Virus record (IMG/VR): IMGVR_UViG_3300024043_000020
Span: 1-43,493 of that record
From: a virus
Taxonomy: Duplodnaviria > Caudoviricetes
Length of the DNA stretch: 43,493 nt
Direction: 5' to 3' (one strand)
Positions 1 through 43,493 of this stretch are shown piece by piece. The translations under genes and the position numbers were made by a program. Under the pieces are notes generated by a model that was given only the letters and a program-made list of their open reading frames with translations, was not told the origin of the DNA and did not search any database. Positions within the stretch are counted from its first letter, which is position 1, and every line of letters starts with the position of its first letter.

Positions 1-1196
1 GCTGTCACCTCCATAGAACGGGACGCCCCGGTGATCGCCAGCCGCCGACTCGCCACCAGTTCGGCCGCATCCCGCACGGGCTTGTCCTCGGTATGAACAT
101 AGTGCATAAACATCGCCACGGTCTTATGGCCTGTGAGCTTCATGCCCACCTTGGTTGGCACGCCTGAGTTGGCAATGTCGGTCGTCGCTCGGTGACGGAT
201 GCCATGCGTGCCGACGTGCGGGACGCCAGCGGCCTTGAGCACACGCGTCCAGCCGCCATAGTATTCGCCGTGGGTCATGTGCCGGGTCGGGTCATTCGGC
301 GACGGCAGGACATAGGGGCAACCTTCCCGGCGCGGCGCTGTGGACAGCAGCCGATAGGCTTCCTCGCTCATGGGCTTGGAGATGCCGCCGGTCTTGCTGT
401 CGGGCCAGACGACACGGCGGTTTTCCAGATCAATCCAGCCCCACTCCAGCGGGCAGATTTCGGAGCGGCGGGCGGCGAACTCGAATTGCAGGCGGATCGC
501 CAGCGGGATGACGTAGTTCTCCAGCCCCTCGGCTTCCAGATGTTCCAGGTGGCGGAAGATCCGCACCAGCTCATCGTCCACGATCAGCCGGGTTTCCTTG
601 CCAGGTGGATACATCGGAACATGGCGGCAAGGATTCGTGCCGTCAGGGCGCAGCCCCCACACTTCGGCCAGGTTGAACATCTTGCGCAGTACACCGAAGG
701 TACGGTTGGCCTCGGCCTGCTTGTAGGCCAGCTTCTTCATCAGCGCGGCCACGTCCGGGCGCTTCACGTCCTGCACCTTCATCCGGCCCATGATCGGGAT
801 GATGCAGCGGTCAATCACGCCCTGATAGCCGCGTTGCGTGCTGGGGTTGTTGCGCTGCTTGGAGTAATCCTCCATGAAGGTGTGGCAAAACTCCTTCATG
901 GTCGGCGCCTTGCGGGCGGCGTTCTTGGCCGCGCTCGGGTCACCACCTTTGCGTACCTCGGCCAGCCACTCCTGCGCCATCGTGCGTGCCTGATCGACCG
1001 TCAGTTCCCCGTACTGGCCCAAAGCGGGCTTGCGGCGCTCGCCAGCGTTCGTGCGGTACTGGAGCATGAACACCTTGCGGCCCGCCGGGGTGATCTTGCA
1101 CAGGAAGCCGGGCACCACGGTGTCCCGCAGTTCGATGGCCTTGTCTTGGGGTTGTGCCGCATCGACTGCGGACTTGGTGAGCTTGATTTTCGCCAT
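1..1196 (-). CDS. int: Tyrosine recombinase/integrase of a Tn4371-family ICE (3' end runs off the window)
   Basis: Not in the ORF track; read manually from ATG at 1196: MAKIKLTKSAVDAAQPQDKAIELRDTVVPGFLCKITPAGRKVFMLQYRT... (arm-binding N-terminus). The C-terminal part has HGIRHR and LTGHKTVAMFMHYVH (HxxR, H, Y catalytic residues). Frame is open to base 1 (...MEVTA). Confidence 0.93.
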   Translation of the reverse strand, partial: MAKIKLTKSAVDAAQPQDKAIELRDTVVPGFLCKITPAGRKVFMLQYRTNAGERRKPALGQYGELTVDQARTMAQEWLAEVRKGGDPSAAKNAARKAPTMKEFCHTFMEDYSKQRNNPSTQRGYQGVIDRCIIPIMGRMKVQDVKRPDVAALMKKLAYKQAEANRTFGVLRKMFNLAEVWGLRPDGTNPCRHVPMYPPGKETRLIVDDELVRIFRHLEHLEAEGLENYVIPLAIRLQFEFAARRSEICPLEWGWIDLENRRVVWPDSKTGGISKPMSEEAYRLLSTAPRREGCPYVLPSPNDPTRHMTHGEYYGGWTRVLKAAGVPHVGTHGIRHRATTDIANSGVPTKVGMKLTGHKTVAMFMHYVHTEDKPVRDAAELVASRRLAITGASRSMEVT

Positions 1197-1332
1197 GATG
1201 ACTCCTCGGAAAGCCCGGTTTCCAAGAGCCGCATGGGAGCCACGCGAGGGGAAGCCGGGTCAAGTTTCGGAAAGCACCGGCATATGTTGAACTCGCCTAA
1301 GTGATTGATAAACCTGCTGTATCGAGCCTTGG

Positions 1333-1338
1333 CGTAGT
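1333..1338 (+). repeat. Left copy of 6-bp target-site duplication CGTAGT
   Basis: CGTAGT immediately precedes TG at 1339; an identical copy follows CA at 42067-42072. Confidence 0.93.
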
Positions 1339-1381
1339 TGAATGGGAATGAGATAAATGAAGGGGAACGGTTGAGATAATA
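1339..1381 (+). repeat. Left end with putative transposase-binding repeats
   Basis: Left end TGAATGGGAATGAGATAAATG...TTGAGATAAT versus reverse-complemented right end TGAAGCGGCGCGCGATAAATG...ATGAGATAAAT: TGAA at positions 1-4, GATAAATG at 14-21 and TGAGATAA at 34-41 in both. Confidence 0.8.
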
Positions 1382-1469
1382 CCGAAACCAGATGGGACGT
1401 TCCGGGATTTTCTGGGATGAATCTGTAAAGAGATTACAAAAAAAAGGCCCCAAAAAATTCGGCCAAAAT

Positions 1470-1823
1470 TTACTCGAAAAGCCGCGGCTGGCGCCGCCCC
1501 ATTTCCCGCTGGTGAACCCGGTCCAGCAGCTTACGCATGCCGCGGTCGGTCATCTGATACTTGCGCGCCAGGACATCATAATTATTGCCGTTGAACTCAG
1601 CGTAGATCAACAAGTCCCGTTTTGCCAGCTTGTAGAAATAATCCTTCGGGAAGCAAACCGTCTGGCCGCCCCAGTTCTCAGCCATGTGGTCGGCCAACGC
1701 CAGCGCAGCCTGCTCGGCGATCTCGGCGGAAATACCGTGGTCCATCAGAACGTTGATGCTGTGGGCAACCATATCAGCGAGCAGCTCATGGCGTTTAAAC
1801 TCCATGCGAGATTCAGACTTCAT
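1470..1823 (-). CDS. mor: Mor/C-family transcriptional activator
   Basis: WGGQTVCFPK ... RDLLIYAEFNGNNYDVLARKYQMT is typical of the Mor family; adjacent to gemA. Confidence 0.9.
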   Translation of the reverse strand: MKSESRMEFKRHELLADMVAHSINVLMDHGISAEIAEQAALALADHMAENWGGQTVCFPKDYFYKLAKRDLLIYAEFNGNNYDVLARKYQMTDRGMRKLLDRVHQREMGRRQPRLFE

Positions 1824-2431
1824 CGAGCAGCCCTACCTTTCAGGTCAACCAACAATTCCCAGGCAGCGTGCATCGGATCGAAAGTGCCTCGGGTAAATGC
1901 TGTGGACAGTGCACCATTCAGCTGCAACCTCTCTACATCGGTCAGGGGAAGCGTGCTGACTTCCTGAGCCAATGTCCTGATCGCCTGGGGCAAAAAGCGC
2001 ATCGCCCACTTCTTCAGCGTTTCGATCAAGCGTTCCGCCTGGTGGGCGTTCGTCCATTGCATGGCATCGACGCCAGCCAAGCGCTTGACGTATCCAGCCA
2101 GCGCCGCCTCGGACGGATTCTTGACCACGCCCAAATCGTGCAGGAACAGCCACAAGGCGCGGATTTTCTTGCTCTCGGGGTCCTGAGCAAGCGGCCGAGA
2201 CGAGCTTGCCCGAGCCGACTTACCCTTGGAGCGCACCTTGAATCCAGACCGCTTCATCCGCTCCAAAACCCTGTCGAGTTGTGGAACGGTCATCTTGGCG
2301 GCCGAATCCGGCAGTTCCAAATTCCGCAGCATGGCCCGATAGGTGTCATCGTCCATTGCCAGATCGCGCCGTCCGACATGGATGAGGCGAATCAAGCGCT
2401 GGCGGGCAAGATCGGCAGCCATGTCAATCAC
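1820..2431 (-). CDS. gemA: GemA (Mu gp16-like) protein
   Basis: LIRLIHVGRRDLAMDDDTYRAML...KIRALW...LIETLKKW motifs; the true start may be ATG at 2422. Confidence 0.9.
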   Translation of the reverse strand: MIDMAADLARQRLIRLIHVGRRDLAMDDDTYRAMLRNLELPDSAAKMTVPQLDRVLERMKRSGFKVRSKGKSARASSSRPLAQDPESKKIRALWLFLHDLGVVKNPSEAALAGYVKRLAGVDAMQWTNAHQAERLIETLKKWAMRFLPQAIRTLAQEVSTLPLTDVERLQLNGALSTAFTRGTFDPMHAAWELLVDLKGRAAR

Positions 2432-3123
2432 TCCAGGGCAAGCCGTTGGCTCGTGCCACCGACACCGTGATTCAACCGCACATCCTTTCCAGAACGGCTG
2501 CCGGCCGCATAATCGTCATATTCGTGGTCGCGCAGGCTGCGGCCATCATTGCGGTCACGGCTTTGTAGGTTTTTCAGACTGGGATAGTGCTTGGCCATGA
2601 ACGCTTCGATCGCGGCACCCTGCTGTTCGTCGCCAGAAAACGCGACGATGGCGCCCGCGACGGACCGCACCCAGCCTTCGCTGAAGAGATCGGCGCGTCT
2701 GGTCTTGGTGGCCACCTTGCAGCGCTTCAGACGTGATTTGATGTGGTCCTCGCGCGCACGCTTGGCTTGACGATGGAGCACCGCAAAGGCGTAGTGAGCA
2801 ATCTCCGGGGACGCCCCGCAGCCGATGAAGCACCATTCACCTGGCCTGCGCCAGAAACCACCCGAAAAGATGACCCGGCAGCTGAAGGCGTCGGCGATTT
2901 TGGTGGCCAGCATCGTCTCCCAATTCGAAGGCTGGCTCTTCGCGCCGGATTTTGCGCGGCGCTCTTCAGCTTCAGCCGCCTGCACGTCGAGGTCGGTGAC
3001 GCCGTGCATTTCCATCATCTTTCGCGCTTGGCGCAGCGCCGCCTCGGCCTCATGCTCGTTACTGCTTGCCGACAGCGCCAGGCATTTCTTGATCTTGTCC
3101 AGAATCTTGCTGCGATCGCTCAT
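2428..3123 (-). CDS. DUF2786-domain phage protein
   Basis: N-terminal KILDKIKKCLALSASSNEHEAEAALRQARKMM is the DUF2786 signature. Confidence 0.85.
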   Translation of the reverse strand: MSDRSKILDKIKKCLALSASSNEHEAEAALRQARKMMEMHGVTDLDVQAAEAEERRAKSGAKSQPSNWETMLATKIADAFSCRVIFSGGFWRRPGEWCFIGCGASPEIAHYAFAVLHRQAKRAREDHIKSRLKRCKVATKTRRADLFSEGWVRSVAGAIVAFSGDEQQGAAIEAFMAKHYPSLKNLQSRDRNDGRSLRDHEYDDYAAGSRSGKDVRLNHGVGGTSQRLALE

Positions 3124-3141
3124 TTTTTCAGGTATCCGGAT

Positions 3142-3345
3142 TTAGCTGTGGTTGCCCACATCTAGATGAAGAAGGTCTGGCCAGGTCTGCCATCTCAATT
3201 CGGAGCGTGTCTTCCAAGGCTCGCCGTTTTTCGCCACAACCACCATCCCCGGCGTCTGTGGGGGGGCATCCAACCGAACCAGCCCTGTAAGGCCGCCTTC
3301 TTCACGCCAAAGACCAGGCAATGCCTGCACTTCTTGTTTGTTCAT
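3142..3345 (-). CDS. Hypothetical protein (67 aa)
   Basis: ATG at 3345 preceded by an AGGAG SD; co-oriented with the early operon. Confidence 0.6.
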   Translation of the reverse strand: MNKQEVQALPGLWREEGGLTGLVRLDAPPQTPGMVVVAKNGEPWKTRSELRWQTWPDLLHLDVGNHS

Positions 3346-3433
3346 CAACTGCTCCTAAAAACGGATTTCAGCGTGGGGAAACACACTCAAATCCGGATAT
3401 CCGATGACGCCTATGTCGATTTAGTATGAAAGG

Positions 3434-3460
3434 CAAGCCGCCCGCGACGCGAGCGGCTTG
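3434..3460 (-). terminator. Possible terminator hairpin downstream of the HU-like gene
   Basis: CAAGCCGC...GCGGCTTG stem, followed on the minus strand by a weak CCTTTCATA tract. Confidence 0.4.
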
Positions 3461-3470
3461 AGGCGATGGC

Positions 3471-3746
3471 TTAAGCGTCGACCGCGGCCTTCAGCACCTT
3501 GGCCGCCGTAAAAACTGGCTTGTTCCTAGCCGGGATTTCGATCTCCTCGCCGGTCTTCGGATTGCGTCCGGTGCGAGCGTTGGTTTGCTTCACCTTCAGC
3601 TTGCCGATGCCCGGCAAGATCACCTCATCGCCGCCGGCCAAGGCCGACTGCACCGTCTCGCCGGTAGCCTTCAGGACGGTCTCCACTACCGACTTGGAAA
3701 CATCGGCGGTGTCGGCAACAGCTGCGATCAGTTCTGCTTGATTCAT
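3471..3746 (-). CDS. HU-family DNA-binding protein
   Basis: MNQAELIAAVA...ARTGRNPKTGEEIEIPARNKPVFTAAKVLKAAV; the real start is ATG 3746, inside the longer ORF. Confidence 0.93.
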   Translation of the reverse strand: MNQAELIAAVADTADVSKSVVETVLKATGETVQSALAGGDEVILPGIGKLKVKQTNARTGRNPKTGEEIEIPARNKPVFTAAKVLKAAVDA

Positions 3747-3887
3747 GGATTTCCTCGCTATGAGATTTAGAAAATGCCCCTTTACGTGGGGCGGCCGGGT
3801 TGCGCAAAAGTGGAAAGGACACCAATCGCAACCTGCTGCTGTTTTTTCTAGAGACGCCACCGGCAGCTGGGCGCTTGGAACGACTGC

Positions 3888-4145
3888 TTACTGCCGTCGC
3901 CCCAGCACGCGCCGATGCAGCCACATGCTGGTTACGATTCCGAATGGGCCACCGGCGAGATACGCCGCCAGCAGCCATGCATCACCGCCCTGGGGAACGG
4001 TGCGCAAGATCACCAGGTTGCTGCCGCCGATCAGGAACGACGTGATGAATGCGGCGGCGTAGTGGCCGTTATTGACGTTGAGCGACTGGAATCCCAAGGC
4101 GAACACCAGGACAAACGTCGAGCCGAAGATCATGAGCGTGGTCAT
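3888..4145 (-). CDS. Small multi-TM membrane protein (85 aa)
   Basis: MTTLMIFGSTFVLVFALGFQSLNVNNGHY...; ATGA overlap with the upstream stop; about three hydrophobic segments. Confidence 0.75.
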   Translation of the reverse strand: MTTLMIFGSTFVLVFALGFQSLNVNNGHYAAAFITSFLIGGSNLVILRTVPQGGDAWLLAAYLAGGPFGIVTSMWLHRRVLGRRQ

Positions 4146-4762
4146 ACGGTGGCGATATCCAGGCTGAGCGGTGCGTACTGGTCGCTGTCGCCGATGCGCT
4201 CGTAGAAGCGGATGTACTGCTTGCTGCCGACGACCTGCACCGATTCGCCGATCGCCTGCATTGCGCGCAGCCACTTTTCGTGCTTGATGTCGAGCCGCCG
4301 CAGGCCAAGCACACGGCCGGTATTGAGATTGCCTTCCTTGTCGGTTTTGAACGCGTCCTGCACAAGCACCTGGATCTCGGGTGGACTCCCTTCGCTCCAT
4401 TCGCGGATGCATGCGTCGATTAAAGCCTTGGCTGCCTGAAGGCGCTCGTCGAACACGATGCTCTCGGCCGTCGCCACCTGAATGCGGTAGCGGCCGTCGT
4501 AGCTGTACAGCGTGATGTTGCCTTTCTTGCCGCCCAGGGAGACGCCGTACTGTTCGGCCGACAGGGTGACGAAGGCGTTCACGTCGGCGAACACAGCGGC
4601 CTTGAATTGCGCCAGCAAGCCGTGGGTGATTTGCGCCCGCTTGAAAATTTCCTGCACCAGCTCGTCACGCGTCTTATCGATCGGCTTGAGCATGGATTCG
4701 TGGACCAGGCGGCCTTGTGCGTCTTGGCGGTAGCCGTCAGGTATAGGTTGTTTTGTTGCCAT
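4142..4762 (-). CDS. DUF3164-family protein of Mu-like phages
   Basis: IPDGYRQDAQGRLV...SAEQYGVSLGGKKGNITLYSYDG...FDERLQAAKALID; start at ATG 4762. Confidence 0.88.
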   Translation of the reverse strand: MATKQPIPDGYRQDAQGRLVHESMLKPIDKTRDELVQEIFKRAQITHGLLAQFKAAVFADVNAFVTLSAEQYGVSLGGKKGNITLYSYDGRYRIQVATAESIVFDERLQAAKALIDACIREWSEGSPPEIQVLVQDAFKTDKEGNLNTGRVLGLRRLDIKHEKWLRAMQAIGESVQVVGSKQYIRFYERIGDSDQYAPLSLDIATV

Positions 4763-4770
4763 TGATATCC

Positions 4771-5124
4771 TCACGTATTCAGGTTGAGCTGCCCCAACAA
4801 CGCAGGCAGCGTGATTTTTCTCATGCGCGCTTCCAGCTTCAGGCTGTGCAGCGCGCGGCTGCGCAAGAACTGGCAGCATTCCTCAAACTCGGCTACTGTC
4901 TCAGCGACGTAGTAGCCGGTATCCGGCGTGCCGACGATTGCCACGCCTTGTTCCCTGGCATCCGAGATCAGCTTGCGCAGGCTGCGTTCGCTGATGCCGG
5001 TCTGCGCCGCCAGGTGCGCGGCGCGGACGCCTCGCTTGCGGCCTTTGTGCTGCGTCGTCATCACATTGATCAGCAGCGCTAGCAGCTGGTCTTGCGTATC
5101 TCGAAACGGCAGGCCGGTTTGCAT
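4771..5124 (-). CDS. HTH/winged-helix hypothetical protein
   Basis: AAHLAAQTGISERSLRKLISDAREQGVAIVGTPDTGYY. Confidence 0.75.
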   Translation of the reverse strand: MQTGLPFRDTQDQLLALLINVMTTQHKGRKRGVRAAHLAAQTGISERSLRKLISDAREQGVAIVGTPDTGYYVAETVAEFEECCQFLRSRALHSLKLEARMRKITLPALLGQLNLNT

Positions 5125-5126
5125 GG

Positions 5127-5714
5127 CTATCCCCCTCTGTTCCGGGTTTTCAGCGAATTAAGCTGTTCGCGCACGTGGGCCGGCATCGCGGTTTTCGGCA
5201 GTGACGCATCCAGCCGCACCGGTCCAGATGTCTGGACCGCCGGCCGGTCTGGCACCGCGCCGAATCCGGCATGGCCGGCGCGCTGCTTTTCAGCCGTGGA
5301 TTCAGACTTGGCCTCGGCCTTGTTGGCGTAGCCGACGATCACCTCGAACAGGTAGCCGTGGCTCCCGAGCGGCGTGCGCAGGCCGCCGGCGTGGCCGCGG
5401 TTGACCAGCTCTTCGAATGCCTGTTGCCAGTACGCGACCGGCGCCGGCCAGACGCGGCCGTCCCGCTCGATCTGCGCCGAGCGGATCATTGCCACCAGCT
5501 CATTCGCCAGGCCCGCCACACGCTCGTAGCGCATCGCCGTCCGCTTCGGCGCGAACAGGCCGATGTAGCCGAGCAGCGGCCGCAACAGGCGTGCGCCGTC
5601 CGGGTGCGCGTTGACCAGGGCAAGCATCGCTTCGCGCACGCCCTGATGCGCGAACACCACGTCCCAGGTCAACGGATTGCGGCAGACCGGACAATCGAAT
5701 GAAGGCATCGTCAT
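5127..5714 (-). CDS. Conserved Mu-like phage protein with N-terminal CxxC
   Basis: FDCPVC...YIGLFAP...PLGSHGYLFEVI; coupled to neighbouring genes. Confidence 0.8.
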   Translation of the reverse strand: MTMPSFDCPVCRNPLTWDVVFAHQGVREAMLALVNAHPDGARLLRPLLGYIGLFAPKRTAMRYERVAGLANELVAMIRSAQIERDGRVWPAPVAYWQQAFEELVNRGHAGGLRTPLGSHGYLFEVIVGYANKAEAKSESTAEKQRAGHAGFGAVPDRPAVQTSGPVRLDASLPKTAMPAHVREQLNSLKTRNRGG

Positions 5715-5902
5715 TCGCTGGCCTTCTCTGCTGTCGACGATGCGGCCGCGGGTACGGCGGGCTTCTGCAGGCTGCTGTCGGGCTTTGCCGGCGGCTTGCG
5801 GGTCAGCGCCGCCAGCAAGCTCATGGCGTAGCTGCCGGTAGCGCGGATCGTCACGCCATTGGCGTGATTCGTCACGGTGATGCGGGATTTCGGCTTAGCC
5901 AT
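5711..5902 (-). CDS. Hypothetical protein (63 aa)
   Basis: MAKPKSRITVTNHANG... from ATG 5902 with a GGAGG SD; overlaps both neighbours. Confidence 0.65.
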   Translation of the reverse strand: MAKPKSRITVTNHANGVTIRATGSYAMSLLAALTRKPPAKPDSSLQKPAVPAAASSTAEKASE

Positions 5903-6218
5903 GTGCCGCCTCCGCCACGCCACCGGCGCGCTCTTCCAGCTCGCGGATGGCCGGGCTATCGACAGTGACGCCGGCAATCGCGAGGGCCGCCACCAGGCGC
6001 TCATACGCCATCTTCTCGCTGAGCTCGAACATCCCATTGGTGCGGATCACGCTGGCGGCAAATGCCGCCGCGTCGATCAATGTCGGTGCCGCAGAAAATT
6101 GCCGGGCCATGAACTCCTGCGGAATGCACTTGGCGACCGTCATTTCCCCTGGGATGCCCGCATCAAGCACCACGCGAAAGCCGGTCGGATTCTTATGTAC
6201 GCTCAGATTTACACCCAT
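5895..6218 (-). CDS. Hypothetical protein (107 aa)
   Basis: MGVNLSVHKNPTGFRVVLDAG... from ATG 6218 with a GGAG SD. Confidence 0.65.
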   Translation of the reverse strand: MGVNLSVHKNPTGFRVVLDAGIPGEMTVAKCIPQEFMARQFSAAPTLIDAAAFAASVIRTNGMFELSEKMAYERLVAALAIAGVTVDSPAIRELEERAGGVAEAAHG

Positions 6219-6219
6219 G

Positions 6220-6318
6220 TCACGCTCCGATCGATCGAATGAAGAAACCCGCAAGGAAGACCGCCACGGTCCACAGCAGCAGCGCCGCGCGCGTATGCTT
6301 GAATGTGCGGAACGTCAT
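6220..6318 (-). CDS. 32-aa single-TM micro-protein (not in the ORF track)
   Basis: MTFRTFKHTRAALLLWTVAVFLAGFFIRSIGA*; ATGA overlap with the upstream stop, GGAGG SD, stop 1 nt before the next ATG. Confidence 0.7.
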   Translation of the reverse strand: MTFRTFKHTRAALLLWTVAVFLAGFFIRSIGA

Positions 6319-6638
6319 GGCGCCTCCGTATTGATCGCCATCAGCTCGAGCCGCAAGGCCTTGCTGCGCTTGTCGTTGTCAGCCAGCAGCGCGCAAAAAT
6401 TCGATTCTTCCGCCTTGAGTCGAGCGCGTTCGTAAGCGAGGTTTTTCGCGGCCTCGGCATTGCACCGCTCGATGCGCCATAGTTTCCACACCAGCCGCAG
6501 CCGGCGACTCGCGCGGTGCAGTTCGGCCAGGACTGGATTGCGGCGCGCGCGCCGGGGTGTACGTCGCAATTGAGGAAGTGAAAAGACTTCCCGGGACAGC
6601 TGCGGCATCAGGAATTTTTCGGTGATGAAGGTCTTCAT
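6315..6638 (-). CDS. Hypothetical basic/coiled-coil protein
   Basis: 107-aa ORF starting 1 nt after the B-protein stop. Confidence 0.7.
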   Translation of the reverse strand: MKTFITEKFLMPQLSREVFSLPQLRRTPRRARRNPVLAELHRASRRLRLVWKLWRIERCNAEAAKNLAYERARLKAEESNFCALLADNDKRSKALRLELMAINTEAP

Positions 6639-6639
6639 G

Positions 6640-7884
6640 TCAGGCCCTCACCGCCGCAGCGATCAGCTCGCCGGTGATCTTCGGCGCGCCGATCTTCACC
6701 GCCTCGTTCATCGCGCCCGCGACCAGGTTGTTCACCGCCAGCGGATAGCACAGCGACTGCGTCCGCACCGCGCGGGTGCCACGGTTGCCCTCGGTACTGG
6801 AAATGCGCAGCCGGTTGCGGATTTCATCGACCGCGGAGGCATCGAACAGCGCATCAAAATCCGCCTCGACCCGGCCGAACTTGTGCCGCAGGTAGCCCTC
6901 GACGTGGTTGTCCAGCGGCGCCAGCTCGACGATCTCGCAGCGCTGCACCACTTCCCGCACCTCGGGGTTGTGTTCCGACAGCTTCCAGCGCAGCTCGGTC
7001 TGCCCGATCAGGACGATCGACAGCAGCTTCTTGAATCCTTCGTGCAGCTCGAAGAAGCGCTTCAGGTGCTTCAAGGTCGGGATCGGCAGGCCGTGCGCCT
7101 CCTCGATCACCAGCACATGCTTGCGGCCAGTCTGCGCCGACGCCCGCAGCAGCTCGTGCATCTGGCGCGCGCGCGCCTCGCTGCTGCGGCGCGGCTTGGC
7201 GTTCGGATCGATGGTCTGGATGATGGCGGCGGCGATGTCGATCGACTTCAACACCTTGCCCTTGTTGTCGTTGTCTTCCAGGCCCAGCACGTATGGCTCG
7301 ATCACGGTGATCGGCTCACGGTTGACGTTGATCCACTCGATCAGGTCTTGCCGCAGCGTCGACTTGCCGGCGCCGGATTCCCCGATTACCGCCAGCATGC
7401 CGCCGTGCTTCGCAGTCTGACGGATCGACGCCCGCACATAGCGGATATCGTCCGACAGGAACACATCGGCATCGCTCTGCATTTCGTCCGTGAACGGATC
7501 GCGCGGGATGCGGAAGCGCCGGCGCGCGTCAGCGGTCAGGGTATGTTTTCGTAGTAGCATTTCGGCGGGCTCCCTTTCATCGTTGGTGGTGGACGCGAGT
7601 TCTTCCGGCGCGGCGGCGTTCTTGGCGGGACTCGCCGTGCCGGAATCTTCGTTGTGGAACAGCTTGCGCATGTGGGCGTTGGTGGCGCCGTGCGCGAACA
7701 GGAATGCCTTGATCTGCGACTCGATCGCCGCGCGCTCGGTCAGCCGCGGCCAGTCATCGTGATTGATGATCTGCGCCAGCGTCCCTTGCGACATCGCTTT
7801 GCCGTTTTCCAGCAAGACCTTGGCCGCCAGCGCTGCCTGCGACGTCCGCAGTTCGGACAGCACCCGCTTCAATTTCAATGCCAT
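6640..7884 (-). CDS. Transposition protein B (ExeA-like AAA ATPase with N-terminal HTH)
   Basis: Walker A GESGAGKST, Walker B VLVIEEAH, LIGQTEL; directly downstream of the transposase. Confidence 0.92.
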   Translation of the reverse strand: MALKLKRVLSELRTSQAALAAKVLLENGKAMSQGTLAQIINHDDWPRLTERAAIESQIKAFLFAHGATNAHMRKLFHNEDSGTASPAKNAAAPEELASTTNDEREPAEMLLRKHTLTADARRRFRIPRDPFTDEMQSDADVFLSDDIRYVRASIRQTAKHGGMLAVIGESGAGKSTLRQDLIEWINVNREPITVIEPYVLGLEDNDNKGKVLKSIDIAAAIIQTIDPNAKPRRSSEARARQMHELLRASAQTGRKHVLVIEEAHGLPIPTLKHLKRFFELHEGFKKLLSIVLIGQTELRWKLSEHNPEVREVVQRCEIVELAPLDNHVEGYLRHKFGRVEADFDALFDASAVDEIRNRLRISSTEGNRGTRAVRTQSLCYPLAVNNLVAGAMNEAVKIGAPKITGELIAAAVRA

Positions 7885-7907
7885 GTGGCTCCCCTTCGGT
7901 GCTACGG

Positions 7908-9704
7908 TTAAACCGCCCGCAAGCCACCGCCGGCGGCAACCAGCGGCGCGGCGTCTTGGGCGGGGTTGGTGAATTGCGCAATCAGCGCCTCGATCTGGTC
8001 TTCCGGCACGCCACCGGCGTAGCGCTGGCGCAGGAAAGCGTTTTCCTGATCGGTCAGGTAACGCCCGATGCCATCGACGATGCGCAGCATGGCCGCAGTG
8101 GCGGTCAGCGTTGGCACCTCGACCTGCAGGTGCGCCGGCGCCTCGATTTCGGCCCCCTGGCGTGGCAGGTAGGCCGGCAGTTCGATCTTCTGCAGGTAGG
8201 AATGCGCGTCGAGCCGGTTGCCGAAAGGCGTGACTTTCTTGTTGCGCGCCGCCTTCACTTCGTCGGCGTTCATGCCCGGATAAGCCAGCGCATCCATATC
8301 CTTCGCCGCGCGCTCGATCGTCGTGTCCGGCATCGCCTTGTATTCCTCGCCGACGACACTGCCGGCCAGGGATTGGCCGAAGCGGTCATAGCCGCGCTCC
8401 GGCTCGATCCGGTACGTCAGCATCTCGCCGTCGTAGCGCGGCGCCTGAATCTGGATCGCGCAGTCGCCATACACCAGCGCCCGCACCTGGACGGTATCGC
8501 CGACGTGGACACCATCCAGGCCAGCCACGCTGTAATGCAGCGGCCGATCCGCGTCCGGATGCTTGAATTCCACCGTCAGCTTCGGCTTGACCTTGCGCTC
8601 CTGCTCGCGTGACGCCATCAACGCGCGGCACACCTCCACCGCCGGCAGCAGCCGCAGCTGCGCCGCCGTGATCAGCTGCCACAAGTCATAACGGGCCAGC
8701 GGCTGCGCCAGGCCATCGCGGCGCAGGCGCGTGTCCTGACCCGGGATCAGATTGGCGTTGTACGCATTCGCCCAGGCCGCCGCATGCTCGTTCAGCTCGC
8801 GGATATCCGCCACCGGTTCGAAGCGCAGGCGCGACTCGAACTGCGTTTCAACGATGTTGTTGGCGTTCTCCACGCCGCCCTTGACACGCGAGTGGCCGGC
8901 CTCATGCTCGAGCGGGCTCACCTCCAGATGCAGCAGCAGGTTCTTGATCGCCGCGCTGGTGTTGGCCGTGCCCTTGTCCCACAGCACGCAGCGCGGCACG
9001 CCGTGGAACAGCCGGCCCGGCTGGCGGCTCCAGGCAAACATCAGAAAATCGAACAGCGCGTGCTGGTTCTCCCCCGCAGCCTCGACATACCACGGCACGA
9101 TCAGGCCGCTGGCGCGGTCATACGCCACGTAGCGGAACACCTTGTATTTCACCTTCGCGTAGTTCTCCAGCTTGTTCTTGTAGAACTCGCGGTCGCGCAT
9201 GATGTGCTGGCGCCCGTTCATGTAGTAGATCAAACACAGCGAAGGATCGATCTCATGCACATGGTTCGGATACAGCGCCCGCAGCGACTGCACCGGCGCC
9301 ACGCGGCGCTGCGCCGCCACGTTGAGCTTGCGCGCCCGCATCAGCCGGTTCAGCTGCGCATTACCGACCTGGAATGCGACCCCGTTCTGCTCCAGGATGC
9401 CGCGCGCGGTGGTCGTGAACAGCGTCTGCTTGCCGTTGTCGCGGATACCCTCGCGCTGCGCGGCGCCCAGCATCGTCAGCGCTGTGCCGGCCACGCTGGT
9501 CGACCCCTTGTCCGCGCGCGCCTTGCGATGCGCGCTCCAGCCGCAGGCCGCCCTCAGCTGGCGGTAGATCGTCTGTGGCGACCAGCCGAGGAACTCCTGC
9601 GCCGCCGCAACGATCGGCCCGCGCTCGCCGTGCCCGGCCGCATCCAGCCGCGTCGCCAGCTCGCGCAGGTAATCTCGGATATCGGGCGTGATGGCCATGT
9701 CCAC
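7908..9704 (-). CDS. DDE transposase A (B3/BcepMu type)
   Basis: PNHVHEIDPS...LWDKGTAN...KGGVENANNIVE catalytic-core pattern; 598 aa. Confidence 0.92.
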   Translation of the reverse strand: MDMAITPDIRDYLRELATRLDAAGHGERGPIVAAAQEFLGWSPQTIYRQLRAACGWSAHRKARADKGSTSVAGTALTMLGAAQREGIRDNGKQTLFTTTARGILEQNGVAFQVGNAQLNRLMRARKLNVAAQRRVAPVQSLRALYPNHVHEIDPSLCLIYYMNGRQHIMRDREFYKNKLENYAKVKYKVFRYVAYDRASGLIVPWYVEAAGENQHALFDFLMFAWSRQPGRLFHGVPRCVLWDKGTANTSAAIKNLLLHLEVSPLEHEAGHSRVKGGVENANNIVETQFESRLRFEPVADIRELNEHAAAWANAYNANLIPGQDTRLRRDGLAQPLARYDLWQLITAAQLRLLPAVEVCRALMASREQERKVKPKLTVEFKHPDADRPLHYSVAGLDGVHVGDTVQVRALVYGDCAIQIQAPRYDGEMLTYRIEPERGYDRFGQSLAGSVVGEEYKAMPDTTIERAAKDMDALAYPGMNADEVKAARNKKVTPFGNRLDAHSYLQKIELPAYLPRQGAEIEAPAHLQVEVPTLTATAAMLRIVDGIGRYLTDQENAFLRQRYAGGVPEDQIEALIAQFTNPAQDAAPLVAAGGGLRAV

Positions 9705-9713
9705 CTGCTCCCC

Positions 9714-10700
9714 CTACGCGGCGGCGGCCATCTGATATTGCCGAGCAGCGTCGATATAGCCGCCGAAGCGCACGCTCAGCTCACGCTGGGCGGTCGCCAC
9801 CAACGACGCCGTGCGATCGACGGCGTCCGAAAGTTGCAGCAACACGGTCAGCACCTCGGTCGGCATCTTCGCCGGCGCGTCCGGGTCATAGCCTGGCGCC
9901 TTCGCCAGCTCACTGACCATCCAGACATCGAGCGCCTCGACCGCTTCTAGATGACGCGCTACGGCCTCGTCGATGATCGTCTGGCGCTGGGTGATCTCTT
10001 CCTTGAAATCGGCCACGCGCTCATCCCAGGGCGCGGTGCGCAGCTGCAGCTTTTCCAGTGATTTCTGCGTCGCGTCCAGCTTCTGGGTGCGTTCGGCCAG
10101 CACCTTCTCGGTCGCTTTGTGGTCCGCCTCGACGTCGGCGACCTTGGCCTCCAGCGCCGCCTTTTCCTGGGCATGCTTGGCGATCACGGTTTCGGCGAAG
10201 TCGATGAAGGCGTCCTTGTCGCCGGCCTTGGCCACCTCGATCAGCGCGGTCTTGTCGTCGTCCGGCAGGCGGCGGTACTGGCGCATTTCGCGGTAGCCGA
10301 TGCCCATGCGGGACATGCTTTCGAGGGCTTCTTCGCCGAAGGTGCGGAGATTGGCGATGTCCTGATTGGCCTTCTCGTCCGATACGCCCAGCAGCCCGCA
10401 GAATTCAACCCAAGTACCTTTCAACTCCAAACCGTTTGGAGCACGCTTCCCTGTAAGCCCTTGATATAGCTTGTTTTCCTTCACATAAGCCAGCTTTGAA
10501 CTCCAAACGGTTTGGGAAAATTTCCCAAAAGCGTCCGCCATCTGTGCCTGCCCGAGCAGCTGGTTCACCAGATCGCGTTCATCCGAATACGACTCGGTGA
10601 TCTGCGCCAGCTCGCGCCCGGCGGCCTCGGCGTTCTGAAATGCCGCGTTGTTCATCGGCGTCTCCGCCAACTCCGTGGCCTTGTTCGGCTTGCGTGCCAT
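9714..10700 (-). CDS. DUF3102-like early protein (328 aa)
   Basis: Real start MARKPNKAT (ATG 10700, GGGAG SD); LRTFGEEALESMSRMGIGYREMRQYRRLP and coiled coils, typical of the gene upstream of B3-type transposases. Confidence 0.8.
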   Translation of the reverse strand: MARKPNKATELAETPMNNAAFQNAEAAGRELAQITESYSDERDLVNQLLGQAQMADAFGKFSQTVWSSKLAYVKENKLYQGLTGKRAPNGLELKGTWVEFCGLLGVSDEKANQDIANLRTFGEEALESMSRMGIGYREMRQYRRLPDDDKTALIEVAKAGDKDAFIDFAETVIAKHAQEKAALEAKVADVEADHKATEKVLAERTQKLDATQKSLEKLQLRTAPWDERVADFKEEITQRQTIIDEAVARHLEAVEALDVWMVSELAKAPGYDPDAPAKMPTEVLTVLLQLSDAVDRTASLVATAQRELSVRFGGYIDAARQYQMAAAA

Positions 10701-10711
10701 GTTTTCTCCCT

Positions 10712-11029
10712 TCAGTTGGTCAACGTGTAATTGCGCTTCAGGCTGGCTAGGTCGGCCTCGGCCCGGTCGAATGCCGCCAGCACGCGCATCGCGCAGCGTG
10801 AAAAATGCGTGGTAATGTGAAAGCGCCCGGTGGCTTCGTCCTTGCGCACCCAGCCCTTTTCGATCAGCGTGGCGGCGGTGCGGGTGACGTACGGCGCCGG
10901 GCAGCGCAGGTGCGTCGCCAGATCGGCGTTCGACAGCCCGCGCAACGGCTCGGCCGCCAGCACCTCCAGCATCGCCAGCGCGCGCAGCACCTGCGCGCTC
11001 GCCTTGCTCTGGTCGGCGCCCGCGCTCAT
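10712..11029 (-). CDS. IclR-type HTH DNA-binding protein
   Basis: RALAMLEVL...GLSNADLATHLRCPAPYVTRTAATLIEKGWVRKD. Confidence 0.85.
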   Translation of the reverse strand: MSAGADQSKASAQVLRALAMLEVLAAEPLRGLSNADLATHLRCPAPYVTRTAATLIEKGWVRKDEATGRFHITTHFSRCAMRVLAAFDRAEADLASLKRNYTLTN

Positions 11030-11322
11030 GCCGCCGCACCCTGGCCGCGCACGCGAAATCCGAATTTCGCCGCCAGCGCCTCACAGGACGCGCGCGACAG
11101 GTCGAAGGCGGTTCGGCCAACCCACAGCGCCTCATCTTTCGGGGCCATGTTGAGAGAGACGTCGCAGCGGCACGCTTTGGCGTACACCAGGGCACGGCCG
11201 GATTCCGGGTCCATAACGAGTGCGGAAATATCCGGGGAATCACAAGAGGTGGACACGGCAAGCGTCAACCCGGTGCATGCGGAAGGCACTTCCAGCCGGG
11301 GGGCAATTCCAGAAGCGGACAT
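11026..11322 (-). CDS. Hypothetical protein (98 aa)
   Basis: MSASGIAPRLEVPSAC... from ATG 11322 with an AGGAG SD. Confidence 0.7.
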   Translation of the reverse strand: MSASGIAPRLEVPSACTGLTLAVSTSCDSPDISALVMDPESGRALVYAKACRCDVSLNMAPKDEALWVGRTAFDLSRASCEALAAKFGFRVRGQGAAA

Positions 11323-11333
11323 CTTTTCTCCTT

Positions 11334-11810
11334 TCAGAACTCGAATTCCGGTGCCGCATGCTTGGCGACGTTGGCGTGATGGAAAGCCACCTGGCCAAGG
11401 TGGTGGGAGAGCGCCGCCAGCGTCGCGCTGGCGTCGGCGCGGCCGCTGTAGTGATCCGTCAGCAGCCGCAGCGCATCCGAAAAACCGCTGTGCAGCGCCA
11501 CCACATCGGCGTCCACCAGGTCGCGGCCGGTCGGCATGTCGATCAGCAGCTGGTTGCCGTTGGCGGCCAACCACCGCGTGACGAAATTGACGCCGCACGC
11601 CGCTTCATAGGCCGGGATCAGCACGGCCGGCATGCGTCCGTTTTCCAGCCACTTGTAGAGCGTCCAGTGATCTGCCAGGCCCATGACGGCGGCAATGCGC
11701 TCGACCGACTGATTGCGCTGGCCGCGGGCGTGCTCCTTGCACAGCTCCATCGCGTGGCGCAGGCTGATCGGCTGGATACGCTTCCAATTTCGGCGGCGGT
11801 TTGCTGTCAC
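11334..11810 (-). CDS. Phage regulatory (CII-like) HTH protein
   Basis: RRNWKRIQPISLRHAMELCK...SVERIAAVMGLADHWTLYKWLENGRMP; probable GTG start at 11810. Confidence 0.75.
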   Translation of the reverse strand: MTANRRRNWKRIQPISLRHAMELCKEHARGQRNQSVERIAAVMGLADHWTLYKWLENGRMPAVLIPAYEAACGVNFVTRWLAANGNQLLIDMPTGRDLVDADVVALHSGFSDALRLLTDHYSGRADASATLAALSHHLGQVAFHHANVAKHAAPEFEF

Positions 11811-11834
11811 CGGATTTCCCCCATTCCCTAGTGT

Positions 11835-11863
11835 TTCCAATCAAATAAGCGCTCTGGTACTAT
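11835..11863 (+). promoter_or_regulatory. Putative sigma70 promoter for the antisense gene
   Basis: TTCCAA (11835-40), 17 nt, TACTAT (11858-63), with an extended -10 TGn. Confidence 0.55.
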
Positions 11864-12537
11864 CCAGAAACACGAGGCGCGCCTACCATTTGCACGGTTC
11901 TGAATCGTTGGCGAGGCAGTGATGGTCGAAACGAAATTGCTGGAAACACTGGTCGAGCGCGCCGTCGCGGCACACACGGCCGAAACGCGCGGCGCGCTTT
12001 GGGTACATACCCAGTTGCTGTGCCGCTTGACGCAGCAATTGTCGAAAGAGGCAGTTCAGCAGGTTGCTCTGGCAACGGATGAGGCGTGGCTGGCGCTCCC
12101 CGAACCCGAAAGAGAGGTTGCGCGGGCCAGCATGGATCAGTGGCGGAAGTACCTGGCGCAGCGAAGCGGGCTCGTAGAAGGCGAAACGCCGCCATTATTT
12201 CCCCCGCCCGAGCCAACGCATCCGCCTGATCCGCCAGGGCCGGGGCGATAGCGGCAACGCTGATATAAGCGTGCGGCAGCAGTTCGTAGGAGGTGCCGCT
12301 GCCATTGGGCGTGGTGCGGGCAGAGCACGGTGCGTCGCCGGCCATCTGAAGCAGAAGCGCGGTAGTTCGGTCAGCAGCGAGCAGCGCGCTGTGGCGGCCA
12401 GCATCGATTTCGGCGGCGGAGTAGCCTGGTGCCGGCTGCAGGCGCACCAGCCCGGCCTCGACCAGGGGCAGCAGTGTGCGGCGGGTGTGCTCGTCGAGCC
12501 CGAAGAGATAGGCGAAGGGATGCGCGGGGATATGCAT
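11860..12537 (-). CDS. Hypothetical early protein; 3' half overlaps the antisense gene
   Basis: MHIPAHPFAYLFGLDEHTRR... from ATG 12537 with a GAGG SD, 8 nt after the upstream gene's stop. The C-terminal half looks like low-information read-through. Confidence 0.5.
   Translation of the reverse strand: MHIPAHPFAYLFGLDEHTRRTLLPLVEAGLVRLQPAPGYSAAEIDAGRHSALLAADRTTALLLQMAGDAPCSARTTPNGSGTSYELLPHAYISVAAIAPALADQADALARAGEIMAAFRLLRARFAAPGTSATDPCWPAQPLFRVRGAPATPHPLPEQPAELPLSTIAASSGTATGYVPKARRAFRPCVPRRRARPVFPAISFRPSLPRQRFRTVQMVGAPRVSG
11922..12251 (+). CDS. Antisense helical hypothetical protein (109 aa, Pro-rich tail)
   Basis: MVETKLLETLVERAVAAH...; GAGG SD at 11913-16 and an upstream promoter match. 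Confidence 0.6.
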   Translation: MVETKLLETLVERAVAAHTAETRGALWVHTQLLCRLTQQLSKEAVQQVALATDEAWLALPEPEREVARASMDQWRKYLAQRSGLVEGETPPLFPPPEPTHPPDPPGPGR

Positions 12538-12545
12538 GCCCGGCC

Positions 12546-12815
12546 TCACGCTGCTGCTGCGATGTTGTCCAGCGTCGGCCGGCCGGAGCCGCGGCGATGC
12601 TCTTGTGTAGGCATGCCGGCACTGCCGTCCTTCATGCCGAGCGCGACGGCAATCTGGTGCGCCTTGCCGTAGTTGGCCTTGTCGAAGCCATTCAGCACGC
12701 GGTACACCGCGTGCGGCTTCCAGCCGTTTTCGCGGGCAAAGTCGGAAATGGTTTGGCCGCGGTCGCGGAAGCCTTGCTTGATGCGTTCCGCTTTTTTGAG
12801 TTGCTCCGGGGTCAT
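12546..12815 (-). CDS. Ner/Cro-like DNA-binding protein (BcepMu gp16 family)
   Basis: RGQTISDFARENGW...VYRVLNG...YGKAHQIAVALGMK; first early gene, divergent from the repressor. Confidence 0.88.
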   Translation of the reverse strand: MTPEQLKKAERIKQGFRDRGQTISDFARENGWKPHAVYRVLNGFDKANYGKAHQIAVALGMKDGSAGMPTQEHRRGSGRPTLDNIAAAA

Positions 12816-12871
12816 TGGCGTGACTCCTGTGTAAAAGATAGTTTGGTGTTGTTTGTGATTTGTTGGGATTG

Positions 12872-12900
12872 ATTATTGTGCTGAATTCAGCACAAGTCAA
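12872..12900 (-). promoter_or_regulatory. Early promoter with a 20-bp palindromic operator in its spacer
   Basis: Minus strand TTGACT-17 nt-AATAAT; perfect palindrome TTGTGCTGAATTCAGCACAA at 12876-12895. Confidence 0.8.
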
Positions 12901-12924
12901 GATGTTTTATGGGCTGTTATTGGC

Positions 12925-13353
12925 ATGATTTCCGAAAGACTGAAGGGGGAGCGGAAGAGGCTTGGTTACAGCCAGGAGGATTTCGCGGCCCTGGCTGGCA
13001 TCACAAGGCGTCCATATGCCGAATGGGAGGCCGGCAAAACATCGCCCACAGCAGTGCAGCTCGCTGCTCTCGGAGAGGCGGGTGCCGATGTGCAGTACAT
13101 CGTGACGGGCCACCGACAAGGCCAAGGGATTGGTGACTCTGCCGTGCATCAGGCGGTACTCGACGCCGTAGATTTACTGTCGCTGGCAAAAAAGGTTGAT
13201 GCTCAGCAGTTGGCCAAGGCGGTGGTGAAGCTGTGTGCCAAGTCCGCCATGCCGCTACTCCCTACTCGATACGAAGGCTCTCAACAAAACTTCCACGGGC
13301 CTATAACTGGGGAGGTGGCTGGGAGAGATATCGTCAAAAAGGAGGAGAAATGA
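12925..13353 (+). CDS. XRE-family prophage repressor without an S24 peptidase domain
   Basis: ISERLKGERKRLGYSQEDFAALAGITRRPYAEWEAGKTSP...ADVQYIVTG; 142 aa; divergent from the early operon. Confidence 0.9.
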   Translation: MISERLKGERKRLGYSQEDFAALAGITRRPYAEWEAGKTSPTAVQLAALGEAGADVQYIVTGHRQGQGIGDSAVHQAVLDAVDLLSLAKKVDAQQLAKAVVKLCAKSAMPLLPTRYEGSQQNFHGPITGEVAGRDIVKKEEK

Positions 13354-13868
13354 CTGCTTTGAGGCAAGACTTTCTGGGGGTCGTCGAGGGCGGCGTTGCC
13401 GGCCGCGATGTCAATCATCACCATAACAATCGGACCACGGTTCTTCAATTCACCCAGCAGAAGCCGGAATCTCAATTGCAAAGTGAATTCGCACGGCGGA
13501 CAGGTATCTGGTGCCCCAAACCTGCCCGCGAGTGGCTGGAATCGTTGATGGCCGACCACCAATTTACGGCGCGCGAACTGGCGGTGTCCTGGAAGGCGGG
13601 GTCGATAGGATGGCATGCTGAGACAAACGAAAAACGCATCGTCACCCCCTGGATCGAGGCCGCATTCGTGTATTTGATGGGCCTGATGGCACTTCCCGTG
13701 ATAGCGATTTTTGTTTTTTGGACGTTCGCGCCTACCGTGATAAAACCGGGCAATGCGCTCGCGCTCTTCGCCTTGGCTTGCAGCTGGGTCCTTATAGGGT
13801 TGATGGTCAATCGTTTTATGTGGCAGCCGAGACGTGTTGCGCAACGCATTCGTCGTGTGCAACCTTGA
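13350..13868 (+). CDS. 2-TM membrane protein (172 aa) sharing an N-terminal motif with the repressor C-terminus
   Basis: ATGA overlap with the repressor stop and an AGGAGG SD; MTALRQDFLGVVEGGVAGRDV...; two hydrophobic helices near the C-terminus followed by an Arg-rich tail. Confidence 0.85.
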   Translation: MTALRQDFLGVVEGGVAGRDVNHHHNNRTTVLQFTQQKPESQLQSEFARRTGIWCPKPAREWLESLMADHQFTARELAVSWKAGSIGWHAETNEKRIVTPWIEAAFVYLMGLMALPVIAIFVFWTFAPTVIKPGNALALFALACSWVLIGLMVNRFMWQPRRVAQRIRRVQP

Positions 13869-13928
13869 AACGCGCGTGACGGGAAATAATTTTGTCCGTC
13901 ACGGCAGCTGCATCGAAGGGGGGAATTA

Positions 13929-14429
13929 ATGCGCTCAATCACGAAAACTGTGTTCATCACGACGACATTGCTTCTTGGCGGATGCGCAATCACTAGCGGC
14001 CACCACTCAGGACCGAACGGTCGGCCAGTGCATTTCATCGATGGCATGTCTGCCTCGGTCGCATATCAAAAAGCTGGGGAACTGTGTCCGTCAGGCTACG
14101 CCATTATTGGCGAGCCGCGCCAAGTATCGATCATGGACTACACGATGACAATTGAATGTAAAAGCACCGGCGTCGTTGCAAGGGGCGCTGTGCAGCAACA
14201 GCCCGGCGTGGTAGCCACTCCGGCGGTGGCTGTTGCGACTGCCAGAAAACCATCCGGGGAAATGTCTTTCGAGGTTGAGAAACTTGCCAAGCAGGCTGGT
14301 TGTCAGCCTGCGGCAAGTGCAGCGCTGATTGCTAAAACCACCGGTATTGAAACCTACCAGGTTAGTTGCGCGGACGGCCAGCAGGCGCTATTCAAATGCG
14401 AACTACGGCAGTGCCGGGTGATGAATTAG
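13929..14429 (+). CDS. Cys-rich lipoprotein
   Basis: Signal peptide with lipobox LLGG-C19; six further Cys in two domains joined by a Q/A/V-rich linker. Confidence 0.85.
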   Translation: MRSITKTVFITTTLLLGGCAITSGHHSGPNGRPVHFIDGMSASVAYQKAGELCPSGYAIIGEPRQVSIMDYTMTIECKSTGVVARGAVQQQPGVVATPAVAVATARKPSGEMSFEVEKLAKQAGCQPAASAALIAKTTGIETYQVSCADGQQALFKCELRQCRVMN

Positions 14430-14482
14430 GCCAGTTAAAATAGAGCGGACAAATTCCAACAACGATAGGGAGACAAAATCAG

Positions 14483-14668
14483 ATGGCAACGGATAAAAAC
14501 TCAAACCATTCCAATAATCAACGAGAAGCCCCTCTGACCGAGCGTAGGAAGGACAGCGATGTCCATTACAGCGAATATCCGGGAACGCGGCGTGACAATA
14601 CAGTCAGCAACACGTTGCCGCCCCCGCCCATCCGCAAGGACAACGACAATGGCAACGACGACGAGTAG
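14483..14668 (+). CDS. 61-aa hydrophilic micro-peptide with TVSNTLPPPP motif
   Basis: GGGAG SD upstream; overlaps the start of the next gene by 20 nt. Confidence 0.6.
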   Translation: MATDKNSNHSNNQREAPLTERRKDSDVHYSEYPGTRRDNTVSNTLPPPPIRKDNDNGNDDE

Positions 14669-15200
14669 CCTGGAAGAAAAGTGGCACGATCAGCTGTTCG
14701 GTGTACGGCGCTCGATTCGCTACCACCAGCGGCGGCGCGCCTTCTTTGATCGCCTGGACCAGTTCGGCAACATGTTGTCGGTCGTGCTGGGCTCCACCGC
14801 GATCTACGGCATATTGGAAAGCAGTTCTAAAACCTTGGCATTGTCCGCCACTGCAGCTGTCACGATATTTTCTGCGGTGAATCTCGTCTTTGGTTCGGTG
14901 CAAAAGGCCCGGACCCATGCGGAACTTGCACGGCGTTTTGTCGTATTGGAAAAGCGTTTTCTGGATGCCCCAACACCAGAACTTTTGTGTGAAATAACCA
15001 ACGAACGGCTTTCCATCGAGGCCGAAGAGCCGCCAGTACTGCGGGTTCTCGATTGTCTGTGTCACAACGAACTGATGCGGGCTGAGGGCTACCCTCATTC
15101 TCAACTTGCTCAAATAAGTTTTTTGCAATCCTGCCTCGCTCAGCTGGTGGACTGGTTCCCTAGCTCGATTCAACCGCAAAAATCAACGAAGCACTCCTAG
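14649..15200 (+). CDS. SLATT-like 2TM effector-type protein (183 aa)
   Basis: RSIRYHQRRRAFFDRL, TM1, TM2, KARTHAELARRFVVLE...RLSIEAEEPP; AAGGA SD before ATG 14649. Confidence 0.7.
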   Translation: MATTTSSLEEKWHDQLFGVRRSIRYHQRRRAFFDRLDQFGNMLSVVLGSTAIYGILESSSKTLALSATAAVTIFSAVNLVFGSVQKARTHAELARRFVVLEKRFLDAPTPELLCEITNERLSIEAEEPPVLRVLDCLCHNELMRAEGYPHSQLAQISFLQSCLAQLVDWFPSSIQPQKSTKHS

Positions 15201-15213
15201 TTGGCGCTGTCTT

Positions 15214-15260
15214 GATTTTGCCCTCGTTCAAAAGACTCTGATGCCCTGAAACCGGATGAT
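15214..15260 (+). promoter_or_regulatory. Putative activator-dependent late promoter 1 (lysis/head operon)
   Basis: GATTTTGCCCTCGTTCAAAAGACT, 17 nt, GATGAT; 23/24 identical to the copy at 23439. Confidence 0.8.
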
Positions 15261-15298
15261 GGTGGCTCCAACCGCCGTCACCCGGATCAGGAGCATCC

Positions 15299-15664
15299 AT
15301 GCCTCTCAAGCACCCGTTTCCGTTTGCGCGGCGCCTGCCGCGCAGCACTGCCTGGTTACTGGCATCCCTCATCCTGCTGCTGGCGCTCGCCGCCGTCGCC
15401 CCGCAGCAGCTCCCGATCGCTCTGTACAAGCTGACGCTGATCGCACTGGCCGCCGTGGTCGGCTACTGGATCGATCGCGGCCTGTTCCCCTATGCCCGTC
15501 CGGACAGCTATCTGCACCGCGATTGGCGCTACGGCACCGACGAGCCGGAGGGGGATGTCGACTATCCGCTGGTCGGCCCGTATCACCGCGTGTTCGCCGC
15601 CGCCATGCTGCGCCGCGCCGTGATTGTCGGCGCGGTCGTGATCGGCGTCGCACTGGGGCTGTGA
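15299..15664 (+). CDS. Holin (putative 2/3-TM holin family)
   Basis: PQQLPIALYKLTLIALAAVVGYWIDRGLFPYARP...AAMLRRAVIV; first late gene. Confidence 0.88.
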   Translation: MPLKHPFPFARRLPRSTAWLLASLILLLALAAVAPQQLPIALYKLTLIALAAVVGYWIDRGLFPYARPDSYLHRDWRYGTDEPEGDVDYPLVGPYHRVFAAAMLRRAVIVGAVVIGVALGL

Positions 15665-16386
15665 TGCATCTGGCCGCGATCATTCTTATCGTTTTTATTT
15701 CGATCTCAATGGGGGTTTCCATTGGCCTTCACGGCGAACAGCGTCAGCATGATGCCTACGCAGCCGTACTGCACAAACTGATCCTGCTCGGGCTGCTGGC
15801 TTGGGGCGGCTTCTTCGCGCCGCCAGCCAAGGCCCAGATTCCGGACGCCGCCGTCAAGCACCGCGCCGAGCTGACCCGCAACGCCCGCGCCGTCTGGGGG
15901 CTGGATGCCCCGGTCGCCACCTTCGCCGCGCAGATTCACCAGGAATCCGCCTGGCGGCCGGGTGCGGTCAGCCAGGTCGGTGCCGAAGGCATGGCCCAGT
16001 TCATGCCGGCCACGGCAAGCTGGATTGCCGGCATCTACCCAAGAACCCTCGGCGCCGCCGCGCCCTACAACCCGTCCTGGGCCATGCGCGCCCTGGTGCA
16101 GTACGACGCCTGGCTGCATCAACGAATCCGAGCCGCAAGCCCGTGCGAGCGCCTGGCCTTTGTCCTGTCCGCCTACAACGGCGGCCTGGGCTGGGTCGAC
16201 CGAGACAAAAAACTGGCATCGGGTAAGGGGCTCGATCCGCTGGTTTGGTTCGGATCGGTCGAGCGCGTCAATGCTGGCCGCTCGGCCGTCAACTGGCAAG
16301 AAAACCGCAACTACCCGCAGCGCATCCTGCTGCACCATGAGCCGCTCTACATCGCGGCCGGCTGGGGCCGAGGGGTGTGCACATGA
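15664..16386 (+). CDS. Endolysin: lytic transglycosylase (SLT) with hydrophobic N-terminus
   Basis: AQIHQES, GAEGMAQFMPAT, SAYNGGLG motifs; start ATG 15664 overlaps the holin stop. Confidence 0.92.
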   Translation: MHLAAIILIVFISISMGVSIGLHGEQRQHDAYAAVLHKLILLGLLAWGGFFAPPAKAQIPDAAVKHRAELTRNARAVWGLDAPVATFAAQIHQESAWRPGAVSQVGAEGMAQFMPATASWIAGIYPRTLGAAAPYNPSWAMRALVQYDAWLHQRIRAASPCERLAFVLSAYNGGLGWVDRDKKLASGKGLDPLVWFGSVERVNAGRSAVNWQENRNYPQRILLHHEPLYIAAGWGRGVCT

Positions 16387-16811
16387 TCTCGGCCAAGGCA
16401 CTGGCATGCGTTGTCCTGGCCGGCCTGCTGATGACGGCCGCCGGGACGATAGGCGGCTACTGGTACGGCCACGGCGCCGGCGTCGCCGACGAAAAAGGCC
16501 GCGCCAGCGCAGAAGCCGTGAAAGACCTGACCGCCATCATCGACGCCGGCAAAGGACTGATCAACGACGCCAACGACGCCAGCAAGGCCATGCGCGCGGC
16601 CGTCGCCGCCCGCGCCCTCCAGGACAAAAAGACCACGGGAGAACTGAAAGATGCACTCGCCAAGACGGCCGGCAGCCGTGTTGATTGCCGCTTCGATGAT
16701 GACAGCATGCGCCAGCTCGGCGCCGCCCGGGAGCGCGCCACCGCAGCTGCTGCCGGCGGAATACGCGGCGAGCTGCCCGCCGCCGGTGGCGCCCATCAGC
16801 AACCTCGCTGA
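16383..16811 (+). CDS. i-spanin (Rz-like)
   Basis: N-terminal TM followed by a helical coiled coil; directly after the endolysin. Confidence 0.75.
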   Translation: MISAKALACVVLAGLLMTAAGTIGGYWYGHGAGVADEKGRASAEAVKDLTAIIDAGKGLINDANDASKAMRAAVAARALQDKKTTGELKDALAKTAGSRVDCRFDDDSMRQLGAARERATAAAAGGIRGELPAAGGAHQQPR

Positions 16812-16908
16812 CGACGTGGCGGTGGCGCTGAAAGAAATGTACGACCTCTACGGCACCTGCGCCGGCCGTCATGTCGAAACCGTGGACTGGATAACCCGAA
16901 GACGATGA
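16651..16908 (+). CDS. o-spanin (Rz1-like lipoprotein)
   Basis: Starts inside Rz in another frame; lipobox MTA-C20; Pro-rich with additional Cys. Confidence 0.75.
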   Translation: MHSPRRPAAVLIAASMMTACASSAPPGSAPPQLLPAEYAASCPPPVAPISNLADDVAVALKEMYDLYGTCAGRHVETVDWITRRR

Positions 16909-17135
16909 TCGACCCTTTTGACATTGCCAGCGAGCGCGAGCAGGAAGCCCGCGATGACGCGATCGCCGCGCAGCGCCGCCGCGCCGGCCTGACCGGCAAG
17001 ACCGTCGCCGACTCGGCGCTGTTTTGCCAGGACGACGAATGTGGCGCCCCGATCCCGCAGCGGCGGCGCGAGGCGGTCCCCGGCTGCCAGTTCTGCATCG
17101 ACTGCCAGGAATTGCACGAAATGAGGCGCAGATGA
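16905..17135 (+). CDS. TraR/DksA C4-type zinc-finger protein
   Basis: DPFDIASERE...CQDDECGAPIPQRRREAVPGCQFCIDCQ. Confidence 0.9.
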   Translation: MIDPFDIASEREQEARDDAIAAQRRRAGLTGKTVADSALFCQDDECGAPIPQRRREAVPGCQFCIDCQELHEMRRR

Positions 17136-17431
17136 GCGAAGACCTGAAATTCTGGATCAGCATCGCCCAATGGCTGTTCATGCTCGGCATCGGCTTCTAC
17201 GTGTGGCTCACCAACCAGCAAGCGGCCACCGCCAAGGATATGGCCGAAATCGCCACGCGCGTGACAACGCTCGAAGAACAGATGCGGCACCTGCCCGACC
17301 AGGCACTGGTCAACGAGGTGGCCGGCGACATGAAGGCGGTGAAGGCCGAGCTGGCCGGCATCAGGGAATCCATCGTGCCCTTGACCCGCAGCATGGATCG
17401 GATGCACTCCTACTTGCTCAATCGAAAATGA
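17132..17431 (+). CDS. DUF2730-like (Mu gp25-like) membrane protein
   Basis: MSEDLKFWISIAQWLFMLGIGFYVW..., N-terminal TM plus coiled coil; gene order. Confidence 0.75.
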   Translation: MSEDLKFWISIAQWLFMLGIGFYVWLTNQQAATAKDMAEIATRVTTLEEQMRHLPDQALVNEVAGDMKAVKAELAGIRESIVPLTRSMDRMHSYLLNRK

Positions 17432-17733
17432 CTACCACCTCCGAGAATTTCGCCGAATACCTGCGCCGCGACATCCGTCTGGTGCTCCTGCGCGTGATGG
17501 CCGACCTGCCGGCGTACCGCGCCAACAGCAGCGTGCTGGCGATGGCGCTCGAGCGCTTCGGCCATGCCGTCACGCGCGACCAGGTCAAGACCGAGCTGCG
17601 CTGGCTCGAAGAACAGGGCCTGTTGACGATCGAAGACATCGGCGCGGTGCTGGTGGCCACCATCACCGAGCGCGGCGCCGACGTCGCCCGCGGCCGCGCG
17701 CAGACGCCCGGCGTCGCCCGCCCCGGAGCATAG
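17428..17733 (+). CDS. Mu gp26-like protein
   Basis: RLVLLRVM...YRANSSVL...RDQVKTELRWLEEQGL...ERGADVARGRA..PGVARP. Confidence 0.85.
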   Translation: MTTTSENFAEYLRRDIRLVLLRVMADLPAYRANSSVLAMALERFGHAVTRDQVKTELRWLEEQGLLTIEDIGAVLVATITERGADVARGRAQTPGVARPGA

Positions 17734-17734
17734 G

Positions 17735-18283
17735 ATGGGCCGCAAATCGGCAATTACCCGGCTCGACCCGGCCGTGCGCAAGCACCTGGAGAAGCTGCTG
17801 CGCGAGGATCGGCTGACGCTCGACGAAATGATCGACGACGTTCGCGCCAAATTCCCCGACCAGCCGCTGCCCAGTCGCTCGGGCCTGCACCGCTACCGCA
17901 CCGGCTTCGATGAGATGGTCGGCCGCATGCGCGAAATCGAGACCGCCGCCGGCGCCCTGGTCGACGAGCTGGGCGACGGCGTCGGCGACAAGGCCGGCGC
18001 GCTGCTGGCCCAGGCGGTGACCACGCTGGCCACCAACGCCGCCCTCAACCTGCACGATGCCGACAAGGTGTCCGTCAAGGAAGTCGGCGAACTGGCGCGC
18101 GCGGCGCGCGCCGCCATGCAGGCGCGCACCATGAGCATCAAGGAGCGTCAGGCGATCGAAGACGCCGCCCGCGCCAAGCTGCTGCGCGAGCAGGAGGCCA
18201 ACCTGGACGAAGCCGTGCGCGCCCAGGGCATGAACGAAGAACAGGCCGACTTCTGGCGTAAGAAAGTCCTGGGGATCGTGTAA
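17735..18283 (+). CDS. Terminase small subunit (Mu gp27/DUF3486)
   Basis: MGRKSAITRLDP...PSRSGLHRY. Confidence 0.88.
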   Translation: MGRKSAITRLDPAVRKHLEKLLREDRLTLDEMIDDVRAKFPDQPLPSRSGLHRYRTGFDEMVGRMREIETAAGALVDELGDGVGDKAGALLAQAVTTLATNAALNLHDADKVSVKEVGELARAARAAMQARTMSIKERQAIEDAARAKLLREQEANLDEAVRAQGMNEEQADFWRKKVLGIV

Positions 18284-19899
18284 TGGCATCCCTGGTAAAG
18301 CCGCTGGCCAGCACGCTGCGCGTCGTCGAATGGGACGAACTGCCGGCCAGCGCGCGCGAAGTGCCGGCCAATTTCGACCCGCTGCGCGCAGGCGTGCTGA
18401 TGCGGCACCAGGTCGAATGGCTGAAGATCAAGGCGTCGATCAAGGTGGTGCCGAAAGGCCGGCGCACCGGCATCACATTCTGCGAGGCGCTCGACGACAC
18501 GGTCAAAGCCTCATCGCGCAAGACTGCCGGCGGCGACAACGTCTACTACATCGGCGACACCAAGGAAAAAGGGCTGGAATTTATCGGCTACTGCGCCAAG
18601 TTCGCGCGTGTGATCGCGCAGGCGCAAGGCCAGGGCGTGTCCGGGATCGAAGAGTTTCTCTTCGAAGACCAGGACGAAAAAGGCAACACCAAGAACATCA
18701 CCAGCTACCGCATCCGGTTCTCGTCTGGATTCCAGATCACCGCCTTGTCGAGCCGGCCGGCCAACATTCGCGGGCTGCAGGGCAAGGTCGTGATCGACGA
18801 GGCGGCGTTCCACCCCGACGTCCAGGGCGTGCTGGACGCTGCCACTGCGCTGCTGATCTGGGGCGGAGAGATCGTCATCATCTCCAGCCACAACGGCAAG
18901 GCCAATCCGTTCAACCAGCTGATCAAGGACATCGAGGCCGGCCGCTACGGCGACGACGCCGCCGTGTACACGGTGACCTTCGACGATGCGGTCGCCAACG
19001 GCCTGTACGAGCGTGTCTGCCTGATGAAAGGCTGGGAGGCGACTGCGGAGGGCAAGGCCGCCTGGTACGCCAAGATCCGCAATGCCTATGGCGTGCGCAA
19101 GGCCGCCATGCGCGAAGAACTGGACGCCATCCCGCGTGACGGCAACGGTGTCTGCATTCCTGGTGTCTGGATCGAGGCCGCGATGCCGACCGAGCGGCCG
19201 GTGCTGCGCCTGACCCTGGGCGACGATTTCCCGCACAAGCCGCTGGCCGAGCGCGATTCGTTCGCCAAGGATTGGATCGAGCGCCACCTGACGCAGGAGC
19301 TGAGCAAGCTCAACAAGGGCAACCGGTGCGTATTCGGCCACGACTTCGCACGCCACCGGGATTTTTCCGAAATCGTGCCGATGGAGATCCTGCCCAACCT
19401 GCGGCGCGTGGTGCCTTTCATCGTCGAAATGCACAACGTCCCAACCCGTCAGCAGGAGCAGATCCTGTGGGCACTGATCGATGGGCTGCCCGGTGGCACC
19501 ACCGGCGCGATGGACGCCACCGGATCAGGAGAAACATTGGCCGAATACACGGCGGACAAATACGGCCATAGGCGCATTGCGCAGATCAAGCTGAATCGCG
19601 CCTGGTACGGCACCTGGATGCCGAAGCTGATTCAGGGATTCGAAGACGGCGTGATCGATCTGCCGCGGGACGACAACGTGATGCAGGATCTTCGGGCAAT
19701 TGAAGAAATCGACGGCGTTCCGATGGTGGCCGCAGTGCGCAAGGAAGACCTGAAGGACCCGGACCTGCATCGGCACGGCGACACGGCGATCGCTCTGGCG
19801 CTGGCCTGGTATGCCAGTCTCACGCTCAACCAGGGGCCAGTCCGTGTTGCCTCGCGCGGCACACGTTTCAAGAAAGCACAAGGGAGCCGGTGGCTATGA
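18283..19899 (+). CDS. Terminase large subunit (Mu gp28-like)
   Basis: KGRRTGIT, RGLQGKVVIDEAAFH, DFARHRD, RHGDTAIA motifs. Confidence 0.93.
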   Translation: MASLVKPLASTLRVVEWDELPASAREVPANFDPLRAGVLMRHQVEWLKIKASIKVVPKGRRTGITFCEALDDTVKASSRKTAGGDNVYYIGDTKEKGLEFIGYCAKFARVIAQAQGQGVSGIEEFLFEDQDEKGNTKNITSYRIRFSSGFQITALSSRPANIRGLQGKVVIDEAAFHPDVQGVLDAATALLIWGGEIVIISSHNGKANPFNQLIKDIEAGRYGDDAAVYTVTFDDAVANGLYERVCLMKGWEATAEGKAAWYAKIRNAYGVRKAAMREELDAIPRDGNGVCIPGVWIEAAMPTERPVLRLTLGDDFPHKPLAERDSFAKDWIERHLTQELSKLNKGNRCVFGHDFARHRDFSEIVPMEILPNLRRVVPFIVEMHNVPTRQQEQILWALIDGLPGGTTGAMDATGSGETLAEYTADKYGHRRIAQIKLNRAWYGTWMPKLIQGFEDGVIDLPRDDNVMQDLRAIEEIDGVPMVAAVRKEDLKDPDLHRHGDTAIALALAWYASLTLNQGPVRVASRGTRFKKAQGSRWL

Positions 19900-21386
19900 G
19901 CAGTAAAGCAAAGGGCCTGTATCTGCCCAATGGCAATTTCGTCCACTTCGGCGAGCGGCCACAAGTCGGCAAGCAGATCGCCACGCGCGCCTCCGCGGCG
20001 GGCATGAGCAACATGGGCGACGTGTTGCCCAACCCCGACCCGGTCCTGCGCAAGCTCGGCAAAAGCATCCAGGTCTACCGCGATCTGCGTGCCGACGGCC
20101 ATGTCGGCGGCTGCATCCGCCGCCGCAAGGCCGCGGTCAAAAGCCTGATCTGGGGCGTCGATCGGGAGCAGGCGCAAAGCCGCATCGCCAAGTCGATCCA
20201 GGCAATCTTCGACGACCTGGACATGGAGCGCATCATCGGCGAAATCCTGGACGCGCCGCTGTATGGCTACCAGCCGCTTGAAGTGGTGTGGGACCATGTC
20301 GGCGGCCTGCTAGTGCCGGTCGATGTGATCGGCAAACCAGCCGAGTGGTTTTTCTTCGACGCCGAAAACCGCCTGCGCTTCCGCTCCAAGGATGCCGGCC
20401 CGGCCGGAGAGCTGGTGCCGGAGCGGGCATTTCTGCTGCCGCGGCAGGATGCCAGCTACGACAACCCCTACGGCCAGCCGGATCTGGCGCGCTGCTTCTG
20501 GCCGACCAAATTCAAGCAGGGCGGCCTGGACTTCTGGTTCCGCTTCGTCGAAAAATACGGCACTCCCTGGCTGATCGGCAAATCGCCGCGCTCGACCAAC
20601 GATGCCGAGAACGAGCGCCTGCTGGACATGCTCGAGCAGATGATCCAGGACGCGGTGGCCGTGATCCCGGACGATGCCTCTGTCGAGATCGTGGAGGCAG
20701 CCGGCAAGTCGTCGTCCGCCGACGTGTTCGAGAAGTTCCTGATGCACCTGCGCTCTGAAGTCAGCATCGCGCTGCTCGGGCAAAACCAGACCACGGAAGC
20801 CAGTACCAACAAAGCCAGCGCGCAGGCCGGGCTGGAAGTGGCCAGCGACATCCGCGATGCCGATGCCGGCATCGTCTGCGCTGCGCTCAACCAGCTGATC
20901 GGCTGGACATGCGATCTGAATTTCCACGGCGCCCAGCCCGTCTTCGACATGTGGGAAGAGGAGTCCGTCGACGAGACGCTGGCGACGCGCGATGAAATCC
21001 TGAAGCGTGCCGGCGCGACCTTCACGAATCGCTATTTCATTCGCACTTATGGCCTGCAGCCGGGTGACTTGTCCGAGCCGCCCGCCGGCGACGCCGAGCA
21101 TGAGGCCGTGCCGGCCGCGTTCGCCGAAGCTGCGGCGCCGGCCTCGGTGCCGGCGGTAATGGCAGACCGGCTAGCCGACGATCTGCAGCCGGCGCTGGAT
21201 AGCTGGATCGACCAGATTCGCGACCTCGCCGAGCGGGCAACAAGCCTGGACGAGCTGCGCGACGGCCTGCTGGCGCTGGCGCCGGACATGAGCCTGGATC
21301 AGTACGCGGCGGCGATGGGCCAGGCGCTGGTCGCTGCCGCGGCGGCCGGCCGCGCCGATATCGTCGACCAGGTCAGCAATGGCTAG
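19896..21386 (+). CDS. Portal protein (Mu gp29/DUF935)
   Basis: LPNPDPVLRK, NPYG, FVEKYGTPWLIGK, LLGQNQTTE motifs. Confidence 0.93.
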   Translation: MSSKAKGLYLPNGNFVHFGERPQVGKQIATRASAAGMSNMGDVLPNPDPVLRKLGKSIQVYRDLRADGHVGGCIRRRKAAVKSLIWGVDREQAQSRIAKSIQAIFDDLDMERIIGEILDAPLYGYQPLEVVWDHVGGLLVPVDVIGKPAEWFFFDAENRLRFRSKDAGPAGELVPERAFLLPRQDASYDNPYGQPDLARCFWPTKFKQGGLDFWFRFVEKYGTPWLIGKSPRSTNDAENERLLDMLEQMIQDAVAVIPDDASVEIVEAAGKSSSADVFEKFLMHLRSEVSIALLGQNQTTEASTNKASAQAGLEVASDIRDADAGIVCAALNQLIGWTCDLNFHGAQPVFDMWEEESVDETLATRDEILKRAGATFTNRYFIRTYGLQPGDLSEPPAGDAEHEAVPAAFAEAAAPASVPAVMADRLADDLQPALDSWIDQIRDLAERATSLDELRDGLLALAPDMSLDQYAAAMGQALVAAAAAGRADIVDQVSNG

Positions 21387-22668
21387 TGTCGCCTACGGCA
21401 GTCTGCCGTTTTCCGAGCAGATTGCATTCTTCCGGCGTAAGGTCAACATCCCGACCGCAGCCTGGACCGACATCTGGCAATCGCAGCACGACCACGCTTT
21501 CGTCGTCGCCGGCGCCAACCGCGATGACCTGGTGGCCGACTTCCGCGCGGCGGTCGACAAGGTGATCGCCGACGGCGGCACGCTGGAGGATTTCCGCCGC
21601 GACTTCGACCGCATCGTCGCCAAGCACGGCTGGGACTATAACGGCGGGCGTAACTGGCGCTCGCGCGTGATCTACGAGACCAACCTCAATACCAGCTACG
21701 CCGCGGGCCGCTATGCGCAGCTGCAGGCGGTCAAGCAGACCCGCCCGTACTGGCAGTACGTCCACAGCGACGCTGTCGAACATCCGCGTCCGGTGCATGA
21801 ATCCTGGCACGGCCTGGTGCTGCATGCCGACGATCCCTGGTGGGCTACCAACTATCCGCCGAACGGATGGGGCTGCCAGTGCACCGTCCATGCGCTGAAC
21901 GAGCGCGATCTGCGGCACCTGGGCAAGACCGGCCCTGACAAGGCACCGGATCTCGACTGGCACGACGTCGAGGTCGGCCAGCGCAGCCCCGGGGGCTCGC
22001 AGACCGTGCGCGTCCCGGCCGGCGTCGATCCCGGCTTTGCCTATACGCCGGGGCGGGATGCCTTCACGCAGCTGCTGCTGCAGGCTCTCGGCAAGACCGC
22101 TGCCTTTCCGGCGGCCTACGCGGCGCGCTCCGCCACCGCGACACTGGCGCGCCCGCGCGCACTGGAGGCGATCAAGTCCGGGTTCAAGGATTTCGTCGCC
22201 GGCATCCTGCTCGACCGCCTCGCGCGCGGCCGGCGCTTCACCGTAGGGTCGCTGTCGCCGACCACGGTGACGGCCCTGGGTGAAGCCGGGATCATGCCGC
22301 AGACCGCGGCGATCGTTGCGCGCGACGCCGACATCCTGCACGCGCTGCGCGACGTCAAATCGGCACGGCAAACCGCGGGCGGCCGGCCGAAAGCGTTGAC
22401 CGCCGCGGAGCTGCAGCAGATTCCCGGGATCCTGGCGCAGCCGCAGGCGGTGCTGCTCGATGCTGCAGCCAACGTCCTGATTTACGTTTTCCCGGCGGAG
22501 CGGCGCGCAGCCGGCAAACTGGTGGTACGGGTGGACTATCGTCTCGAAGGCAAGGAGCGCGTGAACCTGTTTCGGACGGCAAGCTTGATCGACTACGCCG
22601 ATCTGCAGTCACAGGTCACGTCGGGGGAATTGCGCCTGGTCGAAGGCGCCTTACGAAGGGTGCCATGA
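21379..22668 (+). CDS. MuF (gp30) head morphogenesis protein with a C-terminal extension resembling a BECR-fold nuclease
   Basis: MuF core RVIYETN...HPRPVH...YPPNGWGCQC...DPGFAYTPG, followed by about 200 extra aa (ILHALRD...IPGILAQPQAVLLD...LIYVF...KLVVRV...LFRTA). Confidence 0.88.
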   Translation: MASVAYGSLPFSEQIAFFRRKVNIPTAAWTDIWQSQHDHAFVVAGANRDDLVADFRAAVDKVIADGGTLEDFRRDFDRIVAKHGWDYNGGRNWRSRVIYETNLNTSYAAGRYAQLQAVKQTRPYWQYVHSDAVEHPRPVHESWHGLVLHADDPWWATNYPPNGWGCQCTVHALNERDLRHLGKTGPDKAPDLDWHDVEVGQRSPGGSQTVRVPAGVDPGFAYTPGRDAFTQLLLQALGKTAAFPAAYAARSATATLARPRALEAIKSGFKDFVAGILLDRLARGRRFTVGSLSPTTVTALGEAGIMPQTAAIVARDADILHALRDVKSARQTAGGRPKALTAAELQQIPGILAQPQAVLLDAAANVLIYVFPAERRAAGKLVVRVDYRLEGKERVNLFRTASLIDYADLQSQVTSGELRLVEGALRRVP

Positions 22669-22756
22669 ACGTCGAGGATGGACGCCACTTCCATCGTGCA
22701 GGCGCTTTGCAGCCCCCGGGCCGGATCTGGCGATTTCCCGGCCGCCTCGGCGCTCA
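22666..22756 (+). ncRNA. Candidate structured RNA (four-way junction with kissing loops)
   Basis: P1 CGTCGAG/CTCGGCG; P2 GATGGA/TCCATC (loop CGCCACT); P3 TGCA/TGCA; P4 GGCCGG/CCGGCC (loop contains TGGCG, complementary to the P2 loop). Folded by eye only. Confidence 0.5.
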
Positions 22757-22783
22757 CAGCAGAATTGATTATAGGAGTCAACG

Positions 22784-23272
22784 ATGGCCGGTGTAAAACT
22801 CGACGTCAAAGCGGGCGGCAGCGGCGTCCAGATCGATGCCGCCCTGGACAAGGTGATCGCGGTCATGACGGACCCGCAGCCGATGTTTGCCGATATGGGC
22901 GAATATCTCCTGCGCAGCACCCGAGGCCGCTTTACCGCGCAGGCCGCGCCGGACGGTACGCCGTGGCGCCGTCTGTCGCCCATTACCATCGGCCGAAAGC
23001 CGAAGAACAAAGACAGGATTCTGGTTCAGGAAGGTTACCTGCGCGGCCCTGGCATGCGCTATCAGGCCCTGCCGGACGGCTTCGCGGTCGGCAGCGATCG
23101 CGTCTATGCGGCCGCGCATCAGCTGGGTATGGCAAAAGGTTATGCAGGCACTACCCGCCGCAACAGCCCGATCCCTTGGGGCGATATTCCGGCCAGACCG
23201 TTTCTCGGGCTGTCGGCCGACGACGAAACCGAGCTGCTCGACATTGCGTCCGACTTCATGGCCGGAGGGTGA
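22784..23272 (+). CDS. Virion morphogenesis protein (Mu gp31/G)
   Basis: RFTAQAAPDGTPW...VGSDRVYAAAHQLG...IPARPFLGLS. Confidence 0.92.
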   Translation: MAGVKLDVKAGGSGVQIDAALDKVIAVMTDPQPMFADMGEYLLRSTRGRFTAQAAPDGTPWRRLSPITIGRKPKNKDRILVQEGYLRGPGMRYQALPDGFAVGSDRVYAAAHQLGMAKGYAGTTRRNSPIPWGDIPARPFLGLSADDETELLDIASDFMAGG

Positions 23273-23438
23273 GGCGCGAAAACGCGCCACGGGCGTTTTA
23301 AGCGGCGTCTGGCGGCGCGTGTACCGATTCGGTTCGGCTGGCCGCTTGTAGGGCTTTGCAAAGCCTTTATGCGGCAGTTTGATCTGCCGCAACCTTTCCG
23401 TTTTGCACGTCGCCGCTCCACGGCCGACCAGCGCAGCA

Positions 23439-23485
23439 GATTTTGCCCTGGTTCAAAAGACTTGCACGGCGCCGGCTTGCATGAT
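23439..23485 (+). promoter_or_regulatory. Putative activator-dependent late promoter 2 (protease/capsid/tail operon)
   Basis: GATTTTGCCCTGGTTCAAAAGACT, 17 nt, CATGAT, then 7 nt to ATG 23493. Confidence 0.8.
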
Positions 23486-23492
23486 GGCCGGC

Positions 23493-24530
23493 ATGAACTC
23501 CCTGCACATCTTCCGCGCCGGCACCCATACCGACGTCAACGGCAACAAGGTCACTCTGACCGAAGCCGACATTGCCGCCTCGGCGGCGGCGTACGACCCG
23601 GCCAAGCACGAAGCGCCGATCGTGATCGGCCACCCGAAGCTGGACGCGCCGGCCTATGGCTGGGTGCAATCGCTGTCCGCCTCCGGCCCCGATTTGGAAG
23701 CCGTGCCGGCGCAGGTGCCGGTCGCGTTCTCTGAAATCGTGACTGCCGGCGCCTACAAAAAAATCAGTGCGTCGTTCTACCCGCCGGCCGCGCCGGGCAA
23801 CCCGGTGCCCGGCGTCTGGTACCTGAAGCACGTTGGATTCCTCGGCGCCACACCGCCGGCGGTCAAAGGGCTGCGCCAAGCCGCCTTCGCCGCCGGCGAT
23901 GACGGCGCTGTCGAATTCGCCGACTGGAGCCTGCGCACCCAGGCGTCGCTCTGGCGCCGCCTGCGCGACTGGATCATCGGCGAAAAAGGCCAGGAAGTCG
24001 CCGACCAGATCATCCCCGACTACGCGATCGACGAGTTGCGTGACGAAGCCAACCGCCCCGATCCGCAAATCGAGCCTTTGCCCACCAACCAACCTTCCTC
24101 ATTTTCGGAGACCACCACCGTGACCCCTGAACAAGCCGCCGCCATCCAGGCGGAGAACGACCGCCTGAAGAGCGAACTGACCCAATCCAGGGCGGCCGAC
24201 GCCAAGCGCGACGCCGATGCCCGCCATGCCGGCAACGTCGCCTTCGCCGAGGCCCAGATCGCTGCCCGCCAGCTGGCGCCGAAGCACAAGGATGCCGTCG
24301 TGGCGTTCCTCGATTTCGCCGAAACGCCGGCCGCCGACGGCGGCGTGGTGTCGTTCGGCGAAGGCGAAGAAAAGCAGCCGCTGGCCGCCGCGTTCAAGGC
24401 GTTCGTCACCGACCTGCCGAAGGTCGTCTCGTTCGGTGAGCGGGCAACCAAGGACCGCGCCGCGTCCGCCGATGCCGTCAATCCCCTCGTCGCTGATGCC
24501 CAGCGCCGCAATCAGAGCAACCAGCAATAG
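23493..24530 (+). CDS. Prohead protease/scaffold (Mu gp32/I-like)
   Basis: HIFRAGTH...HEAPIVIGHP...PAYGWV...YKKISASFY...YLKHVGFLGATPPAVKGL. Confidence 0.9.
   Translation: MNSLHIFRAGTHTDVNGNKVTLTEADIAASAAAYDPAKHEAPIVIGHPKLDAPAYGWVQSLSASGPDLEAVPAQVPVAFSEIVTAGAYKKISASFYPPAAPGNPVPGVWYLKHVGFLGATPPAVKGLRQAAFAAGDDGAVEFADWSLRTQASLWRRLRDWIIGEKGQEVADQIIPDYAIDELRDEANRPDPQIEPLPTNQPSSFSETTTVTPEQAAAIQAENDRLKSELTQSRAADAKRDADARHAGNVAFAEAQIAARQLAPKHKDAVVAFLDFAETPAADGGVVSFGEGEEKQPLAAAFKAFVTDLPKVVSFGERATKDRAASADAVNPLVADAQRRNQSNQQ
24120..24530 (+). CDS. Probable in-frame internal scaffold protein (Mu gpZ-like)
   Basis: GGAG at 24107-10, then in-frame GTG at 24120 after a Pro/Ser linker; analogous to Mu I/Z. 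Confidence 0.55.
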   Translation: MTPEQAAAIQAENDRLKSELTQSRAADAKRDADARHAGNVAFAEAQIAARQLAPKHKDAVVAFLDFAETPAADGGVVSFGEGEEKQPLAAAFKAFVTDLPKVVSFGERATKDRAASADAVNPLVADAQRRNQSNQQ

Positions 24531-24538
24531 GAGCTGTC

Positions 24539-24904
24539 ATGGCGAAAACGCAACCCAAATCCCTTTCCGACCTGCTGCTGGTCGAAGTCAAGGCCGGCTG
24601 GACGAAAGAGAAGGTCATCCTGAAAGGCGGCGTCAACTATCCGCTCGGCGCAGTCCTGTCTGTCAAGTCCGGTATTCACCAGATTCTGGCGCCGGATGCT
24701 GAAGATGGCTCCGAGAACGCGGTTGCCGTTTTGGCTGAAGCCGTCAACGTCGGTGCCGACGGCGCCGCTGGACTGGTGATTGCGCGCGGAGCCGTCGTCG
24801 CAGCGGAAGAACTGTGCTGGCCGGACGACATCACTGAGCCGGAAAAGGCCGCCGCGCTGGCCGAGCTGGAGGCGCGCGGCATCGTTGCGGGCGCCGCGCT
24901 GTAA
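24539..24904 (+). CDS. Head decoration protein (lambda gpD-like)
   Basis: YPLGAVL...DGSENAVAVL...VIARGAVV; directly upstream of the capsid gene. Confidence 0.8.
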   Translation: MAKTQPKSLSDLLLVEVKAGWTKEKVILKGGVNYPLGAVLSVKSGIHQILAPDAEDGSENAVAVLAEAVNVGADGAAGLVIARGAVVAAEELCWPDDITEPEKAAALAELEARGIVAGAAL

Positions 24905-24928
24905 CCCGTCCCCACATCAGGAGCACTC

Positions 24929-25909
24929 ATGACTCTCGAAGATTTGTTCACTCTCGCGTCCCTGACCGACGCGATCAACGCGCTGCCGGCGGTGCCGGGC
25001 AAGGCCGGCCAGACGGGCCTGTTCGTCGAAAAAGGCGTGACAACCACCACCATCGTCGTTGAGCACCGCGCCGGTCGGCTGTCGCTGGTGCCGGCCACCA
25101 GCCGCAACGACGATCCGACCGCGGTCAAGGACGGCAAGCGCACACGCCGGTCGTTCGAAGTGCCGCATCTGCCGCAGTCGGCACAGGTGTTGCCGTCCGA
25201 GCTGCAGGGCTTGGCCGCGTTCGGCTCGGATAGCGCCGCCGCGCCGCAGGCCAGCGTCATCAACGACAAGCTGGAGGGGATGAAGGCCAACCTGGAGGCA
25301 ACCCGGGAGTGGCAGCGCATCGGCGCCATCAAGGGAAAAATTCTGGATGCCGACGGCAGCGTGATCTACGACCTGTACGACGAATTCGGCATCAGCGAGA
25401 AAAAGCTGACCATCGCCCTGGGCACGGCCACCACCGATGTCCGCGCAAAGCTGCTGGAAGCCAAGCGCTGGGTGGAAAAGAAGACCCCTGGTGTCGTCAT
25501 CACCGGCTTCAAGGCGTTCTGCGGCGCCAGCTTCTTCGACGCGCTGACCGGCCACGACAAGGTCCAAAAGGCGTTCGAAGGCTGGCAGGCGGCACAAGAC
25601 CGGATCGGCGGCGACATGCGCGCCGGCTTCACCTTCGGCGACATCAGTTTCGAGGAATACAACGCGCAGGTCTCGGGTAAGGATTTCGTCGGTGACAACG
25701 TGGCGCGCATCTTCCCGGTCGGCCGTAACGTGTTCAGCATGTACAACGCGCCGGCGAACTACAACGAAACCGTCAACACCGTTGGCCGAGCGTTCTACGC
25801 CAAGGCGGAAGAACGTCGGCTCGGCAAGGGCTGGGACCTGGAAACACAGTCCAACCCGCTGGCGATGTGCTTCTACCCGGAAGCCCTGGTCGAGCTGACC
25901 GCGAGCTGA
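24929..25909 (+). CDS. Major capsid protein (lambda gpE-like family)
   Basis: FTLASLTDAINALP...EATREWQRIGAIKGKILDADG...QSNPLAMC. Confidence 0.9.
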   Translation: MTLEDLFTLASLTDAINALPAVPGKAGQTGLFVEKGVTTTTIVVEHRAGRLSLVPATSRNDDPTAVKDGKRTRRSFEVPHLPQSAQVLPSELQGLAAFGSDSAAAPQASVINDKLEGMKANLEATREWQRIGAIKGKILDADGSVIYDLYDEFGISEKKLTIALGTATTDVRAKLLEAKRWVEKKTPGVVITGFKAFCGASFFDALTGHDKVQKAFEGWQAAQDRIGGDMRAGFTFGDISFEEYNAQVSGKDFVGDNVARIFPVGRNVFSMYNAPANYNETVNTVGRAFYAKAEERRLGKGWDLETQSNPLAMCFYPEALVELTAS

Positions 25910-25998
25910 AATACCCAGCGAGCGAACGCCGGCGCGATCAAGGCGTGACAGCCGGAGAGACGGCACGAATTCGATAACGCCGTTTCAATTTCGACCTC

Positions 25999-26439
25999 AT
26001 GGATATGCGCTACTGTACGCTCGACGACATCAAGCTTGCGATGCCGGCATCGACCCTGATCGCGTTGTCCAACGACGATCCGATGGCGGCCGAGATCGAC
26101 CTCGACGTGATCGAACGCGGTGCGCGGGCGGCCGAAGAGCTGATCGACGCAAATCTGCGCGGCCGCTACCTGCTGCCACTTGAGACGGTGCCGACCGTGA
26201 TCAACGAATGCGCGGTCACCCTGATCCGACAATGGCTGTATGCGCGCCGGCCGGAAGGGCCGGACTTGCCGGAAGTGGTCACCACTTCCCACATCCAGGC
26301 ACTCAAAACCCTGCGCGAGATTCGAGACGGTCAGCTGACCATCGGCCTGCCGACCGGCCAGGCAGCACCGGAGCCGGGAAAGTTCAAGGTGCGCGCACCT
26401 GGCCGCCGGCTCGATCAGATCATGAATGGGACGGACTGA
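25999..26439 (+). CDS. Head-tail adaptor (Mu gp36/DUF1320)
   Basis: YCTLDD...IDANLRGRYLLPL...LYARRP...LREIRDG. Confidence 0.88.
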   Translation: MDMRYCTLDDIKLAMPASTLIALSNDDPMAAEIDLDVIERGARAAEELIDANLRGRYLLPLETVPTVINECAVTLIRQWLYARRPEGPDLPEVVTTSHIQALKTLREIRDGQLTIGLPTGQAAPEPGKFKVRAPGRRLDQIMNGTD

Positions 26440-26906
26440 TGGCCGACTCCAGCGCGCGCACTCTGCCGATCATCGACTCGGTGGTCGAGAGACTGAAGGA
26501 AAAACTACCGAATGTGGCTGCTGAATACTTCCCGGAAGAGCCGAAGAACTATCGGCTCAACCATCCGGTCGGCGCGCTGTTGGTCAGCTTCCCTGGCAGT
26601 GTATTCGGCCTGCCGCCGGCCAGCGGTCAGAATGCGGCGCAACTGCCAGGTCGCGTGCGACCACAAGAGCGGGAAGTCGGTGTACGCATCACCGTAGTAC
26701 TGCGGCAGCTGAACGGCCGCAATGGCGCAATCGACGTGCTGGACGACGTGCGTGACGCCTTGCGCGGATTTCGCCCACCGGGTTGCCGGAGCGACCTCGC
26801 ATATCTCGGTGAGCAGTTCCTTGGGCAGCTGGACGGGTTGTGGCAATACGCACTGGATGCCCGGACCACGACCTGGGACGGCGCCGCCGCGCAAAGAAAT
26901 CTGTAA
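26439..26906 (+). CDS. Gp37-family tail completion protein
   Basis: EYFPEEPKNYRLNHPVGALLVSF...GLWQYAL; start ATG 26439. Confidence 0.82.
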   Translation: MADSSARTLPIIDSVVERLKEKLPNVAAEYFPEEPKNYRLNHPVGALLVSFPGSVFGLPPASGQNAAQLPGRVRPQEREVGVRITVVLRQLNGRNGAIDVLDDVRDALRGFRPPGCRSDLAYLGEQFLGQLDGLWQYALDARTTTWDGAAAQRNL

Positions 26907-26930
26907 CCGATTTTCACAAGGAGAATCAAG

Positions 26931-27134
26931 ATGTCCGAAAAAATCAAGATGTCCGACGTGACCTTGAAAAAGCCGCACAAGCACGCCGGTCAACCACGCG
27001 CCGCGGGAGACGTCATTCGGGTGACGGAACCTGAAGCCGCATGGCTGGCGGCACGCGGCGTGATCGAATCGCCGGCAGCGAGCCGTGCCGCGGCGGGCGG
27101 CAAAACTGAAGGGCTTCCCGGGGAGAGCAAATAA
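26931..27134 (+). CDS. Small virion-associated protein
   Basis: VTLKKPHKHAG...GDVI...AAWLAARGVI; AGGAG SD. Confidence 0.75.
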   Translation: MSEKIKMSDVTLKKPHKHAGQPRAAGDVIRVTEPEAAWLAARGVIESPAASRAAAGGKTEGLPGESK

Positions 27135-27856
27135 TGAGTACCGCCAACTATTTTTCGTTCCAGGGCAAACTGTATCTGGGCAATCGCCTCGCGAACGGCA
27201 AGCCTGGCAAGACCCAGTGGGTCAACGACGCCGCGACGGCCGAGATCACCCTGACGACCGAAAAAGACGAAAAAACCGAAAGCTGGAGCGGTCAACGGAT
27301 GACTGCGGCAACTCTGCAAAAAAGCAAAAAGGGGTCGCTGAAGCTGAGCTTCGAAACGCTCGAGCCGGACATGCTGGCGCTTGGCCTGTACAGCAAAGTG
27401 ATCAAGACCATTGCCGGGACCGTCACCGGCGAAGAGCTGCCGCCGGAATTGACCGCCGGCGATATCGTGATGCTGGAGCACGGTACCGTGACGGACCTGG
27501 TGCTGACCGACAGCACCGCGCCGGCACCGAAAACCGTCGAGCTCGATGAAGGCTATCGCGAAGAAAATTTTTCCGCCGGCCTGATCACTATCGGCGACCT
27601 CGACGATCTGGAACAGCCGCTCAAGGCCGCTTACAGCTACGGTGCCAGCGTCGATCTGGCGATGAATACCGTCGATGGCAGCCGCGCGATCATCGATTTG
27701 TACCGGGTCAAATTCAACCCGTTCGACGCTCTCGGCTTGATTCACGAATCCTGGGGCAACCTGCCGATCACCGCCGACGTGCTGTTCGACGCGACGAACG
27801 CGCTCGATGCGAATCTGGGCGGATTCGGCCGGTGGCGGATGCCGGAAGTGGCGTGA
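27134..27856 (+). CDS. Major tail tube protein (non-contractile)
   Basis: YFSFQGKLYLG...ESWSGQR...IDLYRVKFNP...LGGFGR; gene order. Confidence 0.85.
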   Translation: MSTANYFSFQGKLYLGNRLANGKPGKTQWVNDAATAEITLTTEKDEKTESWSGQRMTAATLQKSKKGSLKLSFETLEPDMLALGLYSKVIKTIAGTVTGEELPPELTAGDIVMLEHGTVTDLVLTDSTAPAPKTVELDEGYREENFSAGLITIGDLDDLEQPLKAAYSYGASVDLAMNTVDGSRAIIDLYRVKFNPFDALGLIHESWGNLPITADVLFDATNALDANLGGFGRWRMPEVA

Positions 27857-27857
27857 T

Positions 27858-28379
27858 ATGGCCCGAAAAATCACTCCCCGAACCCGCGTGAAGGCGGCGG
27901 CCAATCCGGCCGCCGCCGACGAGCTGGATATCCTGCATCCAGAGCGCAGCGCCCGGCTCGGCGGCCGCCAGATTACGGTGCGTGAATACGGGTTCGTCGA
28001 AGGCTTGCGCTTGCGGCCGCTGATGCAGCCGTTTACGGACGATCTGTACCGCCGGATGCGCGACGGCCAGCCGCTGCAGTATGAACAGGCGCTCGACGTC
28101 ATGGCCGCTCATATCGACGTCGTGCTGCAGCTGGTGGCGATCGCCGCCGACGTTGATCTCGACTTTGTCCAGCGCCTCTCCGACGGCGACGGCGAACTGC
28201 TGCTGATGCTGTGGTGGGGGGCAAATCACCCTTTTTTTCTGCGGCGCGTCCAGGCGCGGTTGCAGATCGAGCAGCTGGAAGCGGCGGCCGCCGGCTCGGC
28301 TGGGGCAGCATCTACGCCAAGCTCATCGCCCACGGCCACGACTTCCGCCAGCTCGGCAGCTACACCGAACGCCAGCTGA
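27858..28379 (+). CDS. Tail assembly chaperone (G-like)
   Basis: DELDILHPER...VREYGFVEGLRL...[13 protein letters not shown]; lies between tube and tape measure genes. Confidence 0.82.
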   Translation: MARKITPRTRVKAAANPAAADELDILHPERSARLGGRQITVREYGFVEGLRLRPLMQPFTDDLYRRMRDGQPLQYEQALDVMAAHIDVVLQLVAIAADVDLDFVQRLSDGDGELLLMLWWGANHPFFLRRVQARLQIEQLEAAAAGSAGAASTPSSSPTATTSASSAATPNAS

Positions 28380-28513
28380 GCCTGTTTTACGACTGCGCGC
28401 TGCGCTCTGAATTGAGCCAGCGGGAACATCGCATCATCGACGTCAATGCCGGTACCGCGGGCGGCCGGAACGCCGAGGCGCTGCTGAAGACACTGCACGA
28501 ACTGCTCGACTGA
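28229..28513 (+). CDS. -1 frameshift extension of the tail chaperone (GT-like)
   Basis: Slippery C CCT TTT / T TTT TTT at 28229-38, in phase with the chaperone. The -1 frame is open to 28513 ([13 protein letters not shown]...[10 protein letters not shown]). Confidence 0.7.
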
Positions 28514-28526
28514 GCGATCGATACTC

Positions 28527-31500
28527 ATGGCAACCAAAGAACTCAGCCTTGCGCTGCGCATCAAGGCCCTGATCGAGGGCCGCAAGGACGTCGAAGGGCT
28601 CCGCCAGGAACTGTCCGAGATCGCCGACCAGGCCGGCCATGCGCTGCCCGACCCGACCCCAGCGCTGCAGCAAGGCGCGGCGGCGGCGGCGGCGGCGGCC
28701 GGCAAGGCCAGTACCAGCCTCGACCAGATGTCGGAGGCCGCGTGGCGCGCGCAGAAACGCGCCGAAAGCATGGCGCGCGTGCAAGCACAGATGGACGCCG
28801 CTTCCGCCAAGGCAGCGGCCGCGAGCGAGCGCTATAACGCCACGCTCGGCAAAACTCCCGCCGCGGTCGATAAGGCCGGCGCCGCCGCGAACACGGCCGC
28901 AACCCAGTCCGATAAGCTCGGCAAATCGCTGGGCAATATCGGCACCCAAGCGGTCACCGGCAACATCAACGGCGCCACCACTTCGCTGGCCCGTCTGGGC
29001 CTGCAGGCAATCGGCAGCGCCGGCCCGGTCGGCGCGCTGCTGGCCGGCGTCGCGGCGGTGGCCGTAGCGTTCTACCGTGGGACGCAGGAATCGAAAGCGT
29101 TCAACCTGGCGATTCAGACCACTGGCAATTTTGCCGGCGCGACCGCCGGCCAGGTCGAGCGCATCGCGGCGTCGGCCAACCAGATCAGCGGCATCAGCGT
29201 TAGCAGTGCGCGCGCAGCGGTGACGGCAATGGTGCAATCCGGCCGGCTCGGCATTGAGACCATCGGCAACCTTACTAGCGGCATCGAAACCTACGCCGCT
29301 GTGACGGGGCAAGAAACCGCGCAGGCCGCCAGCTCGCTGGCGCAAATGTTTGAAAAGCCATCCGAAGGTGCACGCAAGCTCAACGAGCAATTCCACTTCC
29401 TGTCGTTCGAACAGATCAAGTACATCGATACGCTGGTCAAGCAAGGCAGCACCGAAGCGGCGCAATTGGAGCTGTCGAAGCGCTTCTCTGATCACATCGG
29501 CGGCGCGATGTTGAACAACATCGGCTATGTTGAGCGGGCCTGGCGCGCCGCCGCCGATGGCGTCAAGTCGTTCATCGACATGGTGGCCAGCATCGGCCGC
29601 GACCAGACGGTCGAAGAAAAAATTGCGCAGATTCGCCAGCACATCGAGATGTTGGATAAACCGGGCGCAGACAAAGCCACTCAAAATCGGGTGGCGGACC
29701 TGCGCCAGCAACTGGCGGACCTTCAGGAAACGACGCTCTTGCAGTCGAGGGCGGCCGCCGCTGGCGCCGCCACGGCGCGGCAGACGCAAGCCAAACTGAA
29801 GCTTGATGAAGCAGTAGCGCGAATCGAAGCAGAAAACGTCACGCGCGCGGAAGTACGCGCGGCAAAAATCAAAACGCTGAACGATGCCCTGAAGGCCGGC
29901 GTACTCACCCAGGAGGAATACAACAAGCAGGTGGCGCGCACCAATGAACACTGGAAAGACAAGGAGATCAAGCCGCGTACCGATCCAGCGGAAACCGCTT
30001 TCGCTCAACAGCGCCTCGCACTGGGCAAAGCGATCGCCGCCGAGCAGGGCAAGATCGCCAATCTCGATGCCGGCCTGGCCGAAGGGGAAAATCAGCGCGC
30101 CATTGCGCTGGAGGAATGGCTGAAGTCCAGCAAGGAAGGCGCGAACCTGCTGCCGGCTCAAGTCGAGCAACTGCGCGCGATGGCGCAACAGGCAGACGCG
30201 CTGAACAAAGTGCTGGGTCAGCGCAAGGAACAAAAACAGATCGACGAGCGACTGCCGAAGGAACTCGCCGATCTCGACGCCCAGCTGCTCGCCGCGACCG
30301 GTCGCAGTGCCGACGCGGCGGCAGCTAAAATCAGCGAACGATTCCGCCGCCTGCGCGATGATCTGGCGAAGTCGACAAATCCGAACGTCGATAAACAAGC
30401 CGCGCTGGTCAAGCTGGCTGGCCTAGAGACCATCGAACAAGCCAAGATCGGCCTGGACGAATTGCAGAAAAAGGTGGATCAGGCATTTGGTGACCAGACT
30501 CGCGGCGAGGCGGCGATCGCCCTCAAGGTCAAGACCGGCTTGATTTCTGAAATTGAAGGCCGCAAGGAGGCGGTCGCGCTGTATCAAAAGACCGCCGGCA
30601 TCATCGATGCCTTGATTCCTGACATGGAGCGGCTGGCGGCCGCCACCGGCAACCGGGCGGCGATCGACCGTGTGAAAGACCTGGTCATCAAGACCGCAGA
30701 ACTCAAAACCGTCACCAACGAGCTCGGCGACGCCTTTTCCCGCTCATTTGAAACCGGCTTGGCTAGCGCGCTCGAAGGGCTTGCCACGCGCACCAAAACT
30801 CTCGGCGATGCGGTACGCGGCCTGCTGCTCGACATCTCCCGCGGCATGGCCAAGTGGGCAGCTGACCAACTGGCCAGCGAAGCCAAGCCGGCGCTGCTGA
30901 ATCTGGCCAAGAGCCTGTTTGGCAGTGGTGGCGGCGCGGATGCCACTGCCGGCGCTGCCGGCGCCGCCGCAATGGCCGCATCGAGCACCGCCGCCGCCAC
31001 CGCCATGACCACCACCGCGGCCGCCGCCACGGCGCTGGCCTCGGCGCTGTCGGCCGCCTCGGTCGCCGCCGGCGGCCAGGCTACGGCCGGTGCCGCCAGC
31101 GCCGGCGGCGGCTTCCTGTCGGCGTTAAAAGGGCTGTTCGGCTTTGCCAATGGCGGATACACCGGCCCGGGCGGCAAATACCAGCCGGCCGGCATCGTCC
31201 ACGCCGGCGAACACGTCACGCGTTCAGAAGTGGTCCGCCAGCCCGGCGCGCTGGCCTTCCTCGACCGCTTCAACCGCGTCGGCATGGCTGCGCTATACGG
31301 CCTGCGTGGCTACGCCAACGGCGGCCTGGTCGGCCTGGCGATGCCGGCGCTCGGCGGCTACCAGCTTCAAGCCGGCGCCGGCGCGTCGGGCGGCGGCGCC
31401 AGCCCGGTCACGCTGAATCAACGAGTGGTCGGCATGCTCGACGACGACAGCATCGTCGACGCGCTCAAGGGGCCGAAGGGCGAGCACCTGCTTGAGGTCG

Positions 31501-31547
31501 TTTTCAGCCGCAATCCCGGCAAGTTCCGCTCGATTCTGAAGGTATAG
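28527..31547 (+). CDS. Tape measure protein
   Basis: 1006 aa, Ala-rich and helical; [10 protein letters not shown] lambda-type segment; C-terminal [23 protein letters not shown]. Confidence 0.93.
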
Positions 31548-31549
31548 CC

Positions 31550-32374
31550 ATGCCCAACGCCGTCGGTTTCGTCACCAACGCCAGCCAGCTCGCGCATTAC
31601 TCGCTGCTGGAAAAAATCAAAGACCTGTGCGCCACCGCCGGCTGGACCGTGCTGCGCTACGACACCGTGCCGGTCAACCGCGAATTGATCATGATGGCAC
31701 CCGGCTTGTCCGGCACGGAACAAATCTACGTCGGCTTCCACACCTACCACGACGTCGCCGCCGACTACTACAACCTGGCCGTGGCCGGCTTCACCGGCTA
31801 CGTGCCGGGCAATACGTTCGATGGCCAGCCCGGCATGATCAAGTCCGGCATCCCCGCGCACAACCAGCGCATCGACTACTGGATCAGCGTCAACGGCCAG
31901 CGCATCGCGCTTGGGCTGAAAGTCGGCACGCCGGTGTACGAGCATGCCTATGCCGGTTTTGGACTGACCCGCGCGCTGCCGAGTCAGTACCCGTACCCGC
32001 TGGTGGTCGGCGGCATGCTGAACGGCGTGCCGGCGACGCGGTTCTCTGACACTACACATTCGATGCCGTATAAAGGCGGCCGCGCCAACTTCCGGCTGCG
32101 CTTCAACACCGGCACCTGGCTGCAGCCGGCGTCCTGGCCGTGGAATTCGCGCACGCCCGCCTTCCGGCCCGAAGGCGGCATCTACCCGATCCTGCCGATC
32201 CTGCTCATGGACGCCAATGGCCTGTACTGCGAGCTGGACGGCGTTTTCTACATCACCGGCTTCGACAATGTGACCGAAAACACTTTCACGATCGACGATG
32301 TCGACTACGTCGTTCTGCAGGACGTCGGCCGAAACGGATTCACCGACTACATCGCCCTGCGACTGGATTCCTGA
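31550..32374 (+). CDS. Tail-tip structural protein
   Basis: YPYPLVVGG, ELDGVFYITGF motifs, as in D3112/B3-like tail modules. Confidence 0.75.
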   Translation: MPNAVGFVTNASQLAHYSLLEKIKDLCATAGWTVLRYDTVPVNRELIMMAPGLSGTEQIYVGFHTYHDVAADYYNLAVAGFTGYVPGNTFDGQPGMIKSGIPAHNQRIDYWISVNGQRIALGLKVGTPVYEHAYAGFGLTRALPSQYPYPLVVGGMLNGVPATRFSDTTHSMPYKGGRANFRLRFNTGTWLQPASWPWNSRTPAFRPEGGIYPILPILLMDANGLYCELDGVFYITGFDNVTENTFTIDDVDYVVLQDVGRNGFTDYIALRLDS

Positions 32375-33255
32375 TGCCTTACGTGACTGGAATTGCGAAT
32401 GATCTGACGGCCCTGCGCGCCGCGCTGTTTAATGCCTGTACCGACAACGGCTGGACCTTGTCCGGTGATGTGCTGCACAAGGATGCTGTGTACGTCCGGG
32501 TGCAGGTTGGCGCCAGCTATTTGAGCTTCCTTGGCGGAACCGGCATCGACGGCAGCAATAATTTGATCGGCGCCGGTCCGTTCGAAAAACGTATAGCCGG
32601 CATCATTTCGAACCTTTCCTGGCCGATGACTTACGAGGTGTTCATCGGCAGCGAACCGGACGAAATTTATTTCGTCTGCAATTACAACGTCGATCTTTAT
32701 ATCTGGGCGGCGTTCGGCCAGTCGTCGGTCCAGGGCTTGTCCGGTACCGGCGCGTGGTACGCAGGATCATCCGATACTTCAGTCTACAACGGCACGATCG
32801 GGATCACGTCAACCACTGTCTCCTCACAGGCAATCTGCCCGGCACTATTTTGGGGGAATGCCGGATATCAGGCCCAAACCTCTTCGTATATTCATCACGG
32901 CATCGACGGCCGAACATGGAGTACCGGTGTCGCCGCCGACTTGGCGTCGGCAATGCTCCTGTCCAGTGTTCTGCAGGATGTCCTGCCGAATGCGTGGAAC
33001 GGTGAATCGATGCTGCTGCCGATCCAAGCGTGCGTACGACGCGCTTCCGGCGGCACAACGTCTCTGGCCGCCGATCTTGCGCATGCGCGCTACATGCGAA
33101 TCGACAATCACGTGCCTGGCGACATCATCACGCTCGGCCCGGATCGCTGGAAAGTATTCCCCTGGTTCAAAAAGAACACCGCCGCGCGCAATGGCGGCTC
33201 AAGCATCGACCACACCGGGACGTTCGGCTGGGCGATCCGTTACGGCGGGCCGTAA
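32374..33255 (+). CDS. Tail-tip structural protein (second)
   Basis: MPYVTGIANDLTALRAAL...PGDIITLGPDRWKVFP...HTGTFGWAIRY; TGATG coupling. Confidence 0.75.
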   Translation: MPYVTGIANDLTALRAALFNACTDNGWTLSGDVLHKDAVYVRVQVGASYLSFLGGTGIDGSNNLIGAGPFEKRIAGIISNLSWPMTYEVFIGSEPDEIYFVCNYNVDLYIWAAFGQSSVQGLSGTGAWYAGSSDTSVYNGTIGITSTTVSSQAICPALFWGNAGYQAQTSSYIHHGIDGRTWSTGVAADLASAMLLSSVLQDVLPNAWNGESMLLPIQACVRRASGGTTSLAADLAHARYMRIDNHVPGDIITLGPDRWKVFPWFKKNTAARNGGSSIDHTGTFGWAIRYGGP

Positions 33256-34958
33256 TGGTTGCCATTGTTGCCCAGGCCACGCAATCGCCAACTGGCGGCT
33301 GCATCAACGAATATCTGACGCCGACGATGCGCGGCTTTTCGGGTATCGTCGGCTGGCCCCAATATGTTTCGATCCTGAGTCGCCCGCAGCAATGCGCGTT
33401 GGAGCGGCCCTATCCGGTCGCGGCAAATGGCCACGCGCTCACGGTACAAAAGGCGCGCGCCTACTCCGACGATTTTTACAATCGGATTCATATCCGGCCG
33501 GCAGTTCTTGAACTCGGCAACGTCGTGTCGGTTCAGAAAACCACCGAGCGCGTGTTCAACGCGTTTTTCGTGCCGATGACGCTGGCCGAAATCGATGGTC
33601 TCGCCGGCGGCATCGAGGTCGTCGGCCCCGGTGCCATGCCGCTCCTGGTCGGCGCTCTGGGCGAGACGGATTGGCTGATCAGCGTCACGCCCGACGGTCC
33701 GGCGGTAATCGACGCGCGTCTGACCTGGCTGTTCGACGGCGCGGCCTCGCCCGCACTGCGGATCACCGGCAACCGGGTGATCGCATTCACCCTGGTACCG
33801 GACTGGGCTGAGGGCGTCACCGAACGGCTGGCCTGGCTTACCGATATCCTGCAGAGCCCGAGCGGTAGCGAACAGCGGCGTGCCGATCGGCTGGCGCCGC
33901 GGCGCAGCTTCGAAGCACGGCTGATCGCCGAGGGCCGTGAGCGCAACCTGTTCGACATGATGCTGTTCGGCTGGGGCGGCCGGATCTTCGCACTGCCGAT
34001 CTGGCACGATCAGCAGTGGCTGACCGTACCGGTCGAGGCTGGTGCGCAGCAGATCAGCTGCGTTACCGGCGATCGCGATTTCAGGCTCGGTGGCCTGGCG
34101 CTGCTGCGCGGCGCCACCGCGTTCGACTACGAAGCGGTCGAAATCAGCGACATTTCCCCAACCGCCTTGACGCTGGCGCGGCCGACGCAGCAGACCTGGC
34201 CGGCCGGCAGTCGCCTCTACCCGATGCGCAGCGCCCAACTGCTGACTCTGCCGACACCTCAGCGCATCACGGATCAGCTGAGCACGGCCGACGTCGAATT
34301 CACGGTGATGGAGCCGTGCGACTGGCCGGCGGTGATGCCGGCGACGCTGTATCGCGGCTACCCCGTGCTGGAGCAGCGGCCCGAGGAATCGGAGGATCTG
34401 ACCGCTGCCTACCAACGGCTGCAACTGCTGCTCGACAATGGCAGTGGCATCCCGCTGTTGACCGATAGCGCCGAACAAGCGTTCAGCGTCCAGGGCCATC
34501 GCTGGCTGCTGTCCGGCCGCAGTGAGCAGGCGGCGTATCGCAGCCTGTTGTATGCCCTGCGCGGGCGCCAGAAGGTCGTATGGCTGCCGACCCACACCGA
34601 CGATCTGCAGCTCGCTGACCGCATCGCTGCCGACGCCGAGACGGTCGACGTCCAATACATCGGTTACGCCCGTTTTGCCGGCGCGCTGCCAGGCCGGCGC
34701 GACATCCGCATCGAGCTTATCGATGGCGGTGTTCTCCACCGACGCATCACGGCTGCCAGCGAGATTGACAGCCGCGTCGAGCGGCTCGCTATCGACAGCA
34801 GCATCGGACGCGTGGTCGACCTGGCCGATGTCGCGCGGATCTCATTCATGACGCTGTGCCGCCTGGATCAGGATGAGGTCGAGATCCATCATGAGACCGA
34901 CAGCGACGGCGTCGCCTCGTCGCAAGTGATTTTCCGGAGCACGAAATATGACGCATGA
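33255..34958 (+). CDS. Tail protein (distal-tail-like, 567 aa)
   Basis: DDFYNRIHI...ERLAWLTDILQSPSGSEQRR...LRGRQKVVWLP; TAATG coupling. Confidence 0.78.
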   Translation: MVAIVAQATQSPTGGCINEYLTPTMRGFSGIVGWPQYVSILSRPQQCALERPYPVAANGHALTVQKARAYSDDFYNRIHIRPAVLELGNVVSVQKTTERVFNAFFVPMTLAEIDGLAGGIEVVGPGAMPLLVGALGETDWLISVTPDGPAVIDARLTWLFDGAASPALRITGNRVIAFTLVPDWAEGVTERLAWLTDILQSPSGSEQRRADRLAPRRSFEARLIAEGRERNLFDMMLFGWGGRIFALPIWHDQQWLTVPVEAGAQQISCVTGDRDFRLGGLALLRGATAFDYEAVEISDISPTALTLARPTQQTWPAGSRLYPMRSAQLLTLPTPQRITDQLSTADVEFTVMEPCDWPAVMPATLYRGYPVLEQRPEESEDLTAAYQRLQLLLDNGSGIPLLTDSAEQAFSVQGHRWLLSGRSEQAAYRSLLYALRGRQKVVWLPTHTDDLQLADRIAADAETVDVQYIGYARFAGALPGRRDIRIELIDGGVLHRRITAASEIDSRVERLAIDSSIGRVVDLADVARISFMTLCRLDQDEVEIHHETDSDGVASSQVIFRSTKYDA

Positions 34959-35763
34959 CGTCCGCGAGCGCAGCTGCGCCGACGGCCAGCCGATCCGGCT
35001 CTACGACTTCGGCCGCGGGCAAGCGCACTGGCTGTATTGCAGCGCCGACCGCGACATTGTGTTCCAGGGCAAAACCTACCTGGCGCGCGCGATCAGCGAC
35101 GATGGCATCCGCCAATCGGGCGAAACCAGCGCCGATGCGCTGATCATCACCGCGCCCTGGAATGCGGAAGTCGTCAACCAATTCCGCGGCATGCCGCCGT
35201 CGGTCGAAATCGGCCTCACCGTGCGCGATATGCACTACGGCGAAACCGAGGCCGCCGTGGTCTGGGTCGGCAGCATTGCCGGCGTTAAATGGCCGGCGCC
35301 GAACAAGTGCGAGATCCGGTGCGAGTCACTGGCCGCCAGCCTCGAGCGCTCCGGCCTGACGCGTACCTGGGAACGCAATTGCCCCTACACGCTGTTCGAC
35401 ACCGACTGCACGGTCGACCGCAACGGCTACAAGACCACAATCACGATCCAGAGCCTGACCGGCGCGGCGATCAGCTCCGGCACCTTCGAAACGCAGCCGG
35501 ACGGCTATTGGAGCGGCGGATTCGTGGAATGGGACATCGGCGACGGCGAGGTCGAGCGGCGCGGCATCGAGATCCACGCTGGCAGCGTCGCCTCGCTGCT
35601 GGGCGGCACCGACGGCCTGGTGATCGGCCAGGCCGTGACCGCCTATCCCGGCTGCGCGCGCACGATCCAAGTCTGCCATGACAAGTTCGGCAACGACGCC
35701 AACTACGGCGGCATCTGGCACCTGCCGGGCAAGTCGCCGTTCGACGGTACGCCGATTTTTTAA
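34948..35763 (+). CDS. Tail hub protein (DUF2163/BR0599 family)
   Basis: CPYTLFDTDC...AYPGCARTIQVCHDKFGNDANYGG Cys motif. Confidence 0.85.
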   Translation: MTHDVRERSCADGQPIRLYDFGRGQAHWLYCSADRDIVFQGKTYLARAISDDGIRQSGETSADALIITAPWNAEVVNQFRGMPPSVEIGLTVRDMHYGETEAAVVWVGSIAGVKWPAPNKCEIRCESLAASLERSGLTRTWERNCPYTLFDTDCTVDRNGYKTTITIQSLTGAAISSGTFETQPDGYWSGGFVEWDIGDGEVERRGIEIHAGSVASLLGGTDGLVIGQAVTAYPGCARTIQVCHDKFGNDANYGGIWHLPGKSPFDGTPIF

Positions 35764-35774
35764 CGGAGCAGTGT

Positions 35775-35990
35775 ATGTGGTTCCAGATCTTCATCCTGAT
35801 CGCCTCCTACGTGCTATCCGCGGTGCTGGCGCCCAAGCCGGCCACGCCAAAGCCGACCGCGTTCGAAGACATCGATTTCCCGCAATGCGAGGAAGGCACC
35901 CCGCAGGCGGTGATCTTCGGCGACGTCTGGACCAAGGACTGGATGGTGCTCGGCGTCGGCAATTACCGCGTGAGCGAGATCAAGAAATGA
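35775..35990 (+). CDS. Small tail assembly protein
   Basis: FPQCEEGTPQAVIFGDVW; GGAG SD. Confidence 0.8.
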   Translation: MWFQIFILIASYVLSAVLAPKPATPKPTAFEDIDFPQCEEGTPQAVIFGDVWTKDWMVLGVGNYRVSEIKK

Positions 35991-36211
35991 ATGACGAACT
36001 GATCATCACGGTCCAGCACATCTACACCGTCCCGGCCTGGAACGGCGCGACCGGCTTTTGCGGCCGCGGCGCGCGTGCCTGGTTCGCGCAGCACAACCTG
36101 AGCTGGGCGGATTTCGTGGCCAACGGCTTGCCAGCGTCGATCCTGGAAGCCACCGGCGACGCCCTGGCGCTGCAAGTAGTGGCGCATGCACGGGAGCAGC
36201 AGCATGGGTAA
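35987..36211 (+). CDS. Small tail assembly protein (74 aa)
   Basis: GFCGRGARAWF...LSWADFVANGL...LEATGDALA; ATGA overlap. Confidence 0.8.
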   Translation: MNDELIITVQHIYTVPAWNGATGFCGRGARAWFAQHNLSWADFVANGLPASILEATGDALALQVVAHAREQQHG

Positions 36212-39200
36212 GCGCGACGAAGTTACCATCGGCTTCCGCTACTACTTTGGCGTGCAAATGGGCGTCGGCCTCAGCGAGCACGACGAGCTGGTCGAGATCA
36301 AGGTCGGCGATCGCACCGCCTGGACCGGCAGCGTTACCGACAACGCGACGATCCGCATCGATGCGCCGGATCTGTTCGGCGGCGACGACAAGGAAGGTGG
36401 CATCGTTGGCGACCTCGACGTCATGATGGGCGCGCCGAGCCAGCCCGTTAATACCCGCTTGGCGGCGATGCTGGGCGGCCTGGTACCGGCCTTTCGCGGT
36501 AAGACCACGCTGTTTTTCGATGGCTTGATGTGCAGCATGTCGGCCTATCCCAAGCCGTGGAAGATGCGCATGCGGCGCATCCTCAAAGGCTGGGACGGCG
36601 GCACGCCCTGGTATCCGGCAAAAGCCGTGATCCCGCTCGATGGCGGCAAGATCCGCGCGATGAATCCGGTGCACATCCTGGTGCAGTGCCTGACCGACCG
36701 TCGCTGGGGGCGTGGCCTGCCGCTGGCCAGGCTCGACGAGGCGGCCTACAAGGCGGCCGCCGACATCTGCCACGCCGAGGGCTTCGGTCTATGCCTCAAG
36801 TGGAGCCGCCAGGACTCGCTCAAGAATTTCATGCAGGCGGTGCTCGACCACGTCGGCGGCGCCCAGTTCGTCGACCGCACCACCGGCTTGATCAAGCTGC
36901 GCTTGATCCGCGACGACTACGACGCCGCGACCTTGCCGCTGTTCGACTACGACTCCGGCTTGTTGTCGATCGACGACGACGACAGCAGCGCCCAGACTAC
37001 CGGCAGCAATGAAGTGGTGGTCAAATACGTGCGCCCGGCCGACGGCAGCGACGGCCAGGTGCGGGTGCAAAACATCGCCGCGATCCAGTCGACCGGTGCC
37101 GTGGCCAGCACGACCAAGGATTATCCCGGCATCCCGACGCCCGAGCTGGCGCAGCGCGCCGCCCTGCGTGATCTGCGTGCGGCCGCCGGTTACATCAAGA
37201 AATTCAAGGTGCGCCTGGATCGGCGCGGCTATCAGCTCGAGCCGGGCAGCGTGTTCCGCATCCGCGATACCCGGCGCGGCATTTCCAACATGGTGCTGCG
37301 TGCCGGCCGCGTCGACGACGGCACCGTGACCGACGGTGCGATCACGATCACTGCACTCCAAGACGTGTTCGGCCTGCCGGCGACCAGCTATGTCGGCGTG
37401 CAGCCGGGTGGCTATGTGCCGCCGGATACCACGGCCAAACCGATCGTCAATCGTCGCCTGCAGGAGGTGCCGTACTGCGAGCTGGCGCGGCGCCTGGCGG
37501 AGACGGACCTCAAGGCGATCGCCGATACCGCTGGCTACCTGATGGCGCTGGCCGAGCGGCCGACGCCGCTGTCGCTCGGCTTCACGCTGAAATCGGGGGT
37601 CGGTACCCTGGTCGAGCGCGGCAGCGGCGACTTTTGTCCGACCGCGCTGCTGGCGGCGCTGGGCCCGCTCACCACCACCGTCGCCTTCAGCAGCGGCGTC
37701 GGCATGGCGCAGGTCGTCGTCGGCCGCGCCGCCCTGGTCGACGAGGAAATCGTGCGCGTCGATGCGATCGATTTGGCGGCCGGCACCCTCACGCTCGGCC
37801 GTGGCTGCGCCGACACCGTGCCGGCTGCGCATGCCGGCGGCGCCCGCATCTGGTTCTACGACGGCGCCGGCGGCTACGACAAGACCGAATACACGACGGG
37901 CGTCACCGTGTCGGCCAAGCTCTTGACGCGCACCAGCACCGGCCGCGTGGCCGATGTGGCCGCCGCCACCGATACCCTGGCGATGGCGCGGCGTCAGTAT
38001 CGGCCATATGCGCCTGGCAAGCTGCAGATCAACGGCGCCGCGTATCCGAGCGACGTGTCCGGGCGCGTGACGGTCAGTTGGGCGCATCGTAACCGGCTGA
38101 CCCAGGCGGATCAGCTGATCGACACGCTGCAGGGCGACATCACGCCGGAGTCGAACACCAGCTATACGCTGCGCTTCTATTCTGGCAGCGACCTGAAGCG
38201 GACGGTCAGCGGCATCGTCGAGACAAGCTACGTCTACACCATGCCTGCCGAGATCGCCGACGGCGGGCCATTCGATCCGTTACGCATCACACTGGAAGCA
38301 ATGCGTGACGATGTTTCAAGCCGGTCCCGACATGACGTGACGGTAGCGCGAGTCATCGACTCGAGCGACCTCACCGATGATCGGGCGTCGTTGATCGTCG
38401 ATGCGTTCGCGCCGGAATGGATCGTTAAATACGGTAGCACCTACTACGCTGTCGGGGTTCAATACGTTCCCAATGGTGGACAGAGCTATTCTGTTGAATA
38501 CCGGTTACGCCGATCCTCGGACCTCGTGAACTGGCAGCGCATCACGGATTTGGACCCGGCTGGATATGCGTCCCGACCGTTGAGCTTCTTCGAGGGAGGA
38601 ATCGCCCTGCTGGCTGACAGCGTCTGGGACTACACGACCAACGCTTTCACCCCACTCACTGGCGCTCACCATAGCGGCACGCCTTCCGGGATGACCCCGC
38701 AGTTTTCCGACTCCGCCGTGCGTATTCTCGGCAAGTTCGGCGGCAACTACTATAAGGCGGTGCCGGTCACTGGCACGCATGAAGACTGGCTGTTTTACAG
38801 CAGCGCCAACGGCGCCACATGGACATACGTTTGCCCGGTCCCTGATGACTTTTTATGGGGCACCCCGGCGCATTGGGCCTTCCCCTACGGACTGGTCGGC
38901 GCCCAGGGCCGTGCTCAACAATTCAGCCCGCAAGGATTGGTTGAATTTAACGGACATGCGATCGGCTTTTCATCATCGCCAAACGCTGGCCTGCGCATCT
39001 TGCGGACGCAAAATTTTTCCAGCTGGACGCTGATCCATGCGTTTCCGCGCGGCGATCACATCATGGGTAGCGTCGGTGCTGACGTGATCGAATGGAAGTA
39101 TCTGGTGATCGGCGGCGTCGCGACGATTTTCGTGGTGGTCGATGTCAGCGACCTGACACCCGATCGCGTGTTGTACAAGTTGACATCGGCGGACGGTGCC

Positions 39201-40292
39201 ACCTGGTCATCACCGGTTTCGGTCCCGCTGCCAGATCAGCAAGTGCTCGAGCAATGGACCGCGACCGGTGGCGTGCAGCCAGGGCCGCAAGAGTCTCTGA
39301 TCTGGCACACGCTCTCGATTTTCAATCTATTCCGCGATGCCGCCAACAACCGGTACGTCAGCATCGGCAACCGCGTCCGCACGTCGTTCGTGATGACCAC
39401 GTGGTTTTCGTATGACGACTGCCAGACCTGGGAGCGCCATGAAGGTGCGCTGCCGGCCAGTATCCTTTCAGCGTGGGACGTCTGCTATAGGGGGCAGGTC
39501 GACGGATGGCACCTCGCCAATGTCACGACCCAAGGCGGCGTACGGCAACTGATCAAGTCGCGGGACCTGCTGAACTGGGAGATGTTCGGCCGCAGTGACT
39601 TCTACCTTACGGGCGATCCGGCGCCGGTGGCCACGGACCCGTATTTCGCCAATGTCGGCTTCCTGCTGCACGAGAACGGCGTCAATGGCGCTACGACCAG
39701 CGTCGACTCCGGGCCACGAAACAAGGCGATCAGCCGTACCTCTGGCGGCCAGATCAGCACCGCGCAATCGGTTTTTGGTGGAAGTGCTTGGTACAACAGC
39801 ACCGCCGCTGGCCGACGTACGATCGCCCAAGACACCACCTATATCACTGCGGCGAATGCGACGCCCTGGACATGGGAGGTACGTATGCGGGCCGACAACT
39901 TCAGTGCTGCGCGCGTCGTGTTCGACAACAACAACAACGGCAGCAATACGACCGGCTGGCAAATTTATCTGGGTGCTGACGCCAAGCTATACATCTGGAG
40001 CGGCCCGCAAGCCAGATCCTACGGGGGCTTCGGTTCCGCAATAGTCGCAAACACATGGTATGCCTTGCGTATCTGTTGGGACGGCGCGACGCTGTATTTT
40101 TTCTGCGACGGCATTCTCCTGGGTACAGCTACCGGCTTTACCAATGTTTGGGGCAATGCGCTTGCGATCGGGAATAGCGCATACGCCAATCAAGGCTTCA
40201 TCGGCTACCTTGATGAAATGCGCTTTACCAAGGGGGTGGTTCGATCGACGGTGGATTACACGATCGATACCGAGCAGTTCCCCGACGCGTGA
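36204..40292 (+). CDS. Central tail-tip/host-specificity protein fused to an Asp-box propeller and a LamG-like domain (1362 aa)
   Basis: N-terminal ~720 aa tail-tip motifs (LFGGDDKEGG, MNPVHIL, RGCADTVP, WAHRNRL), then six SxDxxxW-type repeats, then a LamG-like C-terminus. Confidence 0.88.
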   Translation: MGKRDEVTIGFRYYFGVQMGVGLSEHDELVEIKVGDRTAWTGSVTDNATIRIDAPDLFGGDDKEGGIVGDLDVMMGAPSQPVNTRLAAMLGGLVPAFRGKTTLFFDGLMCSMSAYPKPWKMRMRRILKGWDGGTPWYPAKAVIPLDGGKIRAMNPVHILVQCLTDRRWGRGLPLARLDEAAYKAAADICHAEGFGLCLKWSRQDSLKNFMQAVLDHVGGAQFVDRTTGLIKLRLIRDDYDAATLPLFDYDSGLLSIDDDDSSAQTTGSNEVVVKYVRPADGSDGQVRVQNIAAIQSTGAVASTTKDYPGIPTPELAQRAALRDLRAAAGYIKKFKVRLDRRGYQLEPGSVFRIRDTRRGISNMVLRAGRVDDGTVTDGAITITALQDVFGLPATSYVGVQPGGYVPPDTTAKPIVNRRLQEVPYCELARRLAETDLKAIADTAGYLMALAERPTPLSLGFTLKSGVGTLVERGSGDFCPTALLAALGPLTTTVAFSSGVGMAQVVVGRAALVDEEIVRVDAIDLAAGTLTLGRGCADTVPAAHAGGARIWFYDGAGGYDKTEYTTGVTVSAKLLTRTSTGRVADVAAATDTLAMARRQYRPYAPGKLQINGAAYPSDVSGRVTVSWAHRNRLTQADQLIDTLQGDITPESNTSYTLRFYSGSDLKRTVSGIVETSYVYTMPAEIADGGPFDPLRITLEAMRDDVSSRSRHDVTVARVIDSSDLTDDRASLIVDAFAPEWIVKYGSTYYAVGVQYVPNGGQSYSVEYRLRRSSDLVNWQRITDLDPAGYASRPLSFFEGGIALLADSVWDYTTNAFTPLTGAHHSGTPSGMTPQFSDSAVRILGKFGGNYYKAVPVTGTHEDWLFYSSANGATWTYVCPVPDDFLWGTPAHWAFPYGLVGAQGRAQQFSPQGLVEFNGHAIGFSSSPNAGLRILRTQNFSSWTLIHAFPRGDHIMGSVGADVIEWKYLVIGGVATIFVVVDVSDLTPDRVLYKLTSADGATWSSPVSVPLPDQQVLEQWTATGGVQPGPQESLIWHTLSIFNLFRDAANNRYVSIGNRVRTSFVMTTWFSYDDCQTWERHEGALPASILSAWDVCYRGQVDGWHLANVTTQGGVRQLIKSRDLLNWEMFGRSDFYLTGDPAPVATDPYFANVGFLLHENGVNGATTSVDSGPRNKAISRTSGGQISTAQSVFGGSAWYNSTAAGRRTIAQDTTYITAANATPWTWEVRMRADNFSAARVVFDNNNNGSNTTGWQIYLGADAKLYIWSGPQARSYGGFGSAIVANTWYALRICWDGATLYFFCDGILLGTATGFTNVWGNALAIGNSAYANQGFIGYLDEMRFTKGVVRSTVDYTIDTEQFPDA

Positions 40293-40305
40293 CATCGATA
40301 AAAGA

Positions 40306-40405
40306 CGCGGCGACGTGCCAGGTGCGCGAACACCTGACACGCCCCGCACCAGCAGAACCAGCCTGCCGGCATGGCAAGGCCGCGCCACCCTCCGGAGGGC
40401 GGGGC
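40306..40405 (+). promoter_or_regulatory. Structured leader upstream of the methylase cassette
   Basis: CGTG-C-CAGGTG/CACCTG-A-CACG hairpin and GCAG/CTGC hairpin enclosed by CGCGGC/GCCGCG, then a CCCT/AGGG hairpin. Confidence 0.5.
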
Positions 40406-40438
40406 AGAGCCTAGCATATTTTTGTAAGGTAATTACAA

Positions 40439-41236
40439 ATGCAGGAATCAAGTCCAATCATTCCTTGGCTGGGCGGCAAGCGGCGCCTTGCCGATAGACT
40501 CATTCCCTTGTTCCCCGATCACGAATGCTACGTTGAGGTGTTTTGTGGCGGTGCCGCTCTTTATTTTCTACGCCCGGTGCCGGCCAGGACCGAGGTGTTG
40601 AACGACATCAATGGCGACCTGGTCAATCTCTACCGAGTTGTGCAGCACCACCTCGAGGAATTTGTTCGTCAGTTCAAATGGGCGATCAGCAGCCGGGAAA
40701 TTTTCAAGTGGCAGCAACTAACCAGGGTAGAAACGCTGACAGATATCCAGAGAGCAGCCCGGTTCTACTATTTACAGCAACACGCATTCGGCGGCCGCGT
40801 CGCAGGACAAACTTTCGGTACAGCCACGACCGGCCCTGCTATCAACTTGTGCCGGATCGAGGAAAATCTCAGCGCCGCCCATCTTCGGTTGGCTGGGACA
40901 TATGTCGAGAATCTACCCTGGGAAGACTGTATGCAGCGCTACGACCGGCCGCACAGTTTTATGTACCTCGATCCGCCATATTGGCAAACCGAGGGGTACG
41001 GCGTCGATTTCCCGTTCAGTGAATACGAGCGGATGGCTCGGTTGATGCACAGCGCAAAGGGGAAGGTGATGGTCAGCATCAACGACCATCCCGACATCCG
41101 CCGGGTGTTTTCCGGGTTCGAGATGATGGACCTGGACATCAAGTACAGCCTGGCCAACACGGCCGGACCAGCGTCGACCAGCAAGGAGCTGGTGATCATG
41201 AATTGGGAGCCGGCAGCGCTTGGAGGGCTATTCTAA
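40439..41236 (+). CDS. DNA adenine methyltransferase (Dam/D12 class)
   Basis: PWLGGKRRLA, YVEVFCGGAA, LNDIN, YLDPPY motifs. Confidence 0.93.
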   Translation: MQESSPIIPWLGGKRRLADRLIPLFPDHECYVEVFCGGAALYFLRPVPARTEVLNDINGDLVNLYRVVQHHLEEFVRQFKWAISSREIFKWQQLTRVETLTDIQRAARFYYLQQHAFGGRVAGQTFGTATTGPAINLCRIEENLSAAHLRLAGTYVENLPWEDCMQRYDRPHSFMYLDPPYWQTEGYGVDFPFSEYERMARLMHSAKGKVMVSINDHPDIRRVFSGFEMMDLDIKYSLANTAGPASTSKELVIMNWEPAALGGLF

Positions 41237-41484
41237 TGGCGGTATGGGTTGATCAGGCATCGATCATGTGGCGCGGAAAGGCCAGGCATCACATGACGGC
41301 CGACAACGTGGATGAGTTGCATGCGTTTGCGGTCCAGGTAGGTATCAGACGCTGCTGGTTCCACAACAAGCCAGGTCGGCCGCACTACGATGTGACCGAT
41401 GGCCAGCGTACGGCTGCCCTCAATGCCGGCGCCGTTTCGGTCAGCACCCGGCAGCTGCTAGAGGTCGCGAGGCGATGCCGTTAG
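41236..41484 (+). CDS. DUF4031-family protein
   Basis: MAVWVD...HMTADNVDELHAFA..VGIRRCWF...HYDV...ALNAGA; TAATG coupling. Confidence 0.85.
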   Translation: MAVWVDQASIMWRGKARHHMTADNVDELHAFAVQVGIRRCWFHNKPGRPHYDVTDGQRTAALNAGAVSVSTRQLLEVARRCR

Positions 41485-41960
41485 ATCTTGTTGCCACACA
41501 CCTTGGTCGCATCGAGCTGCGACCGATTTCTCAAGCGGAGGCGTTCGCCTTCATTCGGCGGCATCATCGGCACCACGGCGCGCCGGTCGGCAGCTTATGG
41601 CAGCACGCGGTGCATGATGATGCTGGCCAACTGGTCGGCGTGGCCGTCGTCGGACGGCCGGTTGCGAGGGCGCTCGATGACGGACTAACGGCCGAGATTA
41701 CCCGCTTGTGCACGACCGGCCATGCCAACGCCTGTTCGATGCTCTACGCAGCTGCGCGCCGCGCGGCTGATGCAAAGGGCTATCGGCGCGGCCTAACCTA
41801 CATCCTCGCTTCGGAGACTGGCGCCACGCTGCGCGCGGTCGGCTGGCGGCATCTGTGGGACGTGGAAGGTCGTTCTTGGGATTGCCCGGGCAGGCGGCGG
41901 GTCGACAAGCACCCGATGGAGAATAAAGCGGCGTGGGGCTGGGGCGCGTGGCCGGGATGA
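41475..41960 (+). CDS. XF1762-family protein (probable GNAT/Mom-like fold)
   Basis: AFIRRHHRHH...VGVAVVGRPVARALDDGLTAEITRLCT...NACSMLYAA...TYILASETGATLRAVGW. Confidence 0.8.
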   Translation: MPLDLVATHLGRIELRPISQAEAFAFIRRHHRHHGAPVGSLWQHAVHDDAGQLVGVAVVGRPVARALDDGLTAEITRLCTTGHANACSMLYAAARRAADAKGYRRGLTYILASETGATLRAVGWRHLWDVEGRSWDCPGRRRVDKHPMENKAAWGWGAWPG

Positions 41961-42023
41961 AGTCGGCCTTGGCGCTGGCGAAAATGAAATTCCCTTTCAA
42001 ACAGTATAATTTTCTTCAATCCG

Positions 42024-42066
42024 ATTTATCTCATCAAATGCCGCGCATTTATCGCGCGCCGCTTCA
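42024..42066 (-). repeat. Right end with putative transposase-binding repeats
   Basis: Reverse complement TGAAGCGGCGCGCGATAAATG...TGAGATAAAT mirrors the left end. Confidence 0.8.
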
Positions 42067-42072
42067 CGTAGT
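42067..42072 (+). repeat. Right copy of the target-site duplication CGTAGT
   Basis: Identical to 1333-1338. Confidence 0.93.
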
Positions 42073-42106
42073 CCAGCGAATTGCGGTACTGGAGTCATCG
42101 TGAAAC

Positions 42107-42134
42107 AAAAAAAACCGCGCCCTGACGGGCGCGG
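42107..42134 (-). terminator. Rho-independent terminator of aceA
   Basis: CCGCGCCC-TGAC-GGGCGCGG stem-loop followed on the minus strand by T8. Confidence 0.88.
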
Positions 42135-42197
42135 CCGATTTCCTCTTGCGAGGATGCTCCTCCGGTGTACCGGAGTGTTGCTTGTCCGATTGCCGGA

Positions 42198-43493
<1,296 letters not shown>

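Follow-up and report, generated by a model that had tools for sequence, protein, structure and literature searches.

Matching terminal tags on a prophage immunity repressor and its exchangeable neighbour: a candidate input to the lysogeny switch

The window, meaning the whole stretch of 43,493 nucleotides that was analysed (positions 1 to 43,493 of IMG/VR record IMGVR_UViG_3300024043_000020; Duplodnaviria, Caudoviricetes), is a complete provirus record of the B3/Mu-like transposable prophage type, with transposases A and B, a Ner-like regulator, a holin, and a Mu-type portal among its genes (Pfam, PHROG). The immunity layout is that of B3/Mu-like phages, with an HTH repressor divergent from the Ner-like gene, transposase A/B on the early side, and the holin on the late side (phrog_310, phrog_296, phrog_925, holin, and Mu portal families); the annotation of phage B3 has the identical layout, its ORF17 and ORF18 forming the Ner-like/repressor arrangement. 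A D12-class adenine methyltransferase gene is located close to the right end (40439-41236, +), and the flank is marked by isocitrate lyase, a host gene at the edge of the window (42198-43493, -). The two genes of interest are in the immunity region, where the repressor gene (P0001, 12925-13353) is transcribed away from the Ner-like gene. Another public run yielded a contig that covers 11008-16730 with zero letter differences, which excludes an assembly error for this pair; contig depth in the sole RNA run that contains the region is flat across lytic and lysogenic genes and uninformative on expression. The features of the region are as follows.

12546..12815, - strand: Ner/Cro-like early regulator, transcribed divergently from the repressor (E 1e-25 to phrog_925, an HTH DNA-binding protein; B3 ORF17/ORF18 layout).
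12872..12900, - strand: sigma-70-like promoter consensus aimed at ner, a probable early lytic promoter by consensus only (10/12 consensus match).
12925..13353, + strand: Xre-family HTH immunity repressor P0001, 142 aa, without an S24 domain (PF01381, E 6e-9; PHROG repressor families; repc position in B3-like phages according to the accessible text of PMC9936078).
13135..13248, + strand, bounds approximate: conserved two-helix repressor segment, probably a dimerisation element (alignment A2 has invariant columns here; the model of homologue P0054 has two helices, of low confidence).
13285..13332, + strand: repressor C-terminal tag, aa 121-136, then a lysine-rich end (homologue tails hypervariable, of the same compositional class).
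13350..13868, + strand: partner P0002, translationally coupled to the repressor, 172 aa; two membrane helices are predicted, and its family, of unknown function, numbered 31 proteins in a homologue search that included the query.
13365..13412, + strand: N-terminal tag of the partner, aa 6-21, counterpart of the repressor tag (pLDDT ~50 in the monomer model, which leaves it disordered).
13467..13640, + strand: cytoplasmic domain of the partner (aa 40-97), modelled as three helices plus a beta-hairpin (AlphaFold2 pLDDT mostly >90; the most conserved part of alignment A1).
13650..13811, + strand: two predicted transmembrane helices and a short loop (hydropathy; model helices 101-126 and 133-170).
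13929..14429, + strand: downstream accessory gene, probable lipoprotein, untagged (signal-peptide-like N-terminus and lipobox-like Cys; no family match).
14649..15200, + strand: downstream accessory two-TM protein, untagged (phrog_11791, E 3e-63; SLATT_1, E 3e-4, below cut-off).

A short polar ORF (14483-14668, +) precedes the weakly SLATT-like two-TM gene (14649-15200, +), and the two (14483-15200), which lie between the holin and the immunity region, may be a defence cassette. On the other side, a 110-aa forward ORF of no known family (11919-12251, +) is located between ner and a CII-like gene, at a position that corresponds to the exclusion-gene site of the B3-like phage Fc02 as given in the accessible text of PMC9936078.

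Pfam yielded only HTH families for the repressor, whose chain ends six residues past the tag. An S24-type repressor of the SOS-cleavable LexA/lambda CI kind was rejected because Pfam found no C-terminal S24 autoprotease domain, as had been noted from the sequence before any database search. Repressor homologues have the HTH and the two-helix segment in common and carry hypervariable, G/N/Q/V/I-rich tails that are basic at the end. The AlphaFold2 model of homologue P0054, which has an extended, repeated tail, contains no beta-solenoid, and the tail pLDDT is below 50, which is uninformative for a motif that folds conditionally. The repressor tail gave no usable match in the ESM Atlas. The repressor is unannotated or truncated in the reference records of phages JBD25 (NC_027992.1, 11539-11910) and JBD67 (NC_042135.1, ~10010-10400), though the HTH ORF is intact in both.

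The partner has hydrophobic helices at about aa 101-124 and 133-154 by hydropathy and six K/R residues after the second helix. Hydropathy, the AlphaFold2 model, and the basic C-terminus fit an N-in/C-in topology, in which the tag-bearing N-terminus would be cytoplasmic; the earlier description of a two-TM protein with its motif in the cytoplasm is thus consistent with the model. P0002 has no match in Pfam, PHROG, NCBIfam, or PADLOC, no meaningful match among PDB sequences, and only unnamed clusters in the ESM Atlas; no family is common to more than 2 of its 31 homologues. It matches none of the described two-TM antiphage effectors (SLATT, CBASS-type) in Pfam, NCBIfam, or PADLOC. A fold search with the partner model returned generic helical hairpins only (best Z 8.8, aa 95-172), and aa 40-97 was uncovered by these matches. 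Among the homologues the body is conserved and the N-termini are variable, of the same compositional class as the repressor tails, and AlphaFold2 leaves the tags disordered in the monomer models of both P0002 and P0054. Fused longer forms of this partner family numbered 0 among 8000 candidates of 399-2000 aa, which is weak evidence. Two partner-profile searches of 401 genomes each returned 2 and 1 matches, centre genomes included, so the partners are patchily distributed.

The repressor and partner ORFs (12925-13353 and 13350-13868) overlap by ATGA, and a GGAGG-type site is located just 5' of the second start, in keeping with the translational coupling proposed for the pair. An ungapped alignment of repressor aa 121-136 with partner aa 6-21 has 9/16 identical residues and recovers, at the same coordinates (13285-13332 and 13365-13412), the match reported in the sequence-only reading. 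The local score of this match is 48, which was reached in 0/20,000 shuffles (maximum 47; p ~5e-5). A search of the window in six frames found no third copy of the tag (next best score 28 vs 45). Scored against the tail of its own repressor, the window's partner is only 9th of 74, because the window's tag type is common in the family, so this pair, taken alone, indicates matching of type and not fine, pair-specific tuning.

Co-variation was surveyed in 206 loci fetched by repressor queries only, two of the query sets being the best 80 of larger sets. An HMM-called repressor was present in 199; filtering by length and flank left 178, and dereplication to below 80% identity left 124. Repressor tails were classed by composition alone as tailed (65), intermediate (9), or untailed (50), and downstream ORF starts were chosen by a symmetric rule. 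The 65 tailed repressors scored 40.1 with the gene downstream of them and 25.0 with those of other loci (p<1e-5; 100,000 permutations, maximum 29.3). Scores of at least 35 were reached by 37/65 own tailed pairs vs 10% of mismatched pairs, and the own partner was ranked first for 16/65. For the 50 untailed repressors the scores were 21.7 (own) and 20.6 (others; p 0.036), with 3/50 at 35 or above. When partners were chosen blind, tail similarity predicted partner N-terminus similarity with HTH similarity and body similarity controlled for (partial Mantel r=0.217, p=0.0003, n=72). Tail similarity and HTH similarity had a rho of -0.02, and on this measure a change of tag type does not follow the HTH domain. 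An HTH tree (50 rows, 74 columns; 6/47 branches well supported) was too weak to count tag switches, and the distance test was therefore relied on. Because the tail and the start of the partner gene are neighbouring DNA, they are passed on together, and part of the co-variation between loci is linkage; linkage accounts for their travelling together, not for their resemblance within each type.

A descriptive set of 50 pairs was drawn from 72 loci (score >=29, partner >=95 aa; L027, L105, and L120 removed by hand), and tests on it are biased upward because it was picked by a score cut-off. The window's own body family comprises 12 members (nine from this set and three added); in 8/12 the best match of the partner is the repressor of its own locus (47.2 vs 26.9), in a test inflated by the pre-selection. 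A motif-first DNA scan was mostly noise: 2/120 stretches were split-gene, one (L288) a true repressor/partner pair and the other probably chance.

The resemblance could in principle have arisen neutrally, left over from a local duplication of DNA where the two genes meet, or by chance from composition, seeing that the two stretches are 80 nt apart and of biased composition. This is very improbable and largely refuted: the shuffle result stands against it, own pairs score far above mismatched pairs of the same composition class, and, where residues are identical, the third bases of four-fold sites agree in own pairs in 81/236 cases vs 470/1511 in mismatched pairs (0.34 vs 0.31, p=0.29). In the window pair they agree at 1/5 such sites. 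A recent DNA duplication was rejected on the same figures, and because synonymous sites are at background, the match is retained at the protein level, as had been argued from the codons of the window pair. The sequence-only reading had also asked for co-occurrence and co-variation of the motif in the neighbours of homologous repressors; the motif is present there and co-varies over several motif types. From these comparisons we conclude that the matched-tag feature is widespread and under selection.

Very different tag types are each matched within their locus. The types and the loci in which they occur are as follows.

AGRD: this window.
GDFNGQ: L007, L044, and L046.
NRxAGRDY: L010, L149, and L196.
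NQGQITQSG/NRGQTTQSG: L015.
RHIM-like VQIG/VQVG core: L201, L146, and L157.
Lysine-rich: L145 and L194.

Matched pairs are also carried by the cultured phages B3, Ps59, and KS10 and by record YO107_2. Two prophages of one strain of Rhodocyclus tenuis carry different tag types (L005, L016), and the Chromobacterium loci L007 and L010 likewise differ in type, each matched within its locus. In L130:2492-3593, each of two tandem HTH genes terminates in a tag of one shared type and no N-terminally tagged gene was seen, and in L004:3441-4700 two successive downstream genes (zinc-ribbon type and Flk-like) start with the repressor's tag, giving one repressor two tagged partners. The downstream ORFs of L146, L157, L171, and L201 encode small soluble partners with the RHIM-like core, several with an amphipathic-looking N-terminal helix before the tag. 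L012, L039, L045, and L202 form a recurrent pair type whose two tags are consistently unlike each other yet co-occur, which suggests complementary rather than identical pairing.

Scores with the neighbour are below 35 for 28/65 tailed repressors. Nineteen low scorers were inspected (17 from the tailed set and two named phages): about nine are diverged pairs by eye, about eight lack a tagged neighbour (L008, L105, L126, L151, L154, L173, and phages Komp_PAO1_1 and YO077_2), L130 has a second tailed HTH gene next in line, and L091 is unclear. The repressors of phages JBD25, Ps60, and JBD67 are tail-less. Orphan tails and tail-less relatives together indicate that the module is accessory, and the tail-less repressors of these three phages that repression does not generally depend on it.

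Orphan tails that persist without a partner speak for a second alternative, in which the tags, instead of binding each other, are both recognised by some third factor (a phage protein, say, or a protease adaptor of the host), for example as matched degrons that co-regulate turnover. Proteolysis of the Mu repressor is controlled by C-terminal tails, and both tags are terminal and disordered in the monomer models. Types differ, however, between L005 and L016 in one host strain and between L007 and L010 in Chromobacterium while matching per locus, a pattern not expected from a shared host factor; further, the repressor bears its tag at the C-terminus but the partner at the N-terminus, and the window has no third tagged ORF. 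We regard a third factor as improbable. Direct stacking of the two tags is the simplest explanation of protein-level co-variation across types, and the repressor and partner probably bind each other directly through them.

The partner bodies are diverse, falling into 12 BLAST families among the 50 pairs, and a Ner-like neighbour is present in 31 of these loci. The partner starts within 30 nt of the repressor stop in 45/50 and overlaps it in 20/50. A hydrophobic stretch is present in 42/50 partners, 7/50 are clearly soluble, and one is borderline. The largest body family (26/50) has profile matches, all below the curated cut-offs, to Flk (best E 2e-12), to C-terminal halves of Ant-type antirepressors (E ~1e-5), and, weakly, to ORF6C. 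No NLR domain was found in P0002 or in 20 other partners scanned against Pfam.

Single-chain forms occur as well. P0152 (L226:1764-2549) joins an Xre HTH, one G/N/V/I-rich tag-like stretch, and a Flk/antirepressor-like body that is 38% identical to the L005 partner; it is a full-length member of phrog_17822 (unknown function; E 9e-107). L093:2504-3100 joins a repressor, a tag, and a cytoplasmic domain of the window type (hhalign probability 87%), stopping before the membrane part, and a hydrophobic in-frame stretch follows the stop; this single metagenome record may be a broken full fusion gene. Such natural fusions indicate that the HTH and the body are able to act as one unit.

The fusions retain a single tag between HTH and body, and this, with the orphan tails and the two tag-like repeats found in some partners, would also fit a tag that serves self-oligomerisation only, each protein multimerising alone and the match being inherited from a split fusion gene. 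Independent copies would be free to drift, yet the two remain alike across very different types with synonymous sites at background, and we give this explanation little credence.

A stronger rival makes the partner a membrane-acting abortive-infection or exclusion effector, gated on or off by tag co-assembly with a resident or incoming repressor of the same type. The hydrophobic stretch of most partners is in its favour, as is the position of the gene beside a weakly SLATT-like gene, in an accessory region that is lysogen-expressed according to the accessible text of PMC9936078. Tag diversity that is unlinked to the HTH suggests conflict-driven selection, and the known matched-motif pair Bab/Agp ends, as its available text has it, in cell death. 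Against it, the seven soluble partners and the antirepressor-C/Flk-like bodies disfavour a dedicated pore, HTH-body fusions occur, and the partners tested gave no PADLOC match. In the BASS pairs, moreover, so far as the available text describes them, the sensor carries its motif at the N-terminus and the output protein, the death effector, at the C-terminus; by that scheme the output role here falls to the repressor rather than to the membrane protein. We judge a killing effector rather unlikely, and hold it somewhat probable that the partner acts on repression instead. The sequence-only reading had offered both, a sensor that controls the repressor and a killing effector gated by it; the regulatory option is better supported by the soluble partners, the Flk/antirepressor-C-like largest family, and the HTH-tag-body fusions.

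The mechanism that we propose is that matching tags couple an exchangeable partner to the repressor and modulate repression, a proposal to which we give about even chances. Tags of ~16-20 residues would stack like-with-like as beta strands, so that the partner binds the repressor and adjusts its activity, in this window by holding the repressor at the inner membrane. The tag would then link non-covalently what the fused forms join covalently, with the repressor as a constant output and the partner body as an exchangeable input that tunes the switch between dormancy and lysis. As to direction, sequestration and induction are favoured over co-repression. Diversified tag types may prevent cross-talk among co-resident or superinfecting prophages; different types in the two R. 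tenuis prophages are what such insulation, and not a common host ligand, would predict.

Whether the tag fold would be cross-beta/amyloid-type or a small closed beta-zipper is evenly balanced in our estimate. The indications of amyloid character are two, composition (G/N/V/I-rich, Leu-poor) and architecture, and they suggest it. Proline is present inside the aligned motif in 16/50 repressors, the window's included, and in 10/50 partners, and the L145 and L194 pairs are strongly basic on both sides; both features fit an in-register amyloid poorly. Membership in the RHIM (PF12721) or fungal PP (PF17046) families was rejected, with no match in the window at E 10 and the RHIM core absent from the window tag. 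The homotypic half of the original proposal, a homotypic or amyloid-type switch, is supported by co-variation, and its amyloid half is hinted at by composition and architecture only, the RHIM and PP models being unmatched. More tentatively, a widespread class of temperate phages may run its lysogeny repressor through an amyloid-type tag: an exchangeable, often membrane-bound sensor would template the repressor tail into a cross-beta co-assembly, giving a RecA-free switch in which tag types form an orthogonal code of self and non-self for phages that co-infect a cell. If true, this would be amyloid signalling with a transcriptional switch as its output, in a virus.

To our knowledge, how repressors without an autoprotease domain read signals in Mu-like and P2-like prophages is poorly understood. 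With a dozen interchangeable families of partners joined to such repressors, the co-evolving tag points to a general port through which the lysogeny switch takes inputs, and genes so far anonymous, B3 ORF20 among them, gain a testable role. Should the tag be cross-beta, bacterial amyloid signalling would extend from cell-death immunity to viral gene regulation, and the tag types would be a natural library of orthogonal interaction tags.

The closest architectural parallels are the amyloid-signalling pairs of bacteria. In the available text on BASS1-10 (bioRxiv 10.1101/2020.01.06.895854), Bell/NLR pairs encoded by adjacent, collinear, often overlapping genes share a C-terminal/N-terminal motif, with several interchangeable motif families and fused "all-in-one" architectures as well. 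The tag pairs have in common with them the motif shared between the C-terminus and N-terminus of adjacent collinear gene products. They differ in having no NACHT/NB-ARC receptor or TPR-GreA/B-PIN sensor, the N-terminal motif being on a 172-aa partner, and no Bell/Hell/TIR/CHAT-type effector, the C-terminal motif being on an Xre HTH DNA-binding repressor; BASS is described there from multicellular bacteria, whereas the tag pairs are in proteobacterial prophages. The words "HTH" and "phage" have 0 occurrences in the main text of that paper. It names the G-hydrophobic-Q-hydrophobic-G core as the RHIM signature, and among the relatives only, L201, L146, and L157 have this core on both sides.

Bab/Agp (BASS11), an antiphage system of E. 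coli, is a prophage-borne adjacent pair with a ~24-residue glycine-broken beta motif at opposite termini, in which a TPR-GreA/B-PIN sensor triggers a Bell-like death effector (bioRxiv 10.1101/2024.11.07.622273, available text); the pairs here consist instead of an Xre repressor and small variable proteins, and "repressor" and "HTH" have 0 occurrences in that text. In the accessible parts of three further papers, a 2026 review (PMC13506858) has no repressor-linked phage case, PMC12261475 has no mention of phage or HTH, and PMC10884400 is unrelated. No description of a repressor paired with a tagged neighbour was found in the literature searched, which covered few subscription papers and sources available in part; the motif tables of the BASS supplement could hold related motifs. 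The tag pairs thus resemble amyloid-signalling pairs in architecture, but by the sequence features that can be tested they are not BASS or RHIM members.

Regulators offer other likenesses. ORF6C-type modular antirepressors and the enterobacterial membrane-anchored regulator Flk give weak to moderate profile matches to the largest body family, below curated cut-offs; the window's own partner body is unmatched, and the DNA-binding part is here a separate protein joined by the tag. The order of elements in partner aa 40-97 (three helices, then a hairpin) we take to be that of winged-helix domains. A winged-helix fold, as in membrane-tethered regulators of the ToxR/CadC type, is thus no more than a possibility for this domain; the fold search bore on aa 96-172 of the partner, and sequence searches gave no match.

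The B3-like phages (Beetrevirus) have the same layout of repc, ner, and accessory gene. In the Fc02 lysogen, repc and a downstream accessory gene, e4, which has no assigned function, are co-transcribed according to the accessible text of PMC9936078, in which the shared tag is not mentioned; Fc02 is absent from the phage matches found here. B3 ORF18/ORF20 and the Ps59 pair combine matching tags with a two-TM partner, the B3 partner body being from another family than the window's, and because the pair is present in the cultured phage B3, which grows on a standard laboratory host, the question is directly testable.
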